IMG/VR virus record: IMGVR_UViG_3300033153_008183
Location: 1 to 64,000 of that record
Length of the DNA: 64,000 nt
Strand: one strand, 5' to 3'
Source of the DNA: a virus
A program made the translations under genes and the position numbers. Every line of letters begins with the position of its first letter. Positions within the stretch are counted from its first letter, which is position 1. The notes below the pieces were generated by a model that saw only the letters and a program-made list of their open reading frames with translations, did not search any database and was not told where the DNA came from. Of this stretch, positions 1-64,000 are shown one piece after another.

Positions 1-249
1 CAGAAGTATGGTATTGAAGGACTTGGGGGGTTCTATGATAAACTCTCACATGCAGGTAAGATCTTTGGTATAGTAGTAGGAGCTGAAGAAAGAGCCCATG
101 GTCTCTCACGTATCCAGTATTGGTATGAGAGAGATGGATTGGGCAGTTTCCGGGAAGTAACAGTTTTAACCGGTTTTAGTATTGGTAGAATGTACTTGGA
201 CAGTATCTTCACAGATGAGATTGAAGGTATTGAGGATGATGACGAATAA
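1..249 (+). CDS. Partial CDS (3' end), probably a DnaB-like replicative helicase C-terminus
   Basis: Frame 1 is open from the window start to TAA at 247-249 (...RIQYWYERDG...FSIGRMYLDS...). It resembles phage DnaB-type C-termini and sits in a replication-module context. Confidence 0.45.
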   Translation, partial: QKYGIEGLGGFYDKLSHAGKIFGIVVGAEERAHGLSRIQYWYERDGLGSFREVTVLTGFSIGRMYLDSIFTDEIEGIEDDDE

Positions 250-295
250 TGACCGTTTTAAGCTGTAATCCCTATAATCAAAGGAGAGAGGGTTT

Positions 296-973
296 ATGAT
301 TATTGAAAAATACAGGTTTTCATTATTTTTACTGGTGCTATTTGGGTTTATATATCTGGGCAGTTTTACTGAATGGTTGTGGGATACTAAGAAAGAAGAT
401 GCTTATTTTCAAGCTGCTTTGGAAGATACTTTGAGGAAAGATATTGAGAAGTATGAAGAGGTAGTCAGGATATACAAAGAATTTTTTAATAATGATATAA
501 AAATATGGCCTAATCCTATTCATCCAGATGATTATGACCGTTTAACAAGTCCTTTTGGTTATAGATTAGATCCTTTTAAAGAAAACACAGGTGGTGCTGC
601 TCTAAAATATCATCCAGCTTTAGATATGACTGGAGTTATTGGAGCTCGTGTATTGTCTCTTACTGAAGGTATTGTTGAAAATAAATGGTATGACAGAGGC
701 TGGCACAATGGACGATGGTACAGTGGACATCCTTATTTTAATGGTTATATACAGATCAGATTAGAAAATGGATGGTTGCTCTCTTATGGGCATGTAGATG
801 CTATTATTGTCAAAGAAGGTGATATCGTAGTAGCTGGTCAAATTATATGCCGAATAAGTGAGATTACCGACAAACATTCAACGGGACCTCATCTTCATTT
901 TTCAATACAAGATGAAGCAGGAGAATATTTACAACCTCAAAAATATATTGAAATGTTCAGGGAAATAAAATGA
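296..973 (+). CDS. M23-family metallopeptidase with an N-terminal transmembrane segment
   Basis: LTSPFGYR, HPALD (HxxxD), YGH and STGPHLHF (HxH) motifs; hydrophobic N-terminus. Confidence 0.9.
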   Translation: MIIEKYRFSLFLLVLFGFIYLGSFTEWLWDTKKEDAYFQAALEDTLRKDIEKYEEVVRIYKEFFNNDIKIWPNPIHPDDYDRLTSPFGYRLDPFKENTGGAALKYHPALDMTGVIGARVLSLTEGIVENKWYDRGWHNGRWYSGHPYFNGYIQIRLENGWLLSYGHVDAIIVKEGDIVVAGQIICRISEITDKHSTGPHLHFSIQDEAGEYLQPQKYIEMFREIK

Positions 974-1461
974 AATATAATTTTAAACAAGAAACAGAGA
1001 CAGCTAAATTACCTACCAGACATACGAGGGTATCTGCAGGAGTAGATTTCTATGCTGATGAAGAAGTATATGTTCCCCCAGGAGGATCTGTAATTGTATC
1101 TACAGGGATTTCCTGGAAACCAGATTTATCAACATGGAATGATTTAACAGGAAGTATGGATTATTCTCCTTATAATGTTTGTCTCATCATTCAATCTCGT
1201 TCCGGTCTTGCTTTTAAAGAAGATATTGAAAGTAGTAATGCCGGAGTAATTGATGCTGATTATTTTTCTACTGAGGAAAACAAAGCCGTTATTAAAGTGA
1301 AACTCTATAATCATGGTAAGAAAAGAAAAGTTATTTATAAAGGAGATAAAATCTGTCAGGGAGTCCCACAATTTATTCCACTCTTTGATGATGTTGAAAC
1401 TTTAGATGATGATAGAAATGGACTGGGATTCGGTTCGTCCGATGGAAAGGAAAATAAATGA
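970..1461 (+). CDS. dut: Trimeric dUTPase
   Basis: SAGVDF, SRSGLA, GVIDADY, GDKICQ and RNGLGFGSS (motifs 1-5). Confidence 0.95.
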   Translation: MKYNFKQETETAKLPTRHTRVSAGVDFYADEEVYVPPGGSVIVSTGISWKPDLSTWNDLTGSMDYSPYNVCLIIQSRSGLAFKEDIESSNAGVIDADYFSTEENKAVIKVKLYNHGKKRKVIYKGDKICQGVPQFIPLFDDVETLDDDRNGLGFGSSDGKENK

Positions 1462-1583
1462 GCACTGCAACTGTAATCATGAATGGTCTAATTAAAATAA
1501 CAATAATTTTATGTGTTGCTGGTGCTATGTTTCGTTTATTGGAAATAGCTGATACATACTTTAATAAAAAGGATAGTGAATAA
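1458..1583 (+). CDS. 41-aa single-TM micropeptide (not in ORF track)
   Basis: Fills the gap exactly, with start/stop overlaps on both sides; hydrophobic core LIKITIILCVAGAMFRLL. Confidence 0.55.
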   Translation: MSTATVIMNGLIKITIILCVAGAMFRLLEIADTYFNKKDSE

Positions 1584-2677
1584 TGAATTGTAAACGAAAA
1601 GATTTACTGGCTGCAGTGGAAAGAGTTATGCCTGGAGTCGGAAGTGAAAGAGCTTTACTTGAAGGAGTCCAGACAATTGTTTTTACTCCATCAGGACTTC
1701 ACACATATAACACCAGGATATGTGTTACCTGTCCTTTTTCAACAGAAGATATTGCAGGTAGTGTTTCCGGAGACAAGCTTCATAAATTATTAAAGAAAGG
1801 AAAATCAGAAGATTTAATTCTTTCAGTAACTGAAGATGCTCTGGAAATTAAAGCAGGGAAAACAACTGCTTCTCTCACATTTATGAAAGCTGAAATTGTT
1901 CAGAAAAAAATAGCTTCTATTCATAGTTTAATTCCTGCAGAGGAACTTCCCAGAGATTTCAGAAAAGCTTTATTGCGTTGCGGTATTAAAGGGAATGTAA
2001 CTAAATGGTCCGGAGTGTATTTCAAGAATGATATGGTTTATGGAACTAATCAGGTTGTCAGTAACTTTTTTAATATTTCCCGGTCCATGGGAGAATTCTG
2101 GATCAGTCAAAAAAATATAGAAACTATATTAAAAATTAAAACTGGATTAAAAGCTTATGATGTCACTGGAAAAGAAACAGCTGAATGGTTTCATCTCATT
2201 GATGAGGATGGTACTATTTTCAGTTTTATTCTTCAGGACATTACATTATTTAAAGGTGCTCTTGATTTTCTTATGGCTCAGGAAGGTGAAGAAGATGATG
2301 AAAAATATTTCAATACTAAAATACCTGATGATTTCCTTTCTGCAGTTGATGAATGTTCAGTCTTAAGTAGTAAATCTGATGATGCAAAAAAACAATTTGT
2401 AAGAGTTACTTTCAGTGAAGATGAATTGATGTTTGCTGCCGGTAGTAAAAATGGGAAAGTTACTTCATCAGTGGATTGGACTTCACCTTTAGTAGCTTTT
2501 AAAGAAGTTGAAGAAGGACGTTACTATGTTGATTATTTAAAAGATGCTTCTGAGAAATGCAAAAGAATAATGATCAAACCTATGACCCTGGCGAAGAACA
2601 AAGTTTATCCTCTCATCATTATGACTACTCCGGGATTTAAAACTATGATTTGTCCATTATTTGAAAGGGAGGTTTAA
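1583..2677 (+). CDS. DNA polymerase III beta-like sliding clamp
   Basis: 364 aa; N-terminal KRKDLLAAVERVMPGV..., later F..AVDECSVLS and C-terminal TMICPL match the beta-clamp pattern; upstream of the polymerase. Confidence 0.75.
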   Translation: MNCKRKDLLAAVERVMPGVGSERALLEGVQTIVFTPSGLHTYNTRICVTCPFSTEDIAGSVSGDKLHKLLKKGKSEDLILSVTEDALEIKAGKTTASLTFMKAEIVQKKIASIHSLIPAEELPRDFRKALLRCGIKGNVTKWSGVYFKNDMVYGTNQVVSNFFNISRSMGEFWISQKNIETILKIKTGLKAYDVTGKETAEWFHLIDEDGTIFSFILQDITLFKGALDFLMAQEGEEDDEKYFNTKIPDDFLSAVDECSVLSSKSDDAKKQFVRVTFSEDELMFAAGSKNGKVTSSVDWTSPLVAFKEVEEGRYYVDYLKDASEKCKRIMIKPMTLAKNKVYPLIIMTTPGFKTMICPLFEREV

Positions 2678-2855
2678 TATGGGTTATGCTTGGGAAGAAT
2701 ATAGAGATATTTTAGATGATATGCTTTTGGATCCAGTTTATGAATATGCTGATGAAACACTATCTGGTATTCTGCAATGGGTTATAGAAAATGAACATAT
2801 AACTGAAGGACAGATAATGGCTATTACTAATATTCAAGCAGGAGCTAGAGAATAA
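2661..2855 (+). CDS. Hypothetical protein (likely start at ATG 2679)
   Basis: GGAGG upstream of MGYAWEE; coupled to the next ORF. Confidence 0.65.
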   Translation: MKGRFNMGYAWEEYRDILDDMLLDPVYEYADETLSGILQWVIENEHITEGQIMAITNIQAGARE

Positions 2856-3004
2856 TGAAAATGAATAAAATATCATTAGGTATTATTACTATAATTTATG
2901 GAATCATAATAATCATGTCTTTTAAAGTAAGAGATTGGACAGAAGGCATTGCCTGGATCACAGCATATTATTTTCTTTTAAAAAATAATTCATTAAAGGA
3001 ATAA
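2855..3004 (+). CDS. 49-aa hydrophobic micropeptide (not in ORF track)
   Basis: Fills the gap with a TAATG overlap; hydrophobic ISLGIITIIYGIIIIMSF. Confidence 0.5.
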   Translation: MKMNKISLGIITIIYGIIIIMSFKVRDWTEGIAWITAYYFLLKNNSLKE

Positions 3005-3006
3005 TA

Positions 3007-5679
3007 ATGGAATCATCTTTTTTTGACTTTGGTGAAATAGTAGAAGAGAATCCTTTTTCCACTAAAGCAAATGCTTGTGATGTGTGTTCTAAAAGATTAA
3101 AAATAAATACTCCAATTATGAAGTTTGCCGGAAAAGGTGAAAGAAAGATTTTAATAATAAATGGAGCTCCCAGTAAAAAATCAGATAGAGAAGGAAAACC
3201 TTTTCAGGATAAAGCAGGGAAATTATTAAAAGAAACTTTAATGGAATTGGGACTTAGTTTAACCAGAGATACTATTTATGGTTATGCTGTTAGTTGTCAT
3301 ATTCCTTTAAAAAATAAAAAATCTAATGTGAATGATGCTGACATCAGAAGATGCCATAACATTCTCACAGCAAAAATAAATGAGTTTAAACCTCATGTGA
3401 TAATTACCCTAGGAATAGCTGCTGCCGCCAGTGTGATAAGAACCAGAGCAGCCGGTAGACTTACTGGTATTAAAATGACTGCTTATTATGGAGAACAAAT
3501 TCCGGATCAGGATTGGAAAGTTTTTATCTGCCCCACCTGGAGTCCTGAAGAAGTTCGTAAATCAGTTGACTTTAAAAATGTAATTGATCCTGTTGTTATG
3601 AAGCAGTGGAAAAGAGATTTAAGAAAAGCTATCAATCTTCTAATTACTCCGTTCTACACTCACAATTATAGCAATGATGTAATTGCTCTTCATAAATTAA
3701 AAGAATCTTTAAATATGCTGGACACTATTTATAAAACCTGGACTCATGTAACTTTTGATTATGAGACAACCGGAATTAAACCACATAGAGAAGGTCATTA
3801 TATTGATTGCGTGGGATTTTCTAATGGAATTATAGGTGTGGGGATGCCTTACTTTGATGATCCTGAATTTCATAAAAAAATGAAACTAATTCTCAGAAAT
3901 ACTAAAATTAAAAAGATAGCTCATAATGCTAAGTTTGAAGATACCTGGTCTCATATCCGGGGAATTAAACAGCATGTCCGAAACATGTATTGGTGTACAA
4001 TGATAGGTGCTCACTGTCTCCATAACAAAAAGAATGTTGGAGCTAAATATTTAATATTTTGTAAACTTGGAATTCTCAATTATGATTCTGAAGTAGACAA
4101 ATATTTGAAACCTACTGAAGAAGAGGAATTAAAATATGGAAGAAATGCGATTAATCAAATTCATTTAGCTGATACTCATCAAAAACTTTTATATGTAGCT
4201 CGTGATGCTCATTTAGAATATAAATTATTTGAGTACCAGGATTCCAGATTAAAAGGAAAATTAAGAGAAGGATTTTTATTTCTTCATAAAGGAACTATGG
4301 CTCATGGTATTATGGAAGCTGCCGGTTTCAAATTAAATATGGAAGAAGCTGAATTAAATACCGGTTTTGTAAAAGCTAAAATGGATGGTCTCTGGGATCG
4401 TATACTTGAATTACCTGAGAGCAAAGGCTGGGACCGGAAAATACAGGGAAAAGGATTTCAACATCATATTTATGATATGTTAAGATTTGAAGAACCCGTA
4501 GGAATGTCAGATGATTTGAAACCCGGAAACAGACCTGAGAATGAAGAAGCTCTTCTCAGTCTTAAATCAAGTTTTACTGACACTATTGTTAAAATAAGAA
4601 AGCAGAAAAAAATATATGATACTTTGAATAAATATACTACTGAGGCTTGTGATGGAATGATTCATCCTATTTTCTCTACTCATAACGTTCAGACATTCCG
4701 TTCAGGTTGTTCCAATCCTAATATTCAAAATCCATTTAAGAGGAATAAGAAAGCAAGAACTATGTTACGTTCAGCATTAAGACCTTCTCCAGGGAATGAA
4801 ATATGGGAATGGGATTATAAAATGCTGGAGGTTGTAATTGCCGGTTGTGTATTTAAAGACCCTGAATGGTTGGCTTATTGTTTTGATCAGGAACACGCTG
4901 ACATGCATAAGGATGTTTCTTTTGAAATGCTCTTTCTTGATGATGAAATATATAATAAATGGATGGGAATTACAGATCCTCTTACAGGTGGTAAAGTTGC
5001 AAAGAATGTAAGACAGGCCAGTAAAAATGGTTATGTATTCCCTTCTGTATATGGTGCTGGAGTTGAAAAAACAGCTAGTGGTGTATGGAAACAATTACCA
5101 GAGATAACTAAGAAGCATTTATCTAAAATTGGAATGCCTACTTACTTTGGTGGTCCTCAGAAAGGTTCTCCCATTAGTTCTTATGGTAGATTCAAAGAAT
5201 GGATGAAACTTTACATAGATTACTATTGGAATGAAAAGTACCCTACCTATAAAGACAACAGAGACATAATGCATAAGAAATATTTAAGAGATGGTTATGT
5301 AGACATGGTAACAGGCTTCAGATACTGGGGGCCTATGAGTTTTAATAATTTTTGTAATGGACCGGTACAGGGGCCAGCTAGTCATATTAAACTATGGACC
5401 ATGGAAAAGACCCAGAAAGAAGCTAAAAGATTAGGACTTAAATCCAAACAAATATATGAGATTCACGATAGTATTGGTTGGGATGGTGTCCCAGAAGAAA
5501 GAGAGATTGTAGATGAACTCATGTTTAAATATGGAACATTACTTGTCAGAGAACATTGGGATTGGATTATATCCCCTTTGACTTTAGAAAAAGAAGTCAG
5601 CGGAATTGATGGTACCTGGAATGATATGAAGGAGATTGAAGAGAAAGAATGGGTTAAAGATGAATGGAGGAACCTGTGA
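3007..5679 (+). CDS. Family A DNA polymerase with N-terminal family-4 UDG-like domain and 3'-5' exonuclease
   Basis: UDG-like CDVC...APSKKSDREGKPF..KAGKLL; exonuclease FDYETTG and HNAKFE; polymerase motifs A (WDYKMLE), B (RQASKNGYVFPSVYG) and C (IHDS). Confidence 0.93.
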   Translation: MESSFFDFGEIVEENPFSTKANACDVCSKRLKINTPIMKFAGKGERKILIINGAPSKKSDREGKPFQDKAGKLLKETLMELGLSLTRDTIYGYAVSCHIPLKNKKSNVNDADIRRCHNILTAKINEFKPHVIITLGIAAAASVIRTRAAGRLTGIKMTAYYGEQIPDQDWKVFICPTWSPEEVRKSVDFKNVIDPVVMKQWKRDLRKAINLLITPFYTHNYSNDVIALHKLKESLNMLDTIYKTWTHVTFDYETTGIKPHREGHYIDCVGFSNGIIGVGMPYFDDPEFHKKMKLILRNTKIKKIAHNAKFEDTWSHIRGIKQHVRNMYWCTMIGAHCLHNKKNVGAKYLIFCKLGILNYDSEVDKYLKPTEEEELKYGRNAINQIHLADTHQKLLYVARDAHLEYKLFEYQDSRLKGKLREGFLFLHKGTMAHGIMEAAGFKLNMEEAELNTGFVKAKMDGLWDRILELPESKGWDRKIQGKGFQHHIYDMLRFEEPVGMSDDLKPGNRPENEEALLSLKSSFTDTIVKIRKQKKIYDTLNKYTTEACDGMIHPIFSTHNVQTFRSGCSNPNIQNPFKRNKKARTMLRSALRPSPGNEIWEWDYKMLEVVIAGCVFKDPEWLAYCFDQEHADMHKDVSFEMLFLDDEIYNKWMGITDPLTGGKVAKNVRQASKNGYVFPSVYGAGVEKTASGVWKQLPEITKKHLSKIGMPTYFGGPQKGSPISSYGRFKEWMKLYIDYYWNEKYPTYKDNRDIMHKKYLRDGYVDMVTGFRYWGPMSFNNFCNGPVQGPASHIKLWTMEKTQKEAKRLGLKSKQIYEIHDSIGWDGVPEEREIVDELMFKYGTLLVREHWDWIISPLTLEKEVSGIDGTWNDMKEIEEKEWVKDEWRNL

Positions 5680-5870
5680 ATTATATGGATTGTCCCATGC
5701 TACGTGATCAAGCTAAAAGGATAAATGCAGTTTTGACAACATATGGGTGTCAGGGGTGCTACTTATCTCCTTCACAATGTATGTTCAGAGAAAATGAAGG
5801 CATTTCATCTATGAAATCTTTCAGATCAGATTGTCGTAATCCTAATATGTCAAGTAAACCAAAGGAGTAA
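5664..5870 (+). CDS. Small Cys-containing hypothetical protein
   Basis: Overlaps the polymerase stop; same-strand packing. Confidence 0.5.
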   Translation: MEEPVNYMDCPMLRDQAKRINAVLTTYGCQGCYLSPSQCMFRENEGISSMKSFRSDCRNPNMSSKPKE

Positions 5871-5873
5871 TAT

Positions 5874-6329
5874 ATGACTTTAGCCGGTTATGAATCCCTT
5901 CTTAATAAAGCCATTAAAAATAAAGATAATGAAACACTTAGAATGATAATAGTATTGCTGTTTGAGAGTGAGCAATCTAAACAAGAATTACGAAATAAAG
6001 GTTATGGCTGTACGGGATTGAGCTTATTAGAAACTGTAAAAACTGAAGTTCCTTATGTAAAGGAGATATTTAAAGAAACAGAGGAATATATGAAAGTAGA
6101 ATTAACACCACTTGAAATAAGTTTATTATTTAATTATCACCAGGAACAAGCTGATTTTTATTTGGGATGCAAGAAAACGAGTTTACGACATTCAATAAAA
6201 GTACCAGTACCTCAGTTAATCAACTGTAATACCAAGCAAGATTGGATTGATAGTGCTAAAGAATACAATCACAAATCTAAATATCATAAAAGACGTGCTC
6301 TATTTTATAAAAAATTCACGGAGGCTTAA
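5874..6329 (+). CDS. Hypothetical protein
   Basis: AAGGAG RBS; dense packing. Confidence 0.65.
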   Translation: MTLAGYESLLNKAIKNKDNETLRMIIVLLFESEQSKQELRNKGYGCTGLSLLETVKTEVPYVKEIFKETEEYMKVELTPLEISLLFNYHQEQADFYLGCKKTSLRHSIKVPVPQLINCNTKQDWIDSAKEYNHKSKYHKRRALFYKKFTEA

Positions 6330-6464
6330 ATGAGTTTTGAAGATATACCGGAAGATAAAGAAGAAAGTTATCCTTGTCCTAATTGTGAAAATGGAAATGT
6401 TACATTAGATAAATCCAGTGGAATATGGAAATGTGACATTTGTGATTTTGGAGAACTTAATTGA
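6330..6464 (+). CDS. 44-aa zinc-ribbon protein (not in ORF track)
   Basis: GGAGG RBS; CPNC...WKCDIC. Confidence 0.65.
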   Translation: MSFEDIPEDKEESYPCPNCENGNVTLDKSSGIWKCDICDFGELN

Positions 6465-6667
6465 TGGCTGGCAAATTACCTCGTAAACAAGATAAAGGAC
6501 GTTGCAACAGATGCTATATGTCGACATTAACACAGCGAATTGGTGATTCAAATGAGTTTGAACAAATACCAAAGAAAACTAAACGTGTAAAAGGGATGCA
6601 TTTATATTGCACTAAATACGCTAACGACTGTAATAGAGTAGCTTGGAATTGTACGGAGGTTCATTGA
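6461..6667 (+). CDS. Small Cys-rich hypothetical protein
   Basis: CNRC...C..C..C; overlapping start/stop with neighbours. Confidence 0.55.
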   Translation: MMAGKLPRKQDKGRCNRCYMSTLTQRIGDSNEFEQIPKKTKRVKGMHLYCTKYANDCNRVAWNCTEVH

Positions 6668-7281
6668 TGATTAAATTCCCAGATAAAAAATATGATGTAA
6701 TAATGGTAGACCCTCCATGGCCTTATGATTTAGTAGGGAAAAACTTTGATTCTCAGTTCTCCGGAACCAAAAAGAATTATAAAGCTGTTGAATCTGCAGA
6801 AGATCATTATGATGTGATGACTTTAGATGACATTAAAGCTCTTCCGGTTGTGGATATCTCTGAGGATAACTCTGTGTGTTACTTGTGGATAACTGGTCCA
6901 CATCTTCCTTATGGTGCTGATGTTTTAAAGGCTTGGGGATTCACATACTCCACTATAGCCTTTGTGTGGTACAAAGAAGCAGTCAATCCCGGCTTTTATA
7001 CAATGAGCTCTTGTGAGTATGTACTTGTGGGTAAACGGGGAAGTATTCCTAAACCCAGAGGTTCCAGAAATGAACAGCAGTTTCTTGCAGAAGAAAGGAC
7101 TCATCATTCAGCTAAACCTGCAGAGATAAGAAATAGAATAACCAGAATGCATCCTGACCAGAAAAGAATAGAACTATTCGCCAGAGTACATGTTAAAAAT
7201 TGGGATTCCTGGGGTTCAGGTGTCAGTGAAGAAACTTTACCCGGAGTTCCTTATATTGAAGCTCCGGTACTTTTTAAATAA
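6667..7281 (+). CDS. MT-A70-family methyltransferase
   Basis: YDVIMVDPPW, HYDVM, YLWIT, AWGFTY, HSAKP and RIELFAR motifs; start taken at ATG 6667. Confidence 0.92.
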   Translation: MIKFPDKKYDVIMVDPPWPYDLVGKNFDSQFSGTKKNYKAVESAEDHYDVMTLDDIKALPVVDISEDNSVCYLWITGPHLPYGADVLKAWGFTYSTIAFVWYKEAVNPGFYTMSSCEYVLVGKRGSIPKPRGSRNEQQFLAEERTHHSAKPAEIRNRITRMHPDQKRIELFARVHVKNWDSWGSGVSEETLPGVPYIEAPVLFK

Positions 7282-7293
7282 AATGAGGTGTAA

Positions 7294-8034
7294 ATGATAC
7301 GGCTTTATAATGCTGAAGGTCTTGCTATAATGGAGATGCTTATTGCTAAGAATATTGTAATTGATGCTATCATCACAGATTTACCTTATGGCACTACAGC
7401 TTGTAAATGGGATTCTATAATTCCTTTAGTTCCAATGTGGAAACTTAGCAGGCAACTTCTTAAAGAAAATGGAGTATTTATCACAACAGCAAGTCAACCA
7501 TTCACATCTATTTTAATTAGTAGTAACTTGCAAATGTTTAAATATGAATGGATATGGCATAAAAATAAAGCATCAGGGCATTTGAATGCTAAAAAAATGC
7601 CAATGAAAGCTCATGAGAATATTGTAGTGTTTGGAAAAGGTAAAATAAATTATTATCCACAAAAAACTGAAAATAATAAACCTATGAATTATGCTGTGAA
7701 TAATAATCATATAAGCAATGTGTATGGTAATCAAAAACGAGTAATTACAAAAGGAGGAAGTATTTTACGATACCCTCGAAGTGTTTTAGATTTTGCAGTA
7801 GTTAATAATGATTCTACTAATGAAAAACGTTACCATCCTACTCAGAAACCAATTAAACTTATCGAATACCTTATAAAAACATATACCCGTGAAAATGAAT
7901 TAGTATTAGATTTCACAATGGGGAGTGGAACTATGGGTGAAGCTTGTAAATCTTTAAATAGAAATTTTATAGGAGTTGAATTAGATACGGAAACTTTTAA
8001 AATCGCAAAAAATAGAATACTGAATAGTCCGTAA
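7294..8034 (+). CDS. N4/N6 DNA methyltransferase (beta class)
   Basis: TDLPYG (motif IV variant), HPTQKP and VLDFTMGSGT (motif I). Confidence 0.92.
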   Translation: MIRLYNAEGLAIMEMLIAKNIVIDAIITDLPYGTTACKWDSIIPLVPMWKLSRQLLKENGVFITTASQPFTSILISSNLQMFKYEWIWHKNKASGHLNAKKMPMKAHENIVVFGKGKINYYPQKTENNKPMNYAVNNNHISNVYGNQKRVITKGGSILRYPRSVLDFAVVNNDSTNEKRYHPTQKPIKLIEYLIKTYTRENELVLDFTMGSGTMGEACKSLNRNFIGVELDTETFKIAKNRILNSP

Positions 8035-8070
8035 TAGAGCTTAAAAGCTATAATTATAAAGAGGAGAAAT

Positions 8071-8502
8071 ATGAATAAAGATATGAAAGATGAACTATTA
8101 AAAATCACTAAAGAAACTTTAGATTCTGAATTACCAAAGGATGAAAACACCATAGAAAAGATTAAGAATAAATCTATCATGGCTAATGTGTATCGGCATG
8201 GTCCTCCACCAGATAATCCAGAACACATGCATAGGCAACCTCATCCTTTAAATAAAAAGAAAGCAGTCCGGTTTATTAACCAGGATGGAAGAATGTATTT
8301 TAATATGGGAGATTGGCTTAAACCATATAAGAGTAAACTCTTTGAAAGAATGGTGAAAATGACTGTAAAACCTCCTGCAAATAAGAGGTTGGATCAATTA
8401 TGGATGTGGATTGATGCCTGGCAGATAATAGAAAAAGCTGTGAAAAAGAATATGGATCCTATTGAAGTAGTTAAAACCTGGCAGTCTGGGAGATTATTTT
8501 AA
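8071..8502 (+). CDS. Hypothetical protein
   Basis: GAGGAG RBS; TAATG overlap with the next gene. Confidence 0.65.
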   Translation: MNKDMKDELLKITKETLDSELPKDENTIEKIKNKSIMANVYRHGPPPDNPEHMHRQPHPLNKKKAVRFINQDGRMYFNMGDWLKPYKSKLFERMVKMTVKPPANKRLDQLWMWIDAWQIIEKAVKKNMDPIEVVKTWQSGRLF

Positions 8503-9443
8503 TGGGATATACTAAAAAATACAGACCAGACACTTTTGAAAAAGTTATTGGTAATGAATCACAAGTAGCTGCTCTGGAAAAAAGTATCATAAGAGATAAT
8601 CCCGTACAAGCTTATATTATTGTAGGACCTCATGGAGTTGGTAAAACTACTCTGGCAAGGGTAGCTTGTAAAGCTTTAAACATAGATCCTTTCAATATTG
8701 TAGAAATGAATTTGGCTCAGGATGGTCTTAAAAAAGATTCTGAAGAGATTACAAATGCCTGTAACACAGTCAGTATGGGAAATAGAGGTTGGATTCTTGA
8801 TGAAATGCAAGCTTCCAGTAAAGCTTTTCAAAATGGTATTCTTAAACTTCTTGAAGAGCCCCCTGCTGCAGATTTCTTTTTTATCTGCACTACTGATCCT
8901 GCTAAAATATTAGATACTGTAATAAGCCGATGTACCCCTATTAAACTTACTCTGGTTAAAGATTCTCAGATTAAAAAATTATTGAAAGGAATCTGTAGAG
9001 AAGAGAATTATCTTCTTGATCCAGAGATATTAGAAATGATTGCAGACGCTGCTGATGGTCATGTGAGAGACGCTGTTAAACTATTGGATACTGTATCCGG
9101 AATGGAGGAAGAGTTCATTCAGGAGTATCTTGAAAGTAATGTGGCAGGACTTAATGAGGATATCCCAGAAGTAATAAACTTCTGTAGGACTTATTTCACC
9201 GGTAACTCTAATAAGTCTTTAAAGATTCTTGGAGAACTTAAAAAAGAAAGGGTAGAACCTGAAACAGTTAGAAGAACATTACTGAGTTATGGTGCCTCTA
9301 TTATACTTCGAGATAGATTAAGAGCTGGCGAAAGAATTAACGAAGTAGCTGAAATGTTGGAATGGTTTGAAGAGCCCCTGTTTGATACTGGAACAGCCTG
9401 GCCTTTACTTATAACAAGAACTGTAAGAAGTTTTACAAATTAA
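8502..9443 (+). CDS. Clamp-loader AAA+ ATPase (DNA pol III gamma/tau-like)
   Basis: KYRPDTF, GPHGVGKTT, ILDE, LKLLEEPP, ISRC and GHVRDA motifs. Confidence 0.92.
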   Translation: MGYTKKYRPDTFEKVIGNESQVAALEKSIIRDNPVQAYIIVGPHGVGKTTLARVACKALNIDPFNIVEMNLAQDGLKKDSEEITNACNTVSMGNRGWILDEMQASSKAFQNGILKLLEEPPAADFFFICTTDPAKILDTVISRCTPIKLTLVKDSQIKKLLKGICREENYLLDPEILEMIADAADGHVRDAVKLLDTVSGMEEEFIQEYLESNVAGLNEDIPEVINFCRTYFTGNSNKSLKILGELKKERVEPETVRRTLLSYGASIILRDRLRAGERINEVAEMLEWFEEPLFDTGTAWPLLITRTVRSFTN

Positions 9444-9457
9444 AAAGGAGATAATCG

Positions 9458-10429
9458 ATGGTAGAGATTAATCGGGACCTTAGAGCCGATAAGCAGATCA
9501 ATAAGAATCTGTTGGATGAAGAAGCAGAGATGCAGCCTTATATCTATGGTGAATGGGCAGAACTTGTTGTTCAAGCTAAAGAAGATGCTGACAAAGCTAA
9601 ACTAACACTGGACAAAGTGAAATCTGAAAGATTCATGTTCCATAAAACACCGGATGAACCAGGAGAAAAACCTGCTACAGATAAAATGGCTGAACATCTT
9701 GTAAATTCTGATCCGGAAGTTATGAAAGCTCATAAAGCTTATATCGCTGCAAATAAAGTTTTAGGTTTCTGTAAAGTAGCGGAAGAAGCTATGCAGCAAA
9801 AAAGAAGTATGATCAAAATCCTTACAGAACTTCATACTACAAAATATTTTGTAAAAGAAGAAATGGGTGTTGATGTCCGGGAGAATAAGAGAAAAACCAA
9901 AGATGCTGCAAATACTTCTATGGATGAAAATGTTTCTGAAATGAATAAGAAGCGAAAGAAGAAAAAGAAACTTCCTAAACCTGAACCGATTGTCATTGAA
10001 GAAGATGAGGAAGATGATGATTTATACGGTGATACTTTGGATGAAGATGAAGAACTTTATGATGAGACAGAAGGTATTGGAACTGTTGATCCGGAACTTG
10101 AAGAAGATGAAGAAGATCTTGATGTAGATATGGAAGAAGAAGAGGAAGAAGTTGTTACTCCTCCCAAAAACAAAAGAGTTGTTAAAAAAGGTGTGGATAA
10201 AAAGCTTACAGCTAAGAAAGCACCTAAGAAAAGAACCGTCAAGGAACAGGCTGCTCTTAATCAGATTGAAGGTAAAAGACTTCAAAAAGAAATAGCTGAT
10301 AAAAAGAAAACTGAAAAACCTAAAGGTAAGTGTCCTCATGGTTATGAGTTTGGTACATCTTTCGGGTTAGAACCTGAATGTGATGAATGTGAAATAGATA
10401 ACGTCTGCTTTAAAGCAAGATCTAAATAA
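9458..10429 (+). CDS. UvsY-like recombination mediator with acidic/basic tail and C-terminal Cys domain
   Basis: Helical N-domain (NLLDEEAEMQP...KPATDKMAE...QQKRSMIK); sits before the SSB and RecA-like genes. Confidence 0.6.
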   Translation: MVEINRDLRADKQINKNLLDEEAEMQPYIYGEWAELVVQAKEDADKAKLTLDKVKSERFMFHKTPDEPGEKPATDKMAEHLVNSDPEVMKAHKAYIAANKVLGFCKVAEEAMQQKRSMIKILTELHTTKYFVKEEMGVDVRENKRKTKDAANTSMDENVSEMNKKRKKKKKLPKPEPIVIEEDEEDDDLYGDTLDEDEELYDETEGIGTVDPELEEDEEDLDVDMEEEEEEVVTPPKNKRVVKKGVDKKLTAKKAPKKRTVKEQAALNQIEGKRLQKEIADKKKTEKPKGKCPHGYEFGTSFGLEPECDECEIDNVCFKARSK

Positions 10430-10444
10430 TTAAGGAGAATAATT

Positions 10445-11593
10445 ATGGCTACAAAAAAGAAGAAACATAGAAGAGTCGGAACTGAAAGAGTAGAGTCTCA
10501 TGTTAGTACCAATAATGCCAGGGGGATGTCATCTTACACTGGAGTCTTTGATTTTAAAAAATTGAAGAAAAAACCTGAAGTATTCAAAGTTACCAGAGGT
10601 AAATCCAACAGATTTAATATCATTCCCTTTGAAATCAAAACTAATCTCTTTCCAAAAGTAGCTTCCGGGGATTTATCAATCGGAGACCTGCACTATGCCA
10701 TGGAATATTATGTCCATAAGAGTGTGAATAAATCGAAAGATATTCTTTGTCTGCAGAAGAATTATGGAAAACCCTGTGCTCTCTGTGATGAATCTCGTAA
10801 TCTCTGGGATGAACATAATGAAACCGGCAGTGAAAAAACAAAGAAATTAGCTATTGCTCTGGGAGCTAAAAGAAGAGCTGTCTATAATGTTAAACCTGTA
10901 AACGGTGAAGATAAAGGTAAGATCATGTTTTATGAAGCTTCCACATATATCTTCGGTGATGAACTTGCAGAAGCTGCAAAAGAATGTGCGGATGGTGAAG
11001 GTGTAGTTGCTTTTTACGAAACAGAAGATGAAGGAAAAATTGTAAAATTTCTGGTCCCTGAAGATAAGAAAAAACCTTTCAAACAATTTTCTTTTATTGA
11101 CAGAAAGAAACCTGTTCCGGATTCTGATATCGATAAAGCTTTTTCCTGGGATGAAGCTCTTGTCATCATGACAAACAAACAGATCAAAGAATTCTACTTT
11201 GGTGAAGATGATGAAGTCACTGATGATGAGGAAGAAGAAGAATTGGAAGAAGAGGAGGAGGAAGAAGGTGACGAGCCTGAATCTGATGATGATGACGATG
11301 ACGAAGATGATGACGAGGAAGAAGACGAAGAAGATGATGCTGACGATGATGATCGCGATAGAGAGGATGACTCTGACGATGATGAAGATGATGACGAGGA
11401 AGAAACCAAACCTGTAAAAAAGAAAAAGAAATCTACTTCCAGTAAATCCAAAACATCTTCCAAAAAGAAATCTTCTGGGGATAAATGTCCTGTTGGTTAC
11501 AAGTTTGGATCTGATTATGGAAAACATACTGAGTGTGATGAATGTGATCTGGAAATAACCTGTTACAAAGCAAAGAAAGCTAAAAAGAAATAA
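10445..11593 (+). CDS. gp32-like single-stranded DNA-binding protein
   Basis: YYVH...CLQKNYGKPCALC zinc site, RRAVYNV and a very long acidic tract. Confidence 0.75.
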   Translation: MATKKKKHRRVGTERVESHVSTNNARGMSSYTGVFDFKKLKKKPEVFKVTRGKSNRFNIIPFEIKTNLFPKVASGDLSIGDLHYAMEYYVHKSVNKSKDILCLQKNYGKPCALCDESRNLWDEHNETGSEKTKKLAIALGAKRRAVYNVKPVNGEDKGKIMFYEASTYIFGDELAEAAKECADGEGVVAFYETEDEGKIVKFLVPEDKKKPFKQFSFIDRKKPVPDSDIDKAFSWDEALVIMTNKQIKEFYFGEDDEVTDDEEEEELEEEEEEEGDEPESDDDDDDEDDDEEEDEEDDADDDDRDREDDSDDDEDDDEEETKPVKKKKKSTSSKSKTSSKKKSSGDKCPVGYKFGSDYGKHTECDECDLEITCYKAKKAKKK

Positions 11594-11612
11594 TCAAATA
11601 ATCATAAAAATC

Positions 11613-11640
11613 AAAGCCCTCTGAAAAGGGGGTTCTTTTT
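11613..11640 (+). terminator. Intrinsic terminator after SSB
   Basis: GCCCTCT-GAAA-AGGGGGT stem followed by a T-rich run. Confidence 0.7.
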
Positions 11641-11654
11641 GAAAGGAGAGAATC

Positions 11655-12035
11655 ATGTCATCAGAAGTTTATCTTAAGACAGGTGAAGCAATGGCTATGG
11701 TTAGACGTTTTAAAGTGGAATACACCATTCAAGCTTTACGTCTGCAGCCATTTGCCTGGAAGAATAAAAAAGACAAACACTGGTATTTCAAACGTGATGA
11801 ACTGATTAGTTTCTTGAAAATAAGAAAAGGAACTTCTAAATGGAAATTACTTCCTTATCCTAAAGACAATAACAGAGTCCGTATGTGGAGAATTATTGCC
11901 TTGAATCGTTTAAGAGTAGCTATTTATCAGAATAAGGATGTAATCCATCATGAAGACTACGAAACCCTCCTTGAACTCCTGGATAGAAAACCAGGTAGAA
12001 TCGGTGATAAAGAAGGAAATAAAAATGAAAACTGA
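11655..12035 (+). CDS. Putative excisionase/MerR-like HTH DNA-binding protein
   Basis: YLKTGEA...HWYFKRDELISFL pattern. Confidence 0.5.
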   Translation: MSSEVYLKTGEAMAMVRRFKVEYTIQALRLQPFAWKNKKDKHWYFKRDELISFLKIRKGTSKWKLLPYPKDNNRVRMWRIIALNRLRVAIYQNKDVIHHEDYETLLELLDRKPGRIGDKEGNKNEN

Positions 12036-13260
12036 GTTTGCTAAAACAGGATGCCATCTCCTTGACCTCTATTTTGGAGGAGGAAGAGGTTTAGGGATCC
12101 CTTATGGAATAGCAATTAACCTCTGTGGTGATTCTGGTAGTGGAAAATCTATGCTTGGAAATGAAATGATTGCTGCTGAATATCATCATAGAAAAGATAA
12201 TTTTGATTGGCAGTATGAAGATGGTGAAAACGGTAATAACTTTGATACTACTGATTTGTATGGTGTTGATATCATGGGTGGTAATTTTTTATTGGATCAC
12301 CCCAAAAAGTTACCTATTAGGCCTACAACAGTAGAAGATATGGATGCCAGACTTTCTATTTTTTTAGAACAATTACCCAAGAAACACTTTGGGATTTATT
12401 TTGTAGATAGTTTAGATTCTCTTACAGATAATGATAAAGTGAAACGTTCAGAAGATAGAAAAGAAGAATATGAAAAAGGTAAGACTTTTGATGAAGGTAC
12501 TTTTGGAATGGCTTCTGCTAAGTTTTTAAGTCAGGAGTTCTTCCGGACCCAAACAGCTAAACTTCAAGGTCGTAAAGTTATACTGGGAATAGTTAGTCAG
12601 GTCCGGGAAGTTATTGGAGCTGGTAAATACCAGAAAAAATTAAAGACCTCTGGTGGAAAAGCTAAAAAACACTGGATGGACATAGAGGTATGGTTTACTC
12701 CTATTAGAGATCTTAAAAATGAAGGTAGTGATTTAGTTAATGGTATTTTTGTAGAAGTAGAAGGTCTCAAATCACGTGATGGTCGAATGAAAAGAAAAGC
12801 CCGGTTTCTTTACTACACTGATTTTGGTATTGATGATGTTGGAACCAGTCTTACTTTTCTTTATGGAATCAGAAGTCCCAGTGGAGAATACCGAAAAAAT
12901 GTAGCTAAAAATATTTCCTGGAATCCTAAAGACACTGATAAACCTGCACCGGATCTTGATGGTGTCACTAAGTGGTTGGAAGCTGATGAAGAACGTTTAA
13001 ATAATTACAGAAATTTCCGAAAAAAAATAGATAAGAAAAGAGCTATTAAAGCCAGCACTGTTATGGAGTTTAAAGAAACTCTTCCAATATTGATTAAATC
13101 ATTTGAAGATTTCTTTGGTGCCCCTTCTGATTTTGATACTCTCAGACTACAGATAATGAAGAATCCAGAAATGAAAAAAGAACTTGATAAAAGAGTCACT
13201 GAGAAATGGGAAGCTATTGAAGCTGCAGCTAAAAGCGGTCTTGGGAGGAAATATAAATGA
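12025..13260 (+). CDS. RecA/UvsX-like recombinase
   Basis: TGCHLLDLYFGGG, GDSGSGKS, FVDSLDSL, SQVRE and SGGKA; start taken at ATG 12025. Confidence 0.88.
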   Translation: MKTEFAKTGCHLLDLYFGGGRGLGIPYGIAINLCGDSGSGKSMLGNEMIAAEYHHRKDNFDWQYEDGENGNNFDTTDLYGVDIMGGNFLLDHPKKLPIRPTTVEDMDARLSIFLEQLPKKHFGIYFVDSLDSLTDNDKVKRSEDRKEEYEKGKTFDEGTFGMASAKFLSQEFFRTQTAKLQGRKVILGIVSQVREVIGAGKYQKKLKTSGGKAKKHWMDIEVWFTPIRDLKNEGSDLVNGIFVEVEGLKSRDGRMKRKARFLYYTDFGIDDVGTSLTFLYGIRSPSGEYRKNVAKNISWNPKDTDKPAPDLDGVTKWLEADEERLNNYRNFRKKIDKKRAIKASTVMEFKETLPILIKSFEDFFGAPSDFDTLRLQIMKNPEMKKELDKRVTEKWEAIEAAAKSGLGRKYK

Positions 13261-13490
13261 GAAATCTTACTCAAATAATGCGTGAAAATAATGTAACTGA
13301 TAAACAAATGTACGAAAAATATCAGGCTTTTAGAATTCATATGTCTAAAAATCGTAGTTTCGGTATGTCTATGAGAATGGCTTTCAGTGGTAGTGAACAA
13401 TTTGTTTTAGCTGCTTTGGGATTAAATTATTTAGAAGATGCTTTAATTCATAGAACAGAAGATCCAAAGCAAGGACGGTTATTCTCGTGA
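13257..13490 (+). CDS. Hypothetical protein
   Basis: ATGA/GTGA overlaps on both sides. Confidence 0.6.
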   Translation: MRNLTQIMRENNVTDKQMYEKYQAFRIHMSKNRSFGMSMRMAFSGSEQFVLAALGLNYLEDALIHRTEDPKQGRLFS

Positions 13491-14011
13491 GTGCAATAAT
13501 CGTTGCTATAGACCCAGGCATTTCTGGAGCAATTGCAGTTGTCCGGAGTAGAGAAGTTTTGGAAGTTCATGATCTTCCTATTCTCACTACTCTTAAAACA
13601 ACTAAAACTAAAAGTGGAAAGCAGAAAAAAAATAATGAATTGGATATTGAAGAATTCTTTATAATGTATAAAGACATCTTAAGAACCTGGAGACCCCAAT
13701 TAGTCGTAATAGAAAAGGTGCATAGTATGCCGGGAGAAGGAAATGTTAGTTCATTTTCATTTGGCCAGGGGTTCGGAAGATTGGAAGCTATTATCCGTAC
13801 CGTAGGAGGCACTCCTGTCAGATATATAAGTCCCCAGGAATGGAAGCGACATCATAAACTTATTAAAAAAGGAAAAGATGCCTCTGTGAGTTTATGCCGT
13901 TTACTTTATCCTGGAATGCTAGATATTTTTATGAAGTCAAAAGATGGTAGGGCTGACGCTGTACTTATGGCTGAATACACCAGAGTAATGACTTTCAAGG
14001 AGGGATGGTAA
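13487..14011 (+). CDS. RuvC-like Holliday junction resolvase
   Basis: AIDPGISGA, VVIEKV, FSFG, PQEWK and DGRADA motifs. Confidence 0.88.
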   Translation: MSAIIVAIDPGISGAIAVVRSREVLEVHDLPILTTLKTTKTKSGKQKKNNELDIEEFFIMYKDILRTWRPQLVVIEKVHSMPGEGNVSSFSFGQGFGRLEAIIRTVGGTPVRYISPQEWKRHHKLIKKGKDASVSLCRLLYPGMLDIFMKSKDGRADAVLMAEYTRVMTFKEGW

Positions 14012-15258
14012 TGCTTAAATCACTTAGATTAGTTAATTTCCAGGCTCATATAGATTCCTTTATTGAACTTGATGAAGGAATCACAAGTTTAACCGGAGAA
14101 TCACATGAAGGTAAAACAGCCATTATGAGAGGATTAAACTGGGCTGTAAATAATGAACCTTCCGGGACCGGTTTCATATCCTACTGGGCTAAACATACAA
14201 CTAAAAAGAAAATGGTTGTTATTGATCAACCTTGCAAAGTTGAATGTGTCCGAAAAGATGGTTCTGTTCTTATCCGGGAACGATCTGCAGACTTTAATGG
14301 TTATAGAATTGATGGAAAGGATCTGGCAAGAGCTGGAGTAGGAGTTCCAAGTGAAGTTAAAAATTGGTTTAATATGGGTGAAGTCAATATTCAAAGCCAG
14401 CATGACAGCCTTTTCTTACTACATTCAGGCGGTAAGGGAGGACAGGAAGTGGCAAGGTTTCTTAACTCAGTTGTCAAACTGGATGAAATCCCAAGGGCCT
14501 TATCAGCAATAGAAAGTAAAAAACGATCTACAAAGAAACTGAGAGAGCTTGAGACTGAGAAAATTACTTCCTATGAAAAGAGTATTAAATCTCTTGATTG
14601 GGTTTTGACTACTGAACCTATCTTTAAACGTCTGGAAAAAGTAGAAAAAGATATTGAAAATCTGGAGAATAAAGAAACTGATATTATTGAAGAGATTGAA
14701 AATTATGATGGTTTACAGGGAATTCTTGAGATTCATTCCTGGAGTAAAGAAGTTTCTCTTTTAGTTGAGAGATGGTTACTACTGTATAACAAAAAATATC
14801 ATTTAACTGAAGATGAATATTCTATGGATCTTTCTCTTACTACTTTTAAAGGCAATCAACAGTATCTTAAAGAACATAATTGGCTTCCTGAAGCTAAAAA
14901 GACTATTTCTGAAATTAAAGAAATTGAAAATGAAATAGGGTTCTCTACTCTTCATATTCAAAACATTGAGCAGCGAATAACTAAATATGATACAGATGCT
15001 CTTTTTCTTGAAAAGAATAAACCCTGGTTGGAAGATGCTCATGATAAAATTATGCAATTAGAGATGCTAGATCACACTATTGTAGAATTAAGGAATAAAA
15101 AAACTCTAATCAATAATACTTTATTTGATGTAAAAGAATATGAGGTAGAATTAAAAGACAATTACAAAAACATTAAAATAAATAAAAAATTACTACCAGA
15201 TGTCTGTTTGCTTTGTGGTGCTCCTGTAAAAGAAGGTAAATATGAAAATAGCCGTTAG
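14005..15258 (+). CDS. Rad50/SbcC N-terminal half (Walker A, coiled coil, zinc hook)
   Basis: NFQAH, GESHEGKT, Q-loop QSQHD and terminal CLLCG; no Walker B. Confidence 0.85.
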   Translation: MVMLKSLRLVNFQAHIDSFIELDEGITSLTGESHEGKTAIMRGLNWAVNNEPSGTGFISYWAKHTTKKKMVVIDQPCKVECVRKDGSVLIRERSADFNGYRIDGKDLARAGVGVPSEVKNWFNMGEVNIQSQHDSLFLLHSGGKGGQEVARFLNSVVKLDEIPRALSAIESKKRSTKKLRELETEKITSYEKSIKSLDWVLTTEPIFKRLEKVEKDIENLENKETDIIEEIENYDGLQGILEIHSWSKEVSLLVERWLLLYNKKYHLTEDEYSMDLSLTTFKGNQQYLKEHNWLPEAKKTISEIKEIENEIGFSTLHIQNIEQRITKYDTDALFLEKNKPWLEDAHDKIMQLEMLDHTIVELRNKKTLINNTLFDVKEYEVELKDNYKNIKINKKLLPDVCLLCGAPVKEGKYENSR

Positions 15259-16117
15259 TGCAGATCTACATCTCCGGAGAGATCGTCCCAGAGTTAGAAT
15301 AGATGAAGATTGGATTCAATCACAAAGAGATAACGTAATAGAACTTTTGTTAAAATGTGTTGAACTTGATATCGATATGCTTATATTAGCCGGAGATATC
15401 CTTGATTCTTCTAATCAACCTCCTTGGGTAGTAGATATTCTTCCTCAAGCTATGCAGGAAGTATTTGATGCTAAACAATCTCTCCCAGAGGTCCATATTA
15501 TCCCCGGAAACCATGATTTACAGCATCACCAGTATGCTAACTTGTCAAACAGCAGTATAGGGAACTTAATGAGAATGAAAGGCGTGACGGCCCATGGTGT
15601 AAATGAACGATTTGAGAATACTGATTTCTTAGAAGAATTTGGTATTGTAGTTGTACATAGATTGATAATGCCGGATGCTAATGAATCATTAGCTAGATTA
15701 GCGAATGCAGAAATAGCTGCTGATGTAATAGAATCCTTTCCTACTGCCAAATATATTCTCACAGGAGATTATCATAAACATTATATAGAAATATATGAAG
15801 ATACCATTCTTTTTAATCCAGGATGCCTCAATAGGCAAAGTGCAGATGAAAAAGATTACGAAGTAGGTTTCTATGTTTTCGATACTAAAGATAGTAGTTA
15901 TGGTTTTATTCCATTAGAAAGTGATGATGTCACTATGATTGATGATTCCTATTTAGTAGAACAACATGCAAGGGAAGATTCATTAACAGCTTATGCAGAA
16001 CAATTAGCTAGTTCCCATGGGATGTCTTTTGATCTCTGGGAAGTAGTAAAAGAACTGTCAGTAGATAGTTCACAACTTGAAAAAAATATATTAGAAGAGG
16101 TGCGGATTAATGTCTAA
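15242..16117 (+). CDS. Mre11/SbcD metallophosphoesterase nuclease
   Basis: ADLH, AGDI, GNHD, GDYH and NPG motifs. Confidence 0.92.
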   Translation: MKIAVSADLHLRRDRPRVRIDEDWIQSQRDNVIELLLKCVELDIDMLILAGDILDSSNQPPWVVDILPQAMQEVFDAKQSLPEVHIIPGNHDLQHHQYANLSNSSIGNLMRMKGVTAHGVNERFENTDFLEEFGIVVVHRLIMPDANESLARLANAEIAADVIESFPTAKYILTGDYHKHYIEIYEDTILFNPGCLNRQSADEKDYEVGFYVFDTKDSSYGFIPLESDDVTMIDDSYLVEQHAREDSLTAYAEQLASSHGMSFDLWEVVKELSVDSSQLEKNILEEVRINV

Positions 16118-16397
16118 AGAAATGAGTATCGAAGAAGTTGAACAATTACAGAGTAAAATAACTGAATTAACCACAGAATGTGCAGAAACTGAAGGAGCTA
16201 TCAAACAGATTAAAGCTCAATGGAAATCGGAGTATGGTTGTGACACTAAAGAAGAAATGGAAACTCTCCAGAAAGAGACTGCAGAACGTATCAGTATGCT
16301 TCAAGTAAAACGTGAGGGACTCACAGCTAAAATTCAGGAGATTGTTCCGGAAGATATCTTAGATGAAATAATGGATGAAGAAGATGAAGAAGATTAA
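16110..16397 (+). CDS. Coiled-coil protein, probable middle piece of the split Rad50/SbcC
   Basis: Heptad pattern; located between SbcD and the SbcC C-terminal half. Confidence 0.6.
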   Translation: MSKEMSIEEVEQLQSKITELTTECAETEGAIKQIKAQWKSEYGCDTKEEMETLQKETAERISMLQVKREGLTAKIQEIVPEDILDEIMDEEDEED

Positions 16398-16569
16398 AAT
16401 TATAGAAGCTTTAACAACAATTAGACCCATTGCTGAAGCTCTTAATGTTTCACAAGAAGAAATAACAACTTTAATAGGTAGACTCACTGAAATGTCAAAT
16501 AGAGGAATTTCAGGAGCCGAAGCTGGAAAACAACTTAGAAAAGAATTAAAGGAATTACAAAGTGAATAA
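16375..16569 (+). CDS. Small protein resembling one tape-measure (PhageMin_Tail) core repeat
   Basis: EALTTIRPIAEALNVSQEE...GISGAEAGKQLR aligns by eye with this phage's TMP segment SALANIGPAGRLAGLSVEQ...GLAGEESGTMVR. Confidence 0.5.
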   Translation: MKKMKKIKIIEALTTIRPIAEALNVSQEEITTLIGRLTEMSNRGISGAEAGKQLRKELKELQSE

Positions 16570-17185
16570 TCTTAAATTAAGAACTGTATTAGATAAGAAA
16601 AAATATCTCCTGGAAGAAACAGAAAATTATCTGGAACAATCTTCATTGAAGAAAGCTAAACTAAGTAAGAAATTAGAAGCTATTGAAAAAGCTCAATTGA
16701 TCATTCAAACTGCTGCTCATCAAATTGAGAGCAGTATTGCTTATCATCTCTCAGATCTTGTTAATACCCCCCTACAGGCTTTATTCCCAGGGAATGTATT
16801 TGATATTGAATTTACCACAAAGAACAATACCAGCCACGCTGCTATCACTGTGGAGAAAGGTGGAAGCAAACAAGCTCCTTTGGATTCTGCAGGAGGTGGA
16901 CTTGCTGATGTAGTAGCTTTAGGTTTGAGATTAGCTGTATGGAGCATGGGTAAAACAGCTAATCTATTATGCTTGGATGAGCCAGCAAAGAATCTTGATG
17001 TAATTCGCAGTCCTGTAATGACTACACTATTAAAGGATATCAGTGATCAATTGAAGGTGCAGGTCCTTATGAGCACACATAAAGAAGATCAAATTGATAG
17101 TGCTGATAAGGTGTATAAAGTTGTTCAGAAATTTAATAAGAAACTGGGATATAGAATTTCCAGAGTGCATTTGGTGAGAGCTTAA
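16562..17185 (+). CDS. Rad50/SbcC C-terminal half (ABC signature, Walker B)
   Basis: SAGGGLAD, LCLDEP and STH motifs. Confidence 0.85.
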   Translation: MNNLKLRTVLDKKKYLLEETENYLEQSSLKKAKLSKKLEAIEKAQLIIQTAAHQIESSIAYHLSDLVNTPLQALFPGNVFDIEFTTKNNTSHAAITVEKGGSKQAPLDSAGGGLADVVALGLRLAVWSMGKTANLLCLDEPAKNLDVIRSPVMTTLLKDISDQLKVQVLMSTHKEDQIDSADKVYKVVQKFNKKLGYRISRVHLVRA

Positions 17186-17207
17186 AGCAATAAATCCTTA
17201 TGTTTAA

Positions 17208-17756
17208 TTATAAAGATTTATTTAAAATTGCTTTCCCTTTTACTAACCATACTATTCCAAATACACTCATCATAATTGTTTCGATTATTATTGTCGAATA
17301 TCTTATATGTAAAATATATGCTCCCGCCCATAGTACCAAACAAAACATAATAATTATTCCGCTTATCTTATATATTTTATTGTTCTTTTTCCCTTGTGTG
17401 AATTGGAAATATGACATATAAGCGATGGATAAAAAGAATATTACTGCTGCTAATCCATGAATTAAAATGGAATAAGATGAAGGAATTATTGCTACCAGGA
17501 TAATTGAGCTCCCAGAAATAGAAGATACAATATTGTCTTTCAGGTCGTATCCTTTGTAAGTTAAAAGAAAGGCTCCGGTAATTGTAAGTATCGCAACCAT
17601 AATGTCCCTCATTATAGTACGATAATAAGCAGACATCGTTTGTTCTACTTGTCCTGTAACTATAAGAATTACAATTATACATAATGGAGCAAGAAGTATT
17701 CCAAGAATACCAATTGCCTTTCTTAATGTTAAGTAGGAGATTATTTTATTATCCAT
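17208..17756 (-). CDS. Multi-pass membrane protein (DUF998-like)
   Basis: LRKAIGILG...SAYY...L.TYKGY...H..AAVIFF; 5-6 hydrophobic segments. Confidence 0.7.
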   Translation of the reverse strand: MDNKIISYLTLRKAIGILGILLAPLCIIVILIVTGQVEQTMSAYYRTIMRDIMVAILTITGAFLLTYKGYDLKDNIVSSISGSSIILVAIIPSSYSILIHGLAAVIFFLSIAYMSYFQFTQGKKNNKIYKISGIIIMFCLVLWAGAYILHIRYSTIIIETIMMSVFGIVWLVKGKAILNKSL

Positions 17757-18306
17757 TTATATACCCTTCATAAGCTGTTTCTACTTCCTCAATTGTTGTA
17801 GCTGACTCTATAGCATCTTTTACTGTCCAACTATCCTCATAAGTTGTTTTAAGAAATGTATTAAATGCAGATATTAACGTTCTAAAAGTAGTAATATCCA
17901 ATATTGTATAATACACATTCTCTTTAGTTCTCCAATCAAGAGGAAATATATCTACTCCATCCATGTGTCTTACATAGTACATCTGCAATCTTACTTGAGA
18001 ATAACTATCAGCTCTTATTGTATGCTGTCCCAATGTAAATCCTGCATCCAACCTTTGAAGTCTTATGTCACTTACCCTTATTTGATAATTTGTTTTTGTA
18101 GCCTCAAGAGTTAATATCCATTCTTCATTGATAGAATCCCATTCAAAATCATCACCGGGGGAAAGCGGTACTTCTTGTTCTATTTCTTCACCATCTAAAA
18201 TCCTTTGTTGAACTTCAGACCAATATTCTTCATCTGTATCAATTACATGATAAGGCATATTATTTACTTCAATTACATATGTTCCGTCTTTTCTTGTATA
18301 TATCAT
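17749..18306 (-). CDS. Tail fibre assembly-like protein (DUF4376-like)
   Basis: WRTKENVY...KDAIESATTIEEV; directly downstream of the fibre gene. Confidence 0.65.
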   Translation of the reverse strand: MIYTRKDGTYVIEVNNMPYHVIDTDEEYWSEVQQRILDGEEIEQEVPLSPGDDFEWDSINEEWILTLEATKTNYQIRVSDIRLQRLDAGFTLGQHTIRADSYSQVRLQMYYVRHMDGVDIFPLDWRTKENVYYTILDITTFRTLISAFNTFLKTTYEDSWTVKDAIESATTIEEVETAYEGYING

Positions 18307-18316
18307 TTATTCCTCC

Positions 18317-19375
18317 TTATCCTGATATTTTAGTTACAGCAGCTATAAAATTTGTGCTTACTGTTGAATCACCGGAAACCATTATTGTTTCCCCTGCAGT
18401 CGCTGTCCCTCCTGTTCCATAAATAGAACTAGATGTTACAGTAGGATCCTTATCAATAGATAAAATTATCCACTCATACGTCCCTCCTGATGGAAGTTTT
18501 ATATTATAAGAAGTATTTGAAGAAATAGACACTCCTACTATAACTGTTTGCCCCACCGTCATTGCAGGCATAGTATATGCTGAGGCTATAAGTACATGAA
18601 TCACTTTAGTTTGATCATAAGCCTCAAAATCACCTAATCCAGTATTTATAGAAGGGCAATTCACTATTCCAAATGTTACTTCATCATTAGTATCCAATCC
18701 AAGCATTGTCCTGACTTGTGAATTAGTAAGTTCTTCTACAACACCATTCGCACCAGATACTCTTCCAAGAAGCCTTTCATCAAGAACTACATTCTGCATT
18801 TTTGTATATGTCACAGCATCATTCTGTACCATTCCTGTAGCCACTTTTAATGCTCCTATTGTTAATTCGGCACTTCCTGTAACATCTCCAGTGTGATTTG
18901 CATTGGTTACTTTTCCATTATTAGTAACTACATCTGAATGTTCACTACCATCACGAGTCTTATGTGCAGTATTATCTGCAACTGCTGAAGTAAAATCAGT
19001 ATTAGGTACCGCACTTAATCCTACTTGTGTTTTAGTTACATCATGAGGATCATCAGTTAATCCTCTATGATCAGTATTATTAGATACAGGTGTAGTGAAA
19101 TCAGTATTAGGTACAGCACTTAATCCTACTTCTGATTTTGTTACATCATGAGGATTTCCTTCAACTACACCTCTATGAGTAGTATTTGCTTCTACATCAC
19201 TATGGCTCGTAATCCAACTTGTCAACCAACTCTTAAAATTAGCCCATGTCCATTTTCTATCTATCAAAACTGGAGTAGCTTCGGAAGGGAGTGCAACATA
19301 AACTATAGCATCATCCGGAAGATCAGCCGGAAGCACTACATCATAATCTGTTATTCTTTTAAATCCACCAGCCAT
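18317..19375 (-). CDS. Tail fibre
   Basis: Repeated NPHDVTKxxVGLSAVPNTDFT; HTGDVTGS and AVTYTKMQ motifs; follows the baseplate genes. Confidence 0.8.
   Translation of the reverse strand: MAGGFKRITDYDVVLPADLPDDAIVYVALPSEATPVLIDRKWTWANFKSWLTSWITSHSDVEANTTHRGVVEGNPHDVTKSEVGLSAVPNTDFTTPVSNNTDHRGLTDDPHDVTKTQVGLSAVPNTDFTSAVADNTAHKTRDGSEHSDVVTNNGKVTNANHTGDVTGSAELTIGALKVATGMVQNDAVTYTKMQNVVLDERLLGRVSGANGVVEELTNSQVRTMLGLDTNDEVTFGIVNCPSINTGLGDFEAYDQTKVIHVLIASAYTMPAMTVGQTVIVGVSISSNTSYNIKLPSGGTYEWIILSIDKDPTVTSSSIYGTGGTATAGETIMVSGDSTVSTNFIAAVTKISG
18993..19152. repeat. Internal tandem repeat in the tail fibre (~105-bp period)
   Basis: aaatcagtattaggtac(c/a)gcacttaatcctactt occurs twice. Confidence 0.8.
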
Positions 19376-19385
19376 AATTTATCTC

Positions 19386-19925
19386 CTATACATCACTATC
19401 GATAAGTGGATAGCTATTAGCATCCACAATAAAATCTGTATTTGCATCTACTATATAATTTCCTGAAGGAACTTGCATCAATAATACTCCAAAAACGCCT
19501 GCAGGAATAAGTTTTTCTAATATTTCTTGATTAATATCCCCATCAGTGTCAATTGTAAATCCTGCTGGATATCCATTTGTGTATGTTACATATGTAGCTT
19601 CATATAAATTAAATAATACTTTTTTAATCTCAGTAAAAGTTCCTGAAATACTTAAAGAAATTTTTATATTGATACGGTATCTGTAATCATCATCTGTATC
19701 ACCCTCTCTAGCTTCATCCCAAACAGCTCCTATTATGGTCAATTCAGCCCCTGACGCTGTTGATAATACGAATCTGTCCCTTATTTCCAATACAGCAGTC
19801 TGAAGAGGTATAGCAGCTGCTGTCATAGCCTGGAGAAGCTTTTGAAGCTCAGTGCTGTCCTTAAAGTGTTGTACAAGAAGAGAAACAGCTACTGTGGGAT
19901 AGTCACTGGAAACTATTTCTGCCAT
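19386..19925 (-). CDS. Baseplate wedge protein (DUF2612-like), paralogue 2
   Basis: A.GAELTIIG...DDDYRYRI; C-terminal IVDAN repeats. Confidence 0.75.
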   Translation of the reverse strand: MAEIVSSDYPTVAVSLLVQHFKDSTELQKLLQAMTAAAIPLQTAVLEIRDRFVLSTASGAELTIIGAVWDEAREGDTDDDYRYRINIKISLSISGTFTEIKKVLFNLYEATYVTYTNGYPAGFTIDTDGDINQEILEKLIPAGVFGVLLMQVPSGNYIVDANTDFIVDANSYPLIDSDV

Positions 19926-19938
19926 TTATAAATTCCTC

Positions 19939-20397
19939 TCATAAAATTGTTCCTTGTACCCCAGCAGCTGTTAAACTATCTAAAGCAATTTGTGTAATCA
20001 CTGCATCTGTTGTTAAATCATAACCTGCAGGATAATCTGCAGCATATGTAACATATGTAGCTCCATAAAAATAAAGTAATATTTGTTTTATTTCTGGAAT
20101 AGTACCTGAGACAGATAATCCAACTTTAACTTCTATTTTATCTCTATACTCATCATCAGTTTCGGTTATATCCAATCTCCGGGAAACATCCCAGATTCTG
20201 CCTATAATGGTTAATTCTATTCCTTCAGCAGTAGTTATAATAAACTTATCTCTTATCTCAAAAAAAGTAGTCTGCAGTTCCATATTGGTTGTTGCTATAA
20301 TATTAAAAATCTTTTTAAAGTCTTCACTATCTTTAAATCTTTCAATTAAAAGAGAAAGAGCAATTGTAGAATAATCAATACTTTCAAGCTCTGCCAT
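19939..20397 (-). CDS. Baseplate wedge protein (DUF2612-like), paralogue 1
   Basis: AEGIELTIIG...DDEYRDKI; clearly paralogous to its neighbour. Confidence 0.75.
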   Translation of the reverse strand: MAELESIDYSTIALSLLIERFKDSEDFKKIFNIIATTNMELQTTFFEIRDKFIITTAEGIELTIIGRIWDVSRRLDITETDDEYRDKIEVKVGLSVSGTIPEIKQILLYFYGATYVTYAADYPAGYDLTTDAVITQIALDSLTAAGVQGTIL

Positions 20398-21842
20398 TAA
20401 GGTCCCTCAATAACTATGACACGAGTTAATATTATTTCTGCATTCTCTCTGTTTAAAATGACAATATCATCTTCAGCGTATGAAGGAGTTCCTTCCGGAG
20501 TTGCTGTCTTTGCTATTTCTATAGTAAGTTCTCCAGAACCAGGAACTGTGTAAACTGGGATAGAAATTCTTTGTCTGATAACATCAGTTCCTTGTTTCAA
20601 ATAAGTTTCAGCCCAATCAACAACTGCAGCTTGTATCTGTTCATCTCCATCAGAGGGGTAAATTTCTTCAGAATTAGGAATTCTTGTGATACGTGCCCAC
20701 ACATAAATAGGAGTAGGCCGGGTGAAATCAATAGTTACATCAGTGCTGTCAATAGGATCTACAGCTGTTCCTGAATCATTATCACCATATATCTCTATAC
20801 CTGCAGGAGCATTTTCATAAATTGCCTGGGCTATCTCATCCTCATCACCACCTAAAACTACTGTTTCAAATGCTTTTGCAGGAATTCCAGAAGCATCTGT
20901 TACTAATGTTCGATTGCTGAAAACAGAAACTGAACTTACATTTTCTACTTTTTCAACTGCTATCTGTATAGCATTATCTGTACTTTTTCCAGAAATCAAT
21001 TCTTTTCTGCGTCTGATTCTCAAAGCGACATCTGTTTCTATTTCAGATCCGGTTTCTCCTGCAGATGGATTATTCACAGAATCCCATCCTGAAACAGGTG
21101 TTACAATCTCAATAAGAGAATTTGCCGGTGCTGTGATTACTCCTGACGTATTAGATCTAAAATCTCCAGCAGAAGCTAAAATATCCAACGTCCAAAGCAC
21201 ATTATAATCAAATGAAAAATCAACAATAGCAAAAATCTCTAAAGTACCATTTACCAGAGTTCCTGTGACTCCACTTGGAAGTTCTGCAATCATAGCCGTT
21301 ATTATCTCATCAACTGTAGGATCAGCATCTGCAATTACAGAATATACCACACTGTTAATTGTAATAGTGTATTCATCAGATTCGCTGGGTTCATCCGGTG
21401 TTAAAATAGCTTTACGAGCAACTGCTTTTGTAATAATAATCCCATCTACCAAAGCAAAATAAAGATCATCAGCTGGTGAAAAAGAAGCTGATAAAGTAAT
21501 TCTATTCTCATCAGCAGCTATAACTGTTCCTTCATCACCATAACAGAGAACATTTTGTGCAAATGTATAACTGGCAGCTTTACGCACCGTACCTGTTTCT
21601 GCACTGATCCGGTCAAGACTTACTCCTGTAGCTGAATCAGGATCCCTGGATAAATATATCTCTTCTATAATTTCATCCTGGTCCGTCATTATTTTAGAAG
21701 TAATGGCTACTAACTGTCCGAAAGGACCACTCGGATCCAAATCAGCATCATCTCCAAATTGTTCTTTAAAAAGATCTTCAACCTTTATTTTCCATTCTGC
21801 TAATGATTCTTTCTGATAACCAGAATCAGTAAATGTACCCAT
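20397..21842 (-). CDS. Baseplate J-like wedge protein
   Basis: DPDSATGVSLD, G.EIETD..LRIRR and IAQAIY..APAGI motifs. Confidence 0.88.
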   Translation of the reverse strand: MGTFTDSGYQKESLAEWKIKVEDLFKEQFGDDADLDPSGPFGQLVAITSKIMTDQDEIIEEIYLSRDPDSATGVSLDRISAETGTVRKAASYTFAQNVLCYGDEGTVIAADENRITLSASFSPADDLYFALVDGIIITKAVARKAILTPDEPSESDEYTITINSVVYSVIADADPTVDEIITAMIAELPSGVTGTLVNGTLEIFAIVDFSFDYNVLWTLDILASAGDFRSNTSGVITAPANSLIEIVTPVSGWDSVNNPSAGETGSEIETDVALRIRRRKELISGKSTDNAIQIAVEKVENVSSVSVFSNRTLVTDASGIPAKAFETVVLGGDEDEIAQAIYENAPAGIEIYGDNDSGTAVDPIDSTDVTIDFTRPTPIYVWARITRIPNSEEIYPSDGDEQIQAAVVDWAETYLKQGTDVIRQRISIPVYTVPGSGELTIEIAKTATPEGTPSYAEDDIVILNRENAEIILTRVIVIEGP

Positions 21843-22207
21843 TAGGAAACCTCCAAAGCAGTATCTCCGGATACTTCACCCAGTACCGTATCAACTGTAA
21901 ATTTAATTGCATATGTTCTGGTAGCTCCTATATACTCTCCTGTATAGGAAATAATAGAATTTACACCTTCTGTTTCTAATAAAGTATTCTTAAAAAAAGA
22001 ATCTACTAATGATCTGTCACTTGTTTTTACAAACACTTGAGAAACATAAGGAATTCCTAATGTCTTATCTAAAAAATAGTCACCTTTAATCATAAGAAGA
22101 TTACTTTCACATAATTGAGCAAGAGCTCCTATATCTGAAGTCATAGTTAGATTTCTTTTAGTTATTACTATATCATTTGTAATTGGATCAATATATAAAT
22201 TTGTCAT
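21842..22207 (-). CDS. gp25/W-like baseplate protein
   Basis: GDYFLDKTLGIPY...LETEGV; gene order. Confidence 0.75.
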   Translation of the reverse strand: MTNLYIDPITNDIVITKRNLTMTSDIGALAQLCESNLLMIKGDYFLDKTLGIPYVSQVFVKTSDRSLVDSFFKNTLLETEGVNSIISYTGEYIGATRTYAIKFTVDTVLGEVSGDTALEVS

Positions 22208-22581
22208 TCTGCCCTCACTTTAATTTGGCCCGCATCGTTCACTTCTAAACTGCAGGCACATGGCATGGGGGTATAAGGTGAAGCAGTCAAAGTGAAACTT
22301 CCAGCACAAACTCCAATATCACCTTTACGCATTACAGCTTTACTATCTGACTTAACTTTTAAAGCAGTAGCTATGACTCCATCACTCGCTCCAGAGACAA
22401 AAGTATGTGAAGCTAATGTACAACCTGAAGGTGACCACCCTATACTATTCACTGCCACATTAGACCCATTCATCTTAAATTTACCGGGAGTATCTGAGGT
22501 ACTTCCATCAGGAGTAGCAGCTCCTGGTATTGTATTGGTAACTTGCAGATTATAATCCACATTAGCTATTTCTGCTCCCAT
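22204..22581 (-). CDS. PAAR-like spike tip protein
   Basis: KVKSDSKAVMRKGD.G.C...C.C...AGQ.KV; immediately downstream of the spike gene. Confidence 0.65.
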   Translation of the reverse strand: MGAEIANVDYNLQVTNTIPGAATPDGSTSDTPGKFKMNGSNVAVNSIGWSPSGCTLASHTFVSGASDGVIATALKVKSDSKAVMRKGDIGVCAGSFTLTASPYTPMPCACSLEVNDAGQIKVRAE

Positions 22582-23120
22582 TATTGTAATACCTCTAAAT
22601 TAGTCCCATTAATTGACACCTTACTGGAATCCGTTACAATGCTATTACCATTAGTGTCTTCAATTATAACCTCTTTAGCACCATCCAACCTTAAATTTCC
22701 ATCTTTATCTATGTATAAGTTTACAGTAGATTCTACTACTTTCGGAGTTAAACCTAAAATAGCAATAGCATCTGTTTCAGAAAATCTATGTTTCCCTTCC
22801 GGAGTGACTTGATTACAACCATCAGAATCAACCCAGGCTCCTAAAGCAGCCTCAGAGAAAACTAATAAAACACCATCTCCTTTTTGAACTTCCCAGGACA
22901 TTTTAAAAGCTTGTCCAGAAGGAAACATAACAGGTACTCCAGGTATAACCGGGAGAGCTACTTCTGTATTTTTTATAGTTATTTTACTTAAAAGAGGAAG
23001 AACATCAGCAGTTTGAGTAGCTTCATCATATTTTTCTATTTTACCAGGGATAGCAGTATGAACATCTTCAAACTTAGAACTTAACCAGATGGTCATAGCT
23101 TCTACTAAATCTGTTCTCAT
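22581..23120 (-). CDS. Baseplate central spike (gp138/gpV-like)
   Basis: HTAIPGKI..YD, VPVMFP, GDGVLLVFSE and TDAIAI motifs. Confidence 0.85.
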   Translation of the reverse strand: MRTDLVEAMTIWLSSKFEDVHTAIPGKIEKYDEATQTADVLPLLSKITIKNTEVALPVIPGVPVMFPSGQAFKMSWEVQKGDGVLLVFSEAALGAWVDSDGCNQVTPEGKHRFSETDAIAILGLTPKVVESTVNLYIDKDGNLRLDGAKEVIIEDTNGNSIVTDSSKVSINGTNLEVLQ

Positions 23121-23965
23121 GTTACTCCCTCCCCAGTTGCTATAAATGCTCCTCCATAATTATTACCTGAAAACGATACTTTTTCAAGAATAAAAGTACC
23201 TTCAACTGTACTCTCATCTAATACTACAACACCATTAGGATTTAATTGAGGATTTAAAAGAGATTTAAAAGATACTCTTAAGGGAAACTCTTCTTCCGGA
23301 TTACCTGCTTTACTAGAATCAGTCAATTTAGCAGTTCCTATTAATCCTGTCTCCGGAGTAAGGTAAACTACTTTAAATCTTGTATCTGCAGTATTCCGTT
23401 CAAAAACTACAACAGTAGTATTGTCAATAAAAAGATCCATGCCATTAACTGCTAAAATATCTTTACATTTGGCAAAAGCTGCTTTAGCAGATCCTGCAAA
23501 AGAAAAACCATTAGATAACTTTATATTTTTAGCTATTTCAAAACCATAAGTAGTAAGACCTAAAGCTGTAGCTATATCCTTTAAAGGAGTTGTGATTGCT
23601 ATGTTTCGTTTGTATGAAAGACTGACCGTGACATATTCTAAATCTCTATTTGCATTCTGAATACTTCCAGCCACAATATCTACTATACGATTAGGACCTT
23701 CTTTATAGGTAACACTTTCAATAATCTGTCCTACATAAATAACTCCAGAACCTTCATCGTCATAACCAGCAGTAACAATAATACTAGCTCCTTTTTTTAA
23801 AAACTTTTCCTGAGTGTCAGAAGCAGGGTTATATATTTTTAATTTTGCAGAATTTGCAGAAAAATCAATAGATCTTTCTATTTGAAAATCAATATTAAGA
23901 TCTGAAATAAGAATACCTGTGTGTTCAAATCCTATTTTCACATTTAAAATTCTATTGAAAGCCAT
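23117..23965 (-). CDS. Baseplate hub protein
   Basis: KIYN, AGY, TGLIG and LLNP motifs; start taken at MAFNR. Confidence 0.8.
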   Translation of the reverse strand: MAFNRILNVKIGFEHTGILISDLNIDFQIERSIDFSANSAKLKIYNPASDTQEKFLKKGASIIVTAGYDDEGSGVIYVGQIIESVTYKEGPNRIVDIVAGSIQNANRDLEYVTVSLSYKRNIAITTPLKDIATALGLTTYGFEIAKNIKLSNGFSFAGSAKAAFAKCKDILAVNGMDLFIDNTTVVVFERNTADTRFKVVYLTPETGLIGTAKLTDSSKAGNPEEEFPLRVSFKSLLNPQLNPNGVVVLDESTVEGTFILEKVSFSGNNYGGAFIATGEGVT

Positions 23966-24305
23966 TAAAATCCTTCCAATTATTGAACTCTTCATTTGAA
24001 AGATAAAAAAGACCGTGACCTTCCCCCAAACTAGAATAAGTTATTTCAGTAGTTAAGGCTGAATTTTGTAAAAAAATTAAAAACTGACCTGATAAATTAG
24101 TTACAAATTGATATAGTAATGGAAAATTTACAACCATTTTAATACCATTTAAAGTTAATCCTGAAGCTACTTCTTTATATTCATTTAACATCCAATATTG
24201 ACTCTTAGTATTCCATGCGAATCTAAGACTGATTTCAACATTATCTAATGTAATTCTTTCTGTGAAATCAGAAGATTGATCTTGAAAAACAGGTATTTCC
24301 AACAT
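23952..24305 (-). CDS. Baseplate-associated protein
   Basis: LRFAWN...W; typical position between the tube initiator and hub. Confidence 0.65.
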   Translation of the reverse strand: MLEIPVFQDQSSDFTERITLDNVEISLRFAWNTKSQYWMLNEYKEVASGLTLNGIKMVVNFPLLYQFVTNLSGQFLIFLQNSALTTEITYSSLGEGHGLFYLSNEEFNNWKDFNGFQ

Positions 24306-24958
24306 TATCTACCTCCATAATGAATAGTAGGAGCTGATTTTTCTGCATAAGTTCTATCTTCATAATAAGAAGGTGTCTCATGTACTGATTGACTTCCAAC
24401 ATCTACTGGAGGAGAAGCCTGTTGACTTTCCTCAGTTTCTAATTCAGTTATCACAATACTGGCATCTACAGATATTTTTTTAAGTCTTATAATTCTAAAT
24501 TCAGTAAAAGATACTTCAAAAGTACCAGCTTCACCTACTCCTACATTTCGAGAAGTACTTATTTTAGTGATAGCAACATCTTCATAAACTTCAAGGTCAG
24601 TTACTAAAGTTACAAGTTCTTTTGATTTCCATAATTGTTTAAAAAGATCATATACATCCTGTACTCTATTTGTTTCTAATTCTCCTATCTTCAAACTATA
24701 ATTAGAAACAAAAAATGAAGCTGATCCAGAACGTAACTCTTTTTCTATATGATCTGTGATAGGAGAACCATCTTCTACTGGATGATTAGTAACTTTACTA
24801 TTAAATGAATGTGATTCAGATATTTGAAGATCAAATACCAAACTAAATGAATCACTTTTAATAGATTTACTTCGTTTACGGCCCCCAAAAAGCATAGCAG
24901 GAATTTTTAAACTTCTTGTTTGTGATTTTGAATGACGATAAACATTTTCACTTACCAT
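24305..24958 (-). CDS. Tail tube initiator / Dit-like protein
   Basis: ESH...VTNHPVEDGSPITDH; follows the TMP. Confidence 0.78.
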   Translation of the reverse strand: MVSENVYRHSKSQTRSLKIPAMLFGGRKRSKSIKSDSFSLVFDLQISESHSFNSKVTNHPVEDGSPITDHIEKELRSGSASFFVSNYSLKIGELETNRVQDVYDLFKQLWKSKELVTLVTDLEVYEDVAITKISTSRNVGVGEAGTFEVSFTEFRIIRLKKISVDASIVITELETEESQQASPPVDVGSQSVHETPSYYEDRTYAEKSAPTIHYGGR

Positions 24959-24959
24959 A

Positions 24960-27203
24960 CTAAATTCCTGCTTCTATAAGTATTTTTCTAACTTCAATTG
25001 CTACTGCTGATCTGGCGGCAGCTGCAACAGCCCCAGCATTATTAGGATCTACACCTTCAATAGTGACATTGGTATCACCAAATGTAGCATTTGTAGTTGT
25101 GGAAGAAGTTGCTCCTCCTGGAGCCCCCAACATTTCCTCTTTCATACCTTTCTCATAAGCTCCTTCTGCTTTTCCCCAGCTCGAAGGATCTTTTATAGAT
25201 TCAATTAAATCTATAATAAATCTTAAATCTTCTAACCAATTAGCAAAAGGCATTTCTACATTTGTAAGCCATGTGACAAACTCTTGAAATTTTCTTGTTG
25301 CAGCATTCATGTCATCTAAAGATTGATTCATAGGATTTAAAAATACGTCCATCAAAGATTTTCCAACTTGATTTATAATATCTAGTAATCCTTTAAAAAC
25401 AACTCCTAAAGGAGTTAAAATTGCCATCACTAATCTTAAAATAAAAGAAAGCGGACTAATTATAATACCTAATGAATTAATGATAGGAGGAAGTATGTCA
25501 GCCGCAAATCTCATGAAATCTTCAAATACACTTTCGAGACCTGAATTTTTCATGAATCTAACAGTTGCAGCCCCCATTTTAGATTTATATTGTTTTACTG
25601 CTCCTGGTAATCCTAAAAATCCCATACCTGCCATTTCTGCTGCAATATTTCCAGCCTTAGCAATTTCACCTCCAAACTCAGTTACAGCTTCAGCATTACC
25701 CGTAATAATAGGAGCCAAAGCTCTCCAGGGACGTATTCCTAATCCAGCTAAAAATTGTCCTTTAGAGACTTCATCCATATTTTGAAGAGCCATAAAAAGC
25801 TCATTTATATTATCTATTTTACCAGTTTCATCTACAAAATTACCTATAGCAATCCCACCAGCTTGCATCAATTTAGTAAGTTTTTTAGAAGGATTAGTTA
25901 ATTCCATTATAGCATTACGAACCATAGTACCTGATTCTTCTCCAGCTAAACCATTCTTAGCAAGAACACCCAACCATGAACTTAACTGCTCCACACTTAA
26001 ACCAGCTAATCTACCTGCAGGACCAATGTTTGCTAAAGCAGAACCTAACTGTTCTATATTTGTATTTGAATTAGAAGCTGTATATGCTAATGTATTATTA
26101 ATACGAGCAAGATCTTCAACTTGTAAAGCATTCGATGACATAATGTTTGTAGATATATCAGCAGCTCTTGCTAAATCCATTTCTCCAGCTGCAGCTAATT
26201 GAAGTACTCCAGGAAGAGCTCCCATAACTTCTTTAACAGTAAGACCAGCCATTCCCAGAAACTTCTGAGCTTTAGCTGCTTCTGTAACAGTAAAAATACT
26301 TGCCTCACCTGATTTAATAGCTGAGACTGCTAATTGCTCCATCTCTTTATTAGTAGCCATTGTAACACGTTTAACACCCATCATAGATGTTTCAAATGCA
26401 ATAAATTGTCTGGTTGCAGATGCAATAGCTTTAATAGATTTGACAACTGCAAAAATAGCTCCTACTACTAAACCTAAAGCAGCAACAGCTCCTATAGCGG
26501 TGGCAGGTAGAGCACCCAAAGCTTTTCCTAAAAATGGAATTTTAGATGTTGCTCCTTGTATGCTTGTTCCGAAACCTTTAAAAAATGAACTAAGCTTGCC
26601 CCCTACTTTTTGAAACCCCCCAACCATAGCTTTTAAAAATTTATTATTTCCAGTCATTACAGTAGTTACTATTTTATTCCAGGTTTTTGTGATCCATAAC
26701 TTTAATTTCAAAAGACCAGCTTTTGTTTTGATCCATAATTTAGACAGACCTATCTTCATAGCTGCCCATATTCCAGACATTTGCGTTTTAAAAGAAAGCC
26801 ACATAGCCTTCCAGCCTTTTTGCATAACATGCATCCAGGAACGAACGGCACTTCTTAATCTTGTTAAAGTTAATCCCAATTTATTCATTGGGAGCATTAC
26901 TTTTTGAACTCCTAAAAATAATTTATGAAACATTTTTCCCGGAGTAAACTGATCTAAAAGTTTAAATGTGTTTTTAAATCCATTGAGAAACATTCTGGTT
27001 CTATTGAAGGTAGTAAGAAAACCGGACATACTCTGGAACCATTGGTTAGGAATTCCCTTTCTTAATTGATCCTGAAATCTAGTCCAGACATTATCTGTTC
27101 CTGTGACTTTTTCCTTTGCTTCATTTACCTTCTTAGCAAAATCTTTAACTTTAGAAGTATCAGCTTTAAAAGAAAACTTTGATATAAATTCTTCAATGAC
27201 CAC
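24960..27203 (-). CDS. Tape measure protein
   Basis: TP901-like core (FETSM..V, LGMAG, LQLAAAG, SNTNIEQLG); follows the chaperone. Confidence 0.92.
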   Translation of the reverse strand: MVIEEFISKFSFKADTSKVKDFAKKVNEAKEKVTGTDNVWTRFQDQLRKGIPNQWFQSMSGFLTTFNRTRMFLNGFKNTFKLLDQFTPGKMFHKLFLGVQKVMLPMNKLGLTLTRLRSAVRSWMHVMQKGWKAMWLSFKTQMSGIWAAMKIGLSKLWIKTKAGLLKLKLWITKTWNKIVTTVMTGNNKFLKAMVGGFQKVGGKLSSFFKGFGTSIQGATSKIPFLGKALGALPATAIGAVAALGLVVGAIFAVVKSIKAIASATRQFIAFETSMMGVKRVTMATNKEMEQLAVSAIKSGEASIFTVTEAAKAQKFLGMAGLTVKEVMGALPGVLQLAAAGEMDLARAADISTNIMSSNALQVEDLARINNTLAYTASNSNTNIEQLGSALANIGPAGRLAGLSVEQLSSWLGVLAKNGLAGEESGTMVRNAIMELTNPSKKLTKLMQAGGIAIGNFVDETGKIDNINELFMALQNMDEVSKGQFLAGLGIRPWRALAPIITGNAEAVTEFGGEIAKAGNIAAEMAGMGFLGLPGAVKQYKSKMGAATVRFMKNSGLESVFEDFMRFAADILPPIINSLGIIISPLSFILRLVMAILTPLGVVFKGLLDIINQVGKSLMDVFLNPMNQSLDDMNAATRKFQEFVTWLTNVEMPFANWLEDLRFIIDLIESIKDPSSWGKAEGAYEKGMKEEMLGAPGGATSSTTTNATFGDTNVTIEGVDPNNAGAVAAAARSAVAIEVRKILIEAGI

Positions 27204-27215
27204 TATACTTCCCCT

Positions 27216-27533
27216 TTACTTACCTGTTTTACTTTGTATTATAGACTGTAATCCATCTTCTGCAGTCTTATAATCCTGCTCCATATCCAATAAAGCATTT
27301 GCCTTAAGAACATCATCTAAAGACCATTCTGTCTCTATTTGATACCTGCTGATTTGAAAACCAGATTCCTTTATAATTCTCCAAACCAGCCATTCAGATT
27401 CAAATTCTTCATCAAGTGTCCCTACATCACCTAATGTTTTTATTCTTCGTTTTCGCTTTCTATTTCCTCGGCTGTAGTAAGGATTCCGCTCATTAGTTCT
27501 CCAATATCGCCCTCCATGTCCCTTACTAAAGGG
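27216..27533 (-). CDS. -1 frameshift extension (gpGT-like) of the tail assembly chaperone
   Basis: C CCT TTA slippery heptamer at 27527-27533; the -1 frame is open to TAA at 27216-27218 (...ESEWLVWRII...WSLDDVLKANALLDME...). Confidence 0.8.
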   Translation of the reverse strand, partial: PFSKGHGGRYWRTNERNPYYSRGNRKRKRRIKTLGDVGTLDEEFESEWLVWRIIKESGFQISRYQIETEWSLDDVLKANALLDMEQDYKTAEDGLQSIIQSKTGK

Positions 27534-27886
27534 AAGCGGTTGTGTCTCATCACATCAAATGCAACTACAAAAATAGCATCCGGATCTAAACCCATGAATG
27601 CTGTGTTGAAAGAAGCTTCTGAATCTATTTGAAATGGAGGTTTTCCTGATGGAATAATTTGTACACATGAAAATAATTGAAGCCAAAGCGTATTCAAATC
27701 TTTATCATCTAAGGTATTAAGAGCTGGTCCCAAAGCAGCAAATACTTCTGTTTGAGAATCACCACTGAAAGCTGTTCCAATAATTCCAGTCAATTTTTTT
27801 AGAACAGCCATTGCTGTGAGAGGAGAAAGAGTTCCAATATGAAACTCTATTCCCTCTACAGTTATTATTTTTGTTTTTTTAATCAT
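27440..27886 (-). CDS. Tail assembly chaperone (gpG-like)
   Basis: Located between tube and TMP; contains the slippery site. Confidence 0.82.
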   Translation of the reverse strand: MIKKTKIITVEGIEFHIGTLSPLTAMAVLKKLTGIIGTAFSGDSQTEVFAALGPALNTLDDKDLNTLWLQLFSCVQIIPSGKPPFQIDSEASFNTAFMGLDPDAIFVVAFDVMRHNRFPLVRDMEGDIGELMSGILTTAEEIESENEE

Positions 27887-27915
27887 TTCCTTCCTTCCTT
27901 CCTTTAATGATTATT

Positions 27916-28362
27916 TTAGAGAACTGCTAATCCAAAATCTATAACTCCTGGACCAGTATCTATTACCCATTCTATTGTAGAAGCACTATCTGAACCCTCC
28001 CAATCTGGGGTTTTTCGGATCCAGGCACTCACATAAAAAGCAGCAATTGTACCATTTATATCAGTTATAGTCAGAGGTCCTTTACCTGCACCTGATGCTT
28101 TGTCAAGTTGATGCAGTGCATCTAACGCTCTGTTAGCTAAACTTGTTGCGATTAGTGTTATAGTAACTTCAGAATCATATACATTTTTACTGTATCTTTC
28201 TACAGTACCATCAGCCCCTCTTACTTTTTCATAAAAATCATCGGGAGCTACAACTGTAACAAAACTACCTGGAGCATACCCTGTTATTAGTACTCCGTTA
28301 AACGTTATGATAACTTTTGTTGGATCTATAGTCCTTACATTAGGATCAATCATATCACTCAT
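27916..28362 (-). CDS. Tail tube protein
   Basis: RGADG...ITL..TS..N..L, P.TITD.NG and W.I; follows the sheath. Confidence 0.85.
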   Translation of the reverse strand: MSDMIDPNVRTIDPTKVIITFNGVLITGYAPGSFVTVVAPDDFYEKVRGADGTVERYSKNVYDSEVTITLIATSLANRALDALHQLDKASGAGKGPLTITDINGTIAAFYVSAWIRKTPDWEGSDSASTIEWVIDTGPGVIDFGLAVL

Positions 28363-28377
28363 TTCTTTCCTCCCTTA

Positions 28378-30210
28378 TTAAATTGATAATGTACCGGTAA
28401 TAGCAACTTTCTGAATTGCTCCCTGGTAAGTACTATTAAACGAAACACCATCAAGAAAACGAGCTGCTCTATCAGCAGGATCCGTTTCAACTCTTGTAGG
28501 TATCACTATTGTGGTATCCTCAGCATTCAATAAATCTACTTCAGCTCTTGTTAAAACACCTTTAAGAGCATTTGTAATTAATTGTATACCTCCATCTGAA
28601 AAAGGAACTTTTCTGTTATTCAATAAAGTTGTAAATACAGCATTTTGTATTTCAGATTCCAACCAATGTGTTCCTCTGATGATATCAATATACTCTCCCC
28701 CAATTACTTTACCATCCAAAGTAACGGCAACACCTCCAGTACTTACATAAACATTTGCATTATTGTTTTTAGCAAATATTTCCTGTCCAGAACCTATGGA
28801 AGAAGCACTGACTGCTGACAAAGTTTTAAAAGCCCAAGTCTGACTTGCCGGATCAAAAGGAAGAGCTTCCCCTATCCATGCCATAAATGAAAATTGTACT
28901 GAAGAAGCACTTATGCCGTTTTGATTCTGAGCCACTTCATTATAAACCAGAATTGTATGGTCATAAGACAGTGCTTTTAATACTGTAGCTAAATCAGCTA
29001 CCCCAGGTTCATTCCCAAGATCAGTACCCAAAGTAGAAATGCCACCATTAAGATAAGAAGCTCCAGTGATATCAGTTCCGGGTCCTGCAGTTACAGCGGA
29101 TATTTCAATGCTTGAAGAATTTCCTGTTGTAGCGCTGGTAAAAACCATTCTACTATCACTGTATTCTACAGTAACATCACTTACACCAGCAGCTGTTATT
29201 GCCGCGGTTAAAGCAGTTGCCACTGCATCCATGTCGGCAGGTAAACTTGCAGCTGTTCCGGGAGTCTCATCTCCTCCGTCAAAATAAGCTTCTCCTGTTA
29301 AATCAGTTCCAGTACCAGCTGTTCCTACTTCAATTAGAATAGCTGAAGTAGCTCCTGTTGAATCACTTGTAAAAATGAATCTTCCAGAATTTGAATCATA
29401 TTCTACAGTTACAGCTTCCAAACCAATTTCAGCCTGTACAGCTGTTTGAAGAATAGCAGCTAATCCTGCAAAAGTACTTGCTCCGGAAAAATCTACAAGA
29501 AGAACATTAATAGGTGATCCTGCATCTAATGTGATATCAAACTCTCCATCAGATACAGCTTCAAAAGCTGCCATCTTACCAGTTACAATACCTGTAACCC
29601 AAAGACCAGCAGTTGCACCAGCAGACATATTGATACCATCTACTTCAACAGCTGCAGCTCCATCCTTTGAAATCATGAATTCACCATCAGTAAGAGCTTG
29701 CCATACTGCCAGAGCTCCTAATGCACCACTGGTAAAATACCCTTCTTCAAGAGCAACCTGTATTCCAATAATTGCTTTTTCTGCAGAAGTATACCCAAAT
29801 AATTTCACTACTGTTTCAGCCCAGGATGCAGCTTCCAAAATATCTGCTTCTGTAGATGATTTAATTGTGAAAGCATACCAATCAGTATAAGCACTCTGAA
29901 TAGCAGCTAAAGCAGCTGTCCAATCAGCATCTCCAGCATCTTTCCTTCCTACCATAAAAGTTCCTGGATTTGGATTCTGACTGAAATAAGCTAAAGCAGC
30001 TCTATATTCCAAATCAGTACTAGCCCATCCATCTTCTATCATAGCAGTTACACTTGTATACAACTGGTATCTATCTCCCCCTAGCATAGGGTTATTTAAA
30101 CTACCAGGGGTAAACGCAGAAATAATTGCCCCACTTCCAAATCCTACTTGTGTAGGATACCGTGTTTCACGAGTAATATTTACCGCTACAATGTCTCTAA
30201 CTTCAGACAT
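28378..30210 (-). CDS. Contractile tail sheath (DUF3383-like)
   Basis: YFSQNP, TWAFKTL, YIDIIRG.HWL and KVPFSDGG motifs. Confidence 0.9.
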   Translation of the reverse strand: MSEVRDIVAVNITRETRYPTQVGFGSGAIISAFTPGSLNNPMLGGDRYQLYTSVTAMIEDGWASTDLEYRAALAYFSQNPNPGTFMVGRKDAGDADWTAALAAIQSAYTDWYAFTIKSSTEADILEAASWAETVVKLFGYTSAEKAIIGIQVALEEGYFTSGALGALAVWQALTDGEFMISKDGAAAVEVDGINMSAGATAGLWVTGIVTGKMAAFEAVSDGEFDITLDAGSPINVLLVDFSGASTFAGLAAILQTAVQAEIGLEAVTVEYDSNSGRFIFTSDSTGATSAILIEVGTAGTGTDLTGEAYFDGGDETPGTAASLPADMDAVATALTAAITAAGVSDVTVEYSDSRMVFTSATTGNSSSIEISAVTAGPGTDITGASYLNGGISTLGTDLGNEPGVADLATVLKALSYDHTILVYNEVAQNQNGISASSVQFSFMAWIGEALPFDPASQTWAFKTLSAVSASSIGSGQEIFAKNNNANVYVSTGGVAVTLDGKVIGGEYIDIIRGTHWLESEIQNAVFTTLLNNRKVPFSDGGIQLITNALKGVLTRAEVDLLNAEDTTIVIPTRVETDPADRAARFLDGVSFNSTYQGAIQKVAITGTLSI

Positions 30211-30232
30211 AATAACCTCCTAAACGTTATTT

Positions 30233-30820
30233 TTATGGAGCCACACTATCATTAGTGATCTCCAAAATTCTAGTTTCACTGCCATCAATATTTTCTATTT
30301 CTCCACCTATATTCACATCTTCTATCCAATTTAAATTCTCTCTTCTACTATCATAAAAGGAAAAGGTCGGAGATACAATACTTTCTTTATGAACTTTATT
30401 ATCAATTCGAAAGGGAATTGAAGTTATTGCAAGTTCGATATTTGGAAGACTCAAATTTACTTCAGTTAAAAATTCTGAAACGTATATCATTCTTAAAGAT
30501 GATAATATCGTCATAAGAAGATTTCCATCCCCATTAACTTGTCTAATTTCAACTTCACCTGCATAAGGAGTATAATACACTAAATAAGAAGGATCTTCTG
30601 AAGGAGGTTCTTCTGTACTTGGATCGTGTACATCTCCAAATGTAGTAGCCCCTATTTTGCGTAGTATTGTAGGTGTGTATCCTACTACAATATAGGGATC
30701 ATCAGTCACGGGTAACGCTGCACTCATATCAGATTGAAAAACTTCAGCTGTGATTCCTTCTGTAGTTAAAATTAAAGAGACTAAATCATAAACATGAACA
30801 TATAATTCATTTAGTGTCAT
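30233..30820 (-). CDS. Neck / tail completion protein
   Basis: Position upstream of the sheath; PYIVV motif. Confidence 0.6.
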   Translation of the reverse strand: MTLNELYVHVYDLVSLILTTEGITAEVFQSDMSAALPVTDDPYIVVGYTPTILRKIGATTFGDVHDPSTEEPPSEDPSYLVYYTPYAGEVEIRQVNGDGNLLMTILSSLRMIYVSEFLTEVNLSLPNIELAITSIPFRIDNKVHKESIVSPTFSFYDSRRENLNWIEDVNIGGEIENIDGSETRILEITNDSVAP

Positions 30821-31176
30821 ACATCTGCCTCTCGCCAAACCATAACATATCTGTAGTAACTCAGATCAGCAAAAACGCCCTTCTGATCGCTCCAATCAAG
30901 TTCTTTGACACATTCATACCAATCACCGTGATAAAGTACGTAGGTGCCCTTGGTAGCCGTATTTGAGGTCGGAATATTAAGTTTCTCTTCTGAAAAAACA
31001 AGCATAACTCCAGAAGATATAACCCCTTCAGTCTGATCCTGTGTAATCTTACCTTTGTAAGGTTGAACATTTCCCTGGAAAGTTGTGATAGGAGTTGATG
31101 TGATTGTTGCTACTCCTTTTACATATTCCTGAATTATCTCTTTTCTTTTTATTTCAGTTTTATAAAATAGAGCCAT
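30817..31176 (-). CDS. Head closure protein
   Basis: GNVQP...Y.G.WYE pattern; neck gene order. Confidence 0.65.
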   Translation of the reverse strand: MALFYKTEIKRKEIIQEYVKGVATITSTPITTFQGNVQPYKGKITQDQTEGVISSGVMLVFSEEKLNIPTSNTATKGTYVLYHGDWYECVKELDWSDQKGVFADLSYYRYVMVWREADV

Positions 31177-31652
31177 TACATAACCACCTTGTGAGTGATA
31201 CTGCTTCTCATTTTGTTTGTATCAAGCAATGGTGTACTATTTGGAGTCACAGCTCTACCACTGGGACGTACTTTATAACTGGGTTTAAGAGCTGCAAATG
31301 TACGTCTAAGAAACTGATCTTTTAAATATTGTGTGTATCGTTTTCCTAATAGATTATAAATTTCTTTTCGAGACATATTTCCTTTTAACATTTCACCATA
31401 AAGAAATTTCATATACTGCTTTACTTCAACTTTTCGATCAGCCATAGTAGTTTGAAATACTGGACGAGGTAACATATTACCATTTATAGAACCTGCTTCA
31501 AAAACAGCCATTCGCAAGGCAAGATTTTTATCATAATCATTGCCAGCTCCTTTTGAAAAGAGTCCTATTGCTACATATTCTTTTGACATAGTGTCCATAC
31601 TTTTGATTATATCTTCTAATGAAGGTCCTTTCCGAGTAACTTTAATACTCAT
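31176..31652 (-). CDS. Neck / tail completion protein
   Basis: VAIG...E.G...PRP...PLLDT.KMRSSIT. Confidence 0.75.
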   Translation of the reverse strand: MSIKVTRKGPSLEDIIKSMDTMSKEYVAIGLFSKGAGNDYDKNLALRMAVFEAGSINGNMLPRPVFQTTMADRKVEVKQYMKFLYGEMLKGNMSRKEIYNLLGKRYTQYLKDQFLRRTFAALKPSYKVRPSGRAVTPNSTPLLDTNKMRSSITHKVVM

Positions 31653-32062
31653 CAGTTACTCCCAAGAGCCATTATAGCTGAGGTTCCTACTGCTCTCATT
31701 GAAGTATTAGACATAGACATCAACTGTAACAATTGCTGTCCATAAACAGTAGTTGTAAGTAATTTATTACCGGGAGTAGTAGCTCCTCCTGCTAACTGAG
31801 GCACACTCTCATAAAAAGTCTCAGATAAATCCTGCTGCCTTCTACTTGCTGGAGAACCAGATTTCATTGAAGTTCTACCATAAATAGCAGGTTTGGAAAG
31901 TGTAAGATTATGGGCTGCTCTCAGAGCCACAGCTAATTCATATTTAGTACCATAAAAAGAAGAAGATGTTTGTAATCTTGCTAACTCAATATAAGTATCT
32001 ATATCAACATCATCTCTGATTCCAGGATATGTTTGAATTATTTGTGAAGCTGAGAGTGCCAT
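31652..32062 (-). CDS. Head-tail adaptor (DUF4054-like)
   Basis: AAHNL...TTVYGQQLL. Confidence 0.8.
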   Translation of the reverse strand: MALSASQIIQTYPGIRDDVDIDTYIELARLQTSSSFYGTKYELAVALRAAHNLTLSKPAIYGRTSMKSGSPASRRQQDLSETFYESVPQLAGGATTPGNKLLTTTVYGQQLLQLMSMSNTSMRAVGTSAIMALGSN

Positions 32063-32072
32063 TATTTACCTC

Positions 32073-32528
32073 TTATTCCTCTTCTTCATCTTTTCCAGGA
32101 TTTTTAATCTTTTCAACCTGGTCATCAATTACACCCTTGAGGAAGTCATTTCCTTTTTTACGCCATTTACCTAAAAGCTGAAGATTAAAAGTTTCTTTTA
32201 CAAGAGCTTCCTGTTCCTCACTTTCAAGTTCTGCAAAAGGGGTTTTAGTTTCTACACTGATAACTTTCTCTTTAGCATCTTTCTTTTCTGTGACATGTTT
32301 TTCAACAATGTGACCTTCTTCAAGATAAAACTTAATTTTCTTGAGTTCTCTCACTTTGTTCCATACTTCATCCGGTATATCATTTATACCAGGAATAAGA
32401 GTTACAGTTTTCATTTTTCGATGAGATGCATTCCTGCCTTTGTTAGGACCCTTCTGTCCTTTAACAGGTTTAGAAGGTAAAGGTAAAGTTAATACTCCGG
32501 CATTTGGTTTTCTAAAATCAATTATCAT
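32073..32528 (-). CDS. Virion-associated hypothetical protein
   Basis: AAGGAG RBS before ATG 32528; LIPGIN motif typical of post-capsid genes. Confidence 0.6.
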   Translation of the reverse strand: MIIDFRKPNAGVLTLPLPSKPVKGQKGPNKGRNASHRKMKTVTLIPGINDIPDEVWNKVRELKKIKFYLEEGHIVEKHVTEKKDAKEKVISVETKTPFAELESEEQEALVKETFNLQLLGKWRKKGNDFLKGVIDDQVEKIKNPGKDEEEE

Positions 32529-32544
32529 AATTATTCTCCTTATT

Positions 32545-32577
32545 GAAATAAGCACTCCCTACAAAGTAAGGAGTGCC
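32545..32577 (-). terminator. Hairpin terminator after the major capsid gene
   Basis: Minus strand GCACTCCTTAC-TTT-GTAGGGAGTGC followed by TTATTT. Confidence 0.65.
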
Positions 32578-32584
32578 AAACCTC

Positions 32585-33505
32585 TTATATATTATCTGCA
32601 AAAATTACTGATTGCGGATAATAAATTATAACTCCACCATGTTCAGCCCATACAGGGATGACATAAGAAAAAGGAGATTCCTGAAATTCTTTTTCCTGTT
32701 TGGTAGGAACCGGGAACAACTGTGTGAGGTGATCTACATCACGCACATAAGCAATCATTCTGTCAGAACCACCATCACCTACTCCCTCAAGATCAGGAAT
32801 AGATAAAACAGTTACATCAGGATTATTTCTTTTGAAATACTCCATAATGGTTAAATCAGAAGCAGTTGAAAACTGAATATCTTTAATCAGTTCATACTGC
32901 TCTGTGGGAAGAAGAAGTGTATCAGGTTTCTCAATCTGTTTGGTGTTGATATAAGGAGTCTTAACCATAGCTCGCATATCTGCATAAATTTCAGCAGGAT
33001 CTTTTGTTGCCCATTCAGGATCAGCTGGATCAGCTCCATTTGGTGTTACATATTCCTGAATACCAGGATAATCAAGAAATCCCTGAAGATTTCTTTTAGA
33101 GTCACCATTCCAAAGAATATGATCCACTTTTTCAGCTACTGCTCTAAAAGCAGCATCTGCTCTTCCAGATTTAAGATTAACACCTGCTCTAATGGCTTTT
33201 TTGATCTCAAAGATCGTATAACCATAAGAAGAAGCAAGTCTCTTAATATGAGCAGAAGTCTCTGTACCAAACATGTCAGCACGAGGAATACTTCCACCGT
33301 AGTCTCCGATAAAAGAGGCTACACCGATTCGTGAGTAACTTCGGTATGTTACTGTTTCAATTCCTTCACCCTTTACATCGGGATCTACAGGAATTAGAGA
33401 AGCCCCAAAAAGGAGTTTATTCTTCTCATTGTATTGGGTCCGTTTTATGACCTCAAGCTGCCGTGTAAAAAAAAGCAGCTGGCTACTATCTAATCTATCA
33501 GGCAT
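32585..33505 (-). CDS. Major capsid protein (DUF2184-like, HK97 fold)
   Basis: FF.RQLE, WNGD...GFL..P, PDTLLLP and GGVIIYYP motifs. Confidence 0.9.
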   Translation of the reverse strand: MPDRLDSSQLLFFTRQLEVIKRTQYNEKNKLLFGASLIPVDPDVKGEGIETVTYRSYSRIGVASFIGDYGGSIPRADMFGTETSAHIKRLASSYGYTIFEIKKAIRAGVNLKSGRADAAFRAVAEKVDHILWNGDSKRNLQGFLDYPGIQEYVTPNGADPADPEWATKDPAEIYADMRAMVKTPYINTKQIEKPDTLLLPTEQYELIKDIQFSTASDLTIMEYFKRNNPDVTVLSIPDLEGVGDGGSDRMIAYVRDVDHLTQLFPVPTKQEKEFQESPFSYVIPVWAEHGGVIIYYPQSVIFADNI

Positions 33506-33515
33506 GTTTAGCTCC

Positions 33516-34277
33516 TTAGCTCACTGCTTTCTTCATATTATCGACACGAATAACCGCAAGATCCTGCACACCATCTGCTATAAAAGCAAAGGCGGCATTG
33601 ATCAATAAGTTACTTCCAACTGTTCCGGTAAACTTACCAGCATCTGCACCAGATTTAATTACATAAACAGGAGCATTTACTGTTACGTTTGCAATGTCAT
33701 CTACAATGACAGCACAATATCCATCTACCAAAGTCTCAAGGGCCTGACCCTCTTCATAACCTTCGTCACTAAGAAGAGTTGCTGTAGGCGCTTTCTGAGC
33801 CTTAAGAACAGGACCGAGAACAACCATTTCAGCAGACTGGGAAAGAACAGGAGTACCTACAGGAGGTGTTGCACCTGTTACAACAGTCGAAGCTGAAGTT
33901 GTTTCTCCAGGAGTGATAATGGTAAATACTCTACCAGTTACCGAAACCTGCCATTCAGAATTAAGAGCCTGAAGAGCTACAACCATAGCGGCCATTGTGG
34001 TGTCATGATCAGTAACCCAAGCTAATTCTTCCATAGCAAGGCCATTAACAGTAAAGTTAATAGTCACAGCATTAGCCTCTGTGAAATCAATGTCATAAGT
34101 CATTACAACTTTGTCAACATGGATATTCATGGCACTGTCAACATCACCCTTGTACCCAAAAGCACACATACCGAACTTAATCAGTTCACGTGCTATGAAC
34201 GATTCTGTAAGAGCTCCTACCTGAGCACCGAACAGATTACCAGCTGAAAGCTGGCTAATATTTCCATACTGAGACAT
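33516..34277 (-). CDS. Capsid decoration/cement protein
   Basis: Between protease and capsid; I.FG...G...V.V...PVY...GKF; start MSQYG. Confidence 0.72.
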   Translation of the reverse strand: MSQYGNISQLSAGNLFGAQVGALTESFIARELIKFGMCAFGYKGDVDSAMNIHVDKVVMTYDIDFTEANAVTINFTVNGLAMEELAWVTDHDTTMAAMVVALQALNSEWQVSVTGRVFTIITPGETTSASTVVTGATPPVGTPVLSQSAEMVVLGPVLKAQKAPTATLLSDEGYEEGQALETLVDGYCAVIVDDIANVTVNAPVYVIKSGADAGKFTGTVGSNLLINAAFAFIADGVQDLAVIRVDNMKKAVS

Positions 34278-35614
34278 TATGCCCCCCTCTTTTTCTGACC
34301 GGCTTTGACAAGCTGCAACCAATTTTCATCATCGGTTTTAACTTCACCTTCGACCAGAGTAAGCTCATCCTCTTTATGATGAGCTCCAGATGTGAGGTTA
34401 TCTTCCAGAGTGGTATCTGCTTCATCAAGAGTTGTAACAGCTCCATCAAACATTGCGTTTATGTAAGTGTCGTCCTTCCCTTCCAGATCCATCTTTGGAA
34501 AAGCTTTTGCGATAACAGCTTTTTTCTTAGCCATTACATCCATTTTGTCAGTATCTTCGATACCGGCTTTTGCCACAGCAGTATCCAACTTATTACGATC
34601 TTCGAAAAGACCATCAAGCTGATCTACCTGAATAGCATTTTTCAGCTTTTCTTCTGCAGCATCAAGTTTTGCCTGAAGTGCATCTCTTTCTCCCTCACGG
34701 GTACTTAGATCTGCAGTTGCTGTGTCTAATTTCTTAGTCACATCTTCAAGCTCTACATTACTCTTTTTAAGAGCTTCGTCAATTTTTGAGTAATGAGCGA
34801 TTACCGGGGCTTCTGCTTGGTATTCGACATTATCAATCCTGACGATTTTGAAATTTTCGGGCATATTCTCCCCCTTGTTTATATTTACAGGAGGATTAAC
34901 CCCTGCAGTATCCTTAACAACCGGCTTAATAGTATCTGGAGGAGCCTGGTAGCCGTCTACTCTCATAACAGCAGCATCTCCTGCTCTTCCTCTATCAACT
35001 ATAGCCACATGGTTATATCTTATTTTAACTTGTTTTGCATCATAAGGAACCCCATTGTAATTTCCAGATTCCATCATAACATCACAACTGTATCCAGCAG
35101 AAAGAGCTCTCTTTCCATCCTGCACATCATCTATAGCATCTTTGACTGACACTGTAAGATTACTTGCTACCCGGCCTTTAAACTGATCTACAATGATTTC
35201 TTCACCTAAAGAACCTACCATAACAACTTTTGCATTATCCGGAGTCACCAATGTCCCAGGATGATCATTTGTTACAACAGCCATTCGTAATGTATTTAAA
35301 GAATCAGGATGAAAAACCTCTTCAGGACTTCTAAGTTCCCACTGAATAGCTCCATCTTCCATTACATAAGGAAAAACACCAGTAGTAGTGATTACAGCTC
35401 TACCTTTAAGAAAACCATTGGAATCTTCTTTCATGGTCTGGTATACATTATTTTCTCTGTAACGGTTCATTTCTTCAAAATATTCAGCTTCAGAATTATT
35501 AGCCTGTCCAAAATAGCCAAAATAATCAATTCTACTTTCGGCTTTATCAAATCGTACTACTTTTTTTAACATCTCAAAAATGGGAAGTTCAACCCATCTG
35601 AGTTCATTTCTCAT
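34277..35614 (-). CDS. Prohead protease/scaffold (DUF2213-like)
   Basis: ELRSPEEVF, VTNDHP, LSAGY and YNHVAIVDRGRAG, followed by a coiled-coil scaffold. Confidence 0.92.
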   Translation of the reverse strand: MRNELRWVELPIFEMLKKVVRFDKAESRIDYFGYFGQANNSEAEYFEEMNRYRENNVYQTMKEDSNGFLKGRAVITTTGVFPYVMEDGAIQWELRSPEEVFHPDSLNTLRMAVVTNDHPGTLVTPDNAKVVMVGSLGEEIIVDQFKGRVASNLTVSVKDAIDDVQDGKRALSAGYSCDVMMESGNYNGVPYDAKQVKIRYNHVAIVDRGRAGDAAVMRVDGYQAPPDTIKPVVKDTAGVNPPVNINKGENMPENFKIVRIDNVEYQAEAPVIAHYSKIDEALKKSNVELEDVTKKLDTATADLSTREGERDALQAKLDAAEEKLKNAIQVDQLDGLFEDRNKLDTAVAKAGIEDTDKMDVMAKKKAVIAKAFPKMDLEGKDDTYINAMFDGAVTTLDEADTTLEDNLTSGAHHKEDELTLVEGEVKTDDENWLQLVKAGQKKRGA

Positions 35615-35792
35615 CAGTTCCTCCCTTCCATCGTTTACCACGTTTAACAAGTCCAGCTCTGGTTAATTCCGCATCCTGGTGTTCTACTTTTATAAGAACT
35701 CCATTCTGAAAATCCAAAATAATTTTTCCATAATTAACATTAGCTGTGTGTTTTTTAATGATTATAATATCTTCTTCTTTTAAAATTGCCAT
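35604..35792 (-). CDS. YezD/DUF2292-like small protein, apparently leaderless
   Basis: NYGKIILDFQNGVLIKVE; promoter -10 lies 6 nt before the ATG. Confidence 0.6.
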   Translation of the reverse strand: MAILKEEDIIIIKKHTANVNYGKIILDFQNGVLIKVEHQDAELTRAGLVKRGKRWKGGTDEK

Positions 35793-35798
35793 TGCTTA

Positions 35799-35827
35799 AC
35801 AATACACCCCCGTAGAGCATCTGTCAA
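35799..35827 (-). promoter_or_regulatory. Sigma70-type promoter for the head operon
   Basis: TTGACA-17 nt-TATTGT. Confidence 0.75.
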
Positions 35828-35862
35828 CTATTGATAAATTCATACAATTGCACCTCCTCACT

Positions 35863-36204
35863 TTATACTGGTAAACAATCATCACAAATCTTAAGACCTC
35901 TTCTTTTAACTTCAAAACACATAGTCATCCAGGCTATTTCAGTTTCCTTATCAATTATTTGAAATCTCCAAAATCTTTCTGGACTACTTACTTCACTCAA
36001 TAAATTTTTAGGAACTGTGATAACAACAGTAGGTGACAAAGCAACTGTAGCCCATTGAGATGGGCTCATTGTGCCTGTAGGAGCATCTTTTTGATTTGAA
36101 GGAGCCCAATAATCCACACGAAAATCTACTGCATTCATATCAATATCTTCTGTGTCCGTGTAATTTAAAATCAATTTTTGATTTAAAAATATTGTATTTG
36201 CCAT
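35863..36204 (-). CDS. Small beta-sandwich (BppU-like) virion protein
   Basis: YWAPS...WRFQI...FEV pattern; last gene of the island. Confidence 0.5.
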   Translation of the reverse strand: MANTIFLNQKLILNYTDTEDIDMNAVDFRVDYWAPSNQKDAPTGTMSPSQWATVALSPTVVITVPKNLLSEVSSPERFWRFQIIDKETEIAWMTMCFEVKRRGLKICDDCLPV

Positions 36205-36214
36205 TTATTTTCTC

Positions 36215-36451
36215 CTATTGCATCGTTCCAGCAAAATTTATTTCTGAATATGCAAGTCCACTAAAATCTAATTCTCTAATACTTTTACTTGTAAATAATA
36301 ACTCTCTAACAGCCAAACCTTCAAAATTTAAATCAGTTACTCTCTTACCTGTAAAGTATAAAGGTTCCACCAATGAAAGAAAAATAGGTCCTTCCACTAA
36401 ACCACGTGTAACTAAATATGCTGTTTTTAAACCGTGTAAAACTAAATTCAA
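36215..36451 (-). CDS. 78-aa partner protein with ~10-aa L.F.G repeats
   Basis: LYFTG/LNFEG/LLFTS/LDFSG/INFAG; paralogue at 43544-43699. Confidence 0.65.
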   Translation of the reverse strand: MNLVLHGLKTAYLVTRGLVEGPIFLSLVEPLYFTGKRVTDLNFEGLAVRELLFTSKSIRELDFSGLAYSEINFAGTMQ

Positions 36452-38541
36452 GTACCTACCCTCTGATCAGGTTCAACGTCACTTGGTACCCCTGCCTTAA
36501 ATAGATCAAAAGTTTGTAACGGTGTAGTATGATCTGAACTATCTACCTTAATCAATTGATTAGAAATAACCTGTTCATCAGCCTTTAGTATTTTATTATT
36601 ATTTTCTACAATTAACTCCATAGCTGCCTGGTCTGCTAAAGTTGCAAGTAAAGCTAAAGCAGCATCCATTTCAGCTTTTGTAGTGATATTAGCTGTAATT
36701 CTTGCTAATAACGTAGTGATATCTACCTGAGTGGCATCAATCTTCCCATCAGTTGTACCATGAAGTGTTGCTGCTGTCCCTGCTATGTCCGGAATCACGA
36801 TATTCGCATCATCTGTTCCCCTCATAACCGTTGGAATTGCATCTACTTTGGTTTCTACACCATCCAATGTTGTTTCTTTTGCTACAGTAGAATCCAAAGC
36901 CATTCCTGAAACGTCAGCCTTAGATGCATTCCTTGAAGCAGTATCCGTAATTACCTCATCTGTCGTATGATCAAATAGGGACGCTTCCAGAGCCAAGGCA
37001 GATACATTTGCCTGACTTGCTGTACGGGAAGCACTATCCGTTGTAACCGTTCCTGTAATAGTTCTGGCTACATTACTCCAAATATCCGCAATAAGAGTAC
37101 CGAAGCTGGAAAGTGTTCTGGTTGTTGCTGCCCACACATCGGCTGCAGAATGACTCGAACGGGTTGAAACCGCTACATCTAAATTACTTACATCTGCAAT
37201 AGGAGCTTGTTCTAAACCATTCTGAGTAAATCTTCTAACTCCGGCATCATCCTCTGTAGTCTCCCAAAGATGATCTAATTTACCACCATTAGTTTCCATT
37301 TCAGTTCTTATTTCCTCTACAGTTGGAGAACTCCCTCCTGCTCCAGTCAGCCAAGCATCATCACCACGATCCCTAATAGCTTCATTACTGTCTGTAGATT
37401 CTAAAAATCCAGAACCTTTTAATTCATCAATTGAAGCCTCTAAAGCAAGTGCTGAAACATTAGCTTGACTTGCAGTTCTTGAAGCCGTATCGGTTTCAAC
37501 AGCCGCAGTCAATATTCTGGTTGCATATTCCCATACCTGCTGTGCAGTTAATCCGGATCCGGCTACTCCTACATCATTAACGGTTTTGGTTGTAACTGGT
37601 TCTACATCGTAAAAGAATGAAAAGCTCTCTGCTACATCACCGGCATTGGTCTCTGTGATCAAAGTTCCCAGTAGTTTACCTACATCTACAGAATCACTAT
37701 CTGGATCAAAATACCCTGCCGCTAATAATGTTCTTGCAATTACGGTAGCTTCCAAAGCTAAACCACTGACATCAGCTTTGGACGCATTCCTTGAAGCTGT
37801 ATCTGTGATAACTTCATCTGTCGTGTGGTCAAAGAGACTGGCTTCGAGTGCAAGTGCTGAAACATCTGCTTTACTGGCTGTTCTTGAGGCGGTGTCCGTT
37901 TCTACTGTACCTGTAAGGACTCTTGTAGCATATGACCAGATATCAGCTAATAGTGTTCCAAATGACGATAATGTTCTTGTTGTCGCTGTCCATACATCAG
38001 CGGCAGAATGAGTACTGAAACCCGTGGCCTGTGACGCTGTTCTTGATGCAGAATCGGTTGTAACTTCATCACTTGTATGATCGAATAAACTTGCTTCAAG
38101 AGCTAATGCTGATACATTTGCTTGTGAAGCTGTTCTGGATGCACTATCGGTTTCTACTGCTGCTGTAACACTTGCAACAGCTCCAGATACGCTTGCCACA
38201 ATCTGATCTGCTGTATCTAAATCAAAAGCGTGTTGTGCCGAAGCATCTCCATATGTTTCAAACTCTATTGTTATGTCCAACCATGCCTTTGTTGCTGTCT
38301 GGTCTATAATTATAATAACGCCTCTGGCACATTCCATCTCTGTTGCTGTTAAAGCAATTGAATATGAATTCCCTTCATCAACAAAACCACTACCGGTATT
38401 TGCAGGAGTGCCTTCATCTTTCATAACAGTAGAATCACCGGATTCATGTGAGGCATCTACTCTAAGATCTACTCCATCCACTTCGTAAAGAGAGAAAACA
38501 AAAGTAGTTGCTTCTCCATATTTTCTTAGTCTATCAAACAT
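36448..38541 (-). CDS. Repeat-rich fibrous virion protein
   Basis: 7x TD(S/T)ASR(T/N)AS(Q/K)A and 5x (V/I)W...(T/A)R.(L/I) repeats. Confidence 0.7.
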   Translation of the reverse strand: MFDRLRKYGEATTFVFSLYEVDGVDLRVDASHESGDSTVMKDEGTPANTGSGFVDEGNSYSIALTATEMECARGVIIIIDQTATKAWLDITIEFETYGDASAQHAFDLDTADQIVASVSGAVASVTAAVETDSASRTASQANVSALALEASLFDHTSDEVTTDSASRTASQATGFSTHSAADVWTATTRTLSSFGTLLADIWSYATRVLTGTVETDTASRTASKADVSALALEASLFDHTTDEVITDTASRNASKADVSGLALEATVIARTLLAAGYFDPDSDSVDVGKLLGTLITETNAGDVAESFSFFYDVEPVTTKTVNDVGVAGSGLTAQQVWEYATRILTAAVETDTASRTASQANVSALALEASIDELKGSGFLESTDSNEAIRDRGDDAWLTGAGGSSPTVEEIRTEMETNGGKLDHLWETTEDDAGVRRFTQNGLEQAPIADVSNLDVAVSTRSSHSAADVWAATTRTLSSFGTLIADIWSNVARTITGTVTTDSASRTASQANVSALALEASLFDHTTDEVITDTASRNASKADVSGMALDSTVAKETTLDGVETKVDAIPTVMRGTDDANIVIPDIAGTAATLHGTTDGKIDATQVDITTLLARITANITTKAEMDAALALLATLADQAAMELIVENNNKILKADEQVISNQLIKVDSSDHTTPLQTFDLFKAGVPSDVEPDQRVGT

Positions 38542-48373: not shown

Positions 48374-48819
48374 GTATTATACCTCGCAGCAAGCATAATT
48401 CCTAAAACTACATGCGACCATAAAGGAATCGAAACTGGAGTATCTATTGTAATTAAATCTGGATCAGTAAATAAACTCATATTTACCTGTGAATAATCAG
48501 AACCGATTACATATGTGACATTATCTTCGTGATGAATATAATCCCTGATATTTGTAAACTCTTCCTCTGGATAATTATCTGCTTTTTCAAGCACTACAAA
48601 TGTTTGTCCTGAATGTTCTGCAAGACACGCCTCAAGAGTAGGATATGTATTAAACTCTATTTCAGCATCAGCCCATCCTATGTCCTCGTTTGTAATTACA
48701 TCCAAAATATTTAAACCAAAGGCTTTCATTGTAAGTGTGTAAAATTTCATTACAGTACGAATTCTATCCGGATCATTTATCCATGCTGCGTTATCCCAAT
48801 GAACTATTACCCCAATCAT
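48370..48819 (-). CDS. SPOUT (SpoU/TrmL-like) methyltransferase-fold protein
   Basis: TMKAFG, FVVLE, YVIGSD and ITIDTP...LWSHVVLGIML mirror SPOUT motifs 1-3. Confidence 0.6.
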   Translation of the reverse strand: MIGVIVHWDNAAWINDPDRIRTVMKFYTLTMKAFGLNILDVITNEDIGWADAEIEFNTYPTLEACLAEHSGQTFVVLEKADNYPEEEFTNIRDYIHHEDNVTYVIGSDYSQVNMSLFTDPDLITIDTPVSIPLWSHVVLGIMLAARYNT

Positions 48820-49244
48820 TTTTCACCTCCAAAATAATAGTCTATTACAATATAAGTTGTTTCAGCAACTATAACTGCAGTTAAACCCATTATAGCATAC
48901 TTCATAATTTTAATCTGTAACTGTTGCTTGTCGTAAAAACTCTGCAAAGTCGTCAGAGATACTCCCATATCCTTTGATATATTCTTCTGTTTTCTCACTT
49001 CCTGCTGTGATACTGTCAATGATGTGTTCAAGTTCGAAATTGTCCTCTTCGAGTTCCTTACTGTATCCTTTGCTTTTACTAAGTTCACTCTCAACAGTTG
49101 CATTTGATCTAATAAGCTGGATTCGTTGCCCCTGTAACGTTGCAATAATAGCGTCAGACTTACTTTCTCCTGCGAAGATAAGCCAAACAAGACCGACGAT
49201 AATGATAATAAGAACACCAATAATACCAATTTCTTTGCCCACAT
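48816..49244 (-). CDS. Spanin-like protein A (signal, coiled coil, C-terminal TM)
   Basis: GAGGTG RBS; lies in the lysis cassette. Confidence 0.6.
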   Translation of the reverse strand: MWAKKLVLLVFLLSLSSVLFGLSSQEKVSLTLLLQRYRGNESSLLDQMQLLRVNLVKAKDTVRNSKRTISNLNTSLTVSQQEVRKQKNISKDMGVSLTTLQSFYDKQQLQIKIMKYAIMGLTAVIVAETTYIVIDYYFGGEK

Positions 49245-49251
49245 TATTCAC
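48910..49251 (-). CDS. Spanin-like protein B (N-terminal TM, coiled coil), overlapping A in another frame
   Basis: IGIIGVLIIIIVGLVWLIF followed by an acidic coiled coil. Confidence 0.55.
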   Translation of the reverse strand: MNNVGKEIGIIGVLIIIIVGLVWLIFAGESKSDAIIATLQGQRIQLIRSNATVESELSKSKGYSKELEEDNFELEHIIDSITAGSEKTEEYIKGYGSISDDFAEFLRQATVTD

Positions 49252-49252
49252 C

Positions 49253-49486
49253 TCACTTCTTCAAATCCTTTATAAATGTCAAAGCTTCTCTACCAAATAC
49301 CACAATCAATACAATAAAAATCCACACATACACTATCCCACTTTCAGGAATATGATCATTCGTGATCATACTGTAAGTGATATACAGTACAATTCCCTTA
49401 ATTCCCAAAAGTTTAGAAATTGCATTGACTACCCTTGTCGGGAGATACTTTATAGCATCCCAAAATGTCATATCTTTATAATCCAT
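49253..49486 (-). CDS. Holin-like protein
   Basis: 77 aa, two TM segments, basic C-terminus; next to the endolysin candidate. Confidence 0.65.
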   Translation of the reverse strand: MDYKDMTFWDAIKYLPTRVVNAISKLLGIKGIVLYITYSMITNDHIPESGIVYVWIFIVLIVVFGREALTFIKDLKK

Positions 49487-49983
49487 TATAATACCTCCAA
49501 ATACACAGGATCACCATGCCGTAACTCTGGTTCTATGATTCGAGCTATAGAAGCCATTTGCTCATCAGTATCCCCACCTCTAATACAACCTAACGTGTGT
49601 TTATATTTATGAGTATGATGAATATGATATTGTGTGTCTGTTTGAATTTCTCCTGTAGGATGCCAATAATTCCCTTCTCTATCTAAATCCCATATGAATA
49701 CTTTTCTTTTCATTGTCGTTTTTATTTTTACATAACCGAACTCTTCTATTTCTTCCGGATCTTTTAACCATTCAATAGCTGTTATTTCAAAAATTCCCGA
49801 AGGTGCTTGCCTGGGATAATATGGTTTACGATGTCCTTTTTCCGGATATGTATAAACAATCTCATTTTTTTTACGTTTTCCATTTAATTCTTGACGTACT
49901 TTACAAGTTGCAGGGTATCGTTCTATTTCAACAGTACCATTCATGATTATGATTTCTGACCATGTAAATATGACTCTCATCAC
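49486..49983 (-). CDS. L,D-transpeptidase-like putative endolysin
   Basis: PSGIFEI and YHIH...HTLGCIR His/Cys motif. Confidence 0.7.
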   Translation of the reverse strand: MMRVIFTWSEIIIMNGTVEIERYPATCKVRQELNGKRKKNEIVYTYPEKGHRKPYYPRQAPSGIFEITAIEWLKDPEEIEEFGYVKIKTTMKRKVFIWDLDREGNYWHPTGEIQTDTQYHIHHTHKYKHTLGCIRGGDTDEQMASIARIIEPELRHGDPVYLEVL

Positions 49984-50363
49984 ATACCCCCTACCTTACC
50001 CCAGATAAGAACCATTTGAACTATCCCATAAATCATAGCAGGTGTCAAAAAACCAATAGCTATAAATAAAACATTTATTTTTGTATTTATAGTTTCTTGT
50101 TTACTATCATTTTTATACAATTCGGCAATAGAACCTTTATTCCTTTGTACCTCACCATTGATGAGCTCAATTTGAGCCTCTAATTTTTCATCACGTAATA
50201 ACTGCTCACGTTTCATGTGTTCAATCTCCAATTTTAAAAGCTCAGTATTACCTTTCATTTGCCCGGTAGTTTCCTGTGACATAAGTTTTAAATCAGAAAT
50301 TTCTTTTTCTATTTCATTAAGTTTATCAAGTATTAGTTTTTCAGTAGTGCTGTCTATTGCCAT
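49980..50363 (-). CDS. Coiled-coil protein with C-terminal TM (XhlA/holin-like)
   Basis: First gene of the lysis cassette. Confidence 0.55.
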   Translation of the reverse strand: MAIDSTTEKLILDKLNEIEKEISDLKLMSQETTGQMKGNTELLKLEIEHMKREQLLRDEKLEAQIELINGEVQRNKGSIAELYKNDSKQETINTKINVLFIAIGFLTPAMIYGIVQMVLIWGKVGGM

Positions 50364-50393
50364 TTGTAACCCCTTTTAAGTCAGTTAAAAAAG

Positions 50394-50422
50394 AGTATAA
50401 CTCAGAAATTCACAGGCGTCAA
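50394..50422 (-). promoter_or_regulatory. Sigma70-type promoter for the lysis/appendage operon
   Basis: TTGACG-17 nt-TATACT; shares TGAGTTATACT with the terS promoter. Confidence 0.75.
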
Positions 50423-51379
50423 TTATCTACTTAATAACTCTTTATCAGCTGCTTGTACTAAAGACAGGAATATTGGAGAACCTGTGCATCTACAATTATT
50501 TGCACGTCCAACGTGTTCTGGCTCCTCTCTACCCTGAATTTTCCTCCAACTTTTACCACCATTTGTAGAAATTTTGCCATCTGACCATCTTCGCCAAACT
50601 CCATTCATCTTATAATGAGAATACTTAGATTTTGGATAAAGCCCCCTGGGATTACCACGAACTTTCTTATCCCCTTTGGTATACCACTCATAAGCTTCAA
50701 TACCAGCTTCCTCAGCCATAGTTTGTTGTAATCTGGAACTTAAATCTCCTGTAGAATCTCTGGCAATATAATCAGCCTGAGTCGAAGTCAATCTGTCATT
50801 TTGAATCTCTATTTTATCACTGATAACATCCCAACTATCATCATTAGAAACACCATCTGTGATAATTTTATTTATTTTCTTAGCATGAAGAGTAGAATAA
50901 TCTCTCAATCGATCAAGATTATCAGCAGCCCATTCTGCAACCACTTCCCTTTCAGCTTCTGTTTCAAAAATAGTAACATCTACACCAGTAGCCTGTCTGA
51001 CAAACTTACTCCATTGGCTTTTACTTTGTTTTGAAATGGAATCAGCTATATTATTCAAAAAAGTAGAATCAGGAAAAGCAGCTAATCCAATCCGGGTAAT
51101 TGCTCCTTTGATTTCAATTATACCATCCTGGTGTAAGACTGCCTCTGAATCTTGTCTCAGACGCTGTAAATACCACTTCTTAGCCTCTTCCAACATAGGA
51201 ATGGTCACATATAAGGCTAAAGCAGATCGGAGAAGCCTGCGGTATCGTATTTCCTGAATGTATGGATACTGCCAATTTAATTTTCTGCCTAATTGAGAAG
51301 AACGTTCCCTGGCCTTAACACTTAATCTCCCTCTCCGGGAAAAAATATAAGGGTAGAGGTACGATTCTCTAACTTTCAT
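50423..51379 (-). CDS. Minor head protein (Mu gpF / SPP1 gp7-like)
   Basis: IARD, YEW...D.KVRG, H..MNG and NCRC motifs. Confidence 0.88.
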   Translation of the reverse strand: MKVRESYLYPYIFSRRGRLSVKARERSSQLGRKLNWQYPYIQEIRYRRLLRSALALYVTIPMLEEAKKWYLQRLRQDSEAVLHQDGIIEIKGAITRIGLAAFPDSTFLNNIADSISKQSKSQWSKFVRQATGVDVTIFETEAEREVVAEWAADNLDRLRDYSTLHAKKINKIITDGVSNDDSWDVISDKIEIQNDRLTSTQADYIARDSTGDLSSRLQQTMAEEAGIEAYEWYTKGDKKVRGNPRGLYPKSKYSHYKMNGVWRRWSDGKISTNGGKSWRKIQGREEPEHVGRANNCRCTGSPIFLSLVQAADKELLSR

Positions 51380-52035
51380 GCTTCTTTCCAAGATTTATTA
51401 TAAACTACATCCTCTAATGTTGATAATTTTAAATTATAAATTTTACATAGATCTTTAATTGAATATTTTTTCATAGCGAACAATCTCCTAAGAGATCTCA
51501 CAGTAAACCAATTTAATACATTATTCCTTCTATTCTGTTGATTCACAGCATTTGTTACCCATCTACAATTATCCGGAGTATAATCTTCATTATTTTTTTC
51601 ACGATCAATTTGTGCTTTCTTAAATGGTTTTGGTCCCATGTCTTCATAGAAGTTCTTAAATGAATGTAACCAACGCTCACAAACTTTAATTCCTCTGCCC
51701 CCATAATTATGATATTCTTTGTTATTAGGATTATAGCAACGAGCTTTCATACCAGCCCACACTTTATGTTCTAAAGTATCTGACATACCATGTCTTTCTG
51801 CTTTTATAACCATAGGATCACCATGTCTTAAAAATCTCAAATAATGAGATTTGCAGAATCCTTTTATCTTAGTTTTGTTTAAACACCCTACTACAGAACA
51901 CATTACATCAGGTGCTTTAGCAATATGTTTCACTATTAAAGGATCCCCATTGTTTCTGAACCTATTATAATGTTTACTACAATACCCCAATCCATAATGT
52001 TTGATTGTACAACCGTCTACTTTACACACTCTCAT
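51376..52035 (-). mobile_element. Free-standing HNH homing endonuclease between portal and gpF
   Basis: Two CxVxGC...C..HY.RF.R.GDP fingers; YGGRGIKVCERW; IDR...Y.PDNCRW.T..NQQNRR. Confidence 0.85.
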
Positions 52036-53392
52036 CTGATTCCTCTTTTTGCTTAATTATCTCTTCCTCTTCTTCAATAGGATATGGTCCTATTGCATTT
52101 GGATCAAACACACCATCTAAAAGTTCAGTTTCAAAACTATACTCACCTGTAAATCTTGAATTTCTAACCTCTTCTGGTAATAGCACCCCTAACTCTAAAT
52201 ATATTTTATCAGTTTTAGCTTGCTCCCCTCGCATTGAATTTGCTTCCTGCACACTTGGTTCCCAGGGATTATTAAAATCAAAAGACACTTCTTTACCTGT
52301 CATATGTTTTAAAAGAGTAGTAAGAACTCCTTCCATCTGCAGTTCCTGCTGTCCGGTGAGATAGGCATTATAGTTACGTTCATCCATTTCGCCTTTGTTA
52401 TTTAGGCCGCTTGCTTGACGGCCGAACAAACGACTTGCCGGAATATTAGTGACTCCAGAAAGAACCATCATGAACTTATCCCAAAGTTCCGGAACACCAG
52501 CTAACTGTGGAGTATTCCGGAAAAAATCCTCATCACCTTCAGAATCCAGGAATACAGCATTTAGTATTGATTTAGCCTGATTCATAGTCTCCATACGATT
52601 TGCCATTATCTCAGCACCATTTTCTGACTGAAGAATCTCTCGTAAACCGGCAATTTTATAAATAGCAACAATTATTTCGGTTCCCAGATTACCCATTCCC
52701 TGTTCAAATGTGCCGTATCTGGATAATTGATTATAAATACTCTGAACTACACCTGTACCCCAATACATATATTCTTCTTCATCTACAGTACCAGTAGAAA
52801 ACATACTGGTGAATCCCGGATCAGTTACAACTGGAATAGGATCTCCTTTGATTATCAGACACTGAGTTGCATGTACTTTAAAAGAATTATTCTGATTACC
52901 ACCTGGTGTCACTTCAAACAGGACCGGTTCACCATATCTACTTGGATCCGATTTTCCATCTTCCCATTTTATTACTTTAATTTGACTGGCAGAAAATACC
53001 TTCAACTGCCTGATATCCAGCTTCTCACCATCTTTGTAAGGTTTCTCACGAGGTTTACTTGATACCATCCAGATAACACCACCGCGGAACAGCCTTGCCC
53101 AGCTAATAGCAGTATTAAAAGCAGCCTTTGCTTTTAATTTTTTTAACTGCTTAAGAATATCAGAATCCCCATCATCAGATAATGATATCCAGGCCCTTGT
53201 CATATCGTCAGCAGGTGCTTTTATTAGTTTTTTAACCCATCCATCTCCAGCAAACATACTGGCAAGTTCAAGATCAGAAACAACTTTAAAATCTCCAAAT
53301 GAAGTATCTTTAGTGACATCCTGCCTTCCACCAAATCCCTTATAGATATTATCCCAACCATCCTGTCGAATTATTTTACTATTTTCAGTCAT
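52022..53392 (-). CDS. Portal protein (DUF1073-like)
   Basis: DGW.N, PADDMTR.W, ARLF.G and IP.SRLFGRQ.SGLN..G..D..NY motifs. Confidence 0.92.
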   Translation of the reverse strand: MTENSKIIRQDGWDNIYKGFGGRQDVTKDTSFGDFKVVSDLELASMFAGDGWVKKLIKAPADDMTRAWISLSDDGDSDILKQLKKLKAKAAFNTAISWARLFRGGVIWMVSSKPREKPYKDGEKLDIRQLKVFSASQIKVIKWEDGKSDPSRYGEPVLFEVTPGGNQNNSFKVHATQCLIIKGDPIPVVTDPGFTSMFSTGTVDEEEYMYWGTGVVQSIYNQLSRYGTFEQGMGNLGTEIIVAIYKIAGLREILQSENGAEIMANRMETMNQAKSILNAVFLDSEGDEDFFRNTPQLAGVPELWDKFMMVLSGVTNIPASRLFGRQASGLNNKGEMDERNYNAYLTGQQELQMEGVLTTLLKHMTGKEVSFDFNNPWEPSVQEANSMRGEQAKTDKIYLELGVLLPEEVRNSRFTGEYSFETELLDGVFDPNAIGPYPIEEEEEIIKQKEESDESV

Positions 53393-53407
53393 ATCAAACT
53401 CCCTTTA

Positions 53408-54856
53408 TCACGAGTACAGATATCCATATCTGCTTCCCCCGTCTTCCGGATGTAACCATTGTCTTTGTAAACTACTCATAGAGTCTGGTGCATCATTCGG
53501 TTCCTGTCCATCCATGTAATCAATAACCTGTTCCAGATATTCCGGATCAGTAAGAGGAGTCCAATCTATCCTCTCCCAGTATCGTTTACCATAAGTCTGA
53601 ATCTTCATATCTTTGTTAGTGACTTCAAAATATTCAGAAACCTGTGGTCTATGGTTTATAATACCATCTTTTGCCAATCTGTCTATAGCTCGTTGCAATT
53701 CTTTTTCTCCAAAACCCTTATCAGCATTACTTTCAATAAAAATTTTTCTAACAAATCTGGCAGAACAATCTTTTACAATTCTAATTGCCACATCTGAAAT
53801 AGCTGTCGCATCTCCGGAGGATGCTTTAGAAAAATCGTCATAAAATAATTGACCAAAACCTTGAATCCGTTTATTACTATGCAGTTGCATCACTGTGTAA
53901 GCGCCAGTATGCTGTCCAGCGTATTTTGCATCTACATGAGCATAACTGTTTCGCCAGGGCTCTGCAGGAGCAAAACAAGGATCTTGAAAGATCATATCAC
54001 TGGCAGCAACGTGCTGGAGCATATAATTACAATTAAAAAGCACATCTGTAGTATATTTTTTCTTATAAGCAATATCTTCCGGAGTTAAAATACCAACTCT
54101 ATCAACATCAAACTTCATATGAGGAGCTGGAGGTGTAATTGTCCATCCATCTTTTTTATGCCAGGGAGTTCCTTCGTGTATCAATCTGGCACCGGGATCT
54201 AATACATTTGTAATTACTTCTCTCATGTACTCAATAGTTTCATCACGTTTTGCTTCTGAAACTCGATCATCTAATGTGATAATATCACACAGAACAATTA
54301 CATCATAATGAGCTCCGGTTATATTAGTTCCAATTCCATAAGCATCCAGATTTCCTTCTTTAGAATTTGTTGTTTTAAAATTCCAGGTAATACTTGCTTC
54401 TTTCTTTCTAATTTCCCTGGGAGCAATTCCATAAATGGCCTGAAACAAATCTTTCATGACAGCAGACCGCATAAAGGCCCTGACAACCCCAGAAATAGAT
54501 GCAGCCTCTGTGTAACTTTTTCTAATGATTGCAATACGTGCATTGGGAAAAGTCAAAAGATGTCTGACAATTCCAATTACAGTAACTGCAGAAGTTTTAT
54601 AACTTCCTCTGTGTGCCTGAAGAGCATTTATATTTTGGTGAGTGTCCCACATGGAAGTGATCCATCCACTGTGAAGGGGAAGTAACTTTTCAAACCCTAA
54701 ACTATGACCTAGTAAATGGGGTTGTGAAAAAACAGTTTTCCGGATAAGTCTTTCAACATCAAGACTTATGGTTTTCTTTTTTAAAAATTGTCTGGATTTA
54801 CCTCCGGGAATTCCCGGAGGTCTGCCTACTTTTCTTTTTGTCTTTTCTATGATCAC
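53408..54856 (-). CDS. terL: Terminase large subunit
   Basis: AHRGSYKTS, ITGAHYD, GTPWH..D, ESNADKG and NDAPDS motifs. Confidence 0.92.
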   Translation of the reverse strand: MIIEKTKRKVGRPPGIPGGKSRQFLKKKTISLDVERLIRKTVFSQPHLLGHSLGFEKLLPLHSGWITSMWDTHQNINALQAHRGSYKTSAVTVIGIVRHLLTFPNARIAIIRKSYTEAASISGVVRAFMRSAVMKDLFQAIYGIAPREIRKKEASITWNFKTTNSKEGNLDAYGIGTNITGAHYDVIVLCDIITLDDRVSEAKRDETIEYMREVITNVLDPGARLIHEGTPWHKKDGWTITPPAPHMKFDVDRVGILTPEDIAYKKKYTTDVLFNCNYMLQHVAASDMIFQDPCFAPAEPWRNSYAHVDAKYAGQHTGAYTVMQLHSNKRIQGFGQLFYDDFSKASSGDATAISDVAIRIVKDCSARFVRKIFIESNADKGFGEKELQRAIDRLAKDGIINHRPQVSEYFEVTNKDMKIQTYGKRYWERIDWTPLTDPEYLEQVIDYMDGQEPNDAPDSMSSLQRQWLHPEDGGSRYGYLYS

Positions 54857-55827
54857 TAAGAGGATCCATTACTTTCTTCAACAGTCTGCATTTGAGCTCT
54901 ACGTCCTGCAGCTTCTGCCATCTGTGCCATCTTTGCAATACCTTCACCCATCTTTGCAAGTCCGGTATCGGAATCTTCATAGAGTTTAATATACTTGGAA
55001 AGTTCCCTTCTGGCCTCACCACGATTAGCAAGTTTAATTTCATAAGTCACAACATTAGTATTTTTAGGATGCATATTTGTTTTGATACTTTCAACACAAC
55101 ATCTCCACTCCAGAGGAATATCATCAAGACTTGTAAATCTTGGACTTCCATTTCCATTGATAAACATTGCCGGATCATAAAAAGCCTGTTTGTAAAGTTG
55201 TCCGATAATATCATTTTTCAAAGTCATACTCATGGAATCAATTTCCCATTCCAGAATACGTTGGATACCCTGCCTGATATTATCTCTCCTCATCCACTGC
55301 TGGGCCTGGTATCGTGCTGCAACTCTATTTGCATCTGTAGCAAACTCTCCACTCTTAAGTCGCACCATAGCCTCTGTTGCATTTCTGTGAAGCATATATA
55401 AATAAATAAAAATAATTTCATTATCTTCAAGTTTCAAATCAACCAGACTTTCTTTTATGAGTTCTGCAGAATGAGCTTCCCCTTCACGTTTACGAACAAG
55501 GTCCATTTCAAAATTCATATTTAATTTTTCCGGGAGCCGATACCGGTCAAGATATTTATCCGGATCTTTTATCCACCGATAAAAAGTATCACTGGAGATT
55601 CCATATTTTTTTATTATATGAATCCGGGGAACTCGCTTTGCATCCTCTTGCAGGATTTTTCGGATCTTATCATATTTTGGAAGTTGCCTTGCCCGGAAAG
55701 TTGCAAGAGGCAACCCGGCTTCTTCAGCATCCTTTGCTTCTTTTAAAATTAAAGCCGCTGTTTCTGCTGCTTCCCCAACAGTCTCTTCAATTATACTTCC
55801 ATATTCATCTGTTTCAAATGCTCTCAT
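54856..55827 (-). CDS. terS: Terminase small subunit
   Basis: HTH (GIS..TFYRW), NATEA and AFYDP...LDDIP; upstream of terL. Confidence 0.8.
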   Translation of the reverse strand: MRAFETDEYGSIIEETVGEAAETAALILKEAKDAEEAGLPLATFRARQLPKYDKIRKILQEDAKRVPRIHIIKKYGISSDTFYRWIKDPDKYLDRYRLPEKLNMNFEMDLVRKREGEAHSAELIKESLVDLKLEDNEIIFIYLYMLHRNATEAMVRLKSGEFATDANRVAARYQAQQWMRRDNIRQGIQRILEWEIDSMSMTLKNDIIGQLYKQAFYDPAMFINGNGSPRFTSLDDIPLEWRCCVESIKTNMHPKNTNVVTYEIKLANRGEARRELSKYIKLYEDSDTGLAKMGEGIAKMAQMAEAAGRRAQMQTVEESNGSS

Positions 55828-55834
55828 GAAAACA

Positions 55835-55863
55835 AGTATAACTCACAAAACTGGTAATGTCAA
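55835..55863 (-). promoter_or_regulatory. Sigma70-type promoter, leaderless terS
   Basis: TTGACA-17 nt-TATACT, then 7 nt to the ATG; no SD. Confidence 0.8.
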
Positions 55864-56270
55864 ACAGAATCAAAAGCATCATAAATAATTTTCTTTTTAT
55901 GCAGCTTCGCTTCTTTTCTCATATTCGCAGTTCCACTTCCTCCTGGAAACAGAAAAACGTAATCAGTATAAGCAGCCATTTCCCGATTTCGATTATGGCC
56001 TGCAATACAGTTATATCTGCTTCCGTCCCATCTCTCTTTCACAATGCATGGATCCACAGTTAAATCATCCCATAAAGCCGGAAATGGTTTTACTTTTAAA
56101 TCCAGAATATCTGCACAGAATTCTCCAAACTCATCAGCCCCAGAAGCTTTCCCGGAAACGATTATTTTTATATTATATTTCCGAACCATTTTCCGCACTA
56201 ATTTAAAATCGGAAAGGGAACCATCAAAGTCTCTTCTTCCTGCTATCACGCAACGCTTATTATTTTTCAC
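55860..56270 (-). CDS. SLOG/YspA-like (DUF2493-like) protein
   Basis: IAGRRDF, IVSG.A.GAD, FPA.W, AG..RN..MA and GGSGT.NM motifs. Confidence 0.85.
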   Translation of the reverse strand: MKNNKRCVIAGRRDFDGSLSDFKLVRKMVRKYNIKIIVSGKASGADEFGEFCADILDLKVKPFPALWDDLTVDPCIVKERWDGSRYNCIAGHNRNREMAAYTDYVFLFPGGSGTANMRKEAKLHKKKIIYDAFDSV

Positions 56271-56551
56271 GAAGTGAACTCCTTACATATTTATTATAGA
56301 TTAAATAAATAAAAACGGTATTACTATTTTTACCGGAAAGAAATTATCTTTTTAATTTTTTACGTTTTTCGAAGAAAACGGTAAAGTATCTATAAGTTTA
56401 CTTATAGTACTTTACTCTAAGACTATGTTCTTATAGCTCGGCCTTTTCGACAATTGTTGATTTATGACAATAGTTGATTTTAATAAGTACAAAATAGTGA
56501 TAAATTTTAAAACCAACTATCTGCATATGGGTGCAAAAGTTGAATTACAAT

Positions 56552-56899
56552 TTATTCTGGAATTTCATATGCAGATATGGTAAATCCAGTATCATTCATA
56601 AGGAATCCCGGACCTGTAAACAGTACAGTTCTAAACTCTTTCCGGTTATCTACAACACTCCGGATTACCAGATTAAAAACCTGCAGAACATCTGGTTTTT
56701 CCGGCATGTTGTAATGGGATAAAATATCACATAGAACTTCTTCTTTTTTCCGCAATACAGGTATTTTATTTTTCCCTATTATCTCAACAGTCTCCCCCAG
56801 ATCCCTGGTTATCCCAACTCTGGTAATCTGCTCAATATTATCAATTAAAACATTACCATTTTCCGTATTCATCATCTTTAAAATCATAAAATCCTCCAT
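56552..56899 (-). CDS. Hypothetical protein
   Basis: 115-aa ORF ending ..FLMNDTG.TI. Confidence 0.6.
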   Translation of the reverse strand: MEDFMILKMMNTENGNVLIDNIEQITRVGITRDLGETVEIIGKNKIPVLRKKEEVLCDILSHYNMPEKPDVLQVFNLVIRSVVDNRKEFRTVLFTGPGFLMNDTGFTISAYEIPE

Positions 56900-57626
56900 A
56901 TATCTTAAATACTATTATACACGAATTCCGGGGAAATAAAACTAAAGATTCATATTGCTTGTTAAAAGTCATTTAAACGACAGTACAGGATTATGTTTTA
57001 TTATTTTTAGCACAATATCGTCAAAATTATAAAAGTATCAAATCGAATACAATAACAGTACAAGGCAAAAATCCAGTTTACACACATACAATGAAGAATA
57101 AACGTAATATTTTAATTAGCACAATATTGTCATACTCTCAAAAACCATATAAATACCCACATTTCTTATAAATTTTTTATAGAAAATAAGGATCAACTTA
57201 AATACAGCTCAGATTTACATATAAACACTGCAGAAACACTCTAAACTACTCCGTAGAAGTGCTACAGACAACAATAACAGCTGCAGGAGCAATACAGACA
57301 GCAGGACCGGAGAAAAGGTACCAGAAACACAGTAAGGAGTGTATAGAGAGGCAGGAGAAGCATATTAGGACAATAACTATAATAAAAATTTTTATAGTAT
57401 ACATAAGTAACATACTCTATAGAGAGGTATTATCATATAAAATTTAGAGTTAAAACCCCCACACCCCTATACCAGGTGCCCCTGCCCCCTGCTGCCTTTC
57501 TGCCCATACTACAATAGCAGATATCAACAATAGCCATATTATAACAATTGCTATATTGCTTGTGGGGTTGTCCTTTAATTCAATAGAGAATTTCATTTTG
57601 ATTTAACTCTATGCTATATATAGACT

Positions 57627-57660
57627 TGTTAGTAACTTGTTGATAATAAACTGTTGATAA
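57627..57660 (-). promoter_or_regulatory. Cluster of three DnaA-box-like sites
   Basis: Minus strand TTATCAACA x2 and TTACTAACA. Confidence 0.55.
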
Positions 57661-58190
57661 CTTACATGCAATTGTCACTTAGTTACAATTGTTGAATGAT
57701 TGCAATTGCATAATCTGTCTATAGCATAGTTTAAATGGGAAGATGTAAAGAGTATAGTTACCACTTCTTACTACTTAATTACATAGGTTTTATTATTTAT
57801 ATATTACTACTATTTCTATTGTTATACTTATTAAGAACTATCTTCAATATTACTATGCTTGTATTCTATTGTACTTATCCTGTTATAGTTTATTCTATTC
57901 ATTGCTATTATTCACTCTATTCATTGCTATTATATCTATGATCATTATACCTATGCATATCGGATTAAATTATATCTATATCTCCTTTTGTATCCTATGC
58001 AATAACTCTTGTATTCATCCGGTTATATTCTTACTTACTATCCTTGCAATTGTATCTATTCTATTATTCACTTATCTATCATTATTTCACTGTTCAAACT
58101 GGACAAAATTTCCCTAAAAACTACTTAATATTTGTACAGTAAAAAAATAATTTATTTTACTATTTATATGTCAAATGACCAATAAATCGT

Positions 58191-58219
58191 TTGACATATG
58201 AATCTATTAATATTATACT
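58191..58219 (+). promoter_or_regulatory. Strong sigma70-type promoter for the 3-gene early operon
   Basis: TTGACA-17 nt-TATACT; the -35 is part of the inverted repeat ATATGTCAAA...TTTGACATAT. Confidence 0.8.
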
Positions 58220-58341
58220 CATATTAGATAGTAAGTAAACAGATAAGTTTTTATTATCTTAAAAAGGCAGTTCTGACAACCTGCAAATATTGACATAAAA
58301 AACAGTGAATATCTTAGTATATATACTGTACCATTCAAATG

Positions 58342-58395
58342 AAAATGCTTGTGTTTATACCCTTTATTTACAAAGGGTATTTGCATGATTATTTT
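58342..58395 (+). promoter_or_regulatory. Conserved leader hairpin, copy 1
   Basis: AAAATGCTTG...TGATTATTTT lower stem; ATACCCTT/AAGGGTAT upper stem. Confidence 0.65.
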
Positions 58396-58433
58396 ACAAT
58401 CAAAATAAATAGAGTTTAAAAGGATGTTTAATT

Positions 58434-58604
58434 ATGACCGCAACAGAAAAAATGATAAGTAGATTAGACAATGCAAATAGATATCAGGCTGAAGTAACAA
58501 GAAACACAATTACACCAAAACCCGTAAATTACAGCTTTAATTCAGCAAGTGATTTTAATGTATTTGTTAATAGCAAAAAGTCTTTTTATGGGATAAACAA
58601 ATAG
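58434..58604 (+). CDS. 56-aa early protein (not in ORF track)
   Basis: AAGGATG RBS; MTATEKMISRLDNAN... Confidence 0.65.
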   Translation: MTATEKMISRLDNANRYQAEVTRNTITPKPVNYSFNSASDFNVFVNSKKSFYGINK

Positions 58605-58663
58605 TCAATAAATAATGGTGTATGCCGTTATTAAAAATAAATAAGGGAAATAGGTAAAACAAA

Positions 58664-59089
58664 ATGGAGACAACTAAAAAAGCAACATTTACAGTAAATG
58701 AATTGAAAGACAGTGTAAAAAGCAAAATGGAATTTGCCGGATTATATGCAAAGCTAGCAAGTGTAAAAACTGTTGAATACGGTATTAAGTCTATTATCAA
58801 AGCTGAAGAATTAGCAAAACAGACTGTTGAATTTTCAAGAGATAAACTTATTGAATTAAACAAGTTTTTTGAAAGTAGAAATATTAGTAAAATGGATCTT
58901 TTGACAATCATAATTGAAATTATCATCTATGCTGTTAGTATTATGTTGCTTACTAATACCGGATCTATCCTATTCTTAATAATTGCCTTAATAGATGTTT
59001 ATTGCCTTTCTTACAATTTGACCGGTTTATTCATGAATATAGCCTTAAACCGATCAAATAGAAAAACAGTAAAAGTACAAGCTTTATAA
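58664..59089 (+). CDS. Early protein with two C-terminal TM segments
   Basis: Hydrophobic LLTIIIEIIIYAVSIMLL and ILFLIIALIDVYCL. Confidence 0.7.
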   Translation: METTKKATFTVNELKDSVKSKMEFAGLYAKLASVKTVEYGIKSIIKAEELAKQTVEFSRDKLIELNKFFESRNISKMDLLTIIIEIIIYAVSIMLLTNTGSILFLIIALIDVYCLSYNLTGLFMNIALNRSNRKTVKVQAL

Positions 59090-59092
59090 TCT

Positions 59093-59150
59093 TAAAATAC
59101 TTGTATTTACAGTCTACCGTCAAAAGTAGACTGTCTTTATGATTATTTTA
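59093..59150 (+). promoter_or_regulatory. Conserved leader hairpin, copy 2
   Basis: TAAAATACTTG...TGATTATTTTA; upper stem ACAGTCTAC/GTAGACTGT. Confidence 0.65.
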
Positions 59151-59185
59151 CTATAATCAAATAAATATTATAAGGATGTTTAAAA

Positions 59186-59992
59186 ATGGAACAAAAAACG
59201 ATTATGAGTAAAGAACAAGTAAAGGAGAGCAGGGAAGAAAGAGAATTCCGGCTTGCAAGGGAAGGGAAGAATTCAGCCCGTAATTATGCTGATAGTATGA
59301 TTATGAGTAAAGAACAGACCGGTTTCTGTCCATGTCAATTATGGGTGAATAACCATGAATTCAAGTCTATAAAGTTTACTGATAACATTGTACAGGCTTT
59401 TATAGGCAAGAAAAGAAAGACTATTCTCTATGAAATATGGGGTAAAGGTGGATTTGATAAAGATGAAGTAAACGAAGTATCAACGTCAAGGTTCCCAATG
59501 AGCTATGATGATTTTAGCGAATTCATTTATAGCGAATCTTCCCTTATATTTGTTGAAGCTTTACAATCTTATAATGCCTTGAAAGGTAGAAGTTTTTTAT
59601 CATGGTACTGGTATAAACTATCTGATTTAATGGTACGATTTTGGAGACAAGCCCATAAATTAGGTATGTCTAAAAACAGTCTTCAGGACTATACTGATAT
59701 TGGACGACAAAATAATGTTGACAATTCCATGGTTATTTTCAGGGAAAGTCTATCTACTTATGGCCGGAATTTACTTCTTGAACTAGAAACCGGTATTGGT
59801 TTCAAGCTTAAAAAATCGGACGTCAATAAAAACGTTTCTTGTCATATGGGTAAACGAAATTTTTGGGATACCTTTATTAAAGATAAGAAAATTACTTTTA
59901 ATCAATTTTCTATTGCGTGGGAAGAAATAAGGGAAGAATTCCAAAATTTGGAATTGAATAATACAGTCTTTACCATAGGCAAAACAGCATAA
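59186..59992 (+). CDS. Sigma-factor-like protein (region 2-like)
   Basis: SESSLIFVEALQSYNALKGRSFLSWYWYKL resembles sigma regions 2.2-2.3. Confidence 0.55.
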   Translation: MEQKTIMSKEQVKESREEREFRLAREGKNSARNYADSMIMSKEQTGFCPCQLWVNNHEFKSIKFTDNIVQAFIGKKRKTILYEIWGKGGFDKDEVNEVSTSRFPMSYDDFSEFIYSESSLIFVEALQSYNALKGRSFLSWYWYKLSDLMVRFWRQAHKLGMSKNSLQDYTDIGRQNNVDNSMVIFRESLSTYGRNLLLELETGIGFKLKKSDVNKNVSCHMGKRNFWDTFIKDKKITFNQFSIAWEEIREEFQNLELNNTVFTIGKTA

Positions 59993-60015
59993 AACAAGCT
60001 GCACAAGCTTACTTT

Positions 60016-60051
60016 AGCCGGTTGATACTAATCTATCAATCGGCTTTTTTT
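60016..60051 (+). terminator. Intrinsic terminator of the early operon
   Basis: AGCCGGTTGATA/TATCAATCGGCT stem followed by a T run. Confidence 0.85.
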
Positions 60052-60214
60052 GTGTCTATAGGGAAGTGATAAAGCAATGAAAAAATTCAAAATTTGACTT
60101 TCCCTGGTGAATAAAAATTTTTGAAAAATTCTGTCCAGTCTATACCTGATAATCTATAACAAAAAAACTAATATTCTTATGCAAATAATTCATTTTAAAC
60201 TGATAGTATAGTAA

Positions 60215-60317
60215 CTAAAAAACAATGTTTAATTTATACATTGTTTTATAACATCCTTTATTTATTTTGTGTTACAATCCGGTCAAATTATATCATCGGA
60301 TTGTAACACGGTTTTTT
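60215..60317 (+). ncRNA. Putative trans-acting antisense small RNA
   Basis: Promoter-like element upstream; 13-bp perfect stem plus T run at the end; core complementary to the RBSs of three upstream genes. Confidence 0.5.
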
Positions 60318-60517
60318 GTACAATAAAGGTGATAATCAGTCAATTGTCGATTTGTTTTATTTGTTTATAATCAAATATTGACAAATAAAAAAAACAGTAA
60401 AATAATAGATTATTTTTAATAAATCAAATAGTAAAAAATTCTGATAGAAAATAACCGTAAAAAACAGTAGAAAATAGCAATGTTTTTATCGTGATTGTTT
60501 CACAAGCAAATTTGAAG

Positions 60518-60558
60518 TTATCCACAATGTCAACAGGTTATTAACAAAGTTATCCACA
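60518..60558 (+). promoter_or_regulatory. DnaA-box cluster
   Basis: TTATCCACA at 60518 and 60550; TTATTAACA at 60538. Confidence 0.7.
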
Positions 60559-60950
60559 AGTGATTACGTACTTTTCAAATTTTCGAATTTTTACATTTTT
60601 AAAAAAGTAAGCTCGGATTCGCAGGGAAAATTTGAATTTTTTTTGAAAAACAATAGAGAGTTATAACAGTAAAGAATAAAACGGTATTCTCTCATATAAT
60701 ACAACAGTGTATTTTTTCCAGGATGATGACTGGACTAAAATTTTCACGTACTTTTCCTGGTATGAATAAAATTAAAAAATTTATGCATTTTTTTCATATT
60801 ACACTGATAGTATAATGTACAAAAAAACAATTTAAACTTATAAAAAATAATTAAAAAATATCATGTAAATAATTCATTTTACACTGATAGTATACATGTA
60901 ATTAAACAAGTAAAAAATATATTAAATATTGTAAATCATGCACTTATTGT

Positions 60951-61016
60951 AAACAATTTGATCCTGACCCCTTCCCCTATATAGGAACATATTAGGGGAG
61001 GGGTGGTGGTTGTTTT
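60951..61016 (+). promoter_or_regulatory. Long GC-rich hairpin before the early gene cluster
   Basis: ACCCCTTCCCCT/AGGGGAGGGGT stem closed by AAACAATT/GGTTGTTT. Confidence 0.55.
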
Positions 61017-61054
61017 ACCCGAGAATTTCGATTTGATTTATCCTGGAGGATATT

Positions 61055-61174
61055 ATGAAAAGAAAAGACAGATCAAAAGCCCAGTCTGTAAAAAGACTTC
61101 AGAGATCCATACGAAAGTTTGGTATGACTGATAATAAAGTATCAGCTCTGAAAGATCTCAAACATTCTGTATAA
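61055..61174 (+). CDS. 39-aa basic peptide (not in ORF track)
   Basis: GGAGG RBS; MKRKDRSKAQSVKRLQRSIRK... Confidence 0.6.
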   Translation: MKRKDRSKAQSVKRLQRSIRKFGMTDNKVSALKDLKHSV

Positions 61175-61217
61175 ATGTTTGGACGGACAGTTTACGACTG
61201 TCTGTTTGATTATTTAT
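61171..61217 (+). promoter_or_regulatory. Conserved leader hairpin, copy 3
   Basis: ATAAATGTTTG...TGATTATTTAT with a G:U-rich upper stem. Confidence 0.6.
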
Positions 61218-61228
61218 TGGAGGATCGT

Positions 61229-61507
61229 ATGGAATACGGTGATTTGAACAGCATTTTACTTGAGGGTAAGGTGGTTGAAACCCATGAAAAAGATTTTGTA
61301 ATCCAGTCTTTCAGGAATGCAGAAGATGAGGCTGGTGAAACTATTAAAATTGAAAATCGATTTCAGATTATGACTCCATTCGGTAGAAAGTACACCCTTG
61401 AAAAAGGTATGAATGTACGTATTGTCGGACGGCTGCAAGGTGAAGAATATGCTGAAAGAATCACTATTATGCCTGATGCAATAGAGATTATGAGGAGTGA
61501 ACCATGA
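61229..61507 (+). CDS. Tail-less SSB/PriB-like OB-fold protein
   Basis: LNSILLEGKVV...LEKGMNVRIVGRLQ; GGAGG before ATG 61229. Confidence 0.7.
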   Translation: MEYGDLNSILLEGKVVETHEKDFVIQSFRNAEDEAGETIKIENRFQIMTPFGRKYTLEKGMNVRIVGRLQGEEYAERITIMPDAIEIMRSEP

Positions 61508-61896
61508 AAGGTATAAGAATCTCCGAATATGAAAAGAGAGAATTTGAAGGATCGGATGCGGATCTTGAAACTTCCCTCTTTGAATATGGATTGATATGGA
61601 AGAAATTCAAGAGAGCTGTGAAAAAGTATCCATGCGTGAAAGGTGAGTATTTTTTTGTTGCTTATGATGGCCCGGAAGATGGTAAGAATGGACGATGGAC
61701 TACAGGGTGGATTGATCCTAATAGATATCCCATAGAAGAGGAATTTGACTGGGTTGACTGGACAGAATTTTTAGACTGTCAAGGTCAGACCATGGAAGAA
61801 TTTAAATCAATGGATTTTGGTATGCAAGTTTACATGCTGACTAATTATTATGGTGCTGATAATACCATAGGTTCAACAGGATGGTGGGAGACATGA
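61504..61896 (+). CDS. Hypothetical early protein
   Basis: GAGGAG RBS; ATGA overlap. Confidence 0.7.
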   Translation: MKGIRISEYEKREFEGSDADLETSLFEYGLIWKKFKRAVKKYPCVKGEYFFVAYDGPEDGKNGRWTTGWIDPNRYPIEEEFDWVDWTEFLDCQGQTMEEFKSMDFGMQVYMLTNYYGADNTIGSTGWWET

Positions 61897-62399
61897 TGAT
61901 TAAATGTGATATAAAGGAAGATCGCATGGGCAATATTACTGTCTATCCGGTTGCAAAACGACACAATTATCCTTCCTTGTTTTTCCAGGAAGGATCGCAT
62001 TATGAATTTTTGGAATCTCTTTCAAAATATGTTCAAGAAGCTATAAATGAAGGGTACACTGTTAAAATATTATTATCTGATGAATACTTCATGGATAGAG
62101 ATTTTGAAGATTATCTTACAGAAATTCTCCCTCATGGATCTGGTATAGACTGTGACTGGGAATTTTCTGAACAGAAAGATGGTAAATTAGTCTGTAAGAA
62201 TTCATATCATGCAATGGATGAATGGGGTGGTTATATTGGATTCATAGATTTTTCCATACGATTTCACCGGAAAAATCCTACAGATTTTATATTGCAGTTT
62301 CATACAAATAAGGCCGGTTATCGGCAAATTGAAAGAACTGATCTCCGTAGTTATTTGGATGATATATTTTATTATGCATTGGAGAAATTTGAAGCATAG
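61893..62399 (+). CDS. Hypothetical early protein (LPHGSGID motif)
   Basis: ATGA overlap; LPHGSGIDC.W...NSYH.MDE.G.Y.G. Confidence 0.7.
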   Translation: MMIKCDIKEDRMGNITVYPVAKRHNYPSLFFQEGSHYEFLESLSKYVQEAINEGYTVKILLSDEYFMDRDFEDYLTEILPHGSGIDCDWEFSEQKDGKLVCKNSYHAMDEWGGYIGFIDFSIRFHRKNPTDFILQFHTNKAGYRQIERTDLRSYLDDIFYYALEKFEA

Positions 62400-62407
62400 G
62401 TGGTGTT

Positions 62408-62842
62408 ATGAACAGAAAACAAGAATTACTTCATGAACTAATGGTCATGGAGAAAGAGAACCCCACAAAGAAGATAACAGCTCCTGGGGACGCTTTCCCC
62501 TTGTATGCTGAGTATTGTGACAAGAAGCAGGAACACTTCATGGTGACTACCCTTAATGGTGCACACGAACTGATTAAGACCCATGTTGTAAGTATTGGAC
62601 TGGTAAATCGGACTTTGGTACATCCACGGGAGATTTTCCGTCCAGCGATAGAAGATAATGCAGCAGCCATAATGATTTGTCATAATCATCCAAGCTCTAA
62701 TTTGGAACCATCTATTGAAGATAAAGAAATCACAACTCGATTAATAAAAGCTGGTATCATTATAGGAATAGAGATTTTAGATCATCTGATAGTTTCTACA
62801 AAAGGATATTACTCATTTCTTGAAGAAAATTTGTTGCATTAA
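62408..62842 (+). CDS. RadC-like JAB domain protein
   Basis: QEHF, VHPREIF, HNHPS..LEPS.ED and LDHLIV motifs. Confidence 0.92.
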   Translation: MNRKQELLHELMVMEKENPTKKITAPGDAFPLYAEYCDKKQEHFMVTTLNGAHELIKTHVVSIGLVNRTLVHPREIFRPAIEDNAAAIMICHNHPSSNLEPSIEDKEITTRLIKAGIIIGIEILDHLIVSTKGYYSFLEENLLH

Positions 62843-62851
62843 TCATAAAAT

Positions 62852-63202
62852 ATGGAAAGGAATGAAATTATGAGTGAAGAAGAATCTGTATGCATTATAG
62901 ACTTTGCAGGAAATTATAATCAATGTGGTGTCTGGTGTGATTATTTTCCAAAGCACAAAACTGTAAAATTTGGTGGTGCATGGTCTGACATACCTAATAT
63001 GCCGATAGATCATGAACCGGAACAAGATGAATGTTATGACTGGATTAAAAAACATAAAGAATTTGATTACAGTCAATTAGATAAACTGACTATAGCAATC
63101 ATTGTGGAAGATAATCCGAATGACCGAGATAAAGTCAGTAGATTACTTAAACAAGCATTGAAGGAGAAAATGGATGAGGCAGCAGAAAAAATCCAGGATT
63201 AA
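62852..63202 (+). CDS. Hypothetical early protein
   Basis: Same-strand packing. Confidence 0.6.
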   Translation: MERNEIMSEEESVCIIDFAGNYNQCGVWCDYFPKHKTVKFGGAWSDIPNMPIDHEPEQDECYDWIKKHKEFDYSQLDKLTIAIIVEDNPNDRDKVSRLLKQALKEKMDEAAEKIQD

Positions 63203-63332
63203 AGTACTCAGAAAGAAACTTGCAGAAATTGAATCGGGGAAGTGGAGAGCTACCGATGAAGATAAAAAGAAATTGAAACAGGCTTTAATTGATGCTGAAT
63301 TGATTGAACCTGAAAAGGAGGAGAATTGTTGA
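63174..63332 (+). CDS. 52-aa charged protein (not in ORF track)
   Basis: AAGGAG RBS 7 nt before ATG 63174; open to TGA. Confidence 0.5.
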   Translation: MRQQKKSRIKVLRKKLAEIESGKWRATDEDKKKLKQALIDAELIEPEKEENC

Positions 63333-63451
63333 AATAGAGAATAGTTATATTACCGGTTTTGAATAGTGATTGGGGGATGGTGGGTTATTCATCATGGAAT
63401 TTCAATCATCAAGACCGGCTGTGTAAATATTACTCTTGAAAGGAGTGAATT

Positions 63452-63655
63452 ATGACTGTAGAAGAAATCAAAAAAGCTGTAGATGAGGGAAAAACAGTTT
63501 ATTGGAGTAGTGAAATATATCCAGTAATTAAAGATAGAATAGGACAGTATCTTATCAATTGTACAATATCTACTATGTGCATTGGATTAACATGGTTGGA
63601 TGGTGTTACTTTAAATGGTACTGAAGATGAATTCTTTATTGCTTTGGAAAATTAA
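63452..63655 (+). CDS. Hypothetical early protein
   Basis: AAGGAG RBS; MT.EEIKKAVD.GKTV.W. Confidence 0.7.
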   Translation: MTVEEIKKAVDEGKTVYWSSEIYPVIKDRIGQYLINCTISTMCIGLTWLDGVTLNGTEDEFFIALEN

Positions 63656-63665
63656 AGGAGTTCAT

Positions 63666-64000
63666 ATGAGTGATATAAGTTTAGATGATTGTAGTCTGGA
63701 AAATTTAAAAGAGATATTGAGTTCAAAAATGAGAGAACTTAAAGCATCTCAGGATTATATTAATGGGATCACAGGTTTTGCTAATGAGGCTCATATCACT
63801 GTTATTCTTGAACGTGTTAAAAGACAGACAAAAGAATGTGAAGAAATTGTGCGTCACATAGAAAATAGAATGACTATTGAAAAACAGATACTAATTGGAA
63901 GTATTCAGAAAATAACAAAATCTATGGGTAAAAGATTGTCTCATGAAATATTGAAAACAAAATCCATAGAATCGTTGCGGTTATTTCAAATGGATCTTCT
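63666..64000 (+). CDS. Partial hypothetical coiled-coil protein
   Basis: AAGGAG RBS; open to the window end. Confidence 0.6.
   Translation, partial: MSDISLDDCSLENLKEILSSKMRELKASQDYINGITGFANEAHITVILERVKRQTKECEEIVRHIENRMTIEKQILIGSIQKITKSMGKRLSHEILKTKSIESLRLFQMDL

What the first reader, a model, noticed from the sequence alone, without database searches (positions are those of the whole stretch)
58191..60317. Putative phage sRNA antisense to the RBSs of all three genes of an early operon: a possible feedback timer
Seen: a unit running from a consensus promoter (58191) through three genes (58434, 58664, 59186) to a terminator (60016). After it come a promoter-like element (60179-60210) and a 13-bp perfect stem with a T run (60269-60317), with no plausible + strand gene between them. 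The reverse complement of 60239-60269 is CAAAATAAATAAAGGATGTTATAAAACAATG. This matches all three translation starts: gene 1 CAAAATAAATA.gagttta.AAAGGATGTT.taattATG; gene 3 CAAATAAATA.ttat.AAGGATGTT.TAAAA.ATG; gene 2 AAAATAAATAAgGGA.aatagg.TAAAACAA.aATG (the g would be a G:U pair). Most other genes here use GGAG-type SDs, so the match looks specific. Inference: a ~100-nt trans-acting RNA silences the whole operon. The same promoter-like element recurs twice before the next early cluster, and gene 3 is sigma-like. The circuit could therefore be sigma, then class-2 promoters, then sRNA, then shut-off of the sigma operon. A multi-target type I antitoxin is an alternative, since gene 2 is a membrane protein.
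Basis: partly seen in the sequence, partly recalled or inferred. Interest (0 to 1): 0.88.

Follow-up and report, generated by a model that had tools for sequence, protein, structure and literature searches.

The report
Phage small RNA mirroring early-operon ribosome sites
Just after a three-gene early operon, this uncultured 81-kb phage seems to encode a roughly 100-base RNA whose open middle is the mirror image of the ribosome-binding leaders of all three genes, so it probably switches their translation off, though no transcript has been seen.

Summary

- **Motif:** AAATAAATA-N(0-10)-AAGGATGTT occurs three times: before gene 1, before gene 3, and inverted at 60250-60267. It occurred in 0 of 100 shuffles.
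- **Structure:** the + strand 60216-60318 folds as a 5' hairpin, an open 19-nt linker and a 17-bp hairpin with a T run (z -6.1).
- **Relative:** the only relative with this DNA (L005, gene 3 82% identical) has the same promoter-like element and architecture. All 22 pairs are kept, and 3 terminator pairs changed on both sides.
- **Co-variation:** 6 of 6 cognate RNA-leader pairings are more stable than swapped ones.
- **Specificity is moderate:** operon starts rank 3, 4, 5 of 123 by plain duplex. Structure-aware scores give 1, 22, 24 or 1, 4, 18. In the relative they give 2, 5, 7 or 1, 2, 3 of 23.
- **Gaps:** there is no transcript evidence and there are only two genomes. The "sigma-like" gene 3 rests on sub-threshold hits.

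The closest known cases are P1/P7 c4, P22 sar and the mycobacteriophage SAS/ESAS tags. Unchecked notes of this scan describe similar candidates on other phage DNA.

The parts
58191..58219 (+). Sigma-70-type promoter of the three-gene operon (TTGACA-17-TATACT)
   Evidence: 11 of 12 matches, joint best with 60378-60406 in 56000-64000. This is a consensus match only.
58338..58400 (+). Long leader hairpin before gene 1, with a conserved lower stem and a variable upper stem
   Evidence: 8 cassettes from 3 phages share the fold. 7 of 19 pairs have changes on both sides.
58401..58436 (+). Gene 1 start region, proposed target: AAATAAATA 58403-58411, AAGGATGTT 58420-58428, ATG 58434
   Evidence: Duplex with the linker is -17.3 kcal/mol, rank 3 of 123.
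58434..58604 (+). Gene 1, 56 aa, no known family; not shared with the relatives
58631..58666 (+). Gene 2 start region, proposed target, co-linear with the RNA's complement over about 31 nt
   Evidence: Duplex -16.9, rank 4 of 123. Rank 1 of 123 by both structure-aware scores.
58664..59089 (+). Gene 2, 141-aa membrane protein
   Evidence: hydropathy; 26% identical to the first operon gene of L005, E 0.007.
59090..59155 (+). Long leader hairpin before gene 3
   Evidence: (z -3.6).
59156..59188 (+). Gene 3 start region, proposed target: AAATAAATA 59159-59167, AAGGATGTT 59172-59180, ATG 59186
   Evidence: Duplex -16.2, rank 5 of 123.
59186..59992 (+). Gene 3, 268 aa, small phage-only family, possibly a very divergent sigma factor
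   Evidence: 8 clusters; sub-threshold Sigma70_r2.
60016..60055 (+). Intrinsic terminator of the operon
   Evidence: 12 pairs, loop of 6, T7 run.
60179..60215 (+). Promoter-like element of the RNA (TTCATTTTAAACTGATAGTATAG; extended -10-like TGATAGTAT)
   Evidence: 3 exact copies; 31 of 37 identical to L005; also at the end of L012. Not listed by the sigma-70 scan.
60219..60247 (+). 5' hairpin of the RNA, 10 bp
   Evidence: 9 of 9 consensus pairs unchanged in L005; 26 of 28 identical.
60248..60266 (+). Open linker with the anti-Shine-Dalgarno seed (invariant ATCCTTTATTTA at 60253-60264)
   Evidence: P unpaired 0.87; cognate better than swapped in 6 of 6.
60267..60318 (+). Terminator hairpin (17 pairs in the minimum-energy fold) and T6 run
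   Evidence: 13 of 13 consensus pairs kept, 3 with changes on both sides. Not listed by the simple scan.
60783..60894 (+). Two further copies of the promoter-like element before the next + strand gene cluster
   Evidence: 90 of 115 identical to L005.

Best explanation
Positions 60216-60318 (+) are the gene of a roughly 100-nt non-coding RNA. A phage promoter of the TGATAGTATA class starts it. It folds into a 5' hairpin, an unpaired U-rich linker that carries an anti-Shine-Dalgarno seed (AUCCUUUAUUUA), and an intrinsic terminator.

The linker, with part of the 3' arm of the first hairpin, pairs in two blocks with the unstructured leaders of genes 1, 2 and 3 of the operon just upstream. One block is the A-rich box and the other is the Shine-Dalgarno box, with a bulge between them. 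This pairing would cover the ribosome-binding sites and block translation initiation of the whole operon. The leaders are the stretches that follow the long intergenic hairpins.

The RNA most likely arose as an inverted copy of one such start region.

**Shown:** the sequence anatomy, the fold, conservation with compensatory changes, and complementarity beyond composition that differs in step between two phages.

**Inferred:** that the RNA is made, that it pairs in vivo, that the outcome is repression rather than activation or cleavage, and its timing. The promoter class is shared with the next gene cluster, which suggests an early-to-middle switch.
For: - **Motif is non-random:** 3 matches against 0 in 100 shuffles.
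- **Fold:** -29.8 kcal/mol, z -6.1 here; -29.4, z -8.8 in L005. In both the linker is open.
- **Consensus fold:** 22 of 22 pairs are kept in both phages. 3 of 13 terminator pairs changed on both sides.
- **Conservation:** promoter 31 of 37, 5' hairpin 26 of 28 and linker 15 of 20 identical. The third-codon-position identity of gene 3 is 155 of 269.
- **Ranks:** operon starts rank 3, 4, 5 of 123 by duplex energy, and 0 of 400 mononucleotide shuffles reach them. The accessibility-corrected score ranks them 1, 4, 18 of 123 here and 1, 2, 3 of 23 in the relative.
- **Co-variation:** cognate RNA-leader pairs beat swapped pairs in 6 of 6.
- **Strand:** one G:U pair in the terminator stem favours the + strand (read by eye). 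The + strand folds at -29.8 against -26.7 for the minus strand.
- **No conserved coding frame on either strand**.
- **Synteny:** the promoter-like element follows the operon terminator in 3 of 3 phages whose DNA reaches there.
Against: - **No transcript evidence:** no sequencing run could be listed.
- **Thin comparative base:** only two genomes carry the RNA sequence. The three leaders are paralogues, so the three matches are not independent.
- **Specificity is imperfect.**
  - Starts at 5685(+) and 56552(-) score better by plain duplex.
  - By cofold energy difference, genes 1 and 3 rank 22 and 24 of 123. The relative's genes rank 2, 5, 7 of 23.
  - The best non-self duplex genome-wide lies at 73376(+).
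- **Generic look:** the RNA's complement looks like a generic AT-rich start region. The same 21-base pattern occurs in 19 unrelated bacterial and archaeal contigs. As I read their flanks, they look like the reverse complement of ordinary gene starts; no gene calls were checked.
- **Simple scans are silent:** the promoter-like element is not a sigma-70 consensus match and the hairpin is not listed by the simple terminator scan.
- **Weaker seed in the relative:** the seed is less surely open there (P 0.42).
- **No further copies:** the covariance model found no further copy in the two records of distant relatives that could be searched (one 5% and one 81% complete).
Confidence: 0.5

Rival explanations
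1. The RNA is real, but the operon leaders are not its main or only targets. As a generic anti-Shine-Dalgarno, U-rich RNA it acts on other phage or host messages, or it titrates an RNA-binding factor.
For: - Non-operon starts score as well or better.
- The best duplex genome-wide is at gene 73393.
- The complement resembles ordinary AT-rich start regions in many organisms.
- A fourth gene (66888), behind the same promoter class, has a similar leader.
Against: - Cognate pairing beats swapped pairing in 6 of 6.
- The relative's three operon genes rank 1, 2, 3 of 23.
- Tight synteny with the operon in 3 of 3 phages.
- AAATAAATA lies within 40 nt of a start only at the three operon genes.
Confidence: 0.15
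2. It is a cis-acting leader or attenuator. The promoter fires, RNA polymerase stops at the hairpin unless a phage factor lets it read through towards the genes from 61055 on. This resembles the short terminated transcript before the late genes of lambda, or put-type RNAs (recalled, not checked here).
For: - The promoter class is the same as the two copies that precede the downstream cluster.
- A strong terminator lies directly after a short transcript.
- All downstream genes are on the + strand.
Against: - About 740 non-coding bases and two further promoter copies lie between the terminator and the first gene.
- It does not explain the two-block complementarity to the leaders or its co-variation.
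Confidence: 0.12
3. It is a DNA-level or relic element: an inverted partial copy of a start-region cassette with no RNA function. Examples are the leader of a decayed minus-strand gene, a protein operator shared with the leaders, or part of an origin next to the DnaA-box-like pair at 60518 and 60550.
For: - The complement reads as a complete start region, including an ATG.
- Leader cassettes are repeated and seem to shuffle genes between relatives.
- DnaA-box-like sites are adjacent.
Against: - The minus mini-ORF is not conserved: 8 against 2 codons.
- I saw no conserved minus-strand promoter when reading the sequence.
- Conservation is above the 58% third-position baseline, and stem changes are compensatory.
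- The spacing between the two blocks varies: 0, 4 and 7 nt in this window and 0 against about 6 nt in L005 (my reading). That suits RNA pairing with a bulge better than a rigid DNA site.
Confidence: 0.1
4. It is the antitoxin RNA of a type I toxin-antitoxin pair, with membrane protein gene 2 as the toxin.
For: - Gene 2 is a membrane protein.
- Gene 2 is the best-scoring target by both structure-aware scores.
Against: - Gene 2 is 141 aa, far longer than typical type I toxins (under about 60 aa, recalled).
- Genes 1 and 3 are matched as well.
- The context is an early operon of a phage with direct terminal repeats.
Confidence: 0.03

Closest known systems
c4 antisense RNA of phages P1 and P7 (and P22 sar RNA)
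   Same: These are small phage RNAs that pair with short complementary boxes around a ribosome-binding site of the phage's own message and block translation. Source: passages of review PMC12197685. That c4 uses two separate boxes is recalled, not checked.
   Different: - They control one antirepressor message in temperate phages, for immunity.
- This RNA has its own promoter and terminator.
- It matches three start regions of an early operon.
- It sits in a phage with direct terminal repeats.
- There is no sequence or Rfam relation: no Rfam family matched at E up to 1 except a chance snoRNA hit.
Start-associated sequences (SAS/ESAS) of Cluster K mycobacteriophages (PMC3203893; abstract and passages read)
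   Same: - A private conserved tag sits at the ribosome-binding position of a subset of non-structural genes.
- About half of the tags are preceded by an imperfect inverted repeat with a variable spacer.
- Several of those genomes carry a single copy of the tag on the opposite strand.

Here the A-rich plus AAGGAT tag, the long upstream hairpin and the single inverted copy match that layout.
   Different: - The tag sequence and the host group are different.
- Only 3 genes are tagged here (perhaps 4), against 11-19 there.
- The paper gives no function and proposes no RNA for the reverse copy.
- Here the reverse copy sits in a structured promoter-to-terminator unit.
PeSL promoter-terminator cassettes of T4-type phages (PMC2839356, PMC4122927; search listing only), and RNase III sites between T7 early genes (recalled)
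   Same: Repeated intergenic cassettes with a stem-loop lie between small early genes. Gene content between the cassettes differs among close relatives.
   Different: These concern the leader cassettes, not the antisense RNA. No promoter could be assigned inside the cassettes here. Cleavage by RNase III is untested.
T4 RegA translational repressor (review PMC3014915 seen in search listing only; mechanism recalled)
   Same: In function, one phage-made factor binds the start regions of several early messages and shuts off their translation.
   Different: RegA is a protein. Here the factor would be an RNA acting by base pairing.

Membership tests
Trans-acting base-pairing small RNA (own promoter, seed, intrinsic terminator) | A discrete transcript with its own start and a Rho-independent terminator | tested here: inconclusive
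   - A recurrent, conserved promoter-like element.
- A 17-bp hairpin with a T6 run.
- Neither is listed by the simple consensus scans.
- No RNA data: no run listed.
Trans-acting base-pairing small RNA (own promoter, seed, intrinsic terminator) | An unpaired seed complementary to the target start regions beyond chance | tested here: met
   - Seed P(unpaired) 0.87 here and 0.42 in the relative.
- 0 of 100 and 0 of 400 shuffles reach the match.
- Ranks 3, 4, 5 of 123.
- Weaker with structure-aware scores.
Trans-acting base-pairing small RNA (own promoter, seed, intrinsic terminator) | Structure and seed-target pairing kept through sequence change in relatives | tested here: met
   One relative only. 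3 compensatory pairs and 22 of 22 pairs kept. Cognate beats swapped in 6 of 6.
Trans-acting base-pairing small RNA (own promoter, seed, intrinsic terminator) | No protein-coding capacity | tested here: met
   - + strand frame from the ATG in the first hairpin: 8 codons here (read), 45 aa in L005.
- Minus-strand frame: 8 against 2 codons.
c4 antisense RNA family (Rfam) | A match to the family's covariance model | tested here: not met
   Rfam scan of 56000-64000 at E up to 1 gave only a chance snoRNA hit.
Type I toxin-antitoxin | A small hydrophobic toxin peptide (typically under about 60 aa, recalled) repressed by the RNA | tested here: not met
   Gene 2 is 141 aa. The RNA also matches genes 1 and 3.
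Sigma-70 family (for gene 3) | Pfam Sigma70_r2 or r4 at the gathering score | tested here: not met
   - Gene 3 itself gets no hit at E up to 1.
- Sub-threshold r2 hits in P0007 (15.4 bits) and P0014 (20.4 bits), against a cut-off of 24.
- 2 of 9 family members hit at E up to 1.
- Atlas: 4 of 30 feature hits fall in r2 clusters.
- Profile against PDB: 0 hits.
SAS/ESAS tags of Cluster K mycobacteriophages | The 13-bp consensus tag of that cluster at start sites | tested here: not met
   The tag printed in PMC3203893 differs from the motif here. The likeness is one of layout only.

The most novel reading that the evidence does not exclude
A virulent-type phage shuts off its whole immediate-early operon, including a divergent sigma-like factor, with one trans-acting small RNA. 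The RNA was born by inverted duplication of a start region and is driven by the same promoter class as the next gene wave. This would be an RNA-only early-to-middle translational switch. Together with the unchecked look-alikes this scan has noted in unrelated phages and the unexplained reverse-strand SAS copies of mycobacteriophages, it would be one instance of a widespread regulatory principle of phages that I did not find described.
Probability: 0.35. Interest if true: 0.8.

Novelty: new variant of a known kind. Interest (0 to 1): 0.62.

Why it matters
Temporal control in lytic phages is usually explained by proteins: sigma factors, anti-sigmas, RNA polymerase modifiers, and the T4 RegA repressor. 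A small RNA that silences a whole early operon by covering every ribosome-binding site would add an RNA layer to that picture.

It would also give a function to private ribosome-site tags and their lone reverse copies, which have been seen in other phages without explanation.

The hypothesis is directly testable. It offers a 12-base invariant seed, three natural targets, and a natural variant pair (this phage and L005) for swap experiments. In the two literature searches (15 of 40 and 12 of 30 papers listed; passages of one review read) I saw no case of a phage RNA matched to all start regions of its own early operon. The review's supplementary table of sRNAs without a function could not be opened.

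Tried and rejected
- **Phage database, DNA and protein:** no match to GenBank phages for the 3.3-kb region or for gene 3.
- **Pfam and PHROGs:** no family for genes 1-3.
- **Profile of gene 3 against PDB sequences:** 0 hits.
- **More relatives with the RNA:**
  - Promoter pattern in viral contigs: only the L005 contig.
  - Hairpin pattern: 53 contigs, of which only that contig has the seed or the promoter.
  - Gene 3 family in viral, metagenome and genome collections: only L005/L013, L012 (which ends just after the promoter) and L014 (1.1 kb).
  - Downstream gene 61504-61896: two distant phages without any of the motifs and without a match to the RNA model.
  - Seed pattern in genome contigs: 19 unrelated matches that look like the reverse complement of gene starts.
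- **Exact 18-mer of the seed in viral contigs:** 6 contigs, none of them the relative's contig; not examined further.
- **RNA evidence:** no RNA holder listed, and no run of any kind was listed.
- **Invertible-segment idea:** the inverted repeats as recombinase sites was considered and dropped. The repeats are short and split, and inversion would leave gene 3 without a promoter.
- **Promoter inside the leader cassettes:** I found no convincing -35/-10 pair by eye.
- **Unused output:** one search was a stray read of L001 and was not used.
Full report
**Setting.** The window is bases 1-64000 of an 80,917-bp IMG/VR virus record with direct terminal repeats, rated complete by CheckV. I found a 114-base exact repeat and 35% G+C. 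Late genes run on the minus strand up to about 56.9 kb, and from 61 kb on all genes are on the + strand. The finding lies in the gene-poor stretch between them.

**Observation.**
- The operon promoter is TTGACA-17-TATACT at 58191-58219.
- The three ORFs are at 58434, 58664 and 59186.
- The operon terminator is at 60016-60045.
- The reverse complement of 60239-60269 reads as quoted.
- The two-block motif AAATAAATA-N(0-10)-AAGGATGTT occurs three times: before gene 1, before gene 3, and inverted at 60250-60267. It never occurred in 100 shuffles.
- AAATAAATA occurs 11 times in the genome. Only the three operon genes have it within 40 nt upstream of a start.
- The 12-mer ACTGATAGTATA occurs exactly three times, all on the + strand, at 60199, 60803 and 60883.
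- A fourth, slightly different copy precedes gene 66888, whose leader resembles the operon leaders.
I therefore treat both as inferred from recurrence, conservation and folding.

**Anatomy of the candidate RNA.** The + strand 60216-60318 has three parts:
- a 10-bp 5' hairpin;
- a 19-nt open linker;
- a 17-bp hairpin followed by a T6 run.

The fold energy is -29.8 kcal/mol, z -6.1. The minus strand folds less well, at -26.7. By eye, one G:U pair in the long stem would be a C-A mismatch on the other strand. The invariant 12-mer ATCCTTTATTTA in the linker is unpaired with probability 0.87. No Rfam family matches. No reading frame is conserved on either strand.

**The targets.** Genes 1 and 3 are each preceded by a long hairpin. 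In L012 and L005 three genes each have the same feature.
- The lower stem is conserved and the upper stem varies with compensation: 8 cassettes, and 7 of 19 pairs with changes on both sides.
- After the hairpin comes an unstructured A-rich leader with the Shine-Dalgarno box.
- These cassettes recall PeSL cassettes of T4-type phages (search listing only) and RNase III sites of T7 early messages (recalled).
- Gene content between the cassettes differs among relatives. Gene 1 is not shared, whereas genes 2 and 3 are.
- In my crude gene call, 66 of 106 ORFs of 60 aa or more have GGAG or GAGG upstream. AAGGAT is found in 5 of 106, plus the 56-aa gene 1.

**Comparative evidence.** The gene 3 family is tiny: 8 clusters in each of two very large searches. 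DNA was obtainable for one 17.5-kb contig (L005/L013/L068, gene 3 82% identical), a 4.9-kb contig (L012) and a 1.1-kb one (L014).
- L005 has the same order: operon with leader cassettes, terminator, promoter-like element, 5' hairpin, linker, terminator hairpin (z -8.8).
- L012 ends just after the promoter-like element.
- In the pairwise alignment the unit is the best-kept part of the intergenic region: promoter 31 of 37, 5' hairpin 26 of 28, linker 15 of 20. Third codon positions of gene 3 are 155 of 269 identical.
- All 22 consensus pairs are kept, and 3 of the 13 terminator pairs changed on both sides.
- The linker flanks differ between the phages, and so do the leaders. Each RNA pairs better with its own phage's three leaders than the other RNA does, in 6 of 6 comparisons:

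| Leaders | Own phage's RNA (kcal/mol) | Other phage's RNA (kcal/mol) |
|---|---|---|
| Window genes 1, 2, 3 | -17.3, -16.9, -16.2 | -11.2, -13.3, -9.5 |
| L005 genes A, C, D | -15.9, -15.8, -17.0 | -9.4, -12.4, -14.6 |

**Specificity tests.**
- *Plain duplex energy of the linker against 123 start regions.* The operon genes rank 3, 4 and 5 (mean -8.9, sd 2.9). None of 400 mononucleotide shuffles of the linker reached their sum, or put all three in the best six. Two unrelated starts, 5685+ and 56552-, score slightly better.
- *Genome-wide.* The best non-self duplex is at 73376(+), inside the first codons of ORF 73393.
- *Cofold energy difference, which charges for target structure.* Gene 2 is rank 1, but genes 1 and 3 fall to 22 and 24 of 123. 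The relative gives 2, 5, 7 of 23.
- *Home-made accessibility-corrected score.* It gives 1, 4, 18 of 123 here and 1, 2, 3 of 23 in the relative.
- *Caveats.* The three sites outrank nearly all others, but not cleanly. The three leaders are paralogues. The RNA's complement also looks like a generic AT-rich start region: the same pattern occurs in 19 unrelated bacterial and archaeal contigs. By my reading of their flanks these look like the reverse complement of gene starts.

**Interpretation.** The most economical reading is a trans-acting antisense RNA, born from an inverted copy of a start region, that covers the ribosome-binding sites of the adjacent operon.
- The decayed-gene alternative is unlikely (see the rival explanations).
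- A rigid DNA operator fits badly with the variable spacing of the two blocks: 0, 4 and 7 nt here and 0 against about 6 nt in L005 (my reading).
- An attenuator reading does not explain the complementarity.
- The RNA shares its promoter class with the tandem copies ahead of the next + strand cluster. That suggests it appears with the next wave of genes, which would make it an early shut-off device.
- This timing is inference, as is the idea that gene 3 drives these promoters.

**Comparison with what is known.**
- Functionally it is closest to c4 of P1/P7 and sar of P22 (passages of PMC12197685).
- In layout it is closest to the SAS/ESAS tags of Cluster K mycobacteriophages, including their single reverse-strand copy, for which no function is known (PMC3203893).
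- It is not a sequence member of any of these.
- Earlier unchecked notes of this scan describe similar candidates in unrelated phages. They are leads, not evidence.

**Verdict.** An RNA gene is likely: I put its existence at about 0.7 and repression of the operon at about 0.5. The feedback-timer circuit is unproven. I class it as a new variant of a known kind.

Noticed in passing
58338-58400 and 59090-59155 (also L012 3046-3131, 3306-3402, 3842-3934; L005 2936-3030, 3566-3652, 3908-3996): A repeated intergenic cassette forms one long hairpin, with a conserved lower stem and a freely varying, compensated upper stem. An open A-rich leader follows it. Genes between the cassettes differ among relatives, as with shuffling cassettes or RNase III sites.
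   Followed up: partly
60518-60526 and 60550-60558 (+); 57638-57646 and 57652-57660 (-): Two exact TTATCCACA boxes lie 32 bp apart, right of the RNA gene. Two one-mismatch boxes lie on the other strand, left of the operon. They look like DnaA boxes and suggest an origin. The right pair is largely missing in L005.
   Followed up: partly
58098-58111 (+), 60126-60139 (-), 60729-60742 (+), 61757-61770 (+): An ACTGGACAAAATTT-like motif recurs near the promoters here. By eye it also recurs in L005 and L012. It could be a regulator's site.
   Followed up: no
genome 66826-66890 (outside the window): A fourth copy of the TGATAGTAT promoter-like element lies 43 nt before the ATG of gene 66888. That gene's leader (AAATAAAT, 3 nt, AAAGGTTGT) resembles the operon leaders.
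   Followed up: partly
60050-60178: About 130 bp between the operon terminator and the RNA promoter are absent from L005. L012 has a spacer of roughly 100 bp there. The stretch carries a CCTGG...ACTGGAC motif like the one before the promoter at 60783.
   Followed up: no
60960-61005: A G+C-rich hairpin (CCCCTTCCCC ... GGGGAGGGG) with a T-rich tail lies between the tandem promoters and the first gene of the next cluster (61055). It could be an attenuator.
   Followed up: no
genome 73376-73420 (outside the window): The best non-self duplex of the RNA linker genome-wide (-21.3 kcal/mol) lies here. It covers codons 2-8 of ORF 73393-73665 and includes a 10-base exact match.
   Followed up: partly
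57450-57500: A C-rich island (runs of CCCC) sits in an otherwise AT-rich non-coding stretch left of the operon.
   Followed up: no
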